A stretch of DNA of 64,000 nucleotides. It comes from Escherichia coli O157:H7 (GTDB taxonomy: Bacteria > Pseudomonadota > Gammaproteobacteria > Enterobacterales > Enterobacteriaceae). Positions 1 to 64,000 of this stretch are shown piece by piece. Numbering within the stretch: the stretch's first letter is position 1; every line of letters begins with the position of its first letter. The position numbers were made by a program, and so were the translations under genes. The notes under the pieces are model-generated. The model had not been told where the DNA came from and searched no databases. It saw only the letters and a program-made list of their open reading frames with translations. The stretch lies in NCBI RefSeq assembly GCF_013167455.1, contig NZ_CP038328.1; one strand, given 5' to 3'.

Positions 1-1301
1 ATGGTGGTGATATTACCTTCGGCATCTTTCTCGACGCGTTCTGCCTTAATCACATAAGCATTACGCAGACGCACTTCTTTACCCAGCACCAGACGTTTGT
101 ACTGCTTGTTAGCTTCTTCGCGGAAATCGGAGCGATCAATCCAAATCTCACCGCTAAACGGCACCTGACGGCTCCCCATTTCCGGTTTGTTCGGATGGTT
201 CGGCATGGTAACCATTTCGCCTTCGCCCTGATAGTTTTCGATAACCAGTTTCACCGGATCGATAACCGCCATTGCGCGCGGCGCATTTTCGTTGAGATCT
301 TCACGGATGCAGGATTCCAGCGACGCCATCTCAATGGTGTTGTCCTGCTTGGTCACGCCGATGCGTTTGCAGAACTCACGAATAGAAGCCGCAGTGTAAC
401 CACGACGACGCAGACCGGAAATGGTCGGCATACGCGGGTCATCCCAGCCTTCAACGTGCTTGTCGGTCACCAGCAAGTTCAGCTTACGCTTGGACATCAC
501 AGTGTATTCCAGATTCAGGCGCGAGAATTCGTACTGGCGCGGGTGAACAGGAATGGTGATGTTGTCCAGTACCCAGTCGTACAGACGACGGTTATCCTGG
601 AACTCAAGCGTACACAGAGAGTGCGTAATACCTTCCAGGGCATCGCTGATGCAGTGGGTGAAGTCGTACATCGGGTAGATGCACCACTTGTTGCCAGTCT
701 GGTGGTGTTCAGCAAATTTAATGCGGTACAGCACCGGATCGCGCATCACGATAAACGGTGAAGCCATGTCGATTTTCGCACGCAGGCAGGCTTTACCTTC
801 TTCAAAACCGCCGGTACGCATTTTCTCGAACAGCGCCAGGTTCTCTTCAACGCTACGGTCGCGGTACGGGCTGTTTTTACCAGGCTGCGTCAGGGTGCCG
901 CGGTATTCGCGGATCTGTTCCGGCGTCAGTTCATCAACGTACGCCAGGCCTTTATTGATCAGTTCGATCGCATAGGCGTGGAGCTGATCAAAATAATCGG
1001 AGGAGTAACGGACGTTACCAGACCAGTGAAAACCTAACCACTCAACGTCGTTTTTGATCGAATCGACATACTCGATATCTTCTTTTACCGGGTTAGTGTC
1101 GTCGAAACGCAGGTTGCACTGGCCTTTATAGTCCTGGGCGATCCCGAAGTTCAGGCAGATAGATTTCGCATGGCCAATATGCAGATAGCCATTCGGCTCC
1201 GGCGGGAAACGGGTGTGTACTGTGGTGTGCTTACCACTGGCCAGATCTTCATCGATGATCTGACGGATAAAGTTAGTCGGGCGGGCTTCTGCCTCACTCA
1301 T
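1..1301 (-). CDS. glnS: glutaminyl-tRNA synthetase, N-terminal part (3' end runs off the window)
   Basis: Minus-strand frame from ATG at 1299-1301 translates [10 protein letters not shown]...; no stop before the window edge, so it is absent from the ORF track. Recognised from memory of E. coli GlnRS. Confidence 0.9.
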
Positions 1302-1421
1302 CGTGGATTCCTCAAAGCGTAAACAACGTATAACGGCGTATGATCTTATAAGCGGGACAGGCTGACAACTGTTAGTTAGTGAAAATCGAAAATCTCACTG
1401 AGATTATGGGGATGATTGATG

Positions 1422-1453
1422 AAAAAAAAAGCGGCAGAGAAGATCTCCACCGC
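1422..1453 (-). terminator. rho-independent terminator downstream of nagE
   Basis: On the minus strand, a GC-rich stem (1431-1453) is followed by a U9 run (plus-strand A9 at 1422-1430), just 3' of the nagE stop. Confidence 0.55.
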
Positions 1454-1465
1454 TTGTCATTGTTG

Positions 1466-1489
1466 GATGCGACGCTCAAGCGTCGCATC
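1466..1489. repeat. REP-like palindrome
   Basis: Perfect inverted repeat gatgcgacgc / gcgtcgcatc typical of enterobacterial REP elements. Confidence 0.5.
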
Positions 1490-1503
1490 AGGCATAAAGC
1501 AGA

Positions 1504-3450
1504 TTACTTTTTGATTTCATACAGCGGTGTTTGACCCGCCACAACATGGCCCTGAGCTTTAATGATCAAGCCACTGAAATCGTCGATATTGCTGCAAACC
1601 ACCGGGCTAATCATCGAACGGGCGTTAGCGTTCAGGTAATCCAGATCCATTTCCAGAATCGGTTGCCCTGCGCTTACCTGCGCGCCCTCTTCCACCAGAC
1701 GTTTAAAGCCTTTACCTTCCAGCGCTACGGTATCGATACCCATGTGAACGACAATCTCCGCGCCTTTTTCGGTTTCCAGGCAGAACGCGTGGTTGGTGTT
1801 GAAGATTTTCACGATTGTTCCTGCGGCTGGTGATACGACGATTTTATCTGTCGGTTTCACCGCCACACCGTCACCCACCGCTTTGCTGGCGAATGCTTCG
1901 TCAGGAACCTGATCCAGTGCCACGACATCACCGGTAATCGGCGATACCAGCTCCGCGATAGATACCGCGTTTGGTACAGCCTGCGGTTTTGCTACAGGAG
2001 CGGCAGTTGCCGGAGTTGCTTCAGCAGAGGCAGCTGCTACCGGGCCACGGGCAACGACTTTCTTCATCGCATCGCCGATGGATTCTGCTTTCGCGCCAAC
2101 AATCACCTGAATAGTCTGTTTGTTCAGTTTTACTACCCCAGAAGCCCCCAGACGTTTACACATCGTATCGTTAACGCGGGCAGAGTCAGCCACGGTAAGG
2201 CGCAGACGGGTGATACAGGCGTCAATTGCTTTCAGGTTGTCAGTGCCGCCAACCGCAGCAATATAGTTGGTCGCCAGTTGATTGAGGCCTTCTTCAGTGT
2301 TGCTGTTGGCTTCTTCAGTAACGATCTCGTCTTCTTTATCTTCACGACCCGGCGTTTTCAGGTTGAACATGCGGATAACCAAACTGAACACCACGAAGTA
2401 GATAGCGAAGAAGACAACACCCATAACCAGCAGCATCCAGACGTTCTGGCTGGCGGCCGGCAGGTTATACATCAACGCGTAGTCGATAGCCCCCGCAGAG
2501 AAAGAGAAGCCGGCATGGATACCCAGCAGCGTTGCCACAAACAGGCTGATACCGGTCAGCAGTGCGTGCAGGAGGTACAGCAGCGGAGCAAGGAACATGA
2601 ACAGGAATTCCAGCGGCTCAGTCACACCGGTCAGGAACGCAGTAACAGCAACAGAAAGCAGCATCCCGCCAACCATCGGACGACGCTCTTTCGGTGCTGC
2701 GAAGTACATCGCCAGCGCCGCACCCGGCAGGCCGAACATCATGATCGGGAAGAAGCCGGACATGAACATCCCCGCGGTGCCGTCACCAGCGTAGAAACGG
2801 TTGATGTCGCCGTGGAAAACCGTACCCGCCGCGTTGGTGAATTCACCAATCTGGAACCAGGCGATGGTGTTCAGCACCTGATGCAGACCGGTTGGGATCA
2901 ACAGACGGTTGATGAAACCAAAGATACCGGAACCCAGCGCGCCCGCAGAAACGATCCACTCGCCGCCTGCATGGATAGCGTGCTGTACCGGCGGCCAGAC
3001 GTAACCAAAAATGGCCGCCAGCACCAGACAGAAGAAGCCGGTGGCGATCGGCACAAAGCGTTTGCCGCCGAAGAAGCTCAGGAAGTCCGGCAGTTTAATA
3101 TCGGACCAACGGTTATAGGCTGCGCCACCAACCAGACCGGTAATGATACCCGCCAGTACACCCATGTTAATTTCTGGGTTGATGGTCACCATCGCTTTGG
3201 TTAACACAAAGTAACCTACCGCCCCCGCCAGCGCCGCCGCACCTGCGCTGTCTTTCGACCAGCTGGATGCCACACCGATGGCGAAGATTAATGCGAGGTT
3301 ATCAAAAATCGCACCGCCCGCCTGGGCAATAAACGCAACGTTAAGTAAATCTGGCTGACCGAATCGCAGCAACAGTGCCGCCACCGGCAGCACCGCGATA
3401 GGGAGCTGTAACGCCCTACCGAGTCGCTGGAAAAAACCTAAAATATTCAT
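1504..3450 (-). CDS. nagE: PTS N-acetylglucosamine-specific EIICBA component
   Basis: 648-aa ORF with multi-TM N-terminus and C-terminal EIIB/EIIA domains; divergent from nagBACD as in E. coli. Confidence 0.95.
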   Translation of the reverse strand: MNILGFFQRLGRALQLPIAVLPVAALLLRFGQPDLLNVAFIAQAGGAIFDNLALIFAIGVASSWSKDSAGAAALAGAVGYFVLTKAMVTINPEINMGVLAGIITGLVGGAAYNRWSDIKLPDFLSFFGGKRFVPIATGFFCLVLAAIFGYVWPPVQHAIHAGGEWIVSAGALGSGIFGFINRLLIPTGLHQVLNTIAWFQIGEFTNAAGTVFHGDINRFYAGDGTAGMFMSGFFPIMMFGLPGAALAMYFAAPKERRPMVGGMLLSVAVTAFLTGVTEPLEFLFMFLAPLLYLLHALLTGISLFVATLLGIHAGFSFSAGAIDYALMYNLPAASQNVWMLLVMGVVFFAIYFVVFSLVIRMFNLKTPGREDKEDEIVTEEANSNTEEGLNQLATNYIAAVGGTDNLKAIDACITRLRLTVADSARVNDTMCKRLGASGVVKLNKQTIQVIVGAKAESIGDAMKKVVARGPVAAASAEATPATAAPVAKPQAVPNAVSIAELVSPITGDVVALDQVPDEAFASKAVGDGVAVKPTDKIVVSPAAGTIVKIFNTNHAFCLETEKGAEIVVHMGIDTVALEGKGFKRLVEEGAQVSAGQPILEMDLDYLNANARSMISPVVCSNIDDFSGLIIKAQGHVVAGQTPLYEIKK

Positions 3451-3571
3451 CTTATTCCCCCTACGAGAACCCTATTTGGCTCGTTTAAAGCCGTATTTTT
3501 ATTGTGCTGCAAATTGTACTGCCGATGTTCTGTAATCAGATTGTTAGATCATCTGCCACAGAGTGTGTGAA

Positions 3572-3596
3572 AATTTAATTCGTATCGCAAATTAAA
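3572..3596. promoter_or_regulatory. NagC operator (nagE-proximal)
   Basis: Sequence aatttaattcgtatcgcaaattaaa matches the remembered NagC operator with its TTTAATT ... AATTAAA symmetry. Confidence 0.6.
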
Positions 3597-3604
3597 CGAG
3601 TGTC

Positions 3605-3626
3605 TTTTGTGAGTTTTGTCACCAAA
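3605..3626. promoter_or_regulatory. CRP binding site in the nagE-nagB divergent region
   Basis: tgtgagttttgtcacc fits TGTGA-N6-TCACA, lying between the two NagC operators. Confidence 0.55.
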
Positions 3627-3667
3627 TATCGTTATCATCACTCCCTTTTACTGGCTAAACCAGAAAA

Positions 3668-3691
3668 CTTATTTTATCATTCAAAAAATCA
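3668..3691. promoter_or_regulatory. NagC operator (nagB-proximal)
   Basis: cttattttatcattcaaaaaatca, an AT-rich NagC-type operator about 90 bp upstream of nagB. Confidence 0.5.
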
Positions 3692-3782
3692 GGTCGGATT
3701 GACGCCTGTCTGCGCAAATCCAGGTTACGCTTAAAGATGCCTAATCCGCCAACGGCTTACATTTTACTTATTGAGGTGAATA

Positions 3783-5791
<2,009 letters not shown>

Positions 5792-5799
5792 GAGAAAGT

Positions 5800-7020
5800 A
5801 TGACACCAGGCGGACAAGCTCAGATAGGTAATGTTGATCTCGTAAAACAGCTTAACAGCGCGGCGGTTTATCGCCTGATTGACCAGTACGGGCCAATCTC
5901 GCGGATTCAGATTGCCGAGCAAAGCCAGCTTGCCCCCGCCAGCGTAACCAAAATTACGCGTCAGCTTATCGAACGCGGGCTGATCAAAGAAGTTGATCAG
6001 CAGGCCTCCACCGGGGGCCGCCGCGCTATCTCTATCGTCACCGAAACCCGCAATTTCCACGCAATCGGCGTACGGCTTGGTCGTCACGACGCCACCATCA
6101 CCCTGTTTGATCTCAGCAGCAAAGTGCTGGCAGAAGAACATTACCCGCTGCCGGAACGTACCCAGCAGACGCTGGAACATGCCCTGCTGAATGCCATTGC
6201 TCAGTTTATTGATAGCTACCAGCGCAAACTGCGCGAGCTGATCGCCATTTCCGTTATCCTGCCAGGACTTGTTGACCCGGACAGCGGCAAAATTCATTAC
6301 ATGCCGCATATTCAGGTAGAAAACTGGGGGCTGGTAGAAGCACTGGAAGAGCGTTTTAAAGTGACCTGTTTCGTTGGTCACGATATCCGTAGTCTGGCGC
6401 TGGCGGAGCACTACTTCGGTGCAAGTCAGGATTGCGAAGACTCCATTCTGGTGCGTGTCCATCGCGGAACCGGGGCCGGGATTATCTCTAACGGGCGCAT
6501 TTTTATTGGCCGCAACGGCAACGTCGGTGAAATTGGCCATATTCAGGTCGAACCGCTGGGTGAACGCTGCCACTGCGGCAACTTTGGCTGCCTGGAAACT
6601 ATCGCTGCCAACGCCGCTATTGAACAACGGGTGTTGAATCTGTTAAAGCAGGGCTACCAGAGCCGCGTGCCGCTGGACGACTGCACCATCAAAACTATCT
6701 GCAAAGCCGCGAACAAAGGCGATAGCCTGGCCTCGGAAGTGATTGAGTATGTCGGTCGTCATCTGGGCAAAACCATCGCCATTGCTATCAACTTATTTAA
6801 TCCGCAAAAAATTGTTATTGCCGGTGAAATCACCGAAGCCGATAAAGTGCTGCTCCCTGCTATTGAAAGCTGCATTAATACTCAGGCGCTGAAGGCGTTT
6901 CGTACTAATCTGCCGGTGGTACGTTCTGAGCTAGACCACCGCTCGGCAATCGGTGCTTTTGCGCTGGTAAAACGCGCCATGCTCAACGGTATTTTGCTCC
7001 AGCATTTGCTGGAAAATTAA
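5800..7020 (+). CDS. nagC: ROK-family transcriptional regulator of the nag regulon
   Basis: 406-aa ORF with N-terminal HTH and ROK zinc motif (CHCGNFGC). Confidence 0.95.
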   Translation: MTPGGQAQIGNVDLVKQLNSAAVYRLIDQYGPISRIQIAEQSQLAPASVTKITRQLIERGLIKEVDQQASTGGRRAISIVTETRNFHAIGVRLGRHDATITLFDLSSKVLAEEHYPLPERTQQTLEHALLNAIAQFIDSYQRKLRELIAISVILPGLVDPDSGKIHYMPHIQVENWGLVEALEERFKVTCFVGHDIRSLALAEHYFGASQDCEDSILVRVHRGTGAGIISNGRIFIGRNGNVGEIGHIQVEPLGERCHCGNFGCLETIAANAAIEQRVLNLLKQGYQSRVPLDDCTIKTICKAANKGDSLASEVIEYVGRHLGKTIAIAINLFNPQKIVIAGEITEADKVLLPAIESCINTQALKAFRTNLPVVRSELDHRSAIGAFALVKRAMLNGILLQHLLEN

Positions 7021-7067
7021 TGTGCTTTTATAGTGGCGCTTATTGTTGTCAATATTCTGGGTAGTCC

Positions 7068-7820
7068 ATGACCATTAAAAATGTAATTTGCGATATCGAC
7101 GGCGTGCTGATGCACGATAACGTCGCCGTACCGGGTGCAGCGGAATTTTTGCACGGGATTATGGATAAAGGCCTGCCGCTGGTGTTGCTGACCAACTATC
7201 CTTCGCAGACCGGGCAAGATCTGGCGAACCGCTTTGCCACTGCCGGTGTCGATGTACCTGACAGCGTGTTTTATACCTCTGCGATGGCGACCGCCGATTT
7301 CCTGCGTCGCCAGGAAGGCAAGAAAGCGTATGTTGTGGGCGAAGGCGCACTGATTCATGAACTGTACAAAGCCGGTTTCACTATTACCGATGTGAACCCT
7401 GATTTTGTGATTGTTGGCGAAACGCGTTCCTACAACTGGGACATGATGCATAAAGCGGCCTATTTCGTCGCTAACGGTGCACGCTTTATCGCCACCAACC
7501 CGGACACCCACGGGCGCGGTTTTTATCCGGCCTGTGGCGCGTTGTGTGCAGGGATTGAGAAAATCTCCGGGCGCAAACCGTTCTATGTTGGTAAGCCGAG
7601 TCCGTGGATTATCCGCGCGGCATTAAACAAAATGCAGGCACATTCGGAAGAAACGGTGATTGTCGGCGATAACCTGCGTACCGATATTCTGGCCGGCTTC
7701 CAGGCAGGTCTGGAGACGATTCTGGTGCTTTCTGGTGTTTCGTCGCTCGACGATATCGACAGTATGCCTTTCCGCCCCAGCTGGATTTACCCGTCAGTCG
7801 CTGAAATCGACGTTATCTGA
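7068..7820 (+). CDS. umpH: HAD-family UMP phosphatase
   Basis: 250-aa ORF with DxDG HAD motif (CDIDGVL); the nagD position in the nag operon. Confidence 0.9.
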   Translation: MTIKNVICDIDGVLMHDNVAVPGAAEFLHGIMDKGLPLVLLTNYPSQTGQDLANRFATAGVDVPDSVFYTSAMATADFLRRQEGKKAYVVGEGALIHELYKAGFTITDVNPDFVIVGETRSYNWDMMHKAAYFVANGARFIATNPDTHGRGFYPACGALCAGIEKISGRKPFYVGKPSPWIIRAALNKMQAHSEETVIVGDNLRTDILAGFQAGLETILVLSGVSSLDDIDSMPFRPSWIYPSVAEIDVI

Positions 7821-7825
7821 ATAGC

Positions 7826-7857
7826 AACCACGTCTCAGGACGTGGTTTCTTATTTTT
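7826..7857 (+). terminator. rho-independent terminator after nagD/umpH
   Basis: Stem aaccacgtc / gacgtggtt followed by a T-rich run. Confidence 0.6.
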
Positions 7858-8076
7858 ACCCATCATTAAAATCATCCCATTCAATAAAACCCGCCAAAAA
7901 TTATCGATCCATCAATAAATACATCACCGCACCCTCCCCTTTTTCACAAATCAGCAATCACCATTACGTTTTTTATTTTTTCACCGCCAAATCGCTTGCG
8001 CACAGTGCTGCTTTGCGGCATTTTTTTAAACAAGCAAACACAACAAGCAACAAATACCAGGTTAACGGAGAAGGTT

Positions 8077-9741
8077 ATGTGTTCAATTTTTGGCGTATTC
8101 GATATCAAAACAGACGCAGTTGAGCTGCGTAAGAAAGCACTCGAGCTGTCACGCCTGATGCGTCATCGTGGCCCGGACTGGTCCGGTATTTATGCCAGCG
8201 ATAAAGCCATTCTCGCTCACGAACGTCTGTCAATTGTTGACGTTAACGCGGGGGCGCAACCTCTCTACAACCAACAAAAAACCCACGTACTGGCGGTAAA
8301 CGGTGAAATCTACAATCACCAGGCATTGCGCGCTGAATATGGCGATCGTTATCAGTTCCAGACAGGGTCTGACTGTGAAGTGATCCTCGCGCTGTATCAG
8401 GAAAAAGGGCCGGAATTTCTCGACGACTTGCAGGGCATGTTTGCCTTTGCCCTGTACGACAGCGAAAAAGATGCCTACCTGATTGGTCGCGACCATCTGG
8501 GGATCATCCCACTGTATATGGGCTATGACGAACACGGTCAGCTGTATGTGGCCTCAGAAATGAAAGCCCTGGTGCCAGTTTGCCGCACGATTAAAGAGTT
8601 CCCGGCGGGGAGCTATTTGTGGAGTCAGGACGGCGAAATTCGTTCTTATTATCATCGCGACTGGTTCGACTTTGATGCAGTGAAAGATAACGTGACCGAC
8701 AAAAACGAGCTGCGTCAGGCTCTGGAAGATTCCGTTAAAAGCCATCTGATGTCTGATGTGCCTTACGGTGTGCTGCTTTCTGGTGGTCTGGATTCCTCAA
8801 TTATTTCCGCTATCACCAAGAAATACGCAGCCCGTCGCGTGGAAGATCAGGAACGCTCTGAAGCCTGGTGGCCGCAGTTACACTCCTTTGCTGTAGGTCT
8901 GCCGGGTTCACCGGATCTGAAAGCAGCCCAGGAAGTGGCAAACCATCTGGGCACTGTGCATCATGAAATTCACTTCACTGTACAGGAAGGTCTGGACGCC
9001 ATCCGCTACGTGATTTACCACATCGAAACCTATGATGTGACCACTATTCGCGCTTCAACACCGATGTATTTAATGTCGCGTAAGATCAAAGCGATGGGCA
9101 TTAAAATGGTGCTGTCCGGTGAAGGTTCTGATGAAGTGTTCGGCGGTTATCTTTACTTCCACAAAGCACCGAATGCCAAAGAACTGCATGAAGAGACGGT
9201 GCGTAAACTGCTGGCCCTGCATATGTATGACTGCGCGCGTGCCAACAAAGCGATGTCAGCCTGGGGCGTGGAAGCACGCGTTCCGTTCCTCGACAAGAAA
9301 TTCCTCGACGTGGCGATGCGCATTAACCCGCAGGATAAAATGTGCGGTAACGGCAAGATGGAAAAACACATCCTGCGTGAATGTTTTGAGTCATACCTGC
9401 CCGCAAGCGTGGCCTGGCGGCAGAAAGAGCAGTTCTCCGATGGCGTCGGTTACAGTTGGATCGACACCCTGAAAGAAGTGGCGGCGCAGCAGGTTTCTGA
9501 TCAACAGCTGGAAACTGCCCGCTTCCGCTTCCCGTACAACACACCGACCTCAAAAGAAGCGTATCTGTACCGGGAGATCTTTGAAGAACTATTCCCGCTT
9601 CCGAGCGCCGCTGAGTGCGTGCCGGGCGGTCCTTCCGTCGCGTGTTCTTCCGCTAAAGCGATCGAATGGGATGAAGCGTTCAAGAAAATGGACGATCCGT
9701 CTGGTCGCGCGGTTGGTGTTCACCAGTCGGCGTATAAGTAA
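8077..9741 (+). CDS. asnB: asparagine synthetase B (glutamine-hydrolysing)
   Basis: Starts MCSIFGVF (class II amidotransferase N-terminal Cys); 554 aa. The ORF track's upstream ATG at 7996 is an in-frame extension. Confidence 0.95.
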   Translation: MCSIFGVFDIKTDAVELRKKALELSRLMRHRGPDWSGIYASDKAILAHERLSIVDVNAGAQPLYNQQKTHVLAVNGEIYNHQALRAEYGDRYQFQTGSDCEVILALYQEKGPEFLDDLQGMFAFALYDSEKDAYLIGRDHLGIIPLYMGYDEHGQLYVASEMKALVPVCRTIKEFPAGSYLWSQDGEIRSYYHRDWFDFDAVKDNVTDKNELRQALEDSVKSHLMSDVPYGVLLSGGLDSSIISAITKKYAARRVEDQERSEAWWPQLHSFAVGLPGSPDLKAAQEVANHLGTVHHEIHFTVQEGLDAIRYVIYHIETYDVTTIRASTPMYLMSRKIKAMGIKMVLSGEGSDEVFGGYLYFHKAPNAKELHEETVRKLLALHMYDCARANKAMSAWGVEARVPFLDKKFLDVAMRINPQDKMCGNGKMEKHILRECFESYLPASVAWRQKEQFSDGVGYSWIDTLKEVAAQQVSDQQLETARFRFPYNTPTSKEAYLYREIFEELFPLPSAAECVPGGPSVACSSAKAIEWDEAFKKMDDPSGRAVGVHQSAYK

Positions 9742-9749
9742 GAAATGCG

Positions 9750-9785
9750 AAACAGCCCCGGTGAAATCCGGGGCTGTTTCAGTTA
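9750..9785 (+). terminator. rho-independent terminator after asnB
   Basis: Stem aacagccccgg / ccggggctgtt followed by a T-rich tail. Confidence 0.6.
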
Positions 9786-10051
9786 TTGAGGTGCTTGTTG
9801 ATTCTGATATGCAGTAAGGAAATGTTCCGGGTTTGCCACATCACTGTTTGACAACTCATCACTGTAGGCCAGTATTTCATAGATTAATTTCCCACCACTA
9901 TTGTTAAATTCCGAATTTCATCCTGTATGACAAAAGAATGGCTGTAGGGTGGGAAAAAACACAAAGTAAACAATAATTGACGAATATAGCGCCACGCTGT
10001 TCGCAACCTAACCAAACAGTCACTTTCGAGCAATTTTCCTTGAAAAAGAGG

Positions 10052-10080
10052 TTGACGCTGCAAGGCTCTATACGCATAAT
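10052..10080 (+). promoter_or_regulatory. candidate sigma70 promoter of the metT tRNA operon
   Basis: TTGACG (-35), 17-bp spacer, CATAAT (-10), GC-rich discriminator gcgcc, about 40 bp upstream of the first tRNA. Confidence 0.5.
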
Positions 10081-10120
10081 GCGCCCCGCAACGCCGATAA
10101 GGTATCGCGAAAAAAAAGAT

Positions 10121-10197
10121 GGCTACGTAGCTCAGTTGGTTAGAGCACATCACTCATAATGATGGGGTCACAGGTTCGAATCCCGTCGTAGCCACCA
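10121..10197 (+). tRNA. metT: tRNA-Met (elongator, CAU)
   Basis: ggctacgtagctcagttggttagagcacatcactcataatgatgg...gccacca; cloverleaf with CAT anticodon and encoded CCA. Confidence 0.95.
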
Positions 10198-10207
10198 TCT
10201 TTTTTTT

Positions 10208-10292
10208 GCGGGAGTGGCGAAATTGGTAGACGCACCAGATTTAGGTTCTGGCGCCGCAAGGTGTGCGAGTTCAAGTCTCGCCTCCCGCACCA
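10208..10292 (+). tRNA. leuW: tRNA-Leu (long variable arm)
   Basis: gcgggagtggcgaaattggtag...cctcccgcacca, an 85-nt class II tRNA. Confidence 0.9.
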
Positions 10293-10315
10293 TTCACCAG
10301 AAAGCGTTGTACGGA

Positions 10316-10390
10316 TGGGGTATCGCCAAGCGGTAAGGCACCGGTTTTTGATACCGGCATTCCCTGGTTCGAATCCAGGTACCCCAGCCA
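10316..10390 (+). tRNA. glnU: tRNA-Gln (UUG)
   Basis: tggggtatcgccaagcggtaaggcaccggtttttgataccgg... with TTG anticodon and CCA end. Confidence 0.95.
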
Positions 10391-10424
10391 TCTTCTTTGA
10401 GTAAGCGGTTCACCGCCCGGTTAT

Positions 10425-10499
10425 TGGGGTATCGCCAAGCGGTAAGGCACCGGTTTTTGATACCGGCATTCCCTGGTTCGAATCCAGGTACCCCAGCCA
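10425..10499 (+). tRNA. glnW: tRNA-Gln (UUG), identical copy
   Basis: Identical to the 10316-10390 sequence. Confidence 0.95.
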
Positions 10500-10514
10500 T
10501 CGAAGAAACAATCT

Positions 10515-10591
10515 GGCTACGTAGCTCAGTTGGTTAGAGCACATCACTCATAATGATGGGGTCACAGGTTCGAATCCCGTCGTAGCCACCA
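10515..10591 (+). tRNA. metU: tRNA-Met (elongator, CAU), second copy
   Basis: Identical to the metT sequence. Confidence 0.95.
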
Positions 10592-10639
10592 AATTCTGAA
10601 TGTGTCGAATACGTTCGGCAAATTCAAAAACCAATTTGT

Positions 10640-10714
10640 TGGGGTATCGCCAAGCGGTAAGGCACCGGATTCTGATTCCGGCATTCCGAGGTTCGAATCC
10701 TCGTACCCCAGCCA
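10640..10714 (+). tRNA. glnV: tRNA-Gln (CUG), wild-type anticodon
   Basis: tggggtatcgccaagcggtaaggcaccggattctgattccgg...; anticodon CTG, not the CTA of supE. Confidence 0.95.
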
Positions 10715-10751
10715 ATTTATTCAAGACGCTTACCTTGTAAGTGCACCCAGT

Positions 10752-10826
10752 TGGGGTATCGCCAAGCGGTAAGGCACCGGATTCTGATTCCGGCATTCCG
10801 AGGTTCGAATCCTCGTACCCCAGCCA
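10752..10826 (+). tRNA. glnX: tRNA-Gln (CUG), second copy
   Basis: Identical to the 10640-10714 sequence. Confidence 0.95.
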
Positions 10827-10831
10827 CATTA

Positions 10832-10862
10832 AAAAAGCTCGCTTCGGCGAGCTTTTTGCTTT
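10832..10862 (+). terminator. rho-independent terminator of the tRNA operon
   Basis: aaaaagctcgc ttcg gcgagcttttt followed by gcttttc. Confidence 0.7.
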
Positions 10863-10875
10863 TCTGCGTTCACTC

Positions 10876-10974
10876 AATGTCGAATGCGATGTTGACACGT
10901 CTTATCCTTCAATGTCGGATGCGACGCTGCCGCGTCTTATCCGACCTACGGTTGGCACGCATCCGGCAATGTTG
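10876..10974. repeat. REP/BIME-like cluster between the tRNA operon and ubiF
   Basis: Repeated gatgcgacg...cgtcttatcc motifs and ggcacgcatccggca palindromes. Confidence 0.5.
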
Positions 10975-10979
10975 TAAGG

Positions 10980-12155
10980 CTACAACCCTAACGCATATTT
11001 CAGCGCCTGACGTTTCAACACGCCAGCACGCTCCGCCGCCATCAAACCAAGATTACGCACAAAACGCAGCGGCGGCAGATTATTACTGAATCCGGCATAA
11101 AACAGATCCATACCGCTCTGCATAATGAAGTTATCCGCCATGCGCCGCATCTGGTAACGCTTGAGGACAGGATAACTGGCCCACGCTTCGCCGTAGCTGC
11201 GGGCATTCACCAGAACATCAATCAGGGCATCGACATCACGATAACCAAGATTCACCCCCTGCCCCGCCAGCGGATGGATGGTGTGCGCGGCATCACCCAC
11301 CAGCGCAAGCCCCGGCTGCACATACTGCAACGCATGGCGGCGTGTCAGCGGAAACGCACCAGCGGCAAGCGGTGTAACGTAACCCAGACGCGACGGGAAA
11401 TGCTTCGCGATTTCCACCTGTAACTGCGCCATATTCATATTCTGCAACTGGCGAATGCGCGCCGGAGAGTCGTACCACACCAGCGATGCCCAGTTATCAA
11501 ACAGCGGCAGAAACGCGCGCGGTCCATCCGGGGTAAATTGCTGCCAGGTGCTATCGCCGGGATCGTTCTCGCACTGGACGCTAATCAACATGCACGACTG
11601 CGCATACTGCCATGCATGAACGCCAATTCCCGCCATCTGCCGCACCTGCGAATTTGCGCCGTCGGCACCAATCACCAGCTTCGCGCGAATCACTTCACCG
11701 CCTTTCAGCTCCAGCTCCTGAAGATCATTATCTCGATGTAATGCAATCAGCGAGGTTGGCACACGTAACGTTACTTTCGGATGCGCTTCCAGCGCCTGCC
11801 ACAATGCCTGTTGCAGGACAGTGTTTTCTACCATATAGCCAAGCAACGGCAACTTTAATTCGGCTGCGTCAAATACCACATGCGCCGTTTCCCACTCCCA
11901 CGTTTCCAGTCTGCGGTAAGGATGGCAACGCATAGCCTGTACTGCATCCCAGACCCCTAACCCTTTAAGCAATGATACCGAAGCCGCGCTGATCGCCGAG
12001 ATCCGCACGTCCGGTTGGCTATCAGCGACAAACGGTGCAGGTTCTGCGTGCTCGATCACCGTTACCGTAAATCCGTGCTGTGCCAGCCCCAGCGCCAGTG
12101 CGCCGCCGACCATTCCTCCGCCGACAATGGCAATTTCCGTTGGTTGATTTGTCAT
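10980..12155 (-). CDS. ubiF: FAD-dependent ubiquinone biosynthesis hydroxylase
   Basis: Starts MTNQPTEIAIVGGGMVGG (Rossmann GxGxxG); 391 aa. The ORF-track start at 12161 is 2 codons upstream. Confidence 0.9.
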   Translation of the reverse strand: MTNQPTEIAIVGGGMVGGALALGLAQHGFTVTVIEHAEPAPFVADSQPDVRISAISAASVSLLKGLGVWDAVQAMRCHPYRRLETWEWETAHVVFDAAELKLPLLGYMVENTVLQQALWQALEAHPKVTLRVPTSLIALHRDNDLQELELKGGEVIRAKLVIGADGANSQVRQMAGIGVHAWQYAQSCMLISVQCENDPGDSTWQQFTPDGPRAFLPLFDNWASLVWYDSPARIRQLQNMNMAQLQVEIAKHFPSRLGYVTPLAAGAFPLTRRHALQYVQPGLALVGDAAHTIHPLAGQGVNLGYRDVDALIDVLVNARSYGEAWASYPVLKRYQMRRMADNFIMQSGMDLFYAGFSNNLPPLRFVRNLGLMAAERAGVLKRQALKYALGL

Positions 12156-12300
12156 GGTCAATCATCCTGTTAGCAATATGCTTTAAGTTTACAGGATTTT
12201 TACCCCCAAGGGCTGATAACGCTCATACTGGTCACAACGGCAGCAAAGCATTACACTATGCGCCCTGCATTCCTGGCTACTATTTCGCAAGAGCAAGTCG

Positions 12301-13725
12301 ATGACCAAAAAACTCCATATTAAAACCTGGGGCTGTCAGATGAACGAGTACGATTCATCGAAGATGGCCGATCTGCTGGATGCCACCCACGGCTATCAAC
12401 TGACCGACGTGGCGGAAGAAGCGGATGTGCTGCTGCTGAACACCTGCTCAATCCGCGAGAAGGCTCAGGAAAAAGTCTTCCATCAGTTGGGTCGCTGGAA
12501 ACTGTTAAAAGAGAAGAATCCAGACCTGATTATCGGCGTCGGTGGCTGCGTGGCATCGCAAGAAGGCGAGCACATTCGCCAGCGCGCCCACTATGTCGAT
12601 ATTATTTTTGGGCCGCAAACGCTGCACCGTCTGCCGGAGATGATCAACTCCGTGCGCGGCGACCGCAGCCCGGTTGTAGATATCAGCTTCCCGGAAATCG
12701 AGAAGTTTGACCGTCTACCGGAACCGCGCGCCGAAGGGCCGACCGCGTTTGTCTCCATCATGGAAGGCTGCAATAAATATTGCACCTACTGCGTGGTGCC
12801 TTACACCCGTGGTGAAGAGGTAAGCCGTCCGTCTGACGATATTCTGTTTGAGATTGCCCAGCTTGCGGCTCAGGGCGTGCGTGAAGTCAACCTGCTCGGT
12901 CAGAACGTGAACGCCTGGCGTGGTGAAAACTACGACGGCACCACCGGATCGTTTGCCGATCTGTTGCGTCTGGTTGCTGCGATCGACGGGATCGATCGTA
13001 TTCGCTTTACCACCAGCCATCCGATCGAATTCACCGACGATATCATCGAAGTGTATCGCGACACGCCGGAGCTGGTGAGCTTCCTGCATCTGCCGGTACA
13101 GAGCGGTTCCGATCGCATTCTGAACCTGATGGGACGTACCCATACGGCGCTGGAGTACAAAGCGATCATCCGTAAACTGCGTGCGGCGCGTCCAGATATT
13201 CAGATCAGTTCTGACTTCATCGTCGGCTTCCCTGGCGAAACCACCGAAGACTTCGAGAAAACGATGAAGCTGATTGCCGACGTCAATTTCGACATGAGCT
13301 ACAGCTTTATCTTCTCTGCACGTCCGGGTACACCAGCCGCCGATATGGTTGATGATGTTCCGGAAGAAGAGAAGAAGCAGCGTCTGTATATTCTGCAAGA
13401 ACGTATCAATCAGCAAGCGATGGCGTGGAGCCGCCGGATGCTCGGCACCACCCAGCGTATTCTGGTAGAAGGTACATCGCGTAAGAGCATCATGGAGCTT
13501 TCCGGGCGTACGGAAAATAACCGCGTGGTCAACTTCGAAGGCACGCCGGATATGATCGGTAAATTCGTCGATGTAGAAATTACCGACGTCTACCCGAACT
13601 CTCTGCGCGGTAAAGTGGTGCGTACTGAAGATGAAATGGGTCTGCGCGTGGCAGAAACACCAGAATCGGTGATTGCCCGTACTCGCAAAGAAAACGACCT
13701 TGGCGTGGGTTATTATCAGCCGTAA
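12301..13725 (+). CDS. miaB: tRNA-i6A37 methylthiotransferase (radical SAM)
   Basis: 474-aa ORF with CxxxCxxC radical-SAM motif (CNKYCTYC). Confidence 0.95.
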
Positions 13726-13731
13726 TTCTCA

Positions 13732-13760
13732 GGCCCGCCGTTCCGGTGGGCCTTGTTTTT
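13732..13760 (+). terminator. hairpin plus T-run after miaB (possible attenuator)
   Basis: ggcccgcc gttcc ggtgggcc followed by ttgttttttc. Confidence 0.4.
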
Positions 13761-13877
13761 TCTCTCTTTATCCCCATCTTTATCGCAATGCTTGCGCCTT
13801 TTTCCTGTGGCGTGAATAATTTCCTTATAGGCCGGTGAATGTTCAGCTTCCGGCGGCATACAGATAAGAGGAACGGT

Positions 13878-14918
13878 TTGAACATAGACACTCGCGAAAT
13901 CACCCTGGAGCCAGCAGACAACGCGCGTCTGTTGAGCCTGTGCGGCCCGTTTGATGACAACATCAAGCAGCTCGAACGCCGTCTCGGCATCGAGATCAAT
14001 CGCCGCGATAACCACTTTAAACTGACCGGCCGTCCGATTTGCGTCACCGCTGCGGCAGACATTCTGCGTAGCCTGTATGTCGATACTGCCCCGATGCGCG
14101 GTCAGATTCAGGATATCGAACCGGAACAGATCCACCTTGCGATTAAAGAAGCACGGGTACTGGAGCAAAGCGCGGAGAGCGTGCCGGAGTACGGCAAAGC
14201 GGTCAATATCAAAACCAAACGCGGCGTAATTAAGCCGCGCACGCCAAACCAGGCGCAGTACATCGCCAATATTCTCGACCATGACATTACCTTCGGCGTT
14301 GGCCCGGCGGGTACGGGTAAAACCTACCTGGCAGTGGCTGCGGCAGTTGATGCCCTGGAGCGTCAGGAAATTCGCCGTATTCTGCTGACTCGTCCGGCAG
14401 TAGAAGCCGGTGAGAAACTGGGCTTCCTGCCTGGCGATTTAAGCCAGAAAGTAGACCCGTATCTGCGCCCGCTGTACGACGCGCTGTTTGAAATGCTGGG
14501 TTTTGAGAAAGTCGAGAAACTGATTGAGCGCAACGTTATTGAAGTCGCACCGCTGGCCTATATGCGTGGTCGTACGCTGAACGACGCATTTATCATTCTC
14601 GATGAGAGCCAGAACACTACCATCGAACAGATGAAGATGTTCCTGACCCGTATCGGTTTTAACTCAAAAGCGGTTATCACCGGCGACGTCACACAGATCG
14701 ACCTGCCGCGTAATACTAAATCAGGCTTACGTCATGCCATCGAAGTGCTGGCCGATGTCGAAGAGATCAGCTTTAACTTCTTCCACAGCGAAGACGTGGT
14801 TCGTCACCCGGTGGTGGCGCGTATCGTTAACGCCTATGAAGCCTGGGAAGAAGCCGAACAAAAACGTAAAGCGGCGCTGGCGGCAGAACGCAAGCGCGAA
14901 GAACAGGAACAAAAATGA
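13878..14918 (+). CDS. ybeZ: PhoH-like ATPase
   Basis: Walker [10 protein letters not shown] recall the protein starting [12 protein letters not shown], which here requires a TTG start at 13878 (346 aa); the ORF-track ATG at 13839 is the alternative. Confidence 0.85.
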
Positions 14919-15382
14919 GTCAGGTGATCCTCGATTTACAACTGGCATGTGAAGATAACTCCGGATTGCCGGAAGAGAGCCAGTTTCAAACATGGCTGAA
15001 TGCGGTGATCCCGCAGTTTCAGGAAGAGTCGGAAGTGACGATTCGCGTGGTCGATACCGCCGAAAGCCACAGTCTCAATCTGACCTATCGCGGTAAGGAT
15101 AAGCCGACCAACGTGCTCTCCTTCCCGTTTGAAGTGCCGCCTGGCATGGAGATGTCGCTACTGGGCGATCTGGTTATCTGCCGTCAGATGGTTGAGAAGG
15201 AAGCTCAGGAGCAAGGCAAACCACTGGAGGCGCACTGGGCGCATATGGTGGTGCACGGCAGTCTGCATTTGTTAGGTTACGATCACATCGAAGATGACGA
15301 AGCAGAAGAAATGGAAGCCCTCGAAACAGAGATTATGCTTGCTCTGGGCTATGAGGATCCGTACATTGCCGAGAAAGAATAA
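14915..15382 (+). CDS. ybeY: endoribonuclease YbeY (16S rRNA maturation)
   Basis: 155-aa ORF with HGxLHLxGYDH metal-binding motif; overlaps the ybeZ stop. Confidence 0.95.
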
Positions 15383-15471
15383 TTTGCCAGCCATTTGACT
15401 GGCAGACGTCCCCGCCGTTGGTGATTAACGACGGCGTTTTGATTAACTAACATGAGAACCCATACGACGCC

Positions 15472-16350
15472 ATGAGCGACGACAATTCACACAGTAGTGA
15501 CACGATAAGCAACAAGAAGGGATTTTTCTCCCTGTTACTCAGCCAACTTTTCCACGGTGAACCGAAAAACCGTGACGAACTGCTGGCGCTGATCCGTGAT
15601 TCCGGGCAGAACGACCTTATCGACGAAGATACGCGCGATATGCTCGAAGGGGTGATGGACATCGCAGACCAACGCGTCCGCGACATCATGATCCCCCGCT
15701 CCCAGATGATTACCCTGAAACGCAACCAGACGCTGGACGAATGCCTTGATGTCATCATCGAGTCCGCCCACTCACGTTTCCCGGTGATTAGCGAAGACAA
15801 AGATCACATTGAAGGGATTCTGATGGCGAAAGACTTGCTGCCGTTTATGCGCAGCGATGCTGAAGCCTTCAGCATGGACAAAGTGTTACGTCAGGCGGTT
15901 GTCGTTCCTGAAAGTAAGCGCGTAGACCGGATGCTGAAAGAGTTTCGCTCTCAGCGTTACCACATGGCGATCGTTATTGACGAATTCGGTGGGGTTTCCG
16001 GTCTGGTAACCATTGAAGACATCCTGGAACTGATTGTTGGTGAGATTGAAGACGAATATGACGAAGAAGATGATATCGACTTCCGTCAGCTGAGTCGTCA
16101 TACCTGGACCGTGCGCGCACTGGCTTCCATTGAAGACTTCAACGAAGCGTTCGGCACCCACTTTAGCGATGAAGAAGTCGACACTATCGGTGGTCTGGTG
16201 ATGCAGGCATTTGGGCATCTTCCGGCACGTGGCGAAACCATCGACATCGACGGTTACCAGTTCAAAGTGGCGATGGCCGACAGTCGGCGTATTATTCAGG
16301 TTCATGTCAAAATCCCGGATGACTCACCCCAGCCGAAGCTGGATGAATAA
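15472..16350 (+). CDS. corC: CorC/YbeX magnesium/cobalt efflux-associated protein (CBS domains)
   Basis: 292-aa ORF; recognised. Confidence 0.9.
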
Positions 16351-16374
16351 AACCGAAACTGGATAGATAACTAC

Positions 16375-17913
16375 ATGGCTTTTGCCTCATTAATTGAACG
16401 CCAGCGCATTCGCCTGCTGCTGGCGTTATTATTCGGTGCCTGCGGAACGCTGGCCTTCTCTCCTTACGACGTCTGGCCTGCGGCGATTATTTCGCTGATG
16501 GGGCTTCAGGCGTTGACCTTTAACCGCCGTCCACTCCAGTCTGCCGCTATTGGCTTTTGCTGGGGATTTGGCCTCTTTGGCAGCGGTATTAACTGGGTCT
16601 ATGTCAGCATCGCGACCTTTGGCGGAATGCCTGGCCCGGTTAACATCTTCCTGGTGGTACTGCTGGCGGCGTATTTGTCGCTGTATACCGGACTGTTTGC
16701 TGGCGTGCTGTCGCGCCTGTGGCCGAAAACCACCTGGCTGCGCGTGGCGATTGCCGCCCCTGCTCTCTGGCAAGTGACCGAGTTTCTGCGCGGTTGGGTA
16801 CTGACAGGCTTCCCGTGGTTACAGTTCGGCTATAGCCAGATTGATGGCCCGTTAAAAGGGCTGGCACCGCTAATGGGCGTGGAAGCCATTAACTTCCTGC
16901 TTATGATGGTTAGCGGCCTGCTGGCACTGGCGTTAGTCAAACGCAACTGGCGTCCGCTGGTGGTGGCCGTCGTGCTGTTTGCCCTTCCCTTCCCGCTGCG
17001 TTACATCCGGTGGTTTACCCCACAACCGGAGAAAACCATTCAGGTTTCGATGGTTCAGGGCGATATTCCGCAATCGCTGAAATGGGACGAAGGCCAGCTT
17101 CTTAATACGCTGAAGATTTACTACAACGCAACGGCACCGCTGATGGGCAAATCATCGTTGATTATCTGGCCGGAGTCGGCGATAACCGATCTGGAAATTA
17201 ATCAGCAACCGTTCCTCAAAGCACTGGACGGTGAGTTGCGTGATAAAGGTAGCTCGCTGGTGACCGGGATTGTTGACGCGCGTCTTAATAAGCAGAACCG
17301 TTACGATACCTACAACACCATCATCACACTGGGTAAAGGTGCACCGTACAGCTACGAATCAGCCGATCGCTATAACAAAAACCATCTGGTGCCGTTTGGC
17401 GAGTTTGTCCCGCTGGAGTCGATTCTGCGTCCGTTAGCACCGTTCTTTGATCTGCCGATGTCGTCGTTCAGCCGTGGGCCATATATCCAGCCGCCGCTGT
17501 CGGCAAATGGTATTGAGCTTACTGCGGCTATTTGCTACGAGATCATTCTCGGCGAGCAAGTGCGCGATAACTTCCGCCCGGATACCGACTATCTGCTGAC
17601 TATCTCCAACGATGCGTGGTTTGGTAAGTCTATTGGTCCATGGCAGCACTTCCAGATGGCGCGAATGCGTGCGCTGGAGCTGGCGCGCCCACTGTTGCGC
17701 AGCACCAACAACGGCATTACGGCGGTGATTGGCCCGCAGGGTGAGATTCAGGCGATGATCCCGCAGTTCACCCGCGAGGTGTTAACCACTAACGTGACGC
17801 CGACCACCGGACTCACACCATACGCACGTACCGGCAACTGGCCGCTGTGGGTGCTGACGGCACTGTTTGGTTTTGCTGCTGTGTTGATGAGTCTGCGTCA
17901 GCGACGTAAATAA
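16375..17913 (+). CDS. lnt: apolipoprotein N-acyltransferase
   Basis: 512-aa ORF with multi-TM N-terminus and CN-hydrolase domain. Confidence 0.95.
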
Positions 17914-18011
17914 TCCCTTCTTATCGTGCCGGAATACATCCCATATTTCGGCACGCTCACCGGATGCGGCATCAGTGCATTATCCGGATAACAATATTCT
18001 CCTATCCAACT

Positions 18012-18028
18012 TTGGCACATCTATTGCT
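18012..18028 (+). promoter_or_regulatory. candidate sigma54 (-24/-12) promoter upstream of gltI
   Basis: tTGGCACatctaTTGCt matches TGGCAC-N5-TTGC with the GG and GC elements 10 nt apart; about 280 bp upstream of gltI. Confidence 0.5.
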
Positions 18029-18309
18029 TTGTTATACAAGGCAAAGCTTTAACCAGCATCAGTACAACCCGGTTGCACCACAGCAATCCACCGGTAGCAC
18101 CAAAAGAGTGCATTTTAAGAATTTTGCTTCGGAATGGTGCGGCGCACCTCCCAAATATAAACAATAAAACAGCAATATCTTTACATTTAGCCAAACTAAA
18201 TGTTACCTAACAGGCACAACACTACACAATAAAGTTGCAGATGATAACAACACAAACACTCACAACGGGTATCCATGCGTTCTTAACGCAGAAGATAAAG
18301 GAGTTGGAT

Positions 18310-19218
18310 ATGCAATTACGTAAACCTGCCACAGCAATCCTGGCCCTGGCGCTTTCCGCAGGACTGGCACAGGCAGATGACGCCGCCCCGGCAGCGGGCA
18401 GTACGCTGGACAAAATCGCCAAAAACGGCGTGATTGTCGTCGGTCACCGTGAATCTTCAGTACCTTTCTCTTATTACGACAATCAGCAAAAAGTGGTGGG
18501 TTATTCGCAGGATTACTCCAACGCCATTGTTGAAGCAGTGAAAAAGAAACTCAACAAACCGGACTTGCAGGTGAAACTGATTCCGATTACCTCACAAAAC
18601 CGTATTCCGCTGCTGCAAAACGGCACTTTTGATTTTGAATGTGGTTCTACCACCAACAACGTCGAACGCCAAAAACAGGCGGCTTTCTCTGACACTATTT
18701 TCGTGGTCGGTACGCGCCTGTTGACCAAAAAGGGCGGCGATATCAAAGATTTTGCCGACCTGAAAGGCAAAGCCGTAGTCGTCACTTCCGGCACTACCTC
18801 TGAAGTTTTGCTCAACAAACTGAATGAAGAGCAAAAAATGAATATGCGCATCATCAGCGCCAAAGATCACGGTGACTCTTTCCGTACCCTGGAAAGCGGT
18901 CGTGCCGTTGCCTTTATGATGGATGATGCTCTGCTGGCCGGTGAACGTGCGAAAGCGAAGAAACCAGACAACTGGGATATCGTCGGCAAGCCGCAGTCTC
19001 AGGAAGCCTATGGTTGCATGTTGCGTAAAGACGATCCGCAGTTCAAAAAGCTGATGGATGACACTATCGCTCAGGTGCAGACCTCCGGTGAAGCGGAAAA
19101 ATGGTTTGATAAATGGTTCAAAAATCCCATTCCGCCGAAAAACCTGAACATGAATTTCGAACTGTCAGACGAAATGAAAGCACTGTTCAAAGAACCGAAT
19201 GACAAAGCACTGAACTAA
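18310..19218 (+). CDS. gltI: glutamate/aspartate ABC transporter periplasmic binding protein
   Basis: Starts MQLRKPATAILALALSAGLAQA (signal peptide); 302 aa. The ORF-track start at 18235 is an upstream in-frame ATG. Confidence 0.9.
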   Translation: MQLRKPATAILALALSAGLAQADDAAPAAGSTLDKIAKNGVIVVGHRESSVPFSYYDNQQKVVGYSQDYSNAIVEAVKKKLNKPDLQVKLIPITSQNRIPLLQNGTFDFECGSTTNNVERQKQAAFSDTIFVVGTRLLTKKGGDIKDFADLKGKAVVVTSGTTSEVLLNKLNEEQKMNMRIISAKDHGDSFRTLESGRAVAFMMDDALLAGERAKAKKPDNWDIVGKPQSQEAYGCMLRKDDPQFKKLMDDTIAQVQTSGEAEKWFDKWFKNPIPPKNLNMNFELSDEMKALFKEPNDKALN

Positions 19219-19374
19219 TTACAAGAACCAGGGGCGGAAATTCTAGCCCTCTCGATTGTTACGTAGCACGGACAGACTATACGCCTGATGGTCGTTCCCC
19301 ATCGGGCCTGAAAACCGCAATACGCTGGGTAACAATCTTCGAGGGTAGCAGTTAACGCTGCTACCCTCTTTTTT
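19215..19374 (+). ncRNA. sroC: SroC sRNA (GcvB sponge) in the gltI-gltJ intergenic region
   Basis: Position and size match the known gltI 3'UTR-derived sRNA; ends at terminator hairpin gagggtagcag ttaacg ctgctaccctc plus T6 (19341-19374). Confidence 0.55.
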
Positions 19375-19387
19375 CTGGAGTAGATTT

Positions 19388-20128
19388 ATGTCTATAGACT
19401 GGAACTGGGGTATTTTTTTACAACAAGCCCCGTTCGGCAACACCACCTATCTTGGTTGGATCTGGAGTGGTTTTCAGGTGACGATCGCTTTGTCGATCTG
19501 CGCCTGGATTATCGCTTTCCTCGTCGGTTCATTTTTCGGTATTTTACGTACCGTTCCAAACCGTTTTCTCTCCGGTCTGGGTACGTTGTATGTCGAACTG
19601 TTCCGCAACGTGCCGTTGATTGTGCAATTCTTTACCTGGTATCTGGTGATCCCGGAGCTGCTGCCGGAGAAAATCGGCATGTGGTTTAAGGCCGAGCTGG
19701 ATCCCAATATTCAGTTTTTCCTTTCATCCATGCTCTGCCTGGGGCTGTTTACCGCCGCCCGTGTTTGCGAACAGGTACGCGCCGCGATTCAGTCGCTGCC
19801 GCGTGGGCAGAAGAATGCCGCGCTGGCTATGGGTCTGACGCTGCCGCAGGCTTACCGCTACGTACTGCTGCCTAATGCTTATCGCGTTATCGTCCCGCCG
19901 ATGACCTCAGAGATGATGAACCTGGTGAAAAACTCCGCCATCGCCTCGACCATCGGTCTGGTAGATATGGCAGCGCAGGCGAGTAAATTGCTCGATTACT
20001 CGGCTCACGCCTGGGAGTCGTTTACCGCCATTACGCTAGCGTATGTGTTTATTAACGCTTTTATCATGCTGGTGATGACGCTGGTTGAACGTAAAGTTCG
20101 CCTGCCTGGCAACATGGGGGGCAAATAA
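19388..20128 (+). CDS. gltJ: glutamate/aspartate ABC transporter permease
   Basis: 246-aa multi-TM ORF; recognised. Confidence 0.95.
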
Positions 20129-20802
20129 TGTACGAGTTTGACTGGAGTTCCATTGTCCCTTCCCTGCCATATCTGCTCGACGGGCTGGTGATCACGCTGA
20201 AAATCACCGTCACGGCAGTCGTGATTGGTATTTTGTGGGGCACCATGCTGGCGGTGATGCGCTTGTCCAGCTTTGCGCCCGTAGCGTGGTTTGCCAAAGC
20301 CTACGTTAACGTATTCCGCTCGATTCCTTTAGTTATGGTTTTGCTGTGGTTTTACCTGATCGTGCCGGGTTTTCTGCAAAACGTGCTGGGATTATCACCA
20401 AAAAATGATATCCGTTTAATTTCGGCGATGGTGGCGTTTTCGATGTTTGAAGCGGCCTACTATTCAGAGATTATCCGTGCCGGTATTCAAAGTATTTCTC
20501 GTGGTCAGTCGAGCGCCGCGCTGGCGTTGGGAATGACTCACTGGCAGTCGATGAAACTGATTATTCTGCCGCAGGCGTTCCGCGCGATGGTGCCGCTGCT
20601 GCTCACTCAGGGCATCGTACTGTTCCAGGATACCTCGCTGGTGTATGTGTTATCTCTGGCCGATTTCTTCCGTACCGCCTCAACCATTGGTGAGCGTGAT
20701 GGCACGCAGGTTGAGATGATCCTGTTTGCCGGATTTGTTTATTTCGTTATTAGCCTTAGCGCGTCGTTGTTGGTCAGCTACTTGAAAAGAAGGACAGCAT
20801 AA
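20128..20802 (+). CDS. gltK: glutamate/aspartate ABC transporter permease
   Basis: 224-aa ORF; start overlaps the gltJ stop. Confidence 0.95.
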
Positions 20803-21527
20803 TGATTACCCTGAAAAATGTTTCAAAATGGTATGGTCACTTTCAGGTGCTGACCGACTGCTCAACCGAAGTGAAAAAAGGCGAAGTGGTGGTGGTTTGC
20901 GGCCCGTCTGGTTCCGGCAAATCAACGCTGATTAAAACCGTCAACGGCCTCGAACCAGTGCAGCAAGGTGAAATCACCGTCGATGGTATCGTGGTTAACG
21001 ACAAGAAAACCGATCTGGCAAAGCTGCGTTCTCGCGTCGGGATGGTATTCCAACATTTCGAGCTGTTCCCTCATCTGTCGATTATCGAAAACCTGACCCT
21101 GGCGCAGGTGAAAGTGCTTAAACGCGATAAAGCACCGGCTCGTGAAAAAGCATTGAAATTGCTGGAGCGCGTGGGACTTTCCGCACATGCCAATAAATTT
21201 CCGGCGCAGCTTTCCGGCGGCCAGCAGCAGCGTGTGGCAATTGCTCGCGCATTGTGTATGGATCCTATTGCGATGCTGTTCGACGAACCCACATCGGCAC
21301 TAGACCCGGAGATGATCAACGAAGTACTGGACGTGATGGTGGAACTGGCGAACGAGGGGATGACCATGATGGTGGTGACCCACGAAATGGGCTTTGCCCG
21401 TAAAGTGGCGAATCGGGTGATCTTTATGGATGAGGGTAAAATTGTTGAAGACTCGCCGAAAGATGCGTTCTTCGATGATCCGAAATCGGACCGCGCAAAA
21501 GACTTCCTCGCGAAAATCCTGCATTAA
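20802..21527 (+). CDS. gltL: glutamate/aspartate ABC transporter ATP-binding protein
   Basis: 241-aa ORF with Walker [10 protein letters not shown] and ABC signature LSGGQQQR. Confidence 0.95.
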
Positions 21528-21644
21528 TCACTCTGGCGCGCATACCCAAGTGCGCGCCATCTCACGCTTTATCGTCTCGCCCCTCGTATCTGTTACATCC
21601 TGGCGTTACCCTTGTCGCAAAGAAGCACACAACAAGGAGCAACA

Positions 21645-22580
21645 ATGGCACTGCCAATTCTGTTAGATTGCGACCCAGGTCATGATGACGCTATCGCAAT
21701 AGTTCTCGCCCTCGCCTCACCAGAGCTTGATGTCAAAGCAATTACGTCTTCCGCCGGAAACCAGACACCAGAAAAAACCTTACGCAATGTTCTGCGTATG
21801 CTGACCTTGCTTAATCGCACCGATATTCCGGTGGCAGGCGGCGCGGTAAAACCGTTAATGCGTGAGTTGATTATCGCGGACAATGTGCACGGCGAAAGCG
21901 GTCTCGACGGCCCGGCATTACCGGAACCGACGTTCGCACCGCAAAACTGTACGGCGGTAGAGCTGATGGCGAAAACGCTGCGTGAAAGTGCGGAACCTGT
22001 CACGATTGTGTCTACCGGACCGCAAACTAACGTTGCCTTGCTGCTCAATAGCCATCCGGAACTGCATAGCAAAATTGCCCGTATCGTGATTATGGGTGGC
22101 GCTATGGGACTGGGTAACTGGACGCCTGCGGCTGAATTTAATATTTACGTTGACCCGGAAGCGGCAGAAATTGTCTTCCAGTCAGGGATCCCGGTGGTGA
22201 TGGCCGGTCTGGATGTTACTCACAAAGCACAAATCCACGTTGAAGACACTGAGCGTTTCCGCGCGATTGGCAACCCTGTTTCAACCATTGTTGCCGAACT
22301 GCTGGATTTCTTCCTCGAATATCATAAAGACGAAAAATGGGGCTTTGTCGGCGCACCGCTACATGACCCATGCACCATCGCCTGGCTGTTAAAACCGGAG
22401 TTGTTTACCACTGTTGAGCGCTGGGTTGGCGTGGAAACACAGGGGAAATATACCCAGGGTATGACGGTTGTTGATTATTATTATCTGACTGGCAATAAAC
22501 CGAATGCCACTGTAATGGTCGATGTTGATCGTCAGGGCTTTGTTGATTTACTGGCTGATCGTCTGAAATTTTACGCTTAA
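21645..22580 (+). CDS. rihA: pyrimidine-specific ribonucleoside hydrolase
   Basis: Starts [16 protein letters not shown] (nucleoside hydrolase DxDxxxDD motif); RBS aaggag at 21634-21639; 311 aa. Confidence 0.95.
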
Positions 22581-22591
22581 CACACGTCATT

Positions 22592-22645
22592 GATTAAGAT
22601 CACCACGCGTTACCTGGGTGGTCTTAATCTGTTTATCTCTTTTTC
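22592..22645 (+). terminator. hairpin plus T-rich tract after rihA
   Basis: 13-bp stem gattaagatcacc / ggtggtcttaatc (1 mismatch) followed by tgtttatctcttttt. Confidence 0.5.
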
Positions 22646-22663
22646 TTTCAAGATATAAATGCA

Positions 22664-31275: not shown

Positions 31276-33858
31276 ATGCAAGAGCAATACCGCCCGGAAG
31301 AGATAGAATCCAAAGTACAGCTTCATTGGGATGAGAAGCGCACATTTGAAGTAACCGAAGACGAGAGCAAAGAGAAGTATTACTGCCTGTCTATGCTTCC
31401 CTATCCTTCTGGTCGACTACACATGGGCCACGTACGTAACTACACCATCGGTGACGTGATCGCCCGTTACCAGCGCATGCTGGGCAAAAACGTTCTGCAG
31501 CCGATCGGCTGGGACGCGTTTGGTCTGCCTGCGGAAGGCGCGGCGGTGAAAAACAACACCGCTCCGGCACCGTGGACGTACGACAACATCGCGTATATGA
31601 AAAACCAGCTCAAAATGCTGGGCTTTGGTTATGACTGGAGCCGCGAGCTGGCAACCTGTACGCCGGAATACTACCGTTGGGAACAGAAATTCTTCACCGA
31701 GCTGTATAAAAAAGGCCTGGTATATAAGAAGACTTCTGCGGTCAACTGGTGCCCGAACGACCAGACCGTACTGGCGAACGAACAAGTTATCGACGGCTGC
31801 TGCTGGCGCTGCGATACCAAAGTTGAACGTAAAGAGATCCCGCAGTGGTTTATCAAAATCACTGCTTACGCTGACGAGCTGCTCAACGATTTGGATAAAC
31901 TGGATCACTGGCCAGACACCGTTAAAACCATGCAGCGTAACTGGATCGGTCGTTCCGAAGGCGTGGAAATCACCTTCAACGTTAACGACTATGACAACAC
32001 GCTGACCGTTTACACTACCCGCCCGGACACCTTTATGGGTTGTACCTACCTGGCGGTAGCTGCGGGTCATCCGCTGGCGCAGAAAGCGGCGGAAAATAAT
32101 CCTGAACTGGCGGCCTTTATTGACGAATGCCGTAACACCAAAGTTGCTGAAGCTGAAATGGCGACGATGGAGAAAAAAGGCGTCAATACTGGCTTTAAAG
32201 CTGTTCACCCATTAACGGGCGAAGAAATTCCCGTTTGGGCAGCAAACTTCGTATTGATGGAGTACGGCACGGGCGCAGTAATGGCGGTTCCGGGGCACGA
32301 CCAACGCGACTACGAGTTTGCCTCTAAATACGGCCTGAACATCAAACCGGTTATCCTGGCGGCTGACGGCTCTGAGCCAGATCTTTCTCAGCAAGCCCTG
32401 ACTGAAAAAGGCGTGCTGTTCAACTCTGGCGAGTTCAACGGTCTTGACCATGAAGCGGCCTTCAACGCCATCGCCGATAAACTGACTGCGATGGGCGTTG
32501 GCGAGCGTAAAGTGAACTACCGCCTGCGTGACTGGGGTGTTTCTCGTCAGCGTTACTGGGGCGCGCCGATTCCGATGGTGACGCTGGAAGACGGTACCGT
32601 AATGCCGACCCCGGACGACCAGCTGCCGGTGATCCTGCCGGAAGATGTGGTGATGGACGGCATTACCAGCCCGATTAAAGCAGATCCACAGTGGGCGAAA
32701 ACTACCGTTAACGGTATGCCAGCGCTGCGTGAAACCGACACTTTCGACACCTTTATGGAGTCCTCCTGGTACTATGCGCGCTACACTTGCCCAGAGTACA
32801 AAGAAGGTATGCTGGATTCCGAAGCGGCTAACTACTGGCTGCCGGTGGATATCTACATTGGTGGTATCGAACACGCCATTATGCACCTGCTCTACTTCCG
32901 CTTCTTCCACAAACTGATGCGTGATGCAGGCATGGTGAACTCTGACGAACCAGCGAAACAGTTGCTGTGTCAGGGTATGGTGCTGGCAGATGCCTTCTAC
33001 TATGTTGGCGAAAACGGCGAACGTAACTGGGTTTCCCCGGTTGATGCTATCGTTGAACGTGACGAGAAAGGCCGTATCGTGAAAGCGAAAGATGCGGCAG
33101 GCCATGAACTGGTTTATACCGGCATGAGCAAAATGTCCAAGTCGAAGAACAACGGTATCGACCCGCAGGTGATGGTTGAACGTTACGGCGCGGACACCGT
33201 TCGTCTGTTTATGATGTTTGCTTCTCCGGCTGATATGACTCTCGAATGGCAGGAATCCGGCGTGGAAGGGGCTAACCGCTTCCTGAAACGTGTCTGGAAA
33301 CTGGTGTACGAGCATACTGCGAAAGGTGATGTTGCGGCACTGAACGTTGATGCACTGACTGAAGATCAGAAAGCGCTGCGTCGCGATGTGCATAAAACTA
33401 TCGCTAAAGTGACCGATGATATCGGCCGTCGTCAGACCTTCAACACCGCAATTGCGGCGATTATGGAGCTGATGAACAAACTGGCGAAAGCACCGACCGA
33501 TGGCGAGCAGGATCGCGCTCTGATGCAGGAAGCACTGCTGGCCGTTGTCCGTATGCTTAACCCGTTCACCCCGCACATCTGCTTCACGCTGTGGCAGGAA
33601 CTGAAAGGCGAAGGCGATATCGACAACGCGCCGTGGCCGGTTGCTGACGAAAAAGCGATGGTGGAAGACTCCACGCTGGTCGTGGTGCAGGTTAACGGTA
33701 AAGTCCGTGCTAAAATCACCGTTCCGGTGGACGCAACGGAAGAACAGGTTCGCGAACGTGCTGGCCAGGAACATCTGGTAGCAAAATATCTTGATGGCGT
33801 TACTGTACGTAAAGTGATTTACGTACCAGGTAAACTCCTCAATCTGGTCGTTGGCTAA
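31276..33858 (+). CDS. leuS: leucyl-tRNA synthetase
   Basis: Starts [22 protein letters not shown] and KMSKS motifs; 860 aa. The ORF-track start at 31252 is an upstream ATG. Confidence 0.95.
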
Positions 33859-33872
33859 GCGCGGGAGGAAGC

Positions 33873-34454
33873 GTGCGATATCTGGCAACATTGTTGTTAT
33901 CTCTGGCGGTGTTAATCACCGCCGGGTGTGGCTGGCATCTGCGTGACACCACGCAGGTTCCTTCCACTATGAAGGTCATGATCCTGGACTCAGGCGATCC
34001 GAACGGGCCATTAAGCCGTGCGGTGCGTAACCAGTTACGTCTGAATGGTGTCGAGTTGCTTGATAAAGAAACCACGCGTAAGGACGTTCCATCCCTGCGT
34101 TTGGGTGCTGTATCAATCTCACAGGATACCGCGTCGGTTTTCCGTAATGGTCAAACTGCGGAATATCAGATGGTGATGACTGTTAGCGCGTCGGTATTGA
34201 TTCCTGGACGAGATATCTACCCGATTAGCACCAAAGTCTTCCGTTCATTCTTCGATAACCCGCAAATGGCGTTAGCGAAAGATAACGAGCAGGAAATGAT
34301 CATTAAAGAGATGTACGACCGTGCTGCCGAACAGCTGATTCGTAAGCTGCCAAGCATCCGTGCTGCGGATATTCGTTCCGACGAAGAACAGACGTCGACT
34401 ACAACGGATACTCCGGCAACGCCTGCACGCGTCTCCACCACGCTGGGTAACTGA
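33873..34454 (+). CDS. lptE: LPS assembly lipoprotein LptE
   Basis: 193-aa ORF with GTG start and lipobox (LITAGC). Confidence 0.95.
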
Positions 34455-35485
34455 TGATTCGGTTGTACCCGGAACAACTCCGCGCGCAGCTCAATGAAGG
34501 GCTGCGCGCGGCGTATCTTTTACTTGGTAACGATCCTCTGTTATTGCAGGAAAGCCAGGACGCTGTTCGTCAGGTAGCTGCGGCACAAGGATTCGAAGAA
34601 CACCACACTTTTTCCATTGATCCCAACACTGACTGGAATGCGATCTTTTCGTTATGCCAGGCCATGAGTCTGTTTGCCAGTCGACAAACGCTATTGCTGT
34701 TGTTACCAGAAAACGGACCGAACGCGGCGATCAATGAACAACTTCTCACACTCACCGGACTTCTGCATGACGACCTGCTGTTGATCGTCCGCGGTAATAA
34801 ATTAAGCAAAGCGCAAGAAAATGCCGCCTGGTTTACTGCTCTTGCGAATCGCAGCGTGCAGGTGACCTGTCAGACACCGGAGCAGGCTCAGCTTCCCCGC
34901 TGGGTTGCTGCGCGCGCAAAACAGCTCAACTTAGAACTGGATGACGCGGCGAATCAGGTGCTCTGCTACTGTTATGAAGGTAACCTGCTGGCGCTGGCTC
35001 AGGCACTGGAGCGTTTATCGCTGCTCTGGCCAGACGGCAAACTGACATTACCGCGCGTTGAACAGGCGGTGAATGATGCCGCGCATTTCACTCCTTTTCA
35101 TTGGGTTGATGCTTTGTTGATGGGAAAAAGTAAGCGCGCATTGCATATTCTTCAGCAACTGCGTCTGGAAGGCAGCGAACCGGTTATTTTGTTGCGCACA
35201 TTACAACGTGAACTCTTGTTACTGGTTAACCTGAAACGCCAGTCTGCCCATACGCCACTGCGTGCGTTGTTTGATAAGCATCGGGTATGGCAGAACCGCC
35301 GGGGCATGATGGGCGAGGCGTTAAATCGCTTAAGTCAGCCGCAGTTACGTCAGGCCGTGCAACTCCTGACACGAACGGAACTCACCCTCAAACAAGATTA
35401 CAGTCAGTCAGTGTGGGCAGAGTTGGAAGGGTTATCTCTTCTGTTGTGCCATAAACCCCTGGCGGACGTATTTATCGACGGTTGA
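34454..35485 (+). CDS. holA: DNA polymerase III delta subunit
   Basis: 343-aa ORF; start overlaps the lptE stop. Confidence 0.95.
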
Positions 35486-35486
35486 T

Positions 35487-36128
35487 ATGAAATCTTTACA
35501 GGCTCTGTTTGGCGGCACCTTTGATCCGGTGCACTATGGTCATCTAAAACCCGTGGAAACGCTGGCGAATTTGATTGGTCTGACGCGAGTCACAATCATC
35601 CCTAATAATGTTCCTCCGCATCGTCCCCAGCCGGAAGCGAACAGCGTACAGCGTAAACACATGCTTGAACTGGCGATTGCCGACAAGCCATTATTTACTC
35701 TTGATGAACGCGAGCTAAAGCGCAATGCCCCCTCTTACACTGCGCAAACACTGAAAGAGTGGCGGCAGGAACAAGGGCCGGACGTGCCGCTGGCGTTTAT
35801 TATTGGTCAGGATTCATTGCTGACCTTTCCGACCTGGTACGAATACGAAACGATACTCGACAATGCACATTTGATCGTCTGTCGGCGTCCAGGTTACCCA
35901 CTTGAAATGGCGCAACCGCAATACCAGCAATGGCTGGAAGATCATTTGACACATAACCCGGAAGATCTTCACCTTCAGCCTGCCGGTAAAATTTATCTGG
36001 CTGAAACGCCGTGGTTTAACATCTCGGCGACCATCATCCGCGAACGTTTGCAAAACGGTGAATCATGTGATGATTTATTGCCGGAACCGGTACTGACTTA
36101 CATTAACCAACAAGGCTTGTATCGCTGA
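35487..36128 (+). CDS. nadD: nicotinate-mononucleotide adenylyltransferase
   Basis: 213-aa ORF with [11 protein letters not shown] motif. Confidence 0.95.
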
Positions 36129-36151
36129 TACCTGTCGTTACGGAGGGCATG

Positions 36152-36763
36152 ATGCGACTGTGGTTAATTCGTCATGGCGAAACACAAGCGAATGTCGATG
36201 GTCTGTACAGCGGTCATGCGCCCACACCCCTGACCGCACGCGGTATTGAGCAAGCGCAAAATCTGCATACACTGCTAGATGATGTTTCCTTTGACCTGGT
36301 TTTATGCAGTGAACTGGAACGGGCACAGCATACCGCGCGACTGGTTCTCAGTGACCGCCAGCTCCCCGTTCATATCATCCCTGAACTCAACGAAATGTTT
36401 TTTGGCGACTGGGAGATGCGACATCATCGCGACCTCATGCAAGAAGATGCCGAAAACTATAGCGCGTGGTGCAATGACTGGCAGCATGCTATCCCCACGA
36501 ACGGTGAAGGATTTCAGGCATTTTCGCAACGTGTGGAACGCTTTATCGCAAGGCTTAGTGAATATCAGCACTATCAGAATATTTTAATCGTCAGCCATCA
36601 GGGCGTACTTAGTCTGTTAATTGCTCGTTTAATTGGCATGCCTGCCGAGTCTATGTGGCATTTTCGCGTTGACCAGGGGTGTTGGAGCGCCATTGATATA
36701 AACCAAAAATTCGCGACGCTACGCGTCCTCAATAGCCGTGCCATCGGGGTCGAGAATGCATGA
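36152..36763 (+). CDS. cobC: alpha-ribazole phosphatase (histidine phosphatase family)
   Basis: Starts MRLWLIRHGETQAN (RHG motif); 203 aa. Confidence 0.9.
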   Translation: MRLWLIRHGETQANVDGLYSGHAPTPLTARGIEQAQNLHTLLDDVSFDLVLCSELERAQHTARLVLSDRQLPVHIIPELNEMFFGDWEMRHHRDLMQEDAENYSAWCNDWQHAIPTNGEGFQAFSQRVERFIARLSEYQHYQNILIVSHQGVLSLLIARLIGMPAESMWHFRVDQGCWSAIDINQKFATLRVLNSRAIGVENA

Positions 36764-37004
36764 CTTTTCTGTTTTTTTACGGGTAAGCCGCAACGACCAT
36801 TGACAGCCCCGGGCAGGCTGATATTCTCCGCAGCCAGACTTTTTCCGCCAGACACGACTTTGTAGAAATTGTTTTACAAAAATGGCGATGCAATCTGCGG
36901 CGCGGGGTGGGATGATAGCCCACTTTCGAAAGCCGATTCGGCGACAATTGTCCCGAAATCGCCTCTGGTTCAGGTATACTGACAGACCATTTTTATCTAT
37001 TTGA

Positions 37005-37340
<336 letters not shown>

Positions 37341-37343
37341 TGC

Positions 37344-37811
37344 GTGAAGCTGCAACTTGTCGCCGTGGGAACGAAAATGCCGGACTGGGTACAAACCGGT
37401 TTTACCGAGTACCTGCGTCGTTTTCCGAAAGATATGCCCTTCGAGCTGATTGAAATTCCGGCCGGAAAACGCGGCAAGAATGCGGACATCAAGCGCATAC
37501 TCGACAAAGAGGGTGAGCAGATGTTGGCGGCCGCAGGCAAAAACCGCATTGTCACCCTCGATATTCCAGGCAAGCCCTGGGATACGCCGCAGTTAGCCGC
37601 TGAGCTGGAACGCTGGAAGCTGGATGGTCGCGACGTCAGTCTACTGATTGGCGGGCCTGAAGGGTTGTCGCCTGCCTGTAAAGCGGCGGCGGAGCAGAGC
37701 TGGTCGCTGTCGGCGCTTACCCTCCCCCATCCGCTGGTTCGCGTGCTGGTCGCAGAGAGTCTGTACCGGGCGTGGAGCATCACCACCAACCATCCTTATC
37801 ACCGTGAGTGA
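37344..37811 (+). CDS. rlmH: 23S rRNA m3-pseudouridine1915 methyltransferase
   Basis: 155-aa ORF with GTG start; SPOUT family. Confidence 0.95.
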
Positions 37812-37841
37812 TAAGGGAGCTTTGAGTAGAAAACGCAGCGG

Positions 37842-39743
37842 ATGAAACTACAGAACTCTTTTCGCGACTATACGGCAGAGTCCGCGCTGTTTGTGCGCCG
37901 GGCGCTGGTCGCCTTTTTGGGGATTTTGCTGCTGACCGGCGTGCTTATCGCCAACCTGTATAATCTGCAAATTGTTCGCTTTACCGACTACCAGACCCGC
38001 TCTAATGAAAACCGCATTAAGCTGGTGCCTATCGCGCCCAGCCGCGGCATTATCTACGACCGTAACGGTATCCCTCTGGCCCTCAACCGCACTATCTACC
38101 AGATAGAAATGATGCCGGAGAAAGTCGATAACGTGCAGCAAACGCTGGACGCTTTGCGCAGCGTGGTTGATCTGACCGATGACGATATTGCTGCATTCCG
38201 AAAAGAGCGCGCACGTTCACACCGTTTCACCTCCATTCCGGTGAAAACTAACCTGACCGAAGTACAAGTAGCTCGCTTTGCCGTCAATCAGTACCGTTTT
38301 CCGGGTGTTGAAGTTAAAGGCTATAAACGTCGTTACTATCCTTACGGTTCGGCGTTGACCCACGTCATCGGCTATGTGTCGAAAATCAACGATAAAGACG
38401 TCGAACGCCTGAATAATGACGGCAAACTGGCCAACTATGCGGCAACGCATGATATCGGTAAGCTGGGCATTGAGCGTTACTATGAAGACGTGCTGCACGG
38501 TCAGACCGGTTATGAAGAGGTTGAAGTTAACAACCGTGGGCGTGTTATCCGCCAGTTAAAAGAAGTCCCACCGCAAGCCGGACACGATATTTACCTGACG
38601 CTGGATCTCAAACTCCAGCAATATATTGAAACGCTGCTGGCGGGTAGCCGCGCAGCTGTGGTAGTCACCGATCCGCGTACAGGTGGGGTGCTGGCGCTGG
38701 TTTCCACGCCTAGTTATGACCCAAACTTGTTTGTTGACGGTATCTCCAGCAAAGATTATTCCGCCTTGTTGAACGACCCGAATACACCGCTGGTGAACCG
38801 CGCCACACAGGGGGTTTATCCTCCCGCGTCTACAGTTAAACCCTATGTGGCGGTTTCGGCATTGAGCGCCGGGGTGATCACGCGCAATACGACGCTGTTT
38901 GACCCTGGCTGGTGGCAACTGCCAGGTTCGGAAAAACGTTATCGTGACTGGAAAAAATGGGGCCACGGGCGTCTGAATGTCACAAGATCGCTGGAAGAAT
39001 CTGCGGATACCTTCTTCTATCAGGTGGCCTACGATATGGGGATCGATCGCCTCTCCGAATGGATGGGTAAATTCGGTTATGGTCATTATACCGGTATCGA
39101 CCTGGCGGAAGAACGTTCCGGCAATATGCCTACCCGCGAATGGAAACAGAAACGCTTTAAAAAACCGTGGTATCAGGGTGACACCATTCCGGTTGGTATC
39201 GGTCAGGGTTACTGGACAGCGACCCCAATCCAGATGAGTAAGGCACTGATGATCCTGATTAATGACGGTATCGTGAAGGTTCCGCATTTGCTGATGAGCA
39301 CCGCCGAAGACGGCAAACAGGTGCCATGGGTACAACCGCATGAACCGCCCGTTGGCGATATTCATTCCGGTTACTGGGAGCTGGCGAAAGACGGTATGTA
39401 CGGTGTTGCTAACCGCCCTAACGGTACGGCGCATAAATACTTTGCCAGCGCACCGTACAAAATTGCGGCGAAATCTGGTACCGCTCAGGTCTTCGGTCTG
39501 AAAGCGAACGAAACCTATAATGCGCACAAAATTGCCGAGCGTTTACGTGACCACAAACTGATGACCGCCTTTGCGCCATACAACAATCCGCAAGTGGCTG
39601 TCGCCATGATTCTGGAGAACGGTGGCGCGGGTCCGGCGGTTGGTACGCTGATGCGCCAGATCCTCGACCACATTATGCTGGGTGATAACAACACCGATCT
39701 GCCTGCGGAAAATCCTGCGGTTGCCGCAGCGGAGGACCATTAA
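37842..39743 (+). CDS. mrdA: penicillin-binding protein 2 (elongasome transpeptidase)
   Basis: 633-aa ORF with STVK and KSGT motifs. Confidence 0.95.
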
Positions 39744-39745
39744 TC

Positions 39746-40858
39746 ATGACGGATAATCCGAATAAAAAAACATTCTGGGATAAAGTCCATCTCGATCCCA
39801 CAATGCTGCTGATTTTACTGGCATTGCTGGTTTACAGCGCCCTGGTTATCTGGAGCGCCAGCGGTCAGGATATTGGCATGATGGAGCGTAAAATCGGCCA
39901 AATCGCGATGGGTCTGGTCATCATGGTGGTGATGGCGCAAATTCCTCCACGCGTTTATGAAGGCTGGGCCCCCTATCTCTATATCATCTGTATTATTTTG
40001 CTGGTGGCGGTAGATGCTTTCGGTGCCATCTCTAAAGGCGCTCAACGCTGGCTGGACCTCGGTATTGTTCGTTTTCAGCCGTCGGAAATTGCCAAAATAG
40101 CCGTACCACTGATGGTTGCGCGCTTTATCAACCGCGACGTTTGCCCGCCATCGTTGAAGAACACTGGCATCGCGCTGGTGCTGATATTTATGCCCACGCT
40201 GCTGGTGGCTGCACAGCCTGACCTGGGAACATCAATCCTCGTTGCGCTTTCCGGTCTGTTTGTACTGTTCCTCTCTGGCCTTAGCTGGCGTCTGATTGGC
40301 GTCGCAGTAGTGCTGGTAGCGGCGTTCATTCCGATTCTGTGGTTCTTCCTGATGCATGATTACCAGCGCCAGCGCGTAATGATGCTCCTGGACCCGGAAT
40401 CAGACCCACTCGGCGCGGGCTATCACATTATTCAGTCTAAAATTGCTATTGGCTCCGGCGGATTACGCGGCAAAGGCTGGCTGCACGGCACTCAGTCACA
40501 GCTTGAATTTCTCCCCGAACGCCATACTGACTTTATCTTCGCGGTACTGGCGGAAGAGCTGGGATTAGTGGGCATTTTGATTCTGCTCGCTCTCTACATT
40601 CTGCTGATCATGCGCGGGCTGTGGATAGCCGCCAGAGCGCAAACCACCTTTGGTCGCGTCATGGCTGGCGGCTTAATGCTGATATTATTCGTTTATGTCT
40701 TCGTAAATATTGGTATGGTAAGCGGTATTCTGCCGGTTGTAGGGGTTCCGCTCCCACTGGTCAGTTATGGAGGATCGGCGCTAATTGTGCTGATGGCTGG
40801 GTTCGGGATTGTAATGTCAATCCACACCCACAGGAAAATGTTGTCGAAAAGCGTGTAA
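39746..40858 (+). CDS. mrdB: SEDS-family peptidoglycan glycosyltransferase RodA
   Basis: 370-aa multi-TM ORF; recognised. Confidence 0.95.
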
Positions 40859-40868
40859 GAGGTGCGCA

Positions 40869-41957
40869 ATGCGTAAGCAGTGGCTCGGGATCTGCATCGC
40901 GGCAGGAATGCTCGCGGCATGTACAAGCGATGATGGTCAGCAACAGACAGTAAGTGTACCGCAGCCTGCGGTATGTAACGGCCCCATAGTTGAAATTAGC
41001 GGGGCGGACCCGCGTTTCGAACCACTGAACGCGACGGCAAATCAGGATTACCAGCGCGACGGTAAAAGCTACAAAATCGTGCAGGATCCGTCTCGATTTA
41101 TCCAGGCGGGACTGGCGGCAATCTATGATGCCGAACCAGGCAGTAACCTGACGGCCTCTGGCGAAGCTTTCGATCCGACACAGCTGACGGCGGCCCATCC
41201 AACGCTTCCGATCCCCAGCTACGCCAGAATCACTAACCTGGCTAACGGGCGAATGATCGTGGTGCGCATTAATGATCGCGGTCCTTACGGCAACGACCGC
41301 GTTATTTCGCTTTCTCGCGCAGCAGCTGACCGTCTTAACACGTCAAACAACACCAAAGTTCGTATCGATCCGATTATTGTCGCCCAGGATGGTTCGCTTT
41401 CTGGTCCTGGTATGGCTTGTACCACAGTCGCCAAACAGACTTACGCCCTGCCTGCACCTCCCGATTTAAGCGGTGGCGCGGGAACAAGTTCAGTGTCTGG
41501 CCCGCAGGGTGACATTCTTCCGGTCAGTAATTCGACGCTAAAAAGCGAAGATCCGACCGGCGCGCCGGTAACCAGCAGCGGTTTCCTCGGCGCACCAACG
41601 ACCTTAGCGCCAGGTGTACTGGAAGGCAGCGAACCGACGCCTGCTCCACAGCCCGTTGTTACAGCTCCGTCGACAACGCCTGCAACCTCGCCTGCAATGG
41701 TGACACCGCAAGCCGCCTCGCAAAGCGCCAGCGGCAACTTTATGGTGCAGGTCGGGGCCGTAAGCGATCAGGCTCGTGCGCAACAGTACCAACAGCAACT
41801 GGGACAGAAGTTCGGCGTCCCCGGTCGCGTAACTCAAAATGGCGCGGTCTGGCGGATCCAGCTTGGCCCATTCGCCAACAAAGCCGAAGCCAGTACCTTG
41901 CAGCAACGTTTGCAAACCGAAGCCCAATTACAGTCATTTATTACCACCGCGCAGTAG
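40869..41957 (+). CDS. rlpA: septal ring lytic transglycosylase RlpA (lipoprotein, SPOR domain)
   Basis: 362-aa ORF with lipobox LAAC and Pro/Thr-rich linker. Confidence 0.95.
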   Translation: MRKQWLGICIAAGMLAACTSDDGQQQTVSVPQPAVCNGPIVEISGADPRFEPLNATANQDYQRDGKSYKIVQDPSRFIQAGLAAIYDAEPGSNLTASGEAFDPTQLTAAHPTLPIPSYARITNLANGRMIVVRINDRGPYGNDRVISLSRAAADRLNTSNNTKVRIDPIIVAQDGSLSGPGMACTTVAKQTYALPAPPDLSGGAGTSSVSGPQGDILPVSNSTLKSEDPTGAPVTSSGFLGAPTTLAPGVLEGSEPTPAPQPVVTAPSTTPATSPAMVTPQAASQSASGNFMVQVGAVSDQARAQQYQQQLGQKFGVPGRVTQNGAVWRIQLGPFANKAEASTLQQRLQTEAQLQSFITTAQ

Positions 41958-42096
41958 CGTAAAGCAGGCATCTGATGTGTCAATTTCTGTAAATGACGTT
42001 AACAAAGTCACGCGGAAAGTCAGATGCCTGCCGGTAGTGCATTTGCTATAGTAGGGCACTTTTTTTAATTCCATCACGGATGTCGTAGTTCAGACC

Positions 42097-43308
42097 ATGA
42101 ATACCATTTTTTCCGCTCGTATCATGAAGCGCCTGGCGCTCACCACGGCTCTTTGCACAGCCTTTATCTCTGCTGCACATGCCGATGACCTGAATATCAA
42201 AACTATGATCCCGGGTGTACCGCAGATCGATGCGGAGTCCTACATCCTGATTGACTATAACTCCGGCAAAGTGCTCGCCGAACAGAACGCAGATGTCCGC
42301 CGCGATCCTGCCAGCCTGACCAAAATGATGACCAGTTACGTTATCGGCCAGGCAATGAAAGCCGGTAAATTTAAAGAAACTGATTTAGTCACTATTGGCA
42401 ACGACGCATGGGCCACCGGTAACCCGGTGTTTAAAGGTTCTTCGCTGATGTTCCTCAAACCGGGCATGCAGGTTCCGGTTTCTCAGCTGATCCGCGGTAT
42501 AAACCTGCAATCGGGTAACGATGCTTGTGTCGCCATGGCCGATTTTGCCGCTGGTAGCCAGGACGCTTTTGTTGGCTTGATGAACAGCTACGTTAACGCC
42601 CTGGGCCTGAAAAATACCCACTTCCAGACGGTACATGGTCTGGATGCTGATGGTCAGTACAGCTCCGCGCGCGATATGGCGCTGATCGGCCAGGCGTTGA
42701 TCCGTGACGTACCGAATGAATACTCGATCTATAAAGAAAAAGAATTTACGTTTAACGGTATTCGCCAGCTGAACCGTAACGGCCTGTTATGGGATAACAG
42801 CCTGAATGTCGACGGCATCAAAACCGGACACACTGACAAAGCAGGTTACAACCTTGTTGCTTCTGCGACTGAAGGCCAGATGCGCTTGATTTCTGCGGTG
42901 ATGGGCGGACGTACTTTTAAAGGCCGTGAAGCCGAAAGTAAAAAACTGCTAACCTGGGGCTTCCGTTTCTTCGAAACCGTTAACCCACTGAAAGTAGGTA
43001 AAGAGTTCGCCTCTGAACCGGTTTGGTTTGGTGATTCTGATCGCGCTTCGTTAGGGGTTGATAAAGACGTGTACCTGACCATTCCGCGTGGTCGCATGAA
43101 AGATCTGAAAGCCAGCTATGTGCTGAACAGCAGTGAATTGCATGCGCCGCTGCAAAAGAATCAGGTCGTCGGAACTATCAACTTCCAGCTTGATGGCAAA
43201 ACGATCGAACAACGCCCGCTGGTTGTGTTGCAAGAAATCCCGGAAGGTAACTTCTTCGGCAAAATCATTGATTACATTAAATTAATGTTCCATCACTGGT
43301 TTGGTTAA
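42097..43308 (+). CDS. dacA: D-alanyl-D-alanine carboxypeptidase PBP5
   Basis: 403-aa ORF with signal peptide and SLTK active-site motif. Confidence 0.95.
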
Positions 43309-43417
43309 AAATTGAACACTTGAAAGTGTAATTTCCGTCCCCATATACTAAGCATCAGTAAAAAACTCCCGCCTTCTGGCGGGAGTTGCTATTTAATTAC
43401 GTTACGCCGGAGCTGAC

Positions 43418-43681
43418 ATGAAAACCAAACTTAACGAACTGCTTGAATTCCCTACTCCTTTTACTTACAAAGTTATGGGGCAGGCGTTACCTGAGCTGGT
43501 TGATCAGGTGGTTGAAGTGGTACAGCGCCATGCGCCAGGTGACTACACCCCAACGGTAAAACCAAGCAGCAAAGGCAACTACCACTCGGTATCTATCACT
43601 ATCAACGCCACTCATATCGAGCAGGTTGAAACACTGTATGAAGAACTGGGCAAAATCGATATTGTCCGCATGGTTCTGTAA
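43418..43681 (+). CDS. ybeD: UPF0250 protein YbeD
   Basis: 87-aa ORF; recognised. Confidence 0.9.
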
Positions 43682-43781
43682 CTCGCTTCTCCGTTACCCG
43701 GCCCCTGGTCGGGTAACTCCCCTCTCCTCGCTGTGATATACTTTTCTCCCACTTTTACTCATTCTCCACGGAGATGCCGTT

Positions 43782-44423
43782 TTGTATCAGGATAAAATTC
43801 TTGTCCGCCAGCTCGGTCTTCAGCCTTACGAGCCAATCTCCCAGGCTATGCATGAATTCACCGATACCCGCGATGATAGTACCCTTGATGAAATCTGGCT
43901 GGTCGAGCACTATCCGGTATTCACCCAAGGGCAGGCAGGAAAGGCGGAGCACATTTTAATGCCCGGTGATATTCCGGTGATTCAGAGCGATCGCGGTGGG
44001 CAGGTGACTTATCACGGGCCGGGGCAACAGGTGATGTATGTATTGCTTAACCTGAAACGCCGTAAACTCGGTGTGCGTGAACTGGTGACCTTGCTTGAGC
44101 AAACAGTGGTGAATACCCTGGCTGAACTGGGTATAGAAGCGCATCCTCGGGCTGACGCGCCAGGTGTCTATGTTGGGGAAAAGAAAATTTGCTCACTGGG
44201 TTTACGTATTCGACGCGGTTGTTCATTCCACGGTCTGGCATTAAACGTCAATATGGATCTTTCACCATTTTTACGTATTAATCCTTGTGGGTATGCCGGA
44301 ATGGAAATGGCTAAAATATCACAATGGAAACCCGAAGCGACGACTAATAATATTGCACCACGTTTACTGGAAAATATTTTAGCGCTACTAAACAATCCTG
44401 ACTTCGAATATATTACCGCTTAA
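43782..44423 (+). CDS. lipB: octanoyltransferase (lipoate-protein ligase B)
   Basis: 213-aa ORF with TTG start; recognised. Confidence 0.9.
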
Positions 44424-44682
44424 TTTCATACCTCAATGGCCCAATTTACACTGGGTCATTACTCATAACACCTGCTAATGCTTTACATCTCCTTCGCGTT
44501 TGTATATTTTCTTTATCACTTGCAGAAATGCGATGCTACGCCTTGCTCCGTAACTCACCCCATTGATTAACTTATTGAAATAGTTGATTATGATGAGCAA
44601 AAGCGTTCCGTTCCAATTAGACATAAGATTATTGTAATTTTTTTAAATATTATTTTTCCATGAATAAAATTGGAGTAAGTGC

Positions 44683-45636
44683 GTGGATAGTAATAATCAA
44701 ATTGAATCCTGTTTAAGCAGAAAATCGTCAGAAGGTAAACCACAAATATTTACAACCTTACGAAATATTGATCTTAATCTTCTGACTATTTTTGAAGCTG
44801 TATATGTACATAAAGGGATCGTTAATGCAGCGAAAGTGCTTAATCTGACCCCCTCGGCAATCAGTCAGTCTATTCAGAAACTGCGCGTTATATTCCCTGA
44901 CCCATTGTTTATTCGCAAAGGCCAGGGTGTCACTCCTACCGCATTTGCGATGCATCTACATGAGTATATCAGTCAGGGCCTTGAGTCCATTCTTGGCGCG
45001 CTGGATATCGAAGGAAGCTATGATAAGCAACGAACGATAACTATTGCGACCACCCCCTCGGTCGGAGCTCTGGTCCTTCCTGTCATTTATCGGGCGATTA
45101 AAACTCACTATCCGCAGCTTTTACTGCGCAACCCGCCCATCAGCGACGCGGAAAACCAACTCAGTCAGTTTCAAACCGATCTCATCATAGATAACATGTT
45201 TTGCACCAATCGTACGGTGCAACATCATGTTCTGTTCACCGACAATATGGTGTTAATTTGCCGCGAGGGAAATCCACTACTCTCTTTAGAAGATGACAGA
45301 GAGACTATCGACAACGCTGCACATGTACTCCTGTTACCGGAAGGACAAAATTTCAGCGGTCTGCGGCAGAGAATTCAAGAGATGTTTCCGGACCGGCAGA
45401 TCAGCTTCACCAGCTACAACATTTTGACAATCGCTGCACTGGTTGCCAACAGTGACATGTTAGCGATTATTCCCAGCCGTTTTTATAACCTGTTTAGCCG
45501 TTGCTGGCCGCTGGAAAAACTGCCTTTTCCGTCCTTAAATGAGGAGCAAATAGATTTCTCTATCCACTACAACAAATTCAGCCTGCGTGATCCCATCCTG
45601 CACGGAGTAATAGATGTTATCCGTAATGCATTTTGA
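44683..45636 (+). CDS. ybeF: LysR-family transcriptional regulator
   Basis: 317-aa ORF with GTG start and N-terminal HTH (LNLTPSAISQSIQKLR). Confidence 0.85.
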   Translation: MDSNNQIESCLSRKSSEGKPQIFTTLRNIDLNLLTIFEAVYVHKGIVNAAKVLNLTPSAISQSIQKLRVIFPDPLFIRKGQGVTPTAFAMHLHEYISQGLESILGALDIEGSYDKQRTITIATTPSVGALVLPVIYRAIKTHYPQLLLRNPPISDAENQLSQFQTDLIIDNMFCTNRTVQHHVLFTDNMVLICREGNPLLSLEDDRETIDNAAHVLLLPEGQNFSGLRQRIQEMFPDRQISFTSYNILTIAALVANSDMLAIIPSRFYNLFSRCWPLEKLPFPSLNEEQIDFSIHYNKFSLRDPILHGVIDVIRNAF

Positions 45637-45844
45637 AAAAGTATTGTTACAGCCAGATCACAGCGCAGAACGATAAAATGGCACAATCCAACAACAATTT
45701 TACATTTTCGCGACCGCTTTGGCTGCTTTCAGGTCCGTTTCAATGATATACTGCCAGTCGTTAATTCAAAAATAGTTGATAATTACAACAATCTATTGAA
45801 TTGAAACGCTTTCCTTCGTAATTCGCAACTGGAACACGCACGCT

Positions 45845-46810
45845 ATGAGTAAACCCATTGTGATGGAACGCGGTGTTAAATACCGCGATGCCGATAAGAT
45901 GGCCCTTATCCCGGTTAAAAACGTGGCAACAGAGCGCGAAGCCCTGCTGCGCAAGCCGGAATGGATGAAAATCAAGCTTCCAGCGGACTCTACACGTATC
46001 CAGGGCATCAAAGCCGCAATGCGCAAAAATGGCCTGCATTCTGTCTGCGAGGAAGCCTCCTGCCCTAACCTGGCGGAATGCTTCAACCACGGCACAGCAA
46101 CGTTTATGATCCTGGGCGCTATTTGTACCCGCCGTTGTCCGTTCTGTGACGTTGCCCACGGTCGCCCGGTAGCTCCTGATGCCAATGAGCCAGTGAAACT
46201 GGCGCAGACCATTGCCGATATGGCGCTGCGTTATGTGGTTATCACCTCCGTTGACCGTGATGACCTGCGCGATGGCGGTGCCCAACACTTTGCGGATTGT
46301 ATTACTGCCATTCGGGAAAAAAGCCCGCAAATCAAAATTGAAACTCTGGTGCCGGATTTCCGCGGTCGTATGGATCGTGCTCTGGATATTCTGACTGCAA
46401 CGCCCCCAGATGTGTTCAACCATAACCTGGAAAACGTACCGCGTATTTACCGGCAGGTACGGCCTGGCGCAGATTACAACTGGTCGCTGAAGCTGCTGGA
46501 ACGCTTTAAAGAAGCGCATCCGGAAATCCCGACCAAGTCTGGTCTGATGGTGGGTCTGGGTGAAACCAATGAAGAAATTATTGAGGTAATGCGCGACCTG
46601 CGCCGTCATGGTGTGACGATGTTAACGCTGGGGCAATATTTGCAGCCAAGCCGCCATCACCTGCCGGTTCAACGTTACGTTAGCCCGGATGAGTTCGACG
46701 AAATGAAAGCCGAAGCGCTGGCGATGGGCTTTACCCATGCTGCATGCGGTCCGTTTGTCCGCTCTTCTTACCACGCCGATTTGCAGGCGAAAGGGATGGA
46801 AGTTAAGTAA
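45845..46810 (+). CDS. lipA: lipoyl synthase (radical SAM)
   Basis: 321-aa ORF with CxxxCxxC motifs. Confidence 0.95.
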
Positions 46811-46843
46811 TCCTGTAATAATTACTTACATCTGTCTGATAAA

Positions 46844-46870
46844 AAACCCGCTTTTTGAAGCGGGTTTTTT
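46844..46870. terminator. bidirectional rho-independent terminator between lipA and tatE
   Basis: aaacccgc ttttt gaa gcgggttt flanked by A-run and T-run. Confidence 0.7.
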
Positions 46871-46910
46871 GTATCGAACAAGATATTGAGGGAGCGTCCT
46901 GCTCGCCACG

Positions 46911-47114
46911 TCACTCTTTATGAGAGAGCTTTTCAGCCTGAAGATCAACGTCTGCGCCTTTTTTCGCCGCAGCATCGTCATCATTCATCGCCTTCTTGAA
47001 CCCTTTAATGGCCGCTCCAAGGTCTCCGCCCAGCGTACGTAACTTCTTAGTCCCAAACAGCAGAACGACCAGCGCCGCAACTACCAGCAGTTTGGTAATA
47101 CTAATCTCACCCAT
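46911..47114 (-). CDS. tatE: Sec-independent protein translocase TatE
   Basis: 67-aa ORF with single TM helix; recognised. Confidence 0.9.
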
Positions 47115-47242
47115 AGATACCTTCTTGACATATAACCGGCAACAGAACGCGCCTTAAAAACCAAAGAATATTAACGGTCATTCGACGCGCGCACACAATA
47201 GCAATCTGTAACAAGGTGAATCAAGCGCCGAGTAAAAAAACA

Positions 47243-48037
47243 TCATAATAATTGCGGCGGCGCAAAGCGACGGTTGTTTAAGACGGGCAGTTGCGCGCGC
47301 ACCTGACGCACACGTTCGGGCGTCACTTCCGCCATAATGAGTGCAGGCATTTCTGACGCTGCCGCAATGGTGACGCCAAAGGGATCTATAATCCGGCTTT
47401 GCCCGATATTTTTGTTCCCGCACTCCCCCGCCGCCACCATATAACAGGTGGTATCCAGCGCACGAGCGGCAAGCAACGTTGACCAGTGGTGCTCTTTGAG
47501 CGGCCCGCGAACCCAGGCGGCAGGAAGTACCAGGATTTCAGCTCCCTGTAATGCCTGTGCCAGCGCCAGCTCTGGAAAGCGTAAGTCATAACAGGTCATC
47601 AGACCGACCTTCATCCCCTCCACCTCGAGTAACGGAGCAATTTCATTACCAGCATCAACACGGCGTGATTCCTGAATGGCAAATGCATCATAGAGATGCA
47701 ATTTGGCATAACGGGCGACGATGTTTCCTGCCTGTAGCGCCACCAGCATATTCCATGCGCGCCCCGGCGTTGAAGGAACATGAATCGTCAGAATTGTCGT
47801 CATCATGTTACGTTTACTTTCTCGCCGTAAACGTCCGAGGAATTCGCCTTCCAGCAGCTGTGCTGATTTAACCGATAGATCTGCATCATGATCATCGCGC
47901 GCCAGCAATGCTTCCGGCAGGACAAACAGCGATACGTCGTTTTCCGCCGCCTGCGCCATCAACGAGGCACAAATCTCAGCGTTCTTTTCCCACACAGATG
48001 TAACAGCAAACTGTCCTGCAGCAACCAGCATTGCCAC
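47243..48037 (-). CDS. ybeM: carbon-nitrogen hydrolase (nitrilase superfamily), intact
   Basis: 264-aa uninterrupted ORF; as I recall, ybeM is a frameshifted pseudogene in K-12 MG1655. Confidence 0.85.
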
Positions 48038-48123
48038 CTCCTGTCAGAGTCGTAAAATTCGCCAACGACGATTATTCGGCGTTACACTTATCACTCATAC
48101 AAATCAAATAGCAGGATTTTGCA

Positions 48124-48507
48124 GTGTTACAACTTCTTTTAGCAGTTTTTATTGGCGGTGGTACGGGAAGCGTGGCGAGATGGCTGTTAAGTATGCGATT
48201 TAACCCGCTGCATCAGGCGATTCCGTTGGGGACGCTGGCAGCAAACCTGATTGGGGCATTCATCATAGGAATGGGATTCGCCTGGTTCAGCAGGATGACG
48301 AACATTGATCCAGTGTGGAAAGTATTAATCACCACCGGATTTTGTGGCGGTCTAACAACCTTCTCAACATTTTCGGCAGAAGTGGTGTTTTTGTTACAAG
48401 AGGGCCGCTTTGGCTGGGCATTACTGAACGTTTTCGTCAACCTTCTGGGGTCTTTTGCCATGACCGCACTGGCATTCTGGCTGTTTTCGGCCTCAACCGC
48501 ACACTAA
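48124..48507 (+). CDS. crcB: fluoride ion channel CrcB/FluC
   Basis: 127-aa ORF with GTG start; small 4-TM protein. Confidence 0.9.
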
Positions 48508-48512
48508 AGACC

Positions 48513-48545
48513 AAAAAAAACCCGCTGATTAAGCGGGTTTTGAAT
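48513..48545. terminator. bidirectional terminator between crcB and cspE
   Basis: aaaaacccgct gatta agcgggtttt. Confidence 0.7.
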
Positions 48546-48560
48546 TCTTGCTGACGTATC

Positions 48561-48770
48561 TTACAGAGCGATTACGTTTGCAGCAGAAGGGCCTTTGGCA
48601 CCGTTAGTGATTTCGAACTCTACGCGCTGACCTTCAGCAAGAGTTTTAAAACCATTAGTCTGGATTGCAGAGAAGTGTACGAACACGTCTTTGCTGCCGT
48701 CTTCCGGAGTAATGAAACCGAATCCTTTGGACTCATTAAACCACTTAACGTTACCTTTAATCTTAGACAT
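48561..48770 (-). CDS. cspE: cold-shock-domain protein CspE
   Basis: Starts [20 protein letters not shown]; 69 aa. The ORF-track start at 48854 is an upstream in-frame ATG in the leader. Confidence 0.95.
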
Positions 48771-48944
48771 CAAAATTACCTTTACATGAAAAATAGACAC
48801 AAATGCTGTGTCGGTTACCAGTACACCAATTGTGGTACGCTTTGTCCAGTGCAACTTTACTAAAAAGTGATAAAAATCGCGTTATTTTTGATGTTGCTTA
48901 TTTTAGTTATTGATTTTAAAGAAGTTACTAAAACTTCATTTGTC

Positions 48945-49505
48945 TCAAAACTGAAAGCGCATCCAGGCAAAGTACACATTGCCATTGTTGTAGGTACCCG
49001 GAATGTAGGTCATCTGAAAAGTAACTGGGCCATAACCCACGGAGGCCAATGGCAGTAGAACCGGGAGAGGGATGTAATTCCAGTTATCGCGTGCCGTTAC
49101 GCCAGCGGTGAATCCCAGACCTAAATGAAAATTTTCATCCGCCAGCGGTCGCCAGGTACTTTCCCATCCGTATCCGGCAATCGGTTCCCATTTGTTCCAC
49201 GAGTCCTTAAATGCCATGGCATACAGGCCATGCCAGTTTCCTTTTTCATCCCAACGCGACAGGCCAAAACCGCCACCCCACGGTCGCTCGTTATAGCGAT
49301 CGGTTTTTTCTTTGTCGTAAGCGAAACGTGCATGCCAGGTGATGGCAGGAATATATAAATCATAATGTTCAGGCTGTTGCCAGGTTTGTACAATATTTTC
49401 TCTAAACGTTGTCATCCACTCATCTGCGTTAGCAAAAACTTTACCAACGCTGATTAACTGAATAAAAACAAAGGAAAAGATAGCGACATATTTACTCACG
49501 TTCAT
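48945..49505 (-). CDS. pagP: lipid A palmitoyltransferase PagP (outer membrane)
   Basis: Starts [25 protein letters not shown]; 186 aa. Confidence 0.9.
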
Positions 49506-49559
49506 TTGTGACCATAAAACATTTATCAAAAATCTACTACTAGCATAGCAAAGCTACAA

Positions 49560-49576
49560 TTAACATAACCTTAACA
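49560..49576 (-). promoter_or_regulatory. candidate PhoP box upstream of pagP
   Basis: On the minus strand, TGTTAA-N5-TGTTAA direct repeat resembling the PhoP box (T/G)GTTTA-N5-(T/G)GTTTA. Confidence 0.35.
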
Positions 49577-49990
49577 GCCCCAACATAAAGAATAATCTGA
49601 ATAGCTGCTCTATTTATTTCCGCTTGTTCAAGTTAAATATTTCCGCGCATCGATTTAAAATGACACATCGTTTTCTGCGATGGGAATAGTCATAAAAGAA
49701 AAAGCTAGTTGTTTCTGACAACAAAATGCAACCAAGAAAAAATGACTTATTTTTTAATAAGATACCAAAAATCATCTTAACAGGGAATATATTATATATC
49801 GTCAACCCACGCCCATTGCAGATTATTTTTTGAGCACACAACCGCAGCTAACACCATTGCAATTAACAAATTTGCATCAATCCTCCATCAATTTACACAC
49901 ATTATTATGTGATAATTGCCAACCGCTAAATATGCGTTTTGTTATCTACGTATAAAAACAGCAACTTCAATGTCTTAATGGCAGTTTTTC

Positions 49991-50004
49991 TTGATTTTAA
50001 TCAG
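49991..50004 (+). promoter_or_regulatory. candidate FNR site upstream of dcuC
   Basis: TTGAT-ttta-ATCAg, about 90 bp upstream of the dcuC ATG. Confidence 0.35.
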
Positions 50005-50093
50005 CATTCATCGCCAATTTATTGGGCATATTTTTTCCTTAAGCTTTAGGAATTTTTTATTATTTACTTTGGGGCCTGGAGACAGGAAAAATT

Positions 50094-51479
50094 ATGCTGA
50101 CATTCATTGAACTCCTTATTGGGGTTGTGGTTATTGTGGGTGTAGCTCGCTACATCATTAAAGGGTATTCCGCCACTGGTGTGTTATTTGTCGGTGGCCT
50201 GTTATTGCTGATTATCAGTGCCATTATGGGGCACAAAGTGTTACCGTCCAGCCAGGCTTCAACAGGCTACAGCGCCACGGATATCGTTGAATACGTTAAA
50301 ATATTACTAATGAGCCGCGGCGGCGACCTCGGCATGATGATTATGATGCTGTGTGGATTTGCCGCTTACATGACCCATATCGGCGCGAATGATATGGTGG
50401 TCAAGCTGGCGTCAAAACCATTGCAGTATATTAACTCCCCTTACCTGCTGATGATTGCCGCCTATTTTGTCGCCTGTCTAATGTCTCTGGCCGTCTCTTC
50501 CGCAACCGGTCTGGGTGTTTTGCTGATGGCAACCCTATTTCCGGTGATGGTAAACGTTGGTATCAGTCGTGGCGCAGCTGCTGCCATTTGTGCCTCCCCG
50601 GCGGCGATTATTCTCGCACCGACTTCAGGGGATGTGGTGCTGGCGGCGCAAGCTTCCGAAATGTCGCTGATTGACTTCGCCTTCAAAACGACGCTGCCTA
50701 TCTCAATTGCTGCAATTATCGGCATGGCGATCGCCCACTTCTTCTGGCAACGTTATCTGGATAAAAAAGAGCACATCTCTCATGAAATGTTAGATGTCAG
50801 TGAAATCACCACCACTGCCCCTGCGTTTTATGCCATTTTGCCGTTCACGCCGATCATCGGTGTACTGATTTTTGACGGTAAATGGGGTCCGCAATTACAC
50901 ATCATCACTATTCTGGTGATTTGTATGCTGATTGCCTCCATTCTGGAGTTCCTCCGCAGCTTTAATACCCAGAAAGTTTTCTCTGGTCTGGAAGTGGCTT
51001 ATCGCGGGATGGCAGATGCGTTTGCTAACGTGGTGATGCTGCTGGTTGCCGCTGGGGTATTCGCTCAGGGGCTTAGCACCATCGGCTTTATTCAAAGTCT
51101 GATTTCTATCGCTACCTCGTTTGGTTCGGCGAGTATCATCCTGATGCTGGTATTGGTGATTCTGACAATGCTGGCGGCAGTCACGACCGGTTCAGGCAAT
51201 GCGCCGTTTTATGCGTTTGTTGAGATGATCCCGAAACTGGCGCACTCTTCCGGCATTAACCCGGCGTATTTGACTATCCCGATGCTGCAGGCGTCAAACC
51301 TGGGCCGTACCCTTTCGCCCGTTTCTGGCGTAGTCGTTGCGGTTGCCGGGATGGCGAAGATCTCGCCGTTTGAAGTCGTAAAACGCACCTCGGTACCGGT
51401 GCTTGTTGGTTTGGTGATTGTTATCGTTGCTACAGAGCTGATGGTGCCAGGAACGGCAGCAGCGGTCACAGGCAAGTAA
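50094..51479 (+). CDS. dcuC: anaerobic C4-dicarboxylate transporter DcuC
   Basis: 461-aa multi-TM ORF; recognised. Confidence 0.95.
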   Translation: MLTFIELLIGVVVIVGVARYIIKGYSATGVLFVGGLLLLIISAIMGHKVLPSSQASTGYSATDIVEYVKILLMSRGGDLGMMIMMLCGFAAYMTHIGANDMVVKLASKPLQYINSPYLLMIAAYFVACLMSLAVSSATGLGVLLMATLFPVMVNVGISRGAAAAICASPAAIILAPTSGDVVLAAQASEMSLIDFAFKTTLPISIAAIIGMAIAHFFWQRYLDKKEHISHEMLDVSEITTTAPAFYAILPFTPIIGVLIFDGKWGPQLHIITILVICMLIASILEFLRSFNTQKVFSGLEVAYRGMADAFANVVMLLVAAGVFAQGLSTIGFIQSLISIATSFGSASIILMLVLVILTMLAAVTTGSGNAPFYAFVEMIPKLAHSSGINPAYLTIPMLQASNLGRTLSPVSGVVVAVAGMAKISPFEVVKRTSVPVLVGLVIVIVATELMVPGTAAAVTGK

Positions 51480-51519
51480 ATAGTAATGCCGGAGGCAAGT
51501 TTCCTCCGGCTTTATCATG

Positions 51520-52200
51520 TCACCCACTGTGGTATATGCGTTGCGGTCTGCCAACTTTGCCGTGAACAATTTCAGCAATAATCAGATGGCGGCTGGCGCA
51601 ATATTCAAGATAACGCCTGGCAGTGGTGCGACTGATGGTCAGTGCCTGCGCCACCGTTTCTGCCGTATGTTGCACACCAGGCTCTTTAAACAGTTTTCGC
51701 ACCGCGTTTAGCGTCAAGGGGTCAATGCCGGTCGGCAGTTCGTCTTTGGGTTCACCGCGAGCATAGGCATTAAACATCTCATCAATTTGCTTCTGGCTGG
51801 CGCTATCAATACTTTCCAGCATATGTTTACGCTGGCGGAAACGGGTTAGCGTTTGCCCCAGCCGTTCATAGGCAATGGGCTTAATGAGATAATCAAATAC
51901 ACCACAACGTACGGCTTCAGACACCGTTTCCATATCGCTGGCTGCAGTGGTAAACACCACGTCGCCGGGATAATGCGCCTGCACCAGTTCATGCAGTAAA
52001 TTAATCCCTCTACCGTCAGGAAGATAGTTATCGAGCAAGATTAGCCCCGGCTTAAAACGCTCGATCATCATTCGGGCCTGCGCCAGGTTTCCCGCCAGTA
52101 ATATCTGACTGAATCCGGGAATGTGACGAATATATTCAGCATGCATCTCTGCCAGCGGCGTTTCGTCCTCAACGATCAATAGGGTTAATGGAGCTGTCAT
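51520..52200 (-). CDS. dpiA: two-component response regulator DpiA (CitB)
   Basis: 226-aa ORF with receiver domain and C-terminal HTH. Confidence 0.95.
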   Translation of the reverse strand: MTAPLTLLIVEDETPLAEMHAEYIRHIPGFSQILLAGNLAQARMMIERFKPGLILLDNYLPDGRGINLLHELVQAHYPGDVVFTTAASDMETVSEAVRCGVFDYLIKPIAYERLGQTLTRFRQRKHMLESIDSASQKQIDEMFNAYARGEPKDELPTGIDPLTLNAVRKLFKEPGVQHTAETVAQALTISRTTARRYLEYCASRHLIIAEIVHGKVGRPQRIYHSG

Positions 52201-53827
52201 TTGGTTTCACTTTCGGAATATAGATTGAAAATAAGGTACCGCAGGGATCATTATCTTCGAGAGTGATAACACCACCGCAGCGCGTTACGTAGCTGGCAAT
52301 CAAGTACAACCCAATGCCATGTTCACCGGGCTCGTCAGCACGCGTACTGACCCCCTGCTCAAATATTTTGTCTCGTAGAGACTCTGGAACGCCGCAGCCC
52401 TGATCGGCGACTTCAATCACCACATCATCGCCTTCATCGCTGAGGAATAATTCAACGATCTTGTTTCCTTCATCGCTACGCAGGCTGGCTTCGAAGGCGT
52501 TATCAAGTAAATTGCCCACAATGGCTGCAAACTCGGTGCTATCCAGTCCTGGCGGCAGTTGCGAAAGCTGGCTACCGGGGACAATGATCATTTTTAGCCC
52601 CAGTTCCCGGGCGCGCTGCACTTTACCAAAAAGCAGCCCCGCCACCTGGCGATCGGCAAACGCCTCGCGCAGGCTGTCAATAAGCTGTTGCTGGGCCTGA
52701 GACTCCCCCTGCACCATCGCCAGCACGCGATCATACTCTTTCATCTGCAACAGACCATTGAGCGTCGACATCCAATTGAGATGCTCGTGTCGCAATGTAC
52801 GAAGGCTCTCAACGTATTGTTTTATTTGCGTCAGTTGCGCATTGAGGGTGGAAATTTCGTCTTTACTGCGAAAGCTGATAATGGCCCCCAGCAAATCATC
52901 ACCTGAACGAATAGCTTCCCGATTGGCAATAACGCTCAGACCGTTAAAGTTAGCCACTACATCCTGACGTTTTTCATCAATCTGTTCGGTAAAGAAATCG
53001 GCGGGCCTGACCACTTCAGCAATGGGTTTACCCAACCATTGCCGTCCGGGAGAGCTCAGCCCCAGCATCTTTCTTGCGTTACGATTGATGGCGGTAATGT
53101 AACCATGCGGATCCACCGCAATCAGCCCTTCATAAACCGAACTAAACAGCGCCTCTTGCTGACGGACCACGCGTGCGATTTGCTTTGGCTCCATGCCCAT
53201 CATTTGCCGACGGATATGCGCTGCCAGGAACCACGACAGCAACATCAGAATCCCTAACAGCACGACAAACACGCCTGCCATCGGTAATAAAAACTCAGCC
53301 CGCCAGCTATCGATTTTACTCACCAGGTAGCCAATCGACACCACGCCGATGACTTTTCCATCGTCATCAAAGATTGGCGTTTTGGCGCGCATCGCCATCC
53401 CCATTGACCCTTTCCCGGTAATGAAGTAGCTCTCCCCTTTCTCCAGCGCGCCCTGTTTGGTGAACTGCATAGGATAACCAATTTTCTCCGGATTAGGATG
53501 GTAAAGGCGGATCGAGTGCCGGTCCCCAATCACCACATAATCAAAATCGGTATCTCTTTGTAATTTGTTAGCGATGGTCGCCAGCCGTTTGTAGTCACGC
53601 GTTTTCACCTCAGAGATGACACTGTCATTGGAGGCAATAATTTTCGCCTGATTCATTGCCATGTCGCGTACATGAAGCGTTAAATAGTCCTCAAAACTGG
53701 CCGTAAAATATTGCGCCAGGGCTGCAATGACAAATATTGAGAACACCAGAATCAGCAAAAAGATACGCAGCGGAAATGCCAGTCTTTGGAAAAATGCAAA
53801 CTGTTTATTCTCGTTAAGCTGCAACAT
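52169..53827 (-). CDS. dpiB: sensor histidine kinase DpiB (CitA)
   Basis: Starts MLQLNENKQFAFFQRLAFPLRIF; 552 aa; overlaps the dpiA start by 32 nt. The ORF-track start at 53887 is upstream. Confidence 0.9.
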   Translation of the reverse strand: MLQLNENKQFAFFQRLAFPLRIFLLILVFSIFVIAALAQYFTASFEDYLTLHVRDMAMNQAKIIASNDSVISEVKTRDYKRLATIANKLQRDTDFDYVVIGDRHSIRLYHPNPEKIGYPMQFTKQGALEKGESYFITGKGSMGMAMRAKTPIFDDDGKVIGVVSIGYLVSKIDSWRAEFLLPMAGVFVVLLGILMLLSWFLAAHIRRQMMGMEPKQIARVVRQQEALFSSVYEGLIAVDPHGYITAINRNARKMLGLSSPGRQWLGKPIAEVVRPADFFTEQIDEKRQDVVANFNGLSVIANREAIRSGDDLLGAIISFRSKDEISTLNAQLTQIKQYVESLRTLRHEHLNWMSTLNGLLQMKEYDRVLAMVQGESQAQQQLIDSLREAFADRQVAGLLFGKVQRARELGLKMIIVPGSQLSQLPPGLDSTEFAAIVGNLLDNAFEASLRSDEGNKIVELFLSDEGDDVVIEVADQGCGVPESLRDKIFEQGVSTRADEPGEHGIGLYLIASYVTRCGGVITLEDNDPCGTLFSIYIPKVKPNDSSINPIDR

Positions 53828-54206
53828 TGTTTTCCTTGCGGGTTGTCCCGAGCCTCTTTGACGGATGTAATTAAAATGTTGAATCAAAATACATAGATAT
53901 TAATTATGATCGTGGCAAATTTTATTCATTAAATCAATTAAATCACTTAAACCTGCGAGTCATTTCGTAATTATATTAATTAAAAAACTTAAAACCATTA
54001 AATAAATAAAAAACCACTAACTCTATGTGAAATAAATCAAAATTTCACGCCGAAATACTCCTTAGGATGTATAGCGAAAGGAGAAAAAGATATACCTCGA
54101 TCACCCCCCTTTCTCCCAAGTGAAAATAAAAGGTTATCAGTTTGCAACATTGAACAACATTCGTTGCAAATCGATAACAACATGCACCTTCAGGATACTA
54201 TTTATT

Positions 54207-55265
54207 ATGTTCGGCAATGATATTTTCACCCGCGTAAAACGTTCAGAAAATAAAAAAATGGCGGAAATCGCCCAATTCCTGCATGAAAATGATTTGAGCG
54301 TTGACACCACAGTCGAAGTATTTATTACCGTAACCCGCGATGAAAAGCTTATCGCGTGCGGTGGAATTGCCGGAAATATTATTAAATGCGTTGCTATCAG
54401 TGAATCCGTTCGCGGTGAAGGACTGGCGCTGACATTAGCCACTGAACTGATAAACCTCGCCTATGAGCGGCACAGCACGCATCTGTTTATTTATACCAAA
54501 ACCGAATACGAGGCGCTGTTCCGCCAGTGCGGTTTTTCCACGCTGACCAGCGTACCCGGCGTGATGGTGCTGATGGAAAACAGCGCCACGCGACTGAAAC
54601 GCTATGCCGAATCGCTGAAAAAATTTCGTCATCCAGGGAACAAGATTGGCTGCATTGCGATGAACGCCAATCCCTTTACGAATGGTCACCGTTATCTGAT
54701 TCAACAAGCTGCGGCACAGTGCGACTGGTTGCATCTGTTTTTAGTCAAAGAAGATTCTTCACGCTTCCCCTATGAAGACCGGCTGGATCTGGTGTTAAAA
54801 GGCACCGCCGATATTCCACGCCTGACTGTGCATCGCGGCTCCGAATACATCATCTCCCGCGCTACGTTCCCTTGCTACTTCATTAAAGAACAGAGCGTCA
54901 TTAACCATTGTTACACCGAAATTGATCTGAAGATTTTCCGTCAGTACCTCGCTCCCGCGCTGGGTGTAACTCACCGCTTTGTCGGTACTGAATCCTTTTG
55001 TCGCGTTACCGCCCAGTACAACCAGGATATGCGCTACTGGCTGGAAACGCCGACTATCTCCGCAGCGCCCATCGAACTGGTTGAAATTGAGCGGCTGCGT
55101 TACCAGGAGATGCCGATATCCGCTTCCCGGGTACGTCAACTGCTGGCGAAAAACGATCTCACGGCTATCGCGCCGCTGGTCCCTGCAGTCACGCTGCATT
55201 ATTTGCAGAACCTGCTTGAGCACTCCCGCCAGGACGCGGCAGCTCGTCAAAAGACCCCCGCATGA
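54207..55265 (+). CDS. citC: [citrate (pro-3S)-lyase] ligase
   Basis: Starts MFGNDIFTRVKRSENKKMAEIAQFL; 352 aa. The ORF-track start at 54120 is upstream. Confidence 0.9.
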   Translation: MFGNDIFTRVKRSENKKMAEIAQFLHENDLSVDTTVEVFITVTRDEKLIACGGIAGNIIKCVAISESVRGEGLALTLATELINLAYERHSTHLFIYTKTEYEALFRQCGFSTLTSVPGVMVLMENSATRLKRYAESLKKFRHPGNKIGCIAMNANPFTNGHRYLIQQAAAQCDWLHLFLVKEDSSRFPYEDRLDLVLKGTADIPRLTVHRGSEYIISRATFPCYFIKEQSVINHCYTEIDLKIFRQYLAPALGVTHRFVGTESFCRVTAQYNQDMRYWLETPTISAAPIELVEIERLRYQEMPISASRVRQLLAKNDLTAIAPLVPAVTLHYLQNLLEHSRQDAAARQKTPA

Positions 55266-55279
55266 GAAACAGGTGAAAA

Positions 55280-55576
55280 ATGAAAATAAACCAGCCCGCC
55301 GTTGCAGGCACCCTTGAGTCTGGGGATGTGATGATACGCATCGCCCCACTCGATACGCAGGATATCGACCTGCAAATCAATAGCAGCGTTGAGAAACAGT
55401 TTGGCGATGCAATTCGCACCACCATTCTGGACGTTCTCGCCCGCTACAACGTGCGCGGCGTACAGCTGAATGTCGATGATAAAGGCGCACTGGACTGCAT
55501 TTTACGTGCACGACTGGAAGCCCTGCTGGCACGCGCCAGCGGTATCCCGGCTCTGCCATGGGAGGATTGCCAATGA
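55280..55576 (+). CDS. citD: citrate lyase acyl carrier protein (gamma subunit)
   Basis: 98-aa ORF; recognised. Confidence 0.95.
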
Positions 55577-56481
55577 TTTCCGCTTCGCTGCAACAACGTA
55601 AAACTCGCACCCGCCGCAGCATGTTGTTTGTGCCTGGTGCCAATGCCGCGATGGTCAGCAACTCCTTCATCTACCCGGCTGATGCCCTGATGTTTGACCT
55701 CGAAGACTCCGTGGCATTACGTGAAAAAGACACCGCCCGCCGCATGGTTTATCACGCGCTGCAACATCCGCTGTATCGCGATATTGAAACCATTGTGCGT
55801 GTAAACGCGCTGGATTCCGAATGGGGTGTTAACGACCTGGAAGCCGTCGTTCGCGGTGGTGCGGACGTTGTACGTCTGCCGAAAACCGATACCGCTCAGG
55901 ATGTTCTGGATATCGAAAAAGAGATCCTGCGTATAGAAAAAGCCTGTGGTCGTGAACCCGGCAGCACCGGCCTGCTGGCGGCGATTGAATCTCCGCTGGG
56001 CATTACCCGCGCAGTGGAAATCGCTCACGCTTCCGAGCGTTTGATCGGTATCGCCCTCGGTGCAGAAGACTATGTGCGCAACCTGCGTACAGAACGCTCC
56101 CCGGAAGGAACTGAACTGCTGTTCGCACGCTGTTCCATTTTGCAGGCCGCGCGCTCTGCGGGTATTCAGGCGTTCGATACCGTCTATTCCGACGCTAACA
56201 ACGAAGCCGGATTCCTGCAAGAAGCCGCCCACATCAAACAGCTGGGCTTTGACGGCAAATCGCTGATCAACCCGCGTCAGATTGATCTGCTGCACAACCT
56301 CTACGCACCGACCCAGAAAGAAGTGGATCACGCCCGCCGCGTCGTAGAAGCCGCTGAAGCCGCCGCTCGCGAAGGCCTCGGCGTGGTTTCCCTGAACGGC
56401 AAGATGGTGGACGGTCCGGTTATCGATCGTGCCCGTCTGGTGCTCTCCCGTGCAGAACTTTCCGGCATCCGCGAAGAATAA
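55573..56481 (+). CDS. citE: citrate lyase beta subunit (citryl-ACP lyase)
   Basis: Starts [22 protein letters not shown]; 302 aa. Confidence 0.9.
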
Positions 56482-56491
56482 GGCAATCAAA

Positions 56492-58024
56492 ATGACGCAG
56501 AAAATTGAACAATCTCAACGACAAGAACGGGTAGCGGCCTGGAATCGTCGCGCTGAATGCGATCTTGCCGCTTTCCAGAACTCACCAAAGCAAACCTACC
56601 AGGCTGAAAAAGCGCGCGATCGCAAACTGTGCGCCAACCTGGAAGAAGCGATTCGTCGCTCTGGTTTACAGGACGGCATGACGGTTTCCTTCCATCACGC
56701 TTTCCGTGGCGGTGACCTGACCGTCAATATGGTGATGGACGTCATCGCGAAGATGGGCTTTAAAAACCTGATCCTGGCGTCCAGCTCCCTGAGTGATTGC
56801 CATGCGCCGCTGGTAGAACACATTCGCCAGGGCGTGGTTACCCGCATTTATACCTCCGGCCTGCGTGGTCCACTGGCGGAAGAGATCTCCCGTGGTCTGC
56901 TGGCGGAACCGGTGCAAATCCACTCTCACGGCGGACGTGTGCATCTGGTACAGAGCGGCGAACTGAATATCGACGTGGCTTTCCTCGGCGTCCCGTCCTG
57001 TGATGAATTCGGTAATGCCAACGGCTACACCGGTAAAGCCTGCTGCGGCTCCCTCGGCTATGCAATGGTTGATGCCGACAACGCAAAACAGGTTGTGATG
57101 CTTACCGAAGAACTGCTGCCTTATCCGCATAATCCGGCAAGCATTGAGCAAGATCAGGTTGATTTAATCGTCAAAGTTGATCGCGTTGGCGATGCTGCAA
57201 AAATCGGCGCTGGTGCTACCCGTATGACCACTAACCCGCGCGAACTGCTTATTGCCCGTAGCGCTGCGGATGTGATTGTCAACTCAGGCTACTTCAAAGA
57301 AGGTTTCTCCATGCAAACCGGCACCGGCGGCGCATCGCTGGCGGTAACCCTTTTCCTGGAAGACAAAATGCGTAGCCGCGATATTCGCGCCGACTTCGCC
57401 CTCGGTGGTATTACCGCGACGATGGTTGATCTGCACGAAAAAGGTCTGATCCGCAAACTGCTGGATGTACAGAGCTTTGACAGCCACGCTGCGCAATCGC
57501 TGGCCCGTAACCCCAATCACATCGAAATCAGCGCCAACCAGTACGCTAACTGGGGTTCGAAAGGTGCATCGGTTGATCGTCTCGACGTGGTGGTACTGAG
57601 CGCGCTGGAAATTGACACCCAGTTCAACGTTAACGTGCTGACCGGCTCTGACGGCGTACTGCGTGGTGCTTCCGGTGGTCACTGCGATACCGCGATTGCC
57701 TCTGCGCTTTCCATCATCGTCGCGCCGCTGGTACGCGGTCGTATTCCGACTCTGGTGGATAACGTGCTGACCTGCATCACCCCGGGCTCCAGTGTCGATA
57801 TTCTGGTCACAGACCACGGTATCGCAGTTAACCCGGCACGTCCGGAACTGGCAGAACGTCTGCAGGAAGCGGGCATTAAAGTGGTTTCCATTGAGTGGCT
57901 GCGCGAACGTGCGCGTCTGCTGACCGGTGAACCACAGCCGATTGAATTCACCGACCGCGTCGTTGCCGTTGTGCGTTACCGCGATGGCTCGGTGATCGAT
58001 GTTGTGCATCAGGTGAAGGAATAA
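56492..58024 (+). CDS. citF: citrate lyase alpha subunit
   Basis: Starts MTQKIEQSQRQERVAAWN; 510 aa. Confidence 0.9.
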   Translation: MTQKIEQSQRQERVAAWNRRAECDLAAFQNSPKQTYQAEKARDRKLCANLEEAIRRSGLQDGMTVSFHHAFRGGDLTVNMVMDVIAKMGFKNLILASSSLSDCHAPLVEHIRQGVVTRIYTSGLRGPLAEEISRGLLAEPVQIHSHGGRVHLVQSGELNIDVAFLGVPSCDEFGNANGYTGKACCGSLGYAMVDADNAKQVVMLTEELLPYPHNPASIEQDQVDLIVKVDRVGDAAKIGAGATRMTTNPRELLIARSAADVIVNSGYFKEGFSMQTGTGGASLAVTLFLEDKMRSRDIRADFALGGITATMVDLHEKGLIRKLLDVQSFDSHAAQSLARNPNHIEISANQYANWGSKGASVDRLDVVVLSALEIDTQFNVNVLTGSDGVLRGASGGHCDTAIASALSIIVAPLVRGRIPTLVDNVLTCITPGSSVDILVTDHGIAVNPARPELAERLQEAGIKVVSIEWLRERARLLTGEPQPIEFTDRVVAVVRYRDGSVIDVVHQVKE

Positions 58025-58027
58025 GCC

Positions 58028-59432
<1,405 letters not shown>

Positions 59433-59482
59433 TTATTTAAGAACTTGATAAATTTGGAAATATTAATTTTCGGAGAACCCGT

Positions 59483-60946
59483 ATGTCTTTAGCAAAAGAT
59501 AATATATGGAAACTATTGGCCCCACTGGTGGTGATGGGTGTCATGTTTCTTATCCCTGTCCCCGACGGTATGCCGCCGCAGGCATGGCATTACTTCGCTG
59601 TGTTTGTGGCAATGATTGTCGGCATGATCCTCGAGCCAATTCCGGCAACAGCGATCAGTTTTATTGCGGTTACTATTTGCGTTATTGGCAGTAATTACCT
59701 GCTCTTTGATGCCAAAGAATTAGCTGACCCAGCGTTTAATGCGCAAAAACAGGCGCTGAAATGGGGCCTGGCTGGTTTTTCCAGCACTACGGTATGGCTG
59801 GTATTTGGCGCATTTATTTTTGCATTAGGGTATGAAGTTTCCGGGTTAGGTCGTCGCATTGCCCTTTTCCTGGTGAAATTCATGGGCAAACGCACGCTGA
59901 CGTTGGGTTATGCGATTGTCATTATCGACATTCTGCTGGCACCGTTTACACCGTCCAACACCGCGCGTACCGGGGGTACGGTTTTTCCGGTCATTAAAAA
60001 CCTGCCGCCGTTGTTTAAATCATTCCCGAACGATCCGTCCGCGCGTCGTATTGGCGGCTATTTGATGTGGATGATGGTCATTAGTACCAGTCTGAGTTCG
60101 TCCATGTTTGTCACCGGTGCGGCACCAAACGTGCTGGGTCTGGAGTTCGTCAGCAAAATTGCCGGTATCCAGATTAGCTGGTTGCAGTGGTTCCTCTGCT
60201 TCCTGCCGGTTGGGGTTATCTTGCTTATCATTGCGCCGTGGCTTTCCTACGTGCTGTACAAACCGGAAATCACACACAGTGAAGAAGTGGCAACCTGGGC
60301 GGGTGATGAACTAAAAACCATGGGTGCGCTGACACGCAGAGAGTGGACGCTGATTGGCCTTGTATTGCTCAGCTTAGGTTTGTGGGTATTTGGCAGTGAA
60401 GTCATTAATGCTACTGCGGTTGGTCTGCTGGCAGTTTCGCTAATGCTGGCTCTGCACGTTGTGCCGTGGAAAGACATTACCCGCTATAACAGCGCATGGA
60501 ACACGCTGGTCAACCTGGCAACTCTGGTTGTGATGGCTAACGGCCTGACTCGTTCTGGTTTTATTGACTGGTTCGCCGGTACCATGAGTACGCACCTGGA
60601 AGGATTCTCACCAAACGCAACGGTGATTGTACTGGTTCTGGTGTTCTACTTTGCACACTACCTGTTTGCCAGCCTGTCTGCGCACACCGCAACCATGCTG
60701 CCGGTTATTCTGGCCGTCGGTAAAGGTATTCCGGGCGTACCAATGGAACAACTGTGTATCCTGCTGGTGCTGTCTATCGGTATCATGGGCTGTCTGACGC
60801 CGTATGCAACCGGTCCTGGGGTGATTATTTACGGCTGTGGCTATGTGAAATCAAAAGATTACTGGCGTCTTGGCGCAATCTTCGGGGTGATTTACATCTC
60901 TATGTTGCTGTTGGTTGGCTGGCCGATTCTCGCCATGTGGAACTAA
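59483..60946 (+). CDS. citT: citrate:succinate antiporter
   Basis: 487-aa multi-TM ORF; recognised. Confidence 0.95.
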   Translation: MSLAKDNIWKLLAPLVVMGVMFLIPVPDGMPPQAWHYFAVFVAMIVGMILEPIPATAISFIAVTICVIGSNYLLFDAKELADPAFNAQKQALKWGLAGFSSTTVWLVFGAFIFALGYEVSGLGRRIALFLVKFMGKRTLTLGYAIVIIDILLAPFTPSNTARTGGTVFPVIKNLPPLFKSFPNDPSARRIGGYLMWMMVISTSLSSSMFVTGAAPNVLGLEFVSKIAGIQISWLQWFLCFLPVGVILLIIAPWLSYVLYKPEITHSEEVATWAGDELKTMGALTRREWTLIGLVLLSLGLWVFGSEVINATAVGLLAVSLMLALHVVPWKDITRYNSAWNTLVNLATLVVMANGLTRSGFIDWFAGTMSTHLEGFSPNATVIVLVLVFYFAHYLFASLSAHTATMLPVILAVGKGIPGVPMEQLCILLVLSIGIMGCLTPYATGPGVIIYGCGYVKSKDYWRLGAIFGVIYISMLLLVGWPILAMWN

Positions 60947-60977
60947 TACGTTCGCCAAACGCTGAATAAATCATCAC

Positions 60978-61011
60978 GCCCGCCAGGTTAGCCCACCTGG
61001 CGGGCTTTTTT
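60978..61011 (+). terminator. rho-independent terminator after citT
   Basis: gcccgccaggt tagccc acctggcgggc followed by tttttt. Confidence 0.7.
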
Positions 61012-61059
61012 ATGATTTAATAGATAGTATTCAGTGTATGTATGAGTTCCACACCCATT

Positions 61060-61866
61060 ATGAAAGCATTCTGGCGTAACGCCGCGTTGCTCGCGGTTTC
61101 TCTGCTTCCCTTCTCTTCTGCCAACGCCGTAGCGTTGCAGGCAAAACAGTATGGCGATTTTGATCGCTATGTCCTGGCCCTCTCCTGGCAAACCGGATTT
61201 TGCCAGAGTCAACACGATCGAAATCGTAACGAACGAGATGAATGTCGCCTGCAAACCGAAACGACCAACAAAGCTGATTTTCTGACCGTACATGGTCTGT
61301 GGCCAGGATTGCCTAAATCGGTTGCTGCCCGTGGTGTTGATGAACGCCGCTGGATGCGCTTCGGTTGCGCTACTCGCCCAATCCCGAATCTACCAGAAGC
61401 GCGCGCCAGCCGGATGTGTTCATCGCCGGAAACCGGATTATCACTGGAAACGGCCGCTAAACTAAGTGAAGTCATGCCAGGAGCTGGCGGACGTTCCTGC
61501 CTGGAACGCTACGAATATGCCAAACACGGTGCCTGCTTTGGTTTTGATCCGGACGCATACTTCGGTACGATGGTACGCCTGAATCAAGAGATAAAAGAGA
61601 GCGAAGCCGGAAAATTCCTTGCGGATAATTACGGTAAAACAGTGAGCCGCCGTGACTTTGACGCCGCCTTTGCCAAAAGCTGGGGAAAAGAGAACGTGAA
61701 AGCAGTTAAGCTAACGTGCCAGGGTAACCCTGCGTATTTGACTGAAATTCAGGTCTCGATCAAAGCTGACGCCATCAACGCTCCGCTTTCTGCAAACTCA
61801 TTCTTGCCACAACCACACCCAGGTAACTGTGGCAAAACCTTTGTGATTGATAAAGCGGGTTATTAA
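61060..61866 (+). CDS. rna: periplasmic ribonuclease I (RNase T2 family)
   Basis: Starts MKAFWRNAALLAVSLLPFSSANA (signal peptide); 268 aa. Confidence 0.9.
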   Translation: MKAFWRNAALLAVSLLPFSSANAVALQAKQYGDFDRYVLALSWQTGFCQSQHDRNRNERDECRLQTETTNKADFLTVHGLWPGLPKSVAARGVDERRWMRFGCATRPIPNLPEARASRMCSSPETGLSLETAAKLSEVMPGAGGRSCLERYEYAKHGACFGFDPDAYFGTMVRLNQEIKESEAGKFLADNYGKTVSRRDFDAAFAKSWGKENVKAVKLTCQGNPAYLTEIQVSIKADAINAPLSANSFLPQPHPGNCGKTFVIDKAGY

Positions 61867-62012
61867 TCCTCTGATTTACAAAACACGCTAATTCGTCTTT
61901 CATAAACCATGACGATTAAGAATTATACATAATGCGCTGCATTGAGGAATTCCCTGAATGTGACGCAAATCACTTCAAAGAGTGAGCAACAGTCAGTATC
62001 ATCATGTGAGTT

Positions 62013-62047
62013 AAACCCTCGCCGCCTGACGGTGAGGGTTTTCTTTT
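62013..62047 (+). terminator. hairpin plus T-run in the rna-rnk intergenic region
   Basis: aaccctcgcc gcctgac ggtgagggtt followed by ttctttt. Confidence 0.45.
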
Positions 62048-62095
62048 GGGTATGTTTATCTGCGACACTCGCAGTACCGACGACATGGAGTAAAA

Positions 62096-62506
62096 ATGTC
62101 CAGACCAACTATCATCATTAACGACCTGGATGCCGAACGCATCGATATTCTGCTGGAGCAACCCGCCTATGCTGGTTTGCCAATCGCCGACGCGTTAAAC
62201 GCAGAGTTGGATCGCGCCCAAATGTGTTCGCCAGAAGAGATGCCACACGACGTGGTGACAATGAACAGCCGGGTTAAATTCCGCAATCTTAGCGATGGCG
62301 AAGTGCGTGTGCGCACGCTGGTGTATCCGGCAAAAATGACCGATAGCAATACTCAGCTTTCCGTTATGGCTCCGGTAGGTGCCGCACTGCTGGGACTGCG
62401 CGTTGGCGATTCCATTCACTGGGAACTTCCGGGCGGCGTTGCAACCCACCTTGAAGTGCTGGAACTCGAATACCAGCCAGAAGCTGCTGGCGACTACCTG
62501 CTTTAA
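62096..62506 (+). CDS. rnk: regulator of nucleoside diphosphate kinase (GreA/GreB-like)
   Basis: 136-aa ORF; recognised. Confidence 0.9.
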
Positions 62507-62540
62507 TCCCATCTGTACAAGCGATAACTCGCTTTGCCCA

Positions 62541-62566
62541 GAGGATGCACTCGCATCCTCTTTATG
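62541..62566 (+). terminator. hairpin after rnk
   Basis: agaggatgc actc gcatcctct followed by ttat. Confidence 0.4.
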
Positions 62567-62643
62567 CAAAATCAGCAATTTTTCCTGGTTCTCACTGTTC
62601 ACTTTTGCTGCAAAATTATTCCGTTTCGTTTGTGGGAATAACC

Positions 62644-62733
62644 ATGGCAGAAGCATTTTACATCCTGATAGGATTTCTGATTATGGCGGCGATTATCGTC
62701 ATGGCTGTCCTTTACCTCGAAAACCACTCCTGA
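62644..62733 (+). CDS. candidate 29-aa small membrane protein
   Basis: ATG at 62644 translates MAEAFYILIGFLIMAAIIVMAVLYLENHS (one predicted TM helix); GGGAA 5 nt upstream; nested in track ORF 62545..62733; ends 3 nt before the convergent ybdR stop. Confidence 0.4.
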   Translation: MAEAFYILIGFLIMAAIIVMAVLYLENHS

Positions 62734-62736
62734 CGC

Positions 62737-63975
62737 TCATATTGTTCCCCCCGGCATCGCATTCACCAGACCTGAAACCGCCTTCTGCGCCGCCTCTGCG
62801 CTTTGTGCACCGGGTACCAGAATCACCTTACGGCACTCCTCTTCACGCTTTTCAAAGATCTCATATCCCCGGGCGGCCTCTTCAAACGGCATATAGTGGG
62901 TAACAATTTCTTCTGGTTTCAGTAATCCTTTCTCAATTAACGGTAATAATTCTCCCAGCCATGCGTGAACGTGGGTCTGTCCCATTTTAAACGTCAACCC
63001 TTTATCAAAGGCGTCGCCAAACAGGAAACCGTGAATAAATCCAGCGTAGACGCCCGGTACGCTAACAATGCCGCCACGCCTGACCGCCGCAATACACTGA
63101 CGCAACGCTTTACCGCTGCTGCCCTCCAGTTTCAGGTTAGTCAGCACCGTTTCCGTGGTGCTGCCTTTCGCTTCAAAACCGACGGCGTCTATTACTGCAT
63201 CCACGCCCCGGTGACCTGCCGTTTGTTCAATAATTGACTGTGCCGGATCGCTATCTTCATCGAAATTAATCGGGATCGCGCCGTAGCGGTCAGCGGCGAA
63301 ACGCAAGCGGTAGGGATGATGATCAACAACAAAAATCTGTTCCGCACCGAGCAACCGTGCACAGGCGATTGTCAACAATCCCACAGGACCGGCACCATAG
63401 ACAGCAACGCTTGAACCTTGTTGGATCTGCGCATTTTTTGCTGCCTGCCATGCCGTTGGCAGAATATCAGAAAGGAAAAGGGCTTTATCATCTGAAAGCA
63501 AAGGCGGTACTTTAAACGGCCCCACATTCCCTTTAGGGACACGGACATACTCCGCCTGTCCACCAGGAACGCCACCATACAGGTGACTATAACCAAACAA
63601 TGCCGCGGGAGCTGGTATCTGTTTTTTATTGAGCGCAGCGCCTTTACCCGCATTGGTATTTTCGCAGGCGGCATATTGCTGCAGTCGACAGAAAAAACAG
63701 TCGCCACAAGCAATGACGAACGGAATTACCACCCGGTCGCCTTTTTGCAAATTTTTTACATCCTTTCCGGTTTCAACTACTTCCCCCATAAATTCATGAC
63801 CAAAAATATCGCCATGTTTAACCTGGGGTATTTTGCCTCGATAAAGATGGAGGTCAGAGCCACAGATCGCCGTTGCCGTTATACGCAGAATAATATCATC
63901 TGCCTGTTCAATGCCCGGATCGGGAACATTTTCTACCTGAACGTGATGTGGGCCGTGATAAGTCAATGCTTTCAT
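62737..63975 (-). CDS. ybdR: zinc-dependent alcohol dehydrogenase family oxidoreductase
   Basis: 412-aa ORF with MDR zinc-binding motifs ([15 protein letters not shown]) and GxGxxG. Confidence 0.9.
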
Positions 63976-64000
63976 GCAACCTCCAGAGACAGTTCAAAAA

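What the first reader, a model, noticed from the sequence alone, without database searches (positions are those of the whole stretch)
3572..3691. nagE-nagB divergent control region with two NagC operators around a CRP site
Two AT-rich NagC-type operators (3572-3596 and 3668-3691) flank a CRP site (3605-3626), the classic arrangement for NagC-mediated DNA looping. Its conservation supports the gene assignments and orientation.
Basis: established knowledge. Interest (0 to 1): 0.15.

Follow-up and report, generated by a model that had tools for sequence, protein, structure and literature searches.

The report
nagE-nagB control region: NagC operators, CRP site
This is the textbook E. coli switch for amino-sugar genes: two binding sites for the NagC repressor either side of a CRP activator site between nagE and nagB. 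It is present, intact and already well characterised, so the finding is correct but ordinary.

Summary
The observation and the interpretation are both right. The window is E. coli, 100% identical to O157:H7-type genomes here. nagE (3450..1504, minus strand) diverges from nagBACD (from 3783).

- **NagC operators.** The two published 23-bp operators occur exactly: the nagE operator at 3574-3596 and the nagB operator at 3668-3690. Their centres are 94 bp apart, about 9 helical turns.
- **CRP site.** A 22-bp site (TGTGA-N6-TCACC, 9 of 10 core matches) lies at 3605-3626.
- **Comparison with K-12.** All three sites are identical. The five intergenic differences fall outside them.
- **PWM test.** A NagC matrix built from eight other published sites ranks the two operators 1st and 3rd of 63,978 window positions.
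- **Conservation.** In 57 of 59 genomes from Enterobacterales, Aeromonas and Vibrionaceae the two best NagC hits are 93-94 bp apart. In 55 of 59 the CRP core sits 30.5 bp from the nagE-side operator. Column information is 1.3-1.5 bits in the sites and 0.2-0.6 bits between them.

The likely mechanism is the published one. NagC bound to both operators loops the DNA and blocks both promoters. CRP activates both promoters and bends the loop. GlcNAc-6-phosphate releases NagC.

Novelty: already known. In passing, the nagE membrane (IIC) domain occurs as two very divergent, apparently exchanged forms.

The parts
1504..3450 (-). nagE, the GlcNAc-specific PTS transporter IIABC (648 aa), transcribed leftwards from the control region
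   Evidence: NF007608 equivalog, 1449 bits against a cut-off of 1010. RefSeq annotation of a 100% identical genome agrees.
3562..3567 (-). Putative nagE -10 hexamer (CACACT on the minus strand). It implies a transcription start near 3554-3555.
   Evidence: Conserved AGTGT block in the 58-sequence alignment. The promoter assignment is inference from sequence and spacing; no start site was mapped here.
3574..3596 (.). nagE-proximal NagC operator (23 bp, centre 3585). Low-affinity hybrid Mlc/NagC type with A/T at positions -11 and +11. It contains the putative nagE -35 (TTGCGA, reverse complement of 3585-3590).
   Evidence: Exact match to the published operator. Rank 1 of 63,978 with the leave-out matrix. 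Mean 1.50 bits per column across 58 genomes. A/T at positions -11 and +11 in 57 of 57 genomes. Hybrid nature is stated in PMC4288165.
3605..3626 (.). CRP (CAP) binding site, TTTTGTGAGTTTTGTCACCAAA, centre 3615.5. It lies 30.5 bp from the nagE operator centre and 63.5 bp from the nagB operator centre.
   Evidence: 9 of 10 core matches. Mean 1.35 bits per column, with TGTGA and TCAC nearly invariant across genera. nagB and nagE are listed as SELEX-confirmed CRP targets.
3652..3657 (+). Putative nagB -35 element (TGGCTA), a conserved block in the spacer
   Evidence: Conserved cTgGCta block of 0.9-1.6 bits per column. It sits 17 bp upstream of TATCAT. The assignment is inference.
3668..3690 (.). 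nagB-proximal NagC operator (23 bp, centre 3679). High-affinity type with C at -11 and at +11. It contains the putative nagB -10 (TATCAT, 3675-3680), with a start inferred near 3687.
   Evidence: Exact match to the published operator. Rank 3 of 63,978. Mean 1.31 bits per column. C or G at -11 in 56 of 57 genomes and at +11 in 50 of 57.
3783..4583 (+). nagB, glucosamine-6-phosphate deaminase, first gene of nagBACD
   Evidence: NF001685 equivalog, 627 bits against a cut-off of 513; annotation.
4643..5791 (+). nagA, GlcNAc-6-phosphate deacetylase, which consumes the inducer
   Evidence: NF008371 equivalog, 745 bits against a cut-off of 483.
5800..7020 (+). nagC, the ROK-family repressor that binds the two operators, encoded in the operon it controls
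   Evidence: NF047937 TransRegNagC equivalog, 719 bits against a cut-off of 650.
7068..7820 (+). nagD (umpH), a HAD-IIA phosphatase, last gene of the operon
   Evidence: NF007762 equivalog, 550 bits against a cut-off of 368; annotation.

Best explanation
The interval 3574-3690 is the known divergent nagE-nagBACD control region of E. coli.

- Repressed state: without amino sugar, NagC (encoded at 5800-7020) binds the strong nagB operator (3668-3690, over the nagB -10 and start) and, cooperatively, the weak nagE operator (3574-3596, over the nagE -35). The centres are 94 bp apart, about 9 helical turns, so both sites face the same side of the helix. The intervening DNA forms a small loop that shuts both promoters.
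- Role of CRP: cAMP-CRP binds at 3605-3626 inside the loop. It activates both promoters from class-I-type distances, about -61.5 for nagE and -71.5 for nagB. Its DNA bend also favours the repression loop.
- Induction: GlcNAc-6-phosphate, made when NagE imports GlcNAc, releases NagC and induces both operons.

Shown here: site identities, their geometry, and deep conservation of both.
Taken from the literature: looping, cooperativity, inducer and CRP activation.
Inferred: promoter hexamers, start sites and therefore the CRP distances.
For: - Locus: identical to E. coli O157-type genomes and present in 5,424 of 5,426 complete E. coli genomes.
- Genes: confirmed by NCBIfam equivalogs and by annotation.
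- Operators: exact matches to the published 23-mers.
- K-12 comparison: the intergenic region differs at 5 positions (3487, 3504, 3557, 3599, 3636), none inside a site.
- Leave-out NagC matrix: ranks 1 and 3 of 63,978.
- CRP core: 9 of 10, and the only match of 8 or more in the intergenic region.
- Spacing across 59 genomes with a divergent nagE-nagB pair: operator spacing is 94 bp in 48 genomes and 93 bp in 9. The CRP offset is 30.5 bp in 55.
- Contrast with flanking distances: the distances from the operators to the start codons vary from 64 to 270 bp and from 93 to 185 bp.
- Column information: 1.50, 1.35 and 1.31 bits in the three sites against 0.19-0.56 bits elsewhere. None of 199 circular shifts of the site mask reaches the observed contrast.
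- Operator asymmetry is conserved: A/T at positions -11 and +11 on the nagE side, C/G on the nagB side. This matches the published weak/strong distinction and the dependence on looping.
- Literature: two-site looping at nagE-B. GlcNAc-6P as inducer. CRP target status. NagC footprint on the EDL933 nagB-nagE region.
Against: - Nothing contradicts the model.
- The nagB operator score and the CRP core match are not individually significant over 64 kb.
- The simple sigma-70 scan found neither inferred promoter. That is expected for CRP-dependent promoters with poor -35 elements.
- The primary footprinting, looping and bending papers (Plumbridge and Kolb 1991, 1993, 1998; Plumbridge 2001) are not held in the library. 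The start sites, the -61.5 and -71.5 positions and the CRP co-repressor role therefore rest on recall plus those papers' titles.
- No curated CRP position weight matrix was available, so only a consensus-core test was run.
- PMC3105977 mentions multiple CRP sites in this spacer. I find only one good core.
Confidence: 0.95

Rival explanations
1. The nagE-proximal site (3574-3596) works mainly as an Mlc operator, so nagE would belong to the glucose/Mlc regulon rather than being looped by NagC.
For: The site has A/T at positions -11 and +11, the hallmark of Mlc sites, and this holds in 57 of 57 genomes. PMC4288165 calls it a hybrid Mlc/NagC site that NagC does not repress when it stands alone.
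Against: The same paper states that, with the nagB operator present, the site is preferentially regulated by NagC through cooperative looping, and that there is no cross-regulation at physiological protein levels. The invariant 93-94 bp phasing with the nagB operator across genera is what a looped pair predicts, not an independent site.
Confidence: 0.04
2. The AT-rich blocks are only promoter elements (UP, -35, -10) of two divergent promoters. Their resemblance to NagC sites would then be incidental.
For: Both operators overlap the inferred promoter hexamers (TTGCGA in the nagE operator, TATCAT in the nagB operator). Promoter sequence is AT-rich and conserved.
Against: Conservation follows the palindromic operator pattern: TT at -6 and -5, AA at +5 and +6, both arms, and the positions -11 and +11. 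It does not follow a single hexamer. The sites match the published operators exactly. They top a matrix built from unrelated NagC targets. The invariant inter-site spacing is not required by independent promoters.
Confidence: 0.01
3. The three motif matches are chance occurrences in an AT-rich intergenic region.
For: Taken singly, the nagB operator score (0.58 expected per 64 kb) and the CRP core (4 found against 1.73 expected) are not significant.
Against: Joint placement within 117 bp, exact identity to characterised sites, and conservation of sequence and spacing across three orders of Gammaproteobacteria.
Confidence: 0.002

Closest known systems
E. coli K-12 nagE-nagBACD regulatory region (NagC BoxE and BoxB plus CAP site; Plumbridge and Kolb)
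   Same: Same locus and gene order. Both 23-bp operators and the 22-bp CRP site are identical in sequence and spacing.
   Different: Five single-base differences in the 332-bp intergenic region (3487, 3504, 3557, 3599, 3636), all outside the three sites. This is the O157:H7-type allele.
Other two-operator NagC loops (glmUS, chbBCARFG, fimB) and single-site targets (galP, LEE1)
   Same: The same repressor and the same 23-bp operator pattern. Cooperative two-site binding is needed for regulation.
   Different: Operator distances and the outcome differ. At glmU NagC activates, and galP and LEE1 have one site. In nagE-B the loop is very short (94 bp) and encloses a CRP site.
Mlc operators (ptsG, manX, malT, mlc)
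   Same: Nearly indistinguishable logo, with invariant TT/AA at positions 5 and 6 on each side of the centre. The nagE operator shares the Mlc-type A/T at -11 and +11.
   Different: The nagB operator has the NagC-type C at -11 and +11. In vivo control of this region is by NagC.
Repression loops that enclose a CRP site or another bending protein (deoP2 CytR/CRP, gal GalR-HU loop, lac O1-O3 with CAP)
   Same: A repressor bound at two in-phase operators, with an architectural bend inside a short loop. This rests on established knowledge and was not tested here.
   Different: Different repressor families: ROK-family NagC here, LacI/GalR-family there. Here one CRP dimer serves two divergent promoters.

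Membership tests
NagC operator (ROK-family NagC/Mlc 23-bp quasi-palindrome) | Invariant TT at -6 and -5 and AA at +5 and +6 around a centre of symmetry, with AT-rich arms | tested here: met
   Both sites have TT-N9-AA centred at 3585 and 3679. The rule is stated in PMC4288165. These columns carry 1.4-2.0 bits across 58 genomes.
NagC operator (ROK-family NagC/Mlc 23-bp quasi-palindrome) | Sequence identity to an experimentally defined NagC operator | tested here: met
   Exact matches to the nagB and nagE entries of FITBAR Table 1.
NagC operator (ROK-family NagC/Mlc 23-bp quasi-palindrome) | High score with a matrix built from independent NagC sites | tested here: met
   Ranks 1 and 3 of 63,978 window positions with a matrix from 8 other sites. 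The nagB operator score alone is expected 0.58 times per 64 kb.
High-affinity NagC site (as opposed to Mlc site) | C or G at positions -11 and +11 | tested here: met
   nagB operator 3668-3690 has C at -11 and C at +11. This is conserved: C/G at -11 in 56 of 57 genomes and at +11 in 50 of 57.
High-affinity NagC site (as opposed to Mlc site) | C or G at positions -11 and +11 (nagE-proximal operator) | tested here: not met
   nagE operator 3574-3596 has T at -11 and A at +11, and A/T in 57 of 57 genomes. This matches its published status as a weak hybrid site that needs the nagB operator. It remains a NagC operator by the other criteria.
CRP (CAP) binding site | 22-bp site with core TGTGA-N6-TCACA, with G at core position 4 and C at core position 13 | tested here: met
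   TGTGAGTTTTGTCACC matches 9 of 10 core positions, with G4 and C13 present. The rule is stated in PMC3105977. TGTGA and TCAC are nearly invariant across genera.
CRP (CAP) binding site | Score above threshold with a curated CRP position weight matrix | not tested
Only the consensus-core test was run: 4 hits in the window against 1.73 expected.
CRP (CAP) binding site | Class I distance from the transcription start (-61.5, -71.5 and so on) | tested here: inconclusive
   The inferred hexamers (CACACT at 3567-3562, TATCAT at 3675-3680) would put the CRP centre at about -61.5 and -71.5. The start sites were not verified, and the promoter scan did not call these promoters.
Two-operator repression loop | Two operators separated by an integral number of helical turns, with spacing under constraint | tested here: met
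   94 bp is 8.95-9.0 turns. The spacing is 93-94 bp in 57 of 59 genomes, while the distances to the coding regions vary about 2- to 4-fold.
Two-operator repression loop | Loop formation and its requirement for repression shown physically or genetically | not testable with these tools
   Rests on the literature: statements in PMC4288165 and PMC5401889 and the titles of Plumbridge and Kolb 1993 and 1998.
nag regulon locus | nagE divergent from nagB-nagA-nagC-nagD | tested here: met
   All five proteins exceed their NCBIfam equivalog cut-offs, in the expected order and orientation.

The most novel reading that the evidence does not exclude
The module's geometry appears frozen over very long evolutionary distances. 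The operators are 93-94 bp apart, CRP sits 30.5 bp from the nagE operator, and the weak A/T-flanked and strong C/G-flanked operators keep their places. This holds across Enterobacterales, Aeromonas and several Vibrionaceae. It holds even where the adjacent nagE IIC domain has been swapped for a form only about 45% identical.

This would mean the NagC-CRP-NagC nucleoprotein loop is selected as a rigid unit. The control region and the IIA domain may also serve as the homologous arms for cassette-like exchange of the transporter domain. I found no statement of this depth of conservation, or of the cassette exchange, in the papers I could read. It may still be documented in comparative-genomics resources I could not access.
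Probability: 0.3. Interest if true: 0.3.

Novelty: already known. Interest (0 to 1): 0.08.

Why it matters
For the scan, this locus is a positive control.

Biologically it adds nothing new to E. coli. The region has been dissected since 1991 and was footprinted in O157:H7 itself.

Two modest additions come from this check:
- The three-site geometry is essentially invariant across at least three orders of Gammaproteobacteria.
- The neighbouring nagE gene is a domain mosaic, which may merit a separate look.

Tried and rejected
- Primary papers: I tried to read Plumbridge 2001 (PMC29661), El Qaidi and Plumbridge 2008 (PMC2446801), Plumbridge and Kolb 1998 (PMC147383), Plumbridge 1996 (PMC177988) and Raghavan and Groisman 2015 (PMC4403648). 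None is held. Start sites and CRP distances therefore could not be cited from text.
- Supplements: none are held for PMC4288165.
- Search for nagE, nagB and '61.5': nothing useful.
- Sigma-70 consensus scan of 3400-3830: it found only a weak hit at 3756-3784 and neither inferred nag promoter. It is uninformative for CRP-dependent promoters.
- Rfam scan of 3000-4200 at permissive threshold: one sub-threshold snoRNA hit, which is noise.
- Small ORFs in the spacer: all are 53 aa or shorter, with no support.
- Second CRP site: PMC3105977 hints at one, but the only other match is 7 of 10 and coincides with the nagE operator. Rejected.
- Other NagC-matrix hits: 63788-63810 and 63827-63849 lie inside the ybdR coding sequence and are treated as chance. 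Hits around 53.9 kb were not followed up.
- The -11A/+11T wording in PMC4288165 does not literally match the T...A that I read on both strands. I take it to mean an A/T base pair at both positions.
- The T2 nagE segment of L003 found no megablast match in complete E. coli genomes.

Full report
**1. What is in the sequence**

The window around the finding has a 648-aa ORF on the minus strand (3450..1504). On the plus strand there are ORFs from 3783 onward.
- NCBIfam equivalog models name them NagE, NagB, NagA, NagC and NagD, each above its curated cut-off.
- The 451 bases 3400-3850 are 100% identical to many O157:H7-type E. coli chromosomes. They occur in 5,424 of 5,426 complete E. coli genomes, where they are annotated nagE and nagB.
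- The whole window is colinear with NZ_CP022689.1, running from glnS and nagE to ybdR.
- Against K-12 MG1655 the 332-bp intergenic region differs at five positions: 3487, 3504, 3557, 3599 and 3636.

**2. The three sites**

FITBAR Table 1 (PMC3098098) lists the NagC operators of E. coli.
- The nagB entry, CTTATTTTATCATTCAAAAAATC, occurs exactly at 3668-3690 on the plus strand.
- The nagE entry, TTTAATTTGCGATACGAATTAAA, occurs exactly at 3574-3596 on the minus strand.
- The centres are at 3585 and 3679, so 94 bp apart. That is 8.95-9.0 helical turns.
- Between them lies TTTTGTGAGTTTTGTCACCAAA at 3605-3626. It matches TGTGA-N6-TCACA at 9 of 10 positions and keeps the critical G4 and C13.
- None of the five differences from K-12 touches a site.

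Its operator coordinates carry 2 and 1 extra bases.

**3. More than chance?**

I built a symmetrised log-odds matrix from the eight published NagC sites other than nagB and nagE, to avoid circularity. I scanned all 63,978 positions.
- The nagE operator ranks 1st at 19.7 bits, with 0.02 such positions expected per 64 kb of first-order Markov sequence.
- The nagB operator ranks 3rd at 14.3 bits, with 0.58 expected.
- The second score is unremarkable alone. A site that good within 150 bp of the best site has a chance of about 0.003.
- The CRP core with at most one mismatch occurs 4 times in the window against 1.73 expected. That is also unremarkable alone. About 0.002 matches are expected in the 71 bp between the operators.
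- The other high NagC-matrix hits, at 63788-63849, lie inside the ybdR coding sequence. I treat them as noise.

**4. Independent evidence from other genomes**

One scan of 100,044 species genomes with NagB returned 80 loci, from Escherichia to Vibrio, Aeromonas and Moritella.
- 59 loci have a divergent nagE-type PTS gene 250-500 bp upstream of nagB.
- In each intergenic region I took the two best NagC-matrix hits and the best CRP core, with no positional prior.
- The operator spacing is 94 bp in 48 genomes and 93 bp in 9. The two exceptions are Bisgaardia and Moritella.
- The CRP centre lies 30.5 bp from the nagE-side operator centre in 55 of 59.
- By contrast, the distance from the nagB operator to the nagB ATG ranges from 64 to 270 bp. 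The distance from the nagE operator to the nagE start ranges from 93 to 185 bp.

An ungapped alignment of 58 sequences anchored on the CRP core gives these mean information values:

| Segment | Bits per column |
|---|---|
| nagE operator | 1.50 |
| CRP site | 1.35 |
| nagB operator | 1.31 |
| Flanks and spacers | 0.19-0.56 |

None of 199 circular shifts of the site mask reaches the observed contrast.

The asymmetry between the operators is also conserved.
- The nagE-side operator has A/T at positions -11 and +11 in 57 of 57 genomes.
- The nagB-side operator has C/G at -11 in 56 of 57 and at +11 in 50 of 57.

**5. Two further conserved blocks**

- AGTGT(G/A) at 3562-3567 reads CACACT on the nagE strand. 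It is a plausible nagE -10.
- cTgGCta at 3651-3657 is a plausible nagB -35. It sits 17 bp upstream of TATCAT (3675-3680), which lies inside the nagB operator.
- The nagE -35 would be TTGCGA, the reverse complement of 3585-3590, inside the nagE operator.
- These assignments put the starts near 3554-3555 and near 3687, with CRP at about -61.5 and -71.5. That agrees with my recollection of the literature.
- They remain inference. The simple promoter scan did not call them, and I could not read the primary papers.

**6. Mechanism**

The papers I could read state the following.
- NagC represses nagE-BACD, and GlcNAc-6-phosphate releases it.
- Regulation of nagE-B needs two sites and cooperative binding through DNA looping.
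- The nagE operator is an unusual hybrid Mlc/NagC site with A/T at positions -11 and +11. NagC does not repress it on its own, and it relies on the strong nagB operator via loop formation.
- nagB and nagE are CRP targets confirmed by genomic SELEX.
- The nagB-nagE region of O157:H7 EDL933 gives clear NagC protection in DNase footprints.

Combined with the geometry above, the best explanation is the established one. NagC forms a 94-bp loop that occludes both promoters. One CRP dimer sits inside the loop, activates both divergent promoters and bends the DNA. The co-repressor role of the CRP bend rests on the title of Plumbridge and Kolb 1998 (cited) and on recall.

**7. Rivals**

- The nagE-side site could be mainly an Mlc operator. 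Its -11 and +11 bases suggest this. The published in vivo data and the conserved phasing with the nagB operator argue against it.
- The blocks could be only promoter elements. This fails because conservation follows the palindromic operator pattern, and because the inter-site spacing is fixed.
- The matches could be chance. The cross-genus data exclude this.

**8. Other checks**

- No Rfam family matches the region.
- No credible small ORF lies in the spacer.
- No second good CRP core is present.

**9. Verdict**

The feature is already known, so interest is low. It works as a positive control for the first-stage reader.

**10. Seen in passing: nagE is a domain mosaic**

- Relative to the window's NagE, the IIA domain and NagB diverge smoothly with phylogeny.
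- The IIC domain is bimodal. One form is 82-99.5% identical. It occurs in Escherichia, Citrobacter, E. cloacae, Kluyvera, Superficieibacter, Cedecea sulfonylureivorans, Rahnella bruchi and Budvicia.
- The other form is 44-54% identical and occurs in 48 of 59 genomes. These include sister species such as E. asburiae and Cedecea neteri.
- In Rahnella, Budvicia and Cedecea sulfonylureivorans the E. coli-type IIC is more similar to E. coli than the flanking IIB domain or NagB (and, in Rahnella and Budvicia, than IIA). This suggests cassette-like lateral replacement.
- One assembly labelled E. coli (L003) carries the other IIC-IIB form joined to a 100% E. coli IIA domain and to nagBAC. That form has no counterpart in 5,426 complete E. 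coli genomes.
- Both forms pass the TIGR01998 NagE IIBC cut-off.
- The control module is conserved next to both forms.

Noticed in passing
window 1504-3450 (nagE); loci L002-L081, especially L003:166-2184, L007, L008, L019, L021, L031, L042: NagE is a domain mosaic across genera. The IIA domain and NagB diverge smoothly with phylogeny. The IIC domain (aa 1-370) comes in two forms: 82-99.5% or only 44-54% identical to the window's. The forms are patchily distributed: E. cloacae against E. asburiae, Cedecea sulfonylureivorans against C. neteri. In Rahnella bruchi, Budvicia and Cedecea sulfonylureivorans the E. coli-type IIC (82-91% identical) is closer to E. coli than the flanking IIB domain and NagB (in Rahnella and Budvicia also than IIA). 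This suggests cassette-like horizontal replacement inside the gene.
   Followed up: partly
L003 (NZ_JAATUR010000059.1, labelled E. coli SCPM-O-B-8794) 166-2500: This assembly joins the divergent IIC-IIB form of nagE (46-63% identity) to a 100% E. coli IIA domain, an E. coli-like right half of the control region, and nagBAC. Its nagB operator has one extra base (CATTCGAAAAAATC). The divergent segment has no megablast match in 5,426 complete E. coli genomes. It is either a rare recombinant or an assembly chimera.
   Followed up: partly
loci L043, L045, L047, L069 (Pectobacteriaceae); L051-L061 (Aeromonas); L062-L080 (Vibrionaceae): In these groups the nagE gene divergent from nagB encodes only IIC-IIB (about 484-522 aa) with no IIA domain. 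The NagC-CRP-NagC module keeps the same 93-94 bp and 30.5 bp geometry.
   Followed up: no
window 3694-3735 (nagB 5' leader): The blocks cGGATTGa (about 3696-3702) and CCAGGTTACGCTTA (3720-3733) recur downstream of the nagB operator in most Enterobacteriaceae rows of the alignment, but not beyond that family. They could be a second promoter, a leader element or simply shared ancestry.
   Followed up: no
window 63788-63810 and 63827-63849: The second- and fourth-best NagC-matrix hits in the window (14.9 and 13.8 bits, 39 bp apart) lie inside the ybdR coding sequence. They are treated as chance matches.
   Followed up: partly
window 53916-54041: An AT-rich stretch has several moderate NagC-matrix hits (53920, 53966) and a CRP-core match with one mismatch at 54026-54041. 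This part of the window lies beyond the annotation fetched and was not examined.
   Followed up: no
window 24394-25845 and 29511-30488: In the identical O157-type genome NZ_CP022689.1, djlC and ybeQ are annotated as pseudogenes with internal stop codons.
   Followed up: no
window 10121-10826: A cluster of seven tRNA genes (Met, Leu, Gln, Gln, Met, Gln, Gln) lies between asnB and ubiF. This is the known metT-leuW-glnUW-metU-glnVX operon.
   Followed up: no

Follow-up and report, generated by a model that had tools for sequence, protein, structure and literature searches.

Does translation of a gene that is annotated with a TTG or GTG start really begin at this codon, and if so, what does the weak codon mean for the gene? 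The question is raised seven times in a stretch of 64,000 nucleotides of the Escherichia coli O157:H7 chromosome (contig NZ_CP038328.1 of assembly GCF_013167455.1), which we refer to as the window. A sequence-only reading had placed TTG starts at ybeZ, lipB and rsfS and GTG starts at lptE, rlmH, ybeF and crcB. All seven codons are read at the positions that it named, and they agree both with RefSeq, as annotated for an identical genome, and with K-12. We regard it as nearly certain that each of the seven codons is the true start of its gene, and that they represent seven ordinary near-cognate initiation sites. The starts are as follows.

13878..13880 (+), TTG start of ybeZ (PhoH-like); coding sequence 13878-14918, 346 aa.
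33873..33875 (+), GTG start of lptE; coding sequence 33873-34454, 193-aa lipoprotein precursor; first ATG/GTG/TTG past an in-frame stop.
37023..37025 (+), TTG start of rsfS; coding sequence 37023-37340, 105 aa; a stop lies 21 nt upstream, with no other candidate in between.
37344..37346 (+), GTG start of rlmH; coding sequence 37344-37811, 155 aa; 4 nt past the rsfS stop, with an in-frame stop 6 nt upstream.
43782..43784 (+), TTG start of lipB; coding sequence 43782-44423, 213 aa.
44683..44685 (+), GTG start of ybeF; coding sequence 44683-45636, 317-aa LysR-type regulator; sole ATG/GTG/TTG between a stop at -18 and codon 52.
48124..48126 (+), GTG start of crcB (flc, fluoride channel); coding sequence 48124-48507, 127 aa; in-frame stop 15 nt upstream.

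The region has the gene order miaB-ybeZ-ybeY-corC-lnt ... leuS-lptE-holA-nadD-cobC-rsfS-rlmH-mrdAB-rlpA-dacA-ybeD-lipB-ybeF-lipA ... crcB, and its orientation in the window is opposite to that in K-12. Window positions 11001-50000 are base for base the same as 891033-930032 of NZ_CP022050.2, and each flank is one base off that record. A 3-kb piece around the ybeZ start found a match in 5424 of 5426 complete E. coli genomes, with 100% identity to several O157 strains. The genes of K-12 MG1655 (NC_000913.3 / U00096.3) have the same lengths and start codons as those of the window (ybeZ b0660, lipB b0630, rsfS b0637, rlmH b0636, lptE b0641, ybeF b0629, crcB b0624). The start contexts from -60 to +30 are identical between the two strains in five genes, and differ by a few bases in ybeF and lipB. 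The version numbers of the K-12 protein records (.2 for ybeZ and lipB,.4 for rsfS and ybeF) point to an earlier revision of these starts, which in the case of ybeZ is documented.

The two strains also differ in other parts of the window. Here djlC and ybeQ are annotated as pseudogenes with internal stops, whereas K-12 has intact copies; conversely, the gene for the ybeM/nit amidase is intact in the window and a pseudogene in K-12. An IS5 element that lies between gltI and lnt in K-12 is absent from the window.

24394-25845 (-), 29511-30488 (+), 47243-48031 (-) and intergenic 17914-18309, strain differences from K-12, in window positions.

The RefSeq annotation lists 59 coding sequences in the window, of which 52 start with ATG, four with GTG and three with TTG. 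The non-ATG genes are ybeZ, rsfS, lipB, lptE, rlmH, ybeF and crcB and no others, and the sequence-only reading had thus neither missed a gene of this kind nor added one. Measured against an E. coli baseline of 83/14/3 % for ATG/GTG/TTG (bioRxiv 10.1101/063800), TTG starts among the 59 coding sequences were not in significant excess (3 versus 1.8 expected, P = 0.26). GTG starts were somewhat few (4 versus 8.3 expected, P = 0.07 for so low a number), and non-ATG starts together numbered 7 versus 10 expected. Seven non-ATG starts among 59 genes is an ordinary frequency for E. coli and not unusual.

All seven codons are in frame with a conserved protein and lie at its N-terminal edge, and each opens the expected reading frame, for example LYQDKILVR in lipB, LQGKALQDF in rsfS and VDSNNQIES in ybeF. 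In six of the seven cases, the codon is the first ATG, GTG or TTG past an in-frame stop, which is found 6 to 48 nt upstream; ybeZ alone has an upstream alternative. Each codon is also preceded by a purine-rich Shine-Dalgarno motif that ends 4-8 nt upstream of it and is conserved across species.

13866..13873 (+), ybeZ Shine-Dalgarno AAGAGGAA; 4 nt before the TTG; anti-Shine-Dalgarno duplex -6.0 kcal/mol, top 5% of random window positions.
33863..33871 (+), lptE Shine-Dalgarno GGGAGGAAG; directly past the leuS stop (33856-33858); -10.3 kcal/mol.
37012..37018 (+), rsfS Shine-Dalgarno AGGGGGA; -9.4 kcal/mol, top 0.4% of random positions; CAGGGGGAA kept across species.
37332..37336 (+), rlmH Shine-Dalgarno TGGAG; within the rsfS 3' end; -5.9 kcal/mol; CTGGAG/CTGGGG conserved.
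43770..43774 (+), lipB Shine-Dalgarno GGAGA; -6.6 kcal/mol, top 2% of random positions; CGGAGA kept across species.
44671..44675 (+), ybeF Shine-Dalgarno TGGAG; -5.9 kcal/mol; GGAG kept in most species.
48112..48116 (+), crcB Shine-Dalgarno CAGGA; -4.1 kcal/mol, top 15% of random positions, the weakest of the seven; AGCAGGA kept in most species.

The duplex energies of the seven starts thus range from -4.1 to -10.3 kcal/mol, compared with a mean of -1.9 kcal/mol at random positions, and six of the seven starts rank within about the best 5% of positions drawn at random from the window. The energy at lptE was matched by no random position in the window, and its motif is near-invariant in 70 species. 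On average, the seven non-ATG genes have a stronger Shine-Dalgarno interaction than the 52 ATG genes (-6.9 versus -5.5 kcal/mol), with only marginal significance (one-sided P = 0.06).

The Shine-Dalgarno sequence upstream of the start positions the 30S subunit, and the initiator fMet-tRNA decodes UUG or GUG despite the mismatch in the first position. Proteins made from UUG or GUG therefore begin with formyl-methionine and not with leucine or valine. The lipB product exemplifies this: in the accessible part of a published supplement (PMC13245402), lipB is listed with TTG as the database start, with the peptide MYQDKILVR covering residues 1-9 and with support from Ribo-RET in BL21. Initiation at UUG and GUG has been reported to reach roughly 10-100% of the AUG rate (bioRxiv 10.1101/063800). 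Start-codon selection and its compensation by the Shine-Dalgarno sequence have been described as well (PMC5622118), and the pattern in the window fits this description. Two of the starts lie immediately behind another gene, rlmH 4 nt past the rsfS stop and lptE 14 nt past the leuS stop; judging from this spacing, translation of rlmH and lptE is likely to be coupled to the upstream gene by re-initiation.

None of the seven starts coincided with a riboswitch or leader in an Rfam scan of the window, and no fluoride riboswitch was found upstream of crcB. The matches obtained elsewhere in the window were a cspA-type thermoregulator element over cspE and its leader (48513-48955, -), the sRNA sroC at the 3' end of gltI (19214-19376, +), the rnk leader (61942-62050, +) and tRNAs.

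For six of the genes, the starts were compared across species in 80 species-representative loci from Enterobacteriaceae and Erwiniaceae, which were collected by a scan with MrdA and included flanks of 10 kb; an indel of one codon was allowed. Every species compared had an ATG, GTG or TTG either exactly at the aligned position or no more than one codon away from it (lptE 70/70, rsfS 76/76, rlmH 78/78, lipB 73/73, ybeF 43/43, crcB 62/62). The identity of the codon was also largely fixed. It was GTG in 70/70 species for lptE, TTG in 76/76 for rsfS and GTG in 78/78 for rlmH, and the exchanges found in the other genes were between start codons: TTG 68, GTG 4 and ATG 1 in lipB (n = 73), GTG 38 and ATG 5 in ybeF (n = 43), and GTG 57, ATG 4 and TTG 1 in crcB (n = 62). 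That some species have ATG in place of GTG or TTG at precisely the aligned position argues strongly for this position being the start.

The pattern of conservation around the codons leads to the same place. Upstream of the starts of rsfS, lipB and crcB, about 40-45% of positions are conserved and there is no periodicity, and past the start conservation is 85-99% at codon positions 1 and 2 with a dip at position 3. The change is particularly sharp in rsfS, where conservation rises from about 0.4 to 0.97-0.99 at the TTG itself.

The neighbouring genes serve as a reference for the stability of the codons. The ATG starts of leuS, holA, mrdA, rlpA, dacA, ybeD and lipA are equally stable, all being ATG, and start-codon identity is therefore under purifying selection in general at this depth. 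Stability of start-codon identity is a general property and not peculiar to the seven genes. Among further genes of the region, the ATG control mrdB (equivalent to window position 39746) has GTG in 12 of 80 species, and cobC has GTG in 4 of 48. In nadD, 17 loci lacked any start codon up to two codons to either side of the aligned position, which suggests that the start is shifted there or that there is an indel.

Throughout Enterobacteriaceae and Erwiniaceae, the codons have been retained during the turnover of synonymous sites, which suggests that the weak codon may not be a defect that is merely tolerated but part of a selected expression set-point, usually combined with a good Shine-Dalgarno sequence. 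The rigid retention of weak codons over roughly 80 species would fit gene-specific selection for sub-maximal initiation. It could instead be argued that the non-ATG codons are neutral accidents, with ATG, GTG and TTG interchangeable and the choice among them drifting. In favour of this view, the frequency of non-ATG starts in the window is ordinary, some switching does occur in lipB, crcB and ybeF, and selection on start codons has been described as no more than weak and as mostly in favour of AUG (PMC5622118). We nevertheless consider neutrality unlikely. Drift among three equivalent codons should yield ATG often. Moreover, the start codons of lptE, rsfS and rlmH never vary in their first base over 70-78 species, and in lipB and crcB this base is conserved to about 90%, whereas the third base was invariant in just 1 of 143 fully conserved four-fold degenerate codons of these five genes in the same species. 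Pure neutrality of codon choice is disfavoured by this contrast.

Published experiments were inspected for direct evidence of initiation. The sequence-only reading had proposed N-terminal proteomics or initiation profiling as a check, and in the accessible parts of the published data such evidence supports six of the seven starts, with rsfS as the exception. Initiating ribosomes have been mapped on the ybeZ codon by TetRP, on the lipB codon by Ribo-RET in BL21 and on the codons of lptE, rlmH, ybeF and crcB by INRI-seq (PMC4909307, PMC13245402, PMC9825163). In the part of the INRI-seq table that was available (PMC9825163 Table S2), cell-free peaks are given at the GTG start in 5/5 replicates for each of the four genes, with values of 16-36 for lptE, 35-46 for rlmH, 62-98 for ybeF and about 22-38 for crcB/flc. 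The same part of the table has no peak at any of the TTG starts (rsfS, lipB, ybeZ). About 40% of the ATG genes in its legible portion likewise have none (PMC9825163), and because so many ATG genes are without peaks, the silence at the TTG starts is uninformative and not contrary to them. Small as the numbers are, the difference between the four GTG and the three TTG starts suggests that UUG initiation is poorly captured in the cell-free system of INRI-seq.

Other sources contributed less. The Ribo-RET data of Meydan for K-12, as tabulated in the available part of PMC9825163, have no peak at any of the seven codons, and the main text of the Meydan preprint did not mention ybeZ, lipB or rsfS, the three names searched. 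The accessible TRAINSPOTTER supplements, searched by gene name and b-number, contained lipB alone of the seven genes. A paper on a lipB TTG start was set aside, as its subject is lipBA of Shewanella and not the E. coli gene.

In the accessible parts of the published supplements searched, N-terminal peptides were found for lipB and ybeZ only, and for none of rsfS, ybeF, crcB, rlmH and lptE. For these five genes, it may be asked whether the true start is an ATG or GTG further downstream, with the annotated codon merely reflecting a longest-ORF convention. Besides the lack of a peptide, the missing INRI-seq peak of rsfS and the unusual extension of 30 residues ahead of the HTH domain of YbeF could be taken to point in this direction. 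However, the downstream candidates would remove parts of conserved domains: the next candidates cut into the Pfam domains of RlmH, CrcB, RsfS and YbeF, which begin at residues 1, 6, 10 and 31, respectively. In RlmH, the SPOUT_MTase profile aligns from residue 1. In RsfS, the next candidate is an ATG at codon 37, and in YbeF, where the HTH_1 domain spans residues 31-89, it is codon 52. LptE needs the N-terminal arginine and the hydrophobic stretch of its lipoprotein signal peptide; translated from the GTG, the protein has a standard signal peptide of this kind, ending in LITAG|C. The comparative data also speak against later starts, since protein-level conservation with its dip in the third position sets in at the annotated codon, and since the aligned position is always a start codon, which in ybeF and crcB has become ATG in some species. 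In addition, four of the five genes have their INRI-seq peaks at the annotated GTG in the available part of the table (PMC9825163). Downstream starts for the genes without peptide data are therefore disfavoured, and we consider them very improbable.

Solved structures contain the same polypeptides, with identical 155 residues in the RlmH chain 1ns5 and identical 105 residues in RsfS chains such as 7bl2, although the lengths of these chains reflect the choice of the depositors and not the place of native initiation. Among the seven, rsfS is the one with the least direct support. Its UUG start was noted in a study in which a translational lacZ fusion was expressed, with its maximum in exponential phase (PMC10917681), and no direct initiation mapping was found for it in the available portions of the TetRP supplements, the TRAINSPOTTER supplements or the INRI-seq table. 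Its assignment is a probable one that draws on comparative and domain evidence.

The remaining gene, ybeZ, is the only one in which a longer reading frame is available. The program-made list of open reading frames starts ybeZ at an upstream in-frame ATG, as the sequence-only reading had pointed out, and this start extends the protein by 13 residues.

13839..13841 (+), in-frame ATG upstream of the ybeZ start and not itself the start; opens the longest ORF (359 aa) and was used for ybeZ in the 2006 K-12 annotation.

The profiling of tetracycline-inhibited ribosomes by Nakahigashi et al. (2016) bears directly on this choice. In their data, 79.0/79.3/45.2 reads were assigned to the TTG of ybeZ and 0/0/0 to the old ATG (PMC4909307 Table S2 row 7). 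The ybeZ start was shifted in this study from the 2006 ATG to the TTG 39 nt further downstream, in line with the 2014 annotation, and the new start has the support of an N-terminal peptide (PMC4909307). Use of the upstream ATG, which the sequence-only reading had named as the result that would speak against its assignment, was thus not observed. The other six genes are absent from the tables of this study (PMC4909307), because only starts that differ from the 2006 record are listed there.

Since ybeZ is too distant to be included in the 80 mrdA-centred loci, eight orthologous loci were obtained separately by protein look-ups (Salmonella, Klebsiella, Pectobacterium, Pantoea, Serratia, Sodalis, Edwardsiella and Izhakiella). 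With E. coli included, TTG was found at the aligned position in 9/9 genera, and the motif AGAGGAA/AAAGGA in front of it was likewise kept in 9/9. Conservation and codon periodicity set in at the TTG across the nine genera. The ATG at -39 of E. coli corresponds to a GTG in Salmonella, the Klebsiella locus has no in-frame start upstream of the TTG, and in Serratia, Sodalis, Izhakiella and Pantoea an in-frame stop is located 12-21 nt upstream of the TTG.

A conserved K-R-N ahead of the leucine of YbeZ was considered as a sign of a real N-terminal extension and rejected, as the frame is interrupted by stops in several genera. The apparent conservation of K-R-N-x-L in over-long YbeZ calls arises because the Shine-Dalgarno sequence AAGAGGAAC is read in frame. 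Such over-long calls are common in protein collections, where entry P0003, with 359 aa, represents 4504 member sequences and a Salmonella form has 361 aa.

Translation of ybeZ from the upstream ATG as a 359-aa protein, alone or together with the TTG form as one of two N-terminal isoforms, could appeal to the longest, ATG-started frame, to the former annotation, to the many database entries and to the seemingly conserved K-R-N, but we consider it exceedingly improbable and practically excluded, given that TetRP placed no reads on this ATG and that it is poorly conserved, the peptide moreover matching the TTG form only (PMC4909307), the Shine-Dalgarno sequence of the ATG being weak (-4.1 kcal/mol), and the K-R-N being no more than AAGAGGAA in translation. 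The TTG at 13878 is thus retained as the start of ybeZ.

Public collections also contain proteins of 504-514 aa described as YbeZ-YbeY fusions, which combine PhoH and YbeY Pfam domains (P0002, P0025, P0034, P0037, P0041, P0047, P0048); P0002 has 56 members and 100% identity to the query. These fusions are probably mis-calls or frameshifts at the 4-nt overlap of ybeZ and ybeY (window 14915-14918).

The starts matter in practice for gene prediction. The sequence-only reading had warned that callers restricted to ATG would produce wrong N-termini, and besides the extension of ybeZ, this holds for the other six genes, which would be truncated by 32 aa (lptE), 36 aa (rsfS), 11 aa (rlmH), 22 aa (lipB), 89 aa (ybeF) and 23 aa (crcB). 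Choosing the longest ORF is no remedy. In the window, 17 of the 59 annotated coding sequences have a further upstream in-frame ATG, GTG or TTG that is not the annotated start, and the longest-ORF rule therefore over-extends many genes, for example the following.

18235 versus 18310, longest ORF versus annotated start of gltI.
21612 versus 21645, longest ORF versus annotated start of rihA.
31252 versus 31276, longest ORF versus annotated start of leuS.
49529 versus 49505, longest ORF versus annotated start of pagP.

Neither rule, ATG-only or longest-ORF, gives the correct N-termini. The seven starts themselves are already known: K-12 and RefSeq currently annotate them in this way, and experiments in the literature have confirmed most of them. 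Nothing new was learned about the biology of the seven genes.

Weak start codons with a regulatory role are known from infC, whose AUU start is autoregulated through IF3. Three of the seven genes, ybeZ, rsfS and rlmH, are ribosome-associated, as is infC, and by analogy the TTG of ybeZ, the TTG of rsfS and the GTG of rlmH might be kept as sensors of initiation fidelity, responding to the IF3 level or the state of the ribosome in a feedback loop like that of infC. We consider this proposal improbable. UUG and GUG are canonical alternatives and far stronger than the AUU of infC, and the likeness to infC is a lead only. What the seven genes do have in common with infC and its AUU, and with the non-canonical start codons of the lac operon (PMC11445065), is that a codon weaker than AUG is stably kept.

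Follow-up and report, generated by a model that had tools for sequence, protein, structure and literature searches.

The native control region of the gltIJKL operon and its SroC sponge RNA in Escherichia coli O157:H7

We analyzed a stretch of 64 kb of E. coli O157:H7 DNA (the window, by which we mean this stretch at its full length) around the gene gltI. The region is very likely, with a probability of about 90% for the explanation as a whole, the native control region, free of interruptions, of gltIJKL, the operon for a glutamate/aspartate ABC transporter, with a sigma-54 promoter linked to nitrogen limitation upstream of gltI, and with the small RNA SroC, a sponge of the regulatory RNA GcvB, at its 3' end. 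We base this reading on sequence features, conservation, SroC family membership and pairing potential observed here, together with published data on sigma-54 and NtrC binding, induction by nitrogen limitation in O157, processing by RNase E and sponge activity. Every essential element is already known from descriptions and tests in E. coli and/or Salmonella, and the region therefore carries little weight as a discovery. The genes and spacers are arranged as follows:

up to 17913: lnt, which ends at 17913
17914-18309: lnt-gltI spacer, 396 bp
18298-18303, plus strand: AAGGAG, Shine-Dalgarno sequence of gltI
18310-19218, plus strand: gltI, starting with an ATG at 18310 and coding for the periplasmic glutamate/aspartate-binding protein of 302 aa (from the open reading frame and the sequence)
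19388-20128, plus strand: gltJ (open reading frame)
20128-20802, plus strand: gltK (open reading frame)
20802-21527, plus strand: gltL (open reading frame)

The three downstream genes (gltJ, gltK and gltL, 19388-21527) code for the membrane and ATPase components of the transporter and follow each other in the same order as in K-12, and GltI is 99% identical to its K-12 counterpart. The 1.6 kb surrounding gltI are 100% identical to many E. coli O157:H7 chromosomes, in which the genes are annotated in the order lnt - gltI - gltJ.

The sigma-54 motif between lnt and gltI

The promoter elements upstream of gltI are:

18012-18028, plus strand: the sigma-54 17-mer TTGGCACATCTATTGCT (exact sequence)
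18013-18028, plus strand: sigma-54 -24/-12 promoter TGGCAC-ATCTA-TTGCT, with GG at 18014-18015 and GC at 18026-18027

This 17-mer is intergenic, 100 bp past the lnt stop codon and 283 bp ahead of the gltI ATG; it lies on the strand of gltI and holds the -24 GG and the -12 GC at their fixed spacing. It is the only perfect match to TGGCAC-N5-TTGCW (TGGCACNNNNNTTGCW) on both strands of the 64 kb, where 0.07 would be expected. Seven of 100 shuffles of the window also contained one such match, and matches with one mismatch occur at chance level (3 observed, 3.07 expected). As the lone perfect match is only mildly unusual by itself, its significance rests on its position, orientation and conservation.

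To follow conservation independently of the promoter, we collected loci from one genome per species by anchoring on the conserved SroC core and then located gltI in each of them, counting the 42 enterobacterial loci that had at least 300 bp upstream of gltI. The sigma-54 motif (GG and GC intact, at most one mismatch) was present in 42/42, always at the orthologous position, 286-332 bp upstream of the ATG. These loci cover at least 12 genera, among them Escherichia, Salmonella, Citrobacter, Enterobacter, Kluyvera, Kosakonia, Raoultella, Klebsiella, Siccibacter, Phytobacter, Intestinirhabdus and Huaxiibacter. In an alignment of 41 sequences, the -24 columns TGGCA(C/T) and the -12 columns TTGC(T/A) are at least 95% conserved, while the N5 spacer takes about 24 different forms and the sequence upstream of -24 is not alignable and shows no conservation. 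Such strict maintenance of -24 and -12, with spacer and upstream sequence free to vary, is the signature of selection on sigma-54 recognition. No second sigma-54 motif, in particular none nearer to gltI and 3' of the NtrC-like sites described below, is present in any of the 42 loci at up to two mismatches with GG and GC fixed. A sequence at 18212-18227, AGGCAC-N5-TACA, was considered as a sigma-54 motif and rejected, as it has no -12 GC.

The match might also be a chance occurrence in an AT-rich intergenic region, as the matches in shuffled windows and the chance frequency of one-mismatch sites would allow. This explanation is effectively refuted by the correct strand and position of the motif, by its orthologous conservation, and by direct binding data for the identical sequence. 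In K-12, the identical 17-mer corresponds to a sigma-54 ChIP-seq peak (site OS04 in Table 1 of Bonocora 2015, PMC4591121; FAT 21, PSSM 11.7), which was flagged as an EcoCyc-predicted promoter with insH3 as the downstream gene, an assignment due to the IS5 element that follows the motif in that strain. In Salmonella LT2, the gltI motif TGGCACGTCTATTGCTTT (STM0665) was enriched in sigma-54 ChIP-chip (Samuels 2013, PMC3844500), and the gltI operon has been listed as NtrC-dependent (PMC4987338). Moreover, gltIJKL is an NtrC ChIP-seq target in nitrogen-starved E. coli (Brown 2014, PMC4066584), and in gSELEX the RpoN holoenzyme, NtrC, and both together bind the insH-lnt spacer in vitro (Shimada 2021, PMC8743547).

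Miyakoshi et al. (2022) describe both a sigma-70 and a sigma-54 promoter for gltIJKL, and report that nitrogen limitation induces SroC in O157, O111 and Salmonella, and only marginally in K-12. The test suggested by an initial annotation of this DNA has thus in essence already been performed, in the same pathotype. This annotation had proposed a -24/-12 motif upstream of gltI and nitrogen-regulated expression of the gene; the first is found exactly at 18012-18028, as the sole perfect match of the window, and the second agrees with the published sigma-54 and NtrC binding and with the nitrogen-inducible SroC of O157.

NtrC-like sites and a conserved block in the leader

Downstream of the sigma-54 motif, the spacer contains the following features:

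18074-18090, no strand assigned: NtrC-like site, half-site only (scan)
18096-18112, no strand assigned: NtrC-like site AGCACCAAAAGAGTGCA, 14/17 (scan)
18125-18141, no strand assigned: NtrC-like site TGCTTCGGAATGGTGCG, 14/17 (scan)
18124-18215, plus strand: about 90 bp of near-invariant sequence in the leader/promoter region (profile from the alignment of 41 enterobacterial sequences)
18180-18185 and 18204-18209, plus strand: candidate sigma-70 promoter with putative hexamers TTTACA and TACCTA, an 18-nt spacer, and TG at 18201-18202

NtrC recognizes the consensus TGCACC-W4-TGGTGCA, and we scanned the window for TGCACC-N4-TGGTGCA with at most three mismatches. Three of the 14 distinct sites in the 64 kb fall inside 68 bp (18074-18141), all of them on the gltI side of the sigma-54 motif, about +36 to +103 relative to the predicted start. 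At the same threshold, the stretch between 10758 and 18074, which takes in the sequence above the promoter and the 3' end of lnt, holds no site. In the middle site, conservation of the half-sites GCACC and GTGCA reaches at least 95% among the 41 sequences, with most genera carrying GCACCGAAACGGTGCA, and the third site (18125-18141) is likewise conserved across genera. The sites lie within looping distance of the promoter, in an atypical, downstream position. Activation by looping is flexible with respect to position, and on this ground we infer that the downstream NtrC-like sites may serve as the enhancer of the sigma-54 promoter.

Published NtrC ChIP-seq and gSELEX peaks do fall within the lnt-gltI spacer. 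However, at glnK and glnH, where the upstream NtrC sites are known, the NtrC ChIP-seq peaks are likewise centered on the sigma-54 motif; ChIP is thus too coarse to place NtrC upstream or downstream of the motif at gltI. That gltI represents a natural, family-wide case of a sigma-54 enhancer located downstream of its promoter, inside the transcribed leader, is a tentative idea to which we give about one chance in four. If it were true, the sigma-70 promoter region beyond these NtrC sites could be under their control as well. We found no discussion of such an architecture at gltI in the accessible literature, and it may well be covered by Reitzer and Schneider 2001 or by EcoCyc.

Concerning the sigma-70 promoter, for which the accessible text of Miyakoshi et al. 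(2022) has no coordinates, a simple scan of the plus strand from 17880 to 19420 returned no consensus-grade promoter, and the position given above was therefore placed from conservation alone. The near-invariant block that surrounds it may hold further, undescribed regulatory sites. The target of the K-12 IS5 element also sits within this block (18124-18215). Two points that we did not find documented in the accessible literature are modest leads: the position of the conserved NtrC sites on the far side of the promoter, within the leader, and the ultraconserved block.

Transcription from the sigma-54 promoter would start at about 18039 and produce a leader of about 270 nt. An unlikely alternative is that the sigma-54 motif is bound and unproductive, nitrogen control being exerted through the sigma-70 promoter, for example by Nac or by NtrC acting on sigma-70 polymerase. 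Many sigma-54 bound sites in E. coli are indeed transcriptionally inactive, with no associated transcript (PMC4591121), and a promiscuous activator raises expression of the Salmonella gltI operon by only 1.8-fold (PMC3844500). In addition, the accessible literature yielded no published 5' end at about 18039, and Miyakoshi 2015 refers to a 'single gltIJKL promoter', both of which count against our preferred reading; one promoter region is described as giving rise to both the full-length operon mRNA and a gltI-only mRNA. The arrangement of the NtrC-like sites could also fit this alternative, since they are located past the sigma-54 motif and some 70-110 bp ahead of the putative sigma-70 promoter. 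The E. coli sites reach only 14/17 and are atypically downstream of the sigma-54 promoter, which speaks against our preferred reading.

On the other hand, -24 and -12 are strictly kept in 42/42 loci while spacer and upstream sequence vary freely, which argues for selection on sigma-54 recognition, and Miyakoshi et al. (2022) explicitly describe a sigma-54-dependent promoter of the operon. The behavior of K-12 does not separate the two models, since its IS5 would disconnect the NtrC sites and the sigma-54 motif alike. We retain a productive sigma-54 promoter as the preferred reading.

SroC, its terminator and the GcvB circuit

The features of the RNA part of the circuit are:

18246-18266, plus strand: C/A-rich element of the gltI 5' UTR, target of the GcvB R1 region and translational enhancer (described for Salmonella gltI; conserved)
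19214-19376, plus strand: SroC sRNA, 163 nt (Rfam RF00369), overlapping the gltI stop codon
19270-19277, plus strand: SroC site GGACAGAC, pairing with GcvB nt 156-163 (RNAduplex, K-12 GcvB)
19293-19298, plus strand: SroC site CGTTCC, pairing with GcvB nt 13-18 (RNAduplex)
19341-19374, plus strand: Rho-independent terminator common to the short gltI mRNA and SroC, with its stem at 19341-19368 and T6 at 19369-19374

The 3' end of gltI and the gltI-gltJ spacer match the SroC family (RF00369) at 170.8 bits (E = 3.8e-37; gathering score 45) over the full model positions 1-163, and the RNA closes with a Rho-independent end. It is identical to the annotated K-12 sroC (b4763) at 162/163 positions. The predicted fold has three stem-loops, with a minimum free energy of -64.1 kcal/mol (z = -5.9). 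A terminator scan gave a hairpin of 12 pairs, 7 of them G-C, and the fold of SroC contains the same hairpin, which is described as conserved in published work on SroC. Two further Rfam matches were below threshold and were discarded: sbrA (25.1 bits), which covers the terminator hairpin only, and naRNA4 (21.9 bits), which corresponds to a REP-like element.

The initial annotation had assigned the gltI-gltJ spacer to SroC, the sponge of GcvB, and had suggested an alignment with the annotated sroC as a check; the near-identity to K-12, the Rfam score and the synteny confirm this assignment. It was also correct about a strong hairpin plus T6 at the end of the spacer, with the T6 ending at 19374, precisely where it had set its end. 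Its spacer of 170 bp exists and measures 169 bp.

The two SroC sites agree with published genetics. C19273 corresponds to SroC C63 and faces GcvB G160, and C19297 corresponds to SroC C87 and faces GcvB G14; the published compensatory mutants SroC C63G/GcvB G160C and SroC C87G/GcvB G14C coincide with these pairing sites. Shuffled segments give duplex energies as good as those of the two sites (-16.2 and -17.8 kcal/mol), so that the argument for pairing rests on the published mutants and not on energy. RIL-seq has also captured SroC-GcvB chimeras in E. coli. In the gltI leader, RNAduplex pairs 18235-18275 of the window with nt 54-93 of K-12 GcvB at -38.7 kcal/mol.

In Salmonella, RNase E together with Hfq releases SroC, with a 5' monophosphate, from the gltI mRNA, and SroC in turn triggers the decay of GcvB by RNase E; this decay de-represses gltI and many other amino-acid genes. 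The homologues from E. coli have also been shown to function. It might be asked whether SroC is instead a primary transcript from a promoter of its own inside the 3' end of gltI, as is the case for DapZ and MicL, 3' UTR sRNAs whose promoters are internal to the upstream gene. We regard this as highly improbable: published SroC has a 5' monophosphate and no associated start site, and matures from a longer precursor in a manner that needs RNase E and Hfq, the plus-strand scan of 17880-19420 found no sigma-70-like promoter, and, in Miyakoshi et al. (2022), SroC induction tracks the promoter region upstream of gltI, being lost where the K-12 IS5 is present.

With SroC as a processing product of the gltI mRNA, the elements can be assembled into a model. 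A sigma-54 RNA polymerase would wait as a closed complex on TGGCAC-N5-TTGCT (18013-18028) and, under nitrogen limitation, would be activated by phosphorylated NtrC, possibly bound to the sites at about 18096-18141. Transcription would begin near 18039 and proceed through the leader of about 270 nt into gltI, with a sigma-70 promoter further downstream, probably near 18180-18210, providing expression in other conditions. The C/A-rich element of the leader (18246-18266) would boost translation, and GcvB would repress gltI at this same element. The majority of transcripts would end at the hairpin-T6 terminator (19341-19374), and read-through of this SroC terminator would allow expression of gltJKL. 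RNase E, acting with Hfq, would process the gltI mRNA at its 3' end and thereby release the stable 163-nt SroC (19214-19376), which would pair with GcvB at 19270-19277 and 19293-19298 and lead to its decay by RNase E, and thereby to the de-repression of gltI and of many other amino-acid transport and metabolism mRNAs.

The IS5 insertion of K-12 and comparison with known systems

The main difference between the window and K-12 concerns a single position in the lnt-gltI spacer:

18207-18210, no strand assigned: CTAA, empty IS5 target site; in K-12 MG1655, IS5D/insH3 is inserted at the equivalent site

In MG1655, IS5D (insH3) is annotated between gltI and lnt, and, according to the junction sequences, the element is inserted 180 bp past the sigma-54 motif, with another 103 bp to the gltI ATG. 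Taking out IS5D and one CTAA of its duplication leaves a K-12 spacer that is colinear with that of the window, both being 396 bp long and identical at 381/396 positions, and the sigma-54 motif is unchanged. We found no IS element in the lnt-gltI spacer (17914-18309) of the O157 window. The initial annotation had stated that no IS element separates the promoter region from lnt in this strain; the absence holds, whereas the geometry that it implies does not, as the K-12 element separates gltI from the promoter.

Among 5426 complete E. coli genomes, 350 carry the IS5-gltI junction; the 30 junction records listed are K-12 laboratory strains or K-12-like strains (MG1655, C600, DH5alpha, J53 and others). 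The uninterrupted arrangement of the window is the normal one. In wild-type arrangements such as that of the window, the promoter feeds directly into gltI and, with it, into SroC, and this connection ties nitrogen limitation, via NtrC, to the relief of GcvB repression across amino-acid transport genes. The marginal induction of SroC by nitrogen limitation in K-12 is attributed to the IS5 upstream of gltI by Miyakoshi et al. (2022). K-12-based databases assign the sigma-54 promoter to insH3, since an IS5 specific to the K-12 lineage cuts it off from gltI, and the region is of use as a point of annotation in this respect. Conclusions on Ntr control of gltIJKL and SroC derived from K-12 will underestimate what happens in natural isolates.

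Among known systems, glnAp2 and glnHp2, the classical NtrC-activated sigma-54 promoters, combine a -24/-12 element with a tandem of NtrC palindromes spaced by about three helical turns (29 bp at gltI), and they share with gltI membership of the Ntr scavenging regulon. Their NtrC sites lie about 100-140 bp upstream of the promoter. Unlike them, gltI has its sole conserved NtrC-like sites downstream, at about +36 to +103, with nothing conserved above -24.

SroC keeps the features of its family in E. coli and Salmonella, with its locus between gltI and gltJ, its terminator, and both GcvB pairing sites intact. It differs from the K-12 RNA by a T for a C at 19245, which leaves G-U in place of a G-C pair in stem-loop 1 and falls in neither of the GcvB pairing sites.

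The closest relatives of the promoter described here are the sigma-54 promoters of gltI (ybeJ) in K-12 and Salmonella, which share its position relative to lnt and the downstream NtrC-like sites; the 17-mer is identical in K-12 and differs by one spacer base in Salmonella. In K-12, however, IS5 (insH3) lies 180 bp downstream of the motif and the nitrogen induction of gltI and SroC is nearly lost, whereas the O157 window shares with most E. coli a direct connection of the promoter to gltI.

Spacer between lnt and the gltI promoter

Past the stop codon of lnt and ahead of the sigma-54 promoter of gltI (18013-18028) lies a REP-like palindromic element, listed here with three other features of the window.

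10121-10823, plus strand: cluster of seven tRNA genes, matches to Rfam RF00005
17928-17989: REP-like palindromic element in the lnt-gltI spacer, upstream of the sigma-54 promoter
48513-48955, minus strand: cspA thermoregulator family, Rfam match at gathering level (123.4 bits)
61942-62050, plus strand: enterobacterial rnk leader, Rfam match at gathering level (124.9 bits)

The REP-like element gives a weak, sub-threshold match to the Rfam family naRNA4 on the minus strand (21.9 bits versus 59.5), and in other species the part of the spacer that holds it is replaced by unrelated sequence. Two Escherichia loci of the enterobacterial comparison, L069 (Escherichia sp. MOD1-EC7003) and L033 (E. whittamii), carry a divergent version of the promoter, TGGCATGTAAGTTGCT, about 297 bp upstream of gltI, which retains both the -24 and the -12 elements and is preceded by unrelated AT-rich sequence.

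A near-invariant block upstream of gltI

Across at least 12 enterobacterial genera, a stretch of about 90 bp (18124-18215) shows almost no variation, and the rest of the lnt-gltI spacer is visibly less conserved. This block probably contains the sigma-70 promoter, and perhaps further regulator sites, and it is also where the IS5 insertion point of K-12 falls. Within 18147-18158, O157 and K-12 differ at four positions (18147, 18151, 18156, and 18158). At two of these, 18151 (C instead of G) and 18156 (T instead of A), O157 departs from the family consensus as well as from K-12, and both positions are otherwise at least 95% conserved in the family.

NtrC-like sites downstream of the sigma-54 promoter

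Conserved NtrC-like sites are located at 18074-18141, downstream of the promoter (approximately +36 to +103 from the predicted start site), and no conservation was found upstream of the -24 element among the 41 enterobacterial sequences. In the best palindrome, the left half-site reads AGCACC in O157 versus AGCACT in K-12: position 18101 is C in O157 and in nearly all other genera, and the T of K-12 therefore places its site one step further from the consensus. In K-12, this base change comes on top of the disruption by IS5. By comparison with glnAp2 and glnHp2, the position of the gltI NtrC-like sites, as putative enhancers, is atypical.

Follow-up and report, generated by a model that had tools for sequence, protein, structure and literature searches.

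Among the described systems closest to the loci considered here are the Nit1-type amidases, with Nit1 reportedly treated by Peracchi et al. in 2017, and the IS5 insertion at ybeJ/gltI of Escherichia coli K-12, which is said to have been described by Zinser et al. in 2003. Deaminated glutathione arises as a side-product of transaminases, and its hydrolysis to 2-oxoglutarate and Cys-Gly by enzymes of the Nit1 family is regarded as metabolite repair (PMC7041631). In K-12 MG1655 (NC_000913.3), ybeM is annotated as a pseudogene (b4581, 788 nt), and IS5D/insH3 (b0656, 687851-689045) is located between gltI and lnt. The IS5 at gltI/lnt is a known K-12 feature, one of the 11 IS5 copies of strain BW25113 (PMC11677980). 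By northern blots it was reported to blunt gltI-sroC induction under nitrogen limitation, and O157 and O111, both devoid of this IS5, do induce SroC (PMC9731577).

Here we have analysed a 64,000-nucleotide stretch of E. coli DNA (in its entirety referred to as the window), for which a preliminary description had deduced a non-MG1655 background from an intact ybeM gene and an IS5-free lnt-gltI interval. This background was corroborated, even though the two markers alone are weak: they rule out K-12 without pointing to a particular lineage, and it is identity at the SNP level that does so. Along its 64 kb the window is 98.2-98.5% identical to MG1655 (about 1004 mismatches), with the same gene order and two structural breaks, i.e. 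the IS5 and a block of about 140 bp of REP/BIME-like palindromic sequence, which MG1655 carries in the asnB-nagD/umpH spacer and which is missing from the window at 7847-7878. By the same comparison, it differs from O157:H7 Sakai by 6 SNPs and from O157:H7 EDL933 by 5 SNPs and one 1-bp indel (99.991% identity in both cases), and from O157:H7 PV15-279 at 23 positions (99.964%). In ybeM, the lnt-gltI spacer and the djlC and ybeQ nonsense codons, the window agrees with Sakai and EDL933 throughout. At five positions (7890, 9007, 34421, 52958 and 55707) it deviates from these two genomes alike and therefore comes from another O157:H7 sub-lineage. In Sakai it corresponds, in reverse orientation, to approximately 723.4-787.4 kb.

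With high confidence, we thus read the window as core chromosome of E. coli O157:H7, from a sub-lineage separated by only a few SNPs from Sakai and EDL933, in which both loci are in an ancestral and species-typical state, with the K-12 states being derived. Since rfb-O157, fliC-H7, stx and the LEE are all located outside of the 64-kb window, this assignment rests on near-identity of the core to the reference genomes and on two clade-restricted nonsense alleles, djlC E151* and ybeQ W52*, all of which were found; the hallmarks of K-12, i.e. the codon-67 deletion in ybeM, IS5D between gltI and lnt and near-identity to MG1655, are absent. Window positions 25001-50000 are 100% identical in at least 30 O157:H7 genomes, among them isolates from UK cattle, e.g. 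strains 9000, 10671 and the Z-series, and match 315 genomes at 99% identity or more.

In the window, ybeM is encoded on the minus strand. The uninterrupted 264-codon CN-hydrolase reading frame noted in the preliminary description is indeed open throughout, from a GTG at 48037 to the TGA at 47243. This GTG (48035-48037) overlaps the Shine-Dalgarno sequence AGGAGG (48042-48037), and an ATG at 48031, two codons further 3', is positioned 5 nt past AGGAGG. The latter is also the start in the PGAP and Sakai annotations, which give a 789-nt coding sequence (47243-48031). The YbeM protein is therefore likely to consist of 262 amino acids starting at ATG 48031, with the 264 codons representing the maximal open reading frame. 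It matches the Pfam family CN_hydrolase (PF00795) with E = 8e-41 and the domain spans its full length; against NCBIfam NF033621 (de_GSH_amidase) it scores 452 bits, with the curated cut-off being 355 bits and residues 3-261 covering profile positions 2-260 of 260. Because of these two family scores ybeM has to be a real gene, and a chance open reading frame was ruled out. In the nearest solved structures, NitFhit (1EMS) and yeast Nit2 (4H5U), the Glu/Lys/Cys triad is aligned with that of YbeM, where E40, K110 and C147 reside within the motifs LPEA, AKLHL and MTCYD, corresponding to lpec, nklhl and sicyd of 1EMS, whose catalytic residues we take to be E54, K127 and C169. By its family membership, YbeM of the window would be a Nit1-type deaminated-glutathione amidase of the nitrilase superfamily. 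Separate observations on ybeM in other strains concern an NsrR ChIP peak in the crcB-ybeM interval of CFT073 and K-12 (PMC5320621) and out-of-frame sub-fragments of UTI89 ybeM, which upon over-expression lead to filamentation, whereas the full reading frame does not (PMC6206680).

That ybeM is a frameshifted pseudogene in MG1655, as the preliminary description states, proved to be correct. Relative to the window, the 788-nt MG1655 gene shows 11 substitutions and the loss of a single G, which is the middle base (window position 47832) of codon 67 (CGT, Arg; 47831-47833, minus strand). The shifted frame reaches a stop at codon 76, i.e. past the catalytic Glu40 and ahead of Lys110 and Cys147, and we infer that the resulting 75-residue product would not hydrolyse deaminated glutathione. 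When the frame is restored, the amino acids 3' of the shift are the same as in the window without any change, and because this sequence still encodes exactly these amino acids, the lesion is young. W3110 has both K-12 states, the ybeM frameshift as well as the IS5, so MG1655 and W3110 alike deviate from the window at both loci.

The deletion is not restricted to K-12, however. In a survey of 5424 complete genomes with an 80-mer across the deletion, using exact matches with every alignment spanning the junction, 859 genomes carried the codon-67 deletion; conversely, this exact allele is missing from about 84%, and an intact ybeM is common. The 788-nt frameshifted gene is shared by a chicken isolate from China and a dog isolate from Switzerland, with the lnt-gltI spacer of the chicken isolate being IS-free and 396 bp long. 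Approximately 500 of the 859 carriers do not show the K-12 IS5 junction; isolates from chicken, dog and river water as well as clinical ones are among them. Since natural isolates without the IS5 carry the deletion, the ybeM frameshift must predate K-12 and represents a natural polymorphism. Rather than being private to K-12 or a laboratory lesion, the codon-67 deletion is very probably a natural loss-of-function allele that is identical by descent throughout a large clade. If so, repair of deaminated glutathione would be dispensable in one successful natural lineage, with O157:H7, B and most other E. coli keeping ybeM under purifying selection. The two markers of K-12, the ybeM deletion and the IS5, thus differ in age. 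How widespread the ‘K-12’ ybeM frameshift is among natural isolates is the sole mildly new point of our analysis.

The second locus is the spacer between lnt, which encodes apolipoprotein N-acyltransferase (16375-17913, plus strand, ending with TAA), and gltI, the gene for the binding protein of the Glu/Asp ABC transporter (18310-19218, plus strand, with its ATG at 18310). At 17914-18309 it comprises exactly 396 bp and contains no transposase-like open reading frame, and no IS5 homology was detected anywhere in the 64-kb window, in full agreement with what had been stated for this interval. The IS5 (insH) stated for this site in MG1655 is indeed there, with the element being IS5D/insH3. The MG1655 spacer of 1595 bp is accounted for by the 396 bp, the 1195 bp of IS5D and 4 bp of TTAG target duplication. 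In the window, the target CTAA (reading TTAG in the complementary strand), which in MG1655 is duplicated around the element, is empty and lies at 18207-18210 on the plus strand; the K-12 insertion at this target is 100 bp upstream of gltI. The IS5 junction was found in 351 genomes and, among the 60 matches listed, nearly all are named K-12 or laboratory strains; about 93% of complete genomes are in the IS5-free state. Of both markers, the IS5 thus looks like the one that comes closest to being K-12-specific.

Being IS5-free does not mean having the spacer of the window, which as a contiguous short sequence is present in 1834 genomes. In ST131 and BL21, window positions 17911-18064 are replaced by about 2.2 kb including a 1878-bp gene for a rhomboid-family protease. 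The resulting long form of the lnt-gltI region measures about 2.46 kb (locus coordinates 8999-11455 in ST131 and 14057-16514 in BL21), and its gene for a rhomboid family intramembrane serine protease is on the opposite strand. The lnt-gltI spacer of E. coli therefore exists in three forms, i.e. a short form of 396 bp, the same short form with IS5 and a long form with the rhomboid-family gene. The long form was confirmed directly in ST131 and BL21, and split matches of the same pattern in other genomes point to it as the prevailing form in E. coli.

Within the short spacer, a putative sigma-54-type -24/-12 element, TGGCACATCTATTGCT (18013-18028, plus strand), is located 297 nt ahead of the gltI start codon. 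No other -24/-12 match to the full consensus occurs in the 64-kb window, where 0.07 would be expected by chance. Relative to the IS5 target, the element lies towards lnt, and in K-12 the IS5 stands between it and gltI. The long form of ST131 features a similar element, TGGCATGTAAGTTGCT, at the same offset. A generic scan of the spacer for sigma-70 promoters and terminators did not yield anything above chance. The small RNA SroC is encoded in the 3' UTR of gltI (19214-19376, plus strand; Rfam RF00369, 170.8 bits). The uninterrupted spacer would keep the gltIJKL-sroC operon joined to its upstream control region, and the sequence of the window fits the published IS5 effect, with the published northern blots pointing to a regulatory consequence of IS5 absence. 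Further Rfam hits at gathering score in the window are a cspA-type thermoregulator over the 5' region of cspE, next to crcB (48513-48955, minus strand), the rnk leader (61942-62050, plus strand) and a cluster of seven tRNAs, metT-leuW-glnUW-metU-glnVX (10121-10823, plus strand).

The background of the window had been considered relevant for interpreting nonsense alleles of djlC and ybeQ, and this is what we found. Both genes are intact in K-12, and the annotations of PV15-279, Sakai and EDL933 list them as pseudogenes. In djlC (24394-25845, minus strand), codon 151 is TAA (25393-25395) and GAA in K-12; in ybeQ (29511-30488, plus strand), codon 52 is TAG (29664-29666) and TGG in K-12. When 5426 genomes were surveyed with exact 80-mers centred on the stops, djlC E151* was found in 308 and ybeQ W52* in 297 genomes, with O157:H7 strains heading the matches. 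The two alleles are hence confined to some 300 genomes, a number close to that of the genomes with at least 99% identity to the window (315), and are fixed alleles of this lineage and neither new mutations nor sequencing errors. Considering the region more generally, the ybeQ 80-mer matches only 3149 of the 5426 genomes and the djlC 80-mer only 4360, and the chaperone-like cluster ybeQ-ybeR-djlB-ybeT-ybeU-djlC (24394-30488) shows independent decay from one lineage to another. In the BL21 locus, at coordinates 3231-6526, ybeQ is interrupted by a stop at codon 171 and djlC by a frameshift, with no annotation of djlB, ybeT or ybeU between ybeR and djlC. In the chicken isolate ECCHD184, a frameshift affects hscC at locus coordinates 9813-10001.

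Could the same two loci have been brought about in a different background? Engineered IS-free, reduced-genome K-12 strains exist, and a K-12 derivative of this type, with the IS5 removed and ybeM repaired, would show the gene order that the window shares with MG1655. Yet, the roughly 1004 substitutions relative to MG1655 over the 64 kb refute such a descent by their density alone, and a K-12 derivative should neither contain the djlC and ybeQ nonsense codons, which are absent from K-12, nor have lost the roughly 140 bp of REP/BIME sequence between asnB and umpH, which makes this origin vanishingly improbable. The E. coli B lineage (BL21/REL606), which is equally improbable, is compatible with the two markers themselves, as ybeM is intact there as well, with the BL21 YbeM protein (WP_000959109.1) being identical, and no IS5 resides between lnt and gltI. 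The spacer of BL21, however, is the long form with the rhomboid-family gene, its gltL is interrupted by IS150, its ybeQ stop is at codon 171 instead of codon 52, annotated djlB, ybeT and ybeU genes are missing between ybeR and djlC, and the ybeM region is only 99.3% identical to that of the window.

A close relative from the same clade that is not O157 itself, e.g. an O55:H7-like strain, is somewhat harder to tell apart, because the loci that determine the serotype are outside of the window and the 315 genomes matching at 99% or more slightly outnumber the exact carriers of the two nonsense 80-mers (297 and 308). Nevertheless, the top 30 perfect matches over 25 kb all either bear an O157 or O157:H7 label or were isolated from cattle or humans, with genomes of 5.4-5.7 Mb, and over the 64 kb Sakai and EDL933 are just 5-6 SNPs away. 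We regard such a relative as very unlikely, if less far-fetched than a K-12 or B origin. An O157:H7 origin of the window is thus by far the best-fitting reading, and no observation speaks against it.

Overall, apart from the spread of the ybeM frameshift, everything reported here is already annotated or published and amounts to ordinary strain typing. An O157:H7 background means that the djlC and ybeQ stops and the other differences between the window and K-12 are alleles which the reference genomes already annotate. For physiology, it implies that a working YbeM amidase is to be expected in O157:H7 but not in K-12, and that nitrogen limitation should lead to normal induction of gltIJKL-sroC in O157:H7, as published. 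With both of these properties being expected of O157:H7, K-12 would be a poor model at ybeM and at lnt-gltI.

How, then, does this region compare with its known counterparts? With Nit1, NitFhit (1EMS) and yeast Nit2 (4H5U), YbeM shares a full-length CN_hydrolase domain and the conserved Glu-Lys-Cys triad, but it is a bacterial single-domain protein without a Fhit fusion and is only distantly related to the eukaryotic structures (E about 1e-29 to 1e-27). The ybeM gene of K-12 MG1655 and W3110 (b4581) is its ortholog, 98.5% identical and with two amino-acid differences in the restored frame. At the K-12 site of IS5D/insH3, the window has the same CTAA target, but in unoccupied form, consistent with the window retaining an ancestral state at both loci, from which the K-12 deletion and the IS5 insertion would be derived. 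BL21 makes the very same YbeM protein as O157:H7 despite five nucleotide differences in its gene. Finally, ybeM of Sakai (ECs_0664, NP_308691.1) and of EDL933 (WP_000959109.1, annotated as ‘deaminated glutathione amidase’) does not differ from that of the window by a single nucleotide and is embedded in the same neighbourhood, crcB-ybeM-tatE-lipA.

Follow-up and report, generated by a model that had tools for sequence, protein, structure and literature searches.

Modulation of a sensor kinase by a small single-pass membrane protein is a theme represented by the pairs MgrB-PhoQ, SafA-PhoQ and MzrA-EnvZ (PMC11429745). A described system close to the locus analysed here is YoaI (b1788, 34 aa), which binds and activates EnvZ. 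S26, V27 and E31 are the invariant residues of YoaI, and E31 is located in the cytoplasmic tail; with E31A or E31Q, YoaI no longer interacts with EnvZ in the two-hybrid assay and no longer activates an EnvZ-OmpR reporter (PMC11429745). A second small protein, YldA, was named and detected by means of a chromosomal C-terminal SPA tag (VanOrsdel et al. 2018; PMC6001520), and the YldA-SPA immunoblot was positive in LB cultures of E. coli K-12 in exponential as well as stationary phase (PMC6001520, Table 1 and section 3.2). Its gene, yldA, is among those upregulated in a sodium fluoride transcriptome (PMC10100675). In the literature on YldA, we found no experiment on function, partner, localisation or topology.

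We analysed a stretch of 64,000 nucleotides from E. coli O157:H7 (contig NZ_CP038328.1), which we call the window. A first-pass annotation had suggested that the interval from rnk to ybdR encodes a single-helix membrane protein of 29 aa, of a kind easily overlooked by gene callers, and had left open whether it already carried a name. The protein is YldA. The ORF (Table 1) encodes MAEAFYILIGFLIMAAIIVMAVLYLENHS, which is identical to RefSeq WP_000796528.1, annotated "small membrane protein YldA", and to the YldA entry in Table 1 of PMC6001520. The counterpart in K-12 MG1655 is b4734 (YP_009518757.1), at 643330-643419 between ybdR and rnk; the 29-aa sequence, the strand and the position relative to rnk and ybdR are the same, and the two are one and the same gene. 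Residues 1-29 aligned to model positions 1-29 of NCBIfam NF041476 (YldA, equivalog; full model 29 residues) with 57.9 bits (E = 7e-16), against a curated cut-off of 45 bits. The score against Pfam PF23689 (YldA-like) was 73.6 bits, where the gathering threshold is 27. When the segment 62480-62800 was compared by megablast with 5,426 complete E. coli genomes, 5,422 matched, at a median of one place per genome, and the RefSeq label there is yldA. The window DNA is a 100% match to O157:H7-type strains.

Table 1. Features of the rnk-yldA-ybdR region, in window coordinates.
Feature	Coordinates	Strand	Basis and remarks
rnk	62096..62506	+	ORF list and RefSeq annotation; upstream neighbour, same strand
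hairpin after rnk	62540..62561	+	fold; 9-bp stem, AGAGGAUGC / GCAUCCUCU, then UUUAUGC
yldA leader	62563..62643	+	spacer from rnk hairpin to yldA start
Shine-Dalgarno-like GGGAA, weak	62634..62638	+	read from sequence; 5 nt before ATG
yldA CDS	62644..62733	+	29 codons and TGA (62731-62733); small membrane protein YldA
ybdR	62737..63975	-	ORF list and RefSeq annotation; convergent neighbour of yldA

Taken together, we conclude, with a probability of about 0.95, that this reading frame is yldA, a genuine gene that annotations already include and that codes for a single-pass inner-membrane protein of 29 residues. The gene was known before: the reference annotation of K-12 includes yldA, as do RefSeq, NCBIfam and Pfam, and detection of its product dates from 2018. 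What had been read directly from the letters was correct throughout, namely the ATG at 62644, the GGGAA upstream of it and the distance of 3 nt to the ybdR stop, and the chromosomal SPA-tagging suggested as a check had already given a positive result in the published immunoblot (PMC6001520). Our analysis adds no new gene. Its use lies in the evidence for selection, the independence from ybdR, the two old alleles and the link to YoaI at Glu26.

Conservation was assessed in 80 rnk-anchored loci from 80 Enterobacteriaceae species, plus two E. coli reference loci, and orthologues were sought with an HMM made from the first YldA matches. Of the 80 species loci, 34 contained a YldA orthologue, as did both E. 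coli reference loci. All orthologues have exactly 29 codons, start with ATG and lie on the rnk strand, and the gap from the rnk stop to yldA is 126-147 nt; in two loci, insertions lengthen it to 230 and 310 nt. Among the 36 distinct yldA coding sequences, the third codon position was the most variable, with mean entropies of 0.68, 0.50 and 1.22 for positions 1, 2 and 3. Pooled pN/pS was 0.39 in frame (Jukes-Cantor dN/dS 0.22); when the same alignment was read out of frame, the two values were 1.24 and 1.32. Residues M1, E3, A21, V22, L25 and E26 are invariant, I7, A16, V19, L23 and Y24 are nearly so, and the consensus is MxExLxITLxFLIxxAIIVxAVLYLERHW. Because the length of exactly 29 codons is conserved in 36 distinct sequences and the substitutions follow a coding pattern, the ORF is more than a product of chance. 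Judged by these substitutions, the yldA frame has been under purifying selection across Enterobacteriaceae. The cross-species comparison that had been proposed as a check thus came out in favour of the candidate, with the frame conserved across genera and the substitutions biased towards synonymous ones.

The gene was missing in Salmonella, the Citrobacter freundii group, Kluyvera, E. cloacae and E. hormaechei, and such repeated loss implies that yldA is dispensable. In Enterobacter hormaechei (L039 3470-3530; also L034), remnants of the yldA leader follow the rnk hairpin and the ORF is gone, which indicates a lineage-specific loss of yldA by deletion.

Within the rnk-uspG interval of the 80 species loci, yldA and ybdR occurred together in 12, yldA only in 22, ybdR only in 10, and neither in 36. 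Since all four combinations occur, yldA is not tied to ybdR. These counts bear on a reading in which the locus acts mainly as RNA, the yldA transcript repressing the convergent ybdR through transcriptional interference or cleavage by RNase III, as in an excludon, with the ORF incidental. The arrangement agrees with such a role, as the two stop codons are only 3 nt apart (62734-62736) and the transcripts must therefore overlap, and ExcludonFinder lists ybdR-yldA as a convergent overlapping excludon in 50% or more of the RNA-seq samples analysed (PMC12288877). However, yldA is kept without ybdR in the 22 species loci given above and in 1818 E. coli genomes, ybdR is found without yldA in 10 species loci, and the substitutions are of the protein type, with the pN/pS of 0.39 confined to the one frame. 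We consider it improbable that RNA is the main product of the locus. A secondary antisense effect of yldA on ybdR is possible.

The E. coli genomes without ybdR carry a different form of yldA. Allele 1, which is the window type, occurs together with ybdR in 3,600 E. coli genomes, and allele 2, MSEALGITAFYIFIAAIIVAAVLYLEQRW (WP_001287361.1), which is also annotated yldA, occurs in 1,818 E. coli genomes, all of them without ybdR. The two alleles are identical at 52% of residues, with a pS of 0.75, and both keep the 29 codons and the C-terminal motif AAIIVxAVLYLE. Allele 2 scored 22.9 bits against PF23689 (local v.1 model), slightly under the threshold of 27. When the dimorphic segments were compared (window 62563-63975 and L002 6085-6380), DNA identity between the two E. 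coli forms ended precisely where the rnk hairpin ends on its 3' side, and the sequence of the yldA leader was poorly conserved between the alleles. A pS of 0.75 is far deeper than usual variation within a species and suggests horizontal replacement or ancient polymorphism. The two alleles resemble different Citrobacter lineages, and this likeness also suggests an old polymorphism or a horizontal replacement.

YldA is strongly hydrophobic, with a GRAVY of 1.69, a top 19-residue Kyte-Doolittle window of 2.97 and 22 uncharged residues in a row between E3 and E26. In the whole 64-kb window, 1 of 341 ATG-initiated ORFs of 20-50 aa reached a Kyte-Doolittle value of 2.4; this list was counted from the first ATG per frame and leaves out YldA itself, which an in-frame upstream ATG turns into part of a 62-aa ORF. 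Residues 4-25 would form one transmembrane (TM) helix, flanked by the invariant E3 on the periplasmic side and the invariant E26 on the cytoplasmic side. The tail is short and basic (mostly R-H-W) and would be cytoplasmic, as reported for YoaI. Homology to YoaI leads us to infer that the YldA peptide crosses the inner membrane once, in an N-out/C-in orientation. The window allele ends in ENHS, without the arginine of most orthologues, and for this allele the missing tail arginine weakens the positive-inside argument for the topology.

The homology to YoaI was found at several levels. Against the NCBIfam YoaI model NF041475 (equivalog), the window protein scored 22.5 bits (E = 8.7e-5), which is below the 45-bit cut-off and therefore marks YldA as a paralogue, not as YoaI. 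All 33 distinct YldA proteins matched NF041475 at E <= 0.01, the best at 1.2e-8, and the sole other family match of the set was SpoIIQ, for 3 members and with a weak E-value. Alignment of 33 YldA with 8 YoaI sequences by hhalign gave a probability of 95.3% (E = 2e-8, score 33.1) and placed YldA 2-28 on YoaI 7-33. Shuffling all YoaI columns gave scores of 8.5 +/- 2.1 (maximum 16.3), and shuffling the TM core only, while the flanks were left as they are, gave 12.3 +/- 2.6 (maximum 20.8); in each control, none of 200 shuffles reached 33.1. The reversed alignment scored 8.3. With an offset of +5, YldA E3, A21, V22, E26 and R27 correspond to YoaI E8, S26, V27, E31 and R32, so that the conserved YoaI residues, E31 together with S26 and V27, fall on residues invariant in YldA (E26, A21 and V22). 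On these alignments, YldA is a specific sequence relative of YoaI. The current Pfam release seems to include this link already, as the precomputed tag PF23689.3 stands on both YldA and YoaI proteins; the older local model misses E. coli YoaI.

The two proteins share a single TM helix between two equally spaced glutamates. They differ in that the N-terminus of YldA is 5 residues shorter and in that the genes lie at different genomic loci. In addition, yoaI is activated by PhoB, whereas yldA has no upstream Pho box, and YldA is seen in rich medium, in which YoaI is not detectable. As a paralogue, YldA may act on a partner other than that of YoaI. Each of the two genes faces a convergent neighbour tail to tail, and the stops are 0-3 nt apart. 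In K-12, yoaI (L083 5079-5183, minus strand) is convergent with yeaK with zero gap between the stops, compared with 3 nt for yldA-ybdR, and ExcludonFinder reports both yoaI-yeaK and ybdR-yldA as convergent excludons (PMC12288877).

Judged by its relationship to YoaI, YldA is most likely a protein that spans the inner membrane once and modulates a larger membrane protein. It would most likely bind this larger inner-membrane protein and alter its activity, as YoaI and other small membrane proteins do, and the larger protein is possibly a sensor kinase. The best candidate partner would be a sensor histidine kinase, contacted via Glu26, the equivalent of YoaI Glu31. In its most specific form, YldA would be a second YoaI-type connector peptide, with Glu26 binding the cytoplasmic or juxtamembrane part of EnvZ or of another histidine kinase and thereby tuning a two-component system. 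We put this version forward tentatively and think it more probably wrong than right. That Glu26 acts like YoaI E31 is a concrete hypothesis for YldA function that can be tested cheaply. We likewise propose a likeness to MgrB-PhoQ, SafA-PhoQ and MzrA-EnvZ, each a pair of a sensor kinase and the small single-pass protein that modulates it; a sequence relationship of YldA to MgrB, SafA or MzrA was not detected, and the likeness is by analogy only. If the connector reading were true, the two ancient alleles, whose differences are concentrated in the N-terminal half of the helix, could act on different partners or with different strength, and the yldA locus would be a naturally polymorphic signalling modulator.

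A peptide as small and hydrophobic as YldA, with its single helix, could also be read as similar to the type I toxins (cf. Ibs, Ldr, ShoB and TisB), which damage the membrane and are normally silenced by an antisense RNA. In keeping with this, antisense transcription from ybdR overlaps yldA (PMC12288877), and overexpression of its relative YoaI delays growth (PMC11429745). The locus, however, lacks the properties by which type I toxins such as Ibs, Ldr, ShoB, TisB and Hok are recognised, namely an antisense sRNA antitoxin and often multiple copies: yldA is single-copy in nearly every genome, with stable synteny after rnk, a dedicated antisense sRNA is absent, and a search of 61800-63000 against Rfam gave no family of toxin or antitoxin RNAs. 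Tagged YldA is detectable and tolerated at its native level in ordinary LB cultures (PMC6001520), and the paired conserved glutamates and the homology to YoaI favour a specific interaction over disruption of the membrane. We give the toxin reading very little credence.

The idea that the true product is instead a 62-aa protein, translated from the in-frame ATG at 62545, was rejected and has next to no chance of being right: such an ORF is present in the window, and 62-aa protein clusters exist in public databases (P0002-P0004; searched with a 40-aa query of YldA plus 11 upstream in-frame codons), but this ATG is itself part of the rnk hairpin, in its 5' arm, the upstream extension is unconserved in sequence and, in many loci and many species, meets a stop in frame no more than 8-14 codons upstream of the conserved ATG, and the 29-aa form is the one adopted by RefSeq, K-12 and NCBIfam.

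The candidate had originally been described as lying after a putative rnk terminator hairpin. A hairpin exists at this position, and the 147-nt spacer that contains it folded more stably than all 200 shuffles (z = -3.2). It is uninformative on yldA, being a conserved 3' element of rnk that is kept after rnk in most of the 82 loci whether yldA is present or absent. We rejected the hairpin as part of a yldA module for the same reason, namely that it occurs without yldA, and conclude that 62540-62561 is probably the rnk terminator or a 3'-end element and is not specific to yldA. A search of Rfam gave no family match for the hairpin.

The U-tract after the hairpin is poor, consisting of just UUUAUGC. 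In a promoter scan, we found no plus-strand consensus sigma-70 site between the rnk hairpin and the yldA ATG, and nearby plus-strand matches lay only upstream of rnk and within the yldA ORF. Because a consensus promoter is absent from this interval and the U-tract is poor, transcription of yldA would probably either reach the gene by read-through past the weak rnk hairpin or start at a promoter that needs an activator. No PhoB, PhoP or CpxR boxes were found upstream of yldA; over the 110 nt that precede the ORF, the best match to the Pho box CTGTCATAWAWCTGTCAY had mismatches at 8 of 18 positions. A terminator-like match at 62681-62704, inside the ORF, was weak, with 3 GC pairs, and was taken as chance. 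For translation, a G-rich element (GGAA, GGGGA or GGG) is found 5' of the ATG in nearly all of the 36 orthologous loci and mostly ends 5-7 nt away from it.

The yldA leaders of Enterobacter, Lelliottia and Leclercia contain a direct repeat, CTTAAT-N5-CTTAAT, fixed at -42 to -26 from the ATG. The repeat is perfect in 11 loci and has one mismatch in 7 (L026, L030, L035, L040, L041, L044, L045, L049, L056, L057 and others), and it fits the published definition of the pmra-box, two XTTAAY hexamers spaced 5 nt apart. A suitable -10 element does not follow it, and it is missing from both E. coli alleles. We dropped a PmrA-type repeat as an explanation for E. coli yldA, as the repeat is confined to the Enterobacter clade and has no matching -10.

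Several further observations concern rnk and the spacer downstream of it. The stem of the rnk hairpin is nearly invariant in most of the 82 Enterobacteriaceae loci (GAGGATGC / GCATCCTC, then TTT), with a variable loop of 4-6 nt, and the hairpin lies about 13-36 nt past the rnk stop (L001-L082). Across the 82 loci, the stem had no compensatory changes. This degree of sequence conservation exceeds the needs of a plain terminator. Upstream of rnk, the known cis-regulatory leader rnk_leader (Rfam RF01771) was matched with 124.9 bits on the plus strand of the window at 61942-62050, and it contains a terminator-like hairpin at 62013-62041. In Citrobacter amalonaticus (L018 3445-3720), the rnk hairpin is duplicated, with one copy on each side of about 163 bp inserted between rnk and yldA, and in C. 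sedlakii (L023 3560-3640) an insertion of about 90 bp lies inside the yldA leader. Both insertions may be small mobile or repeat elements.
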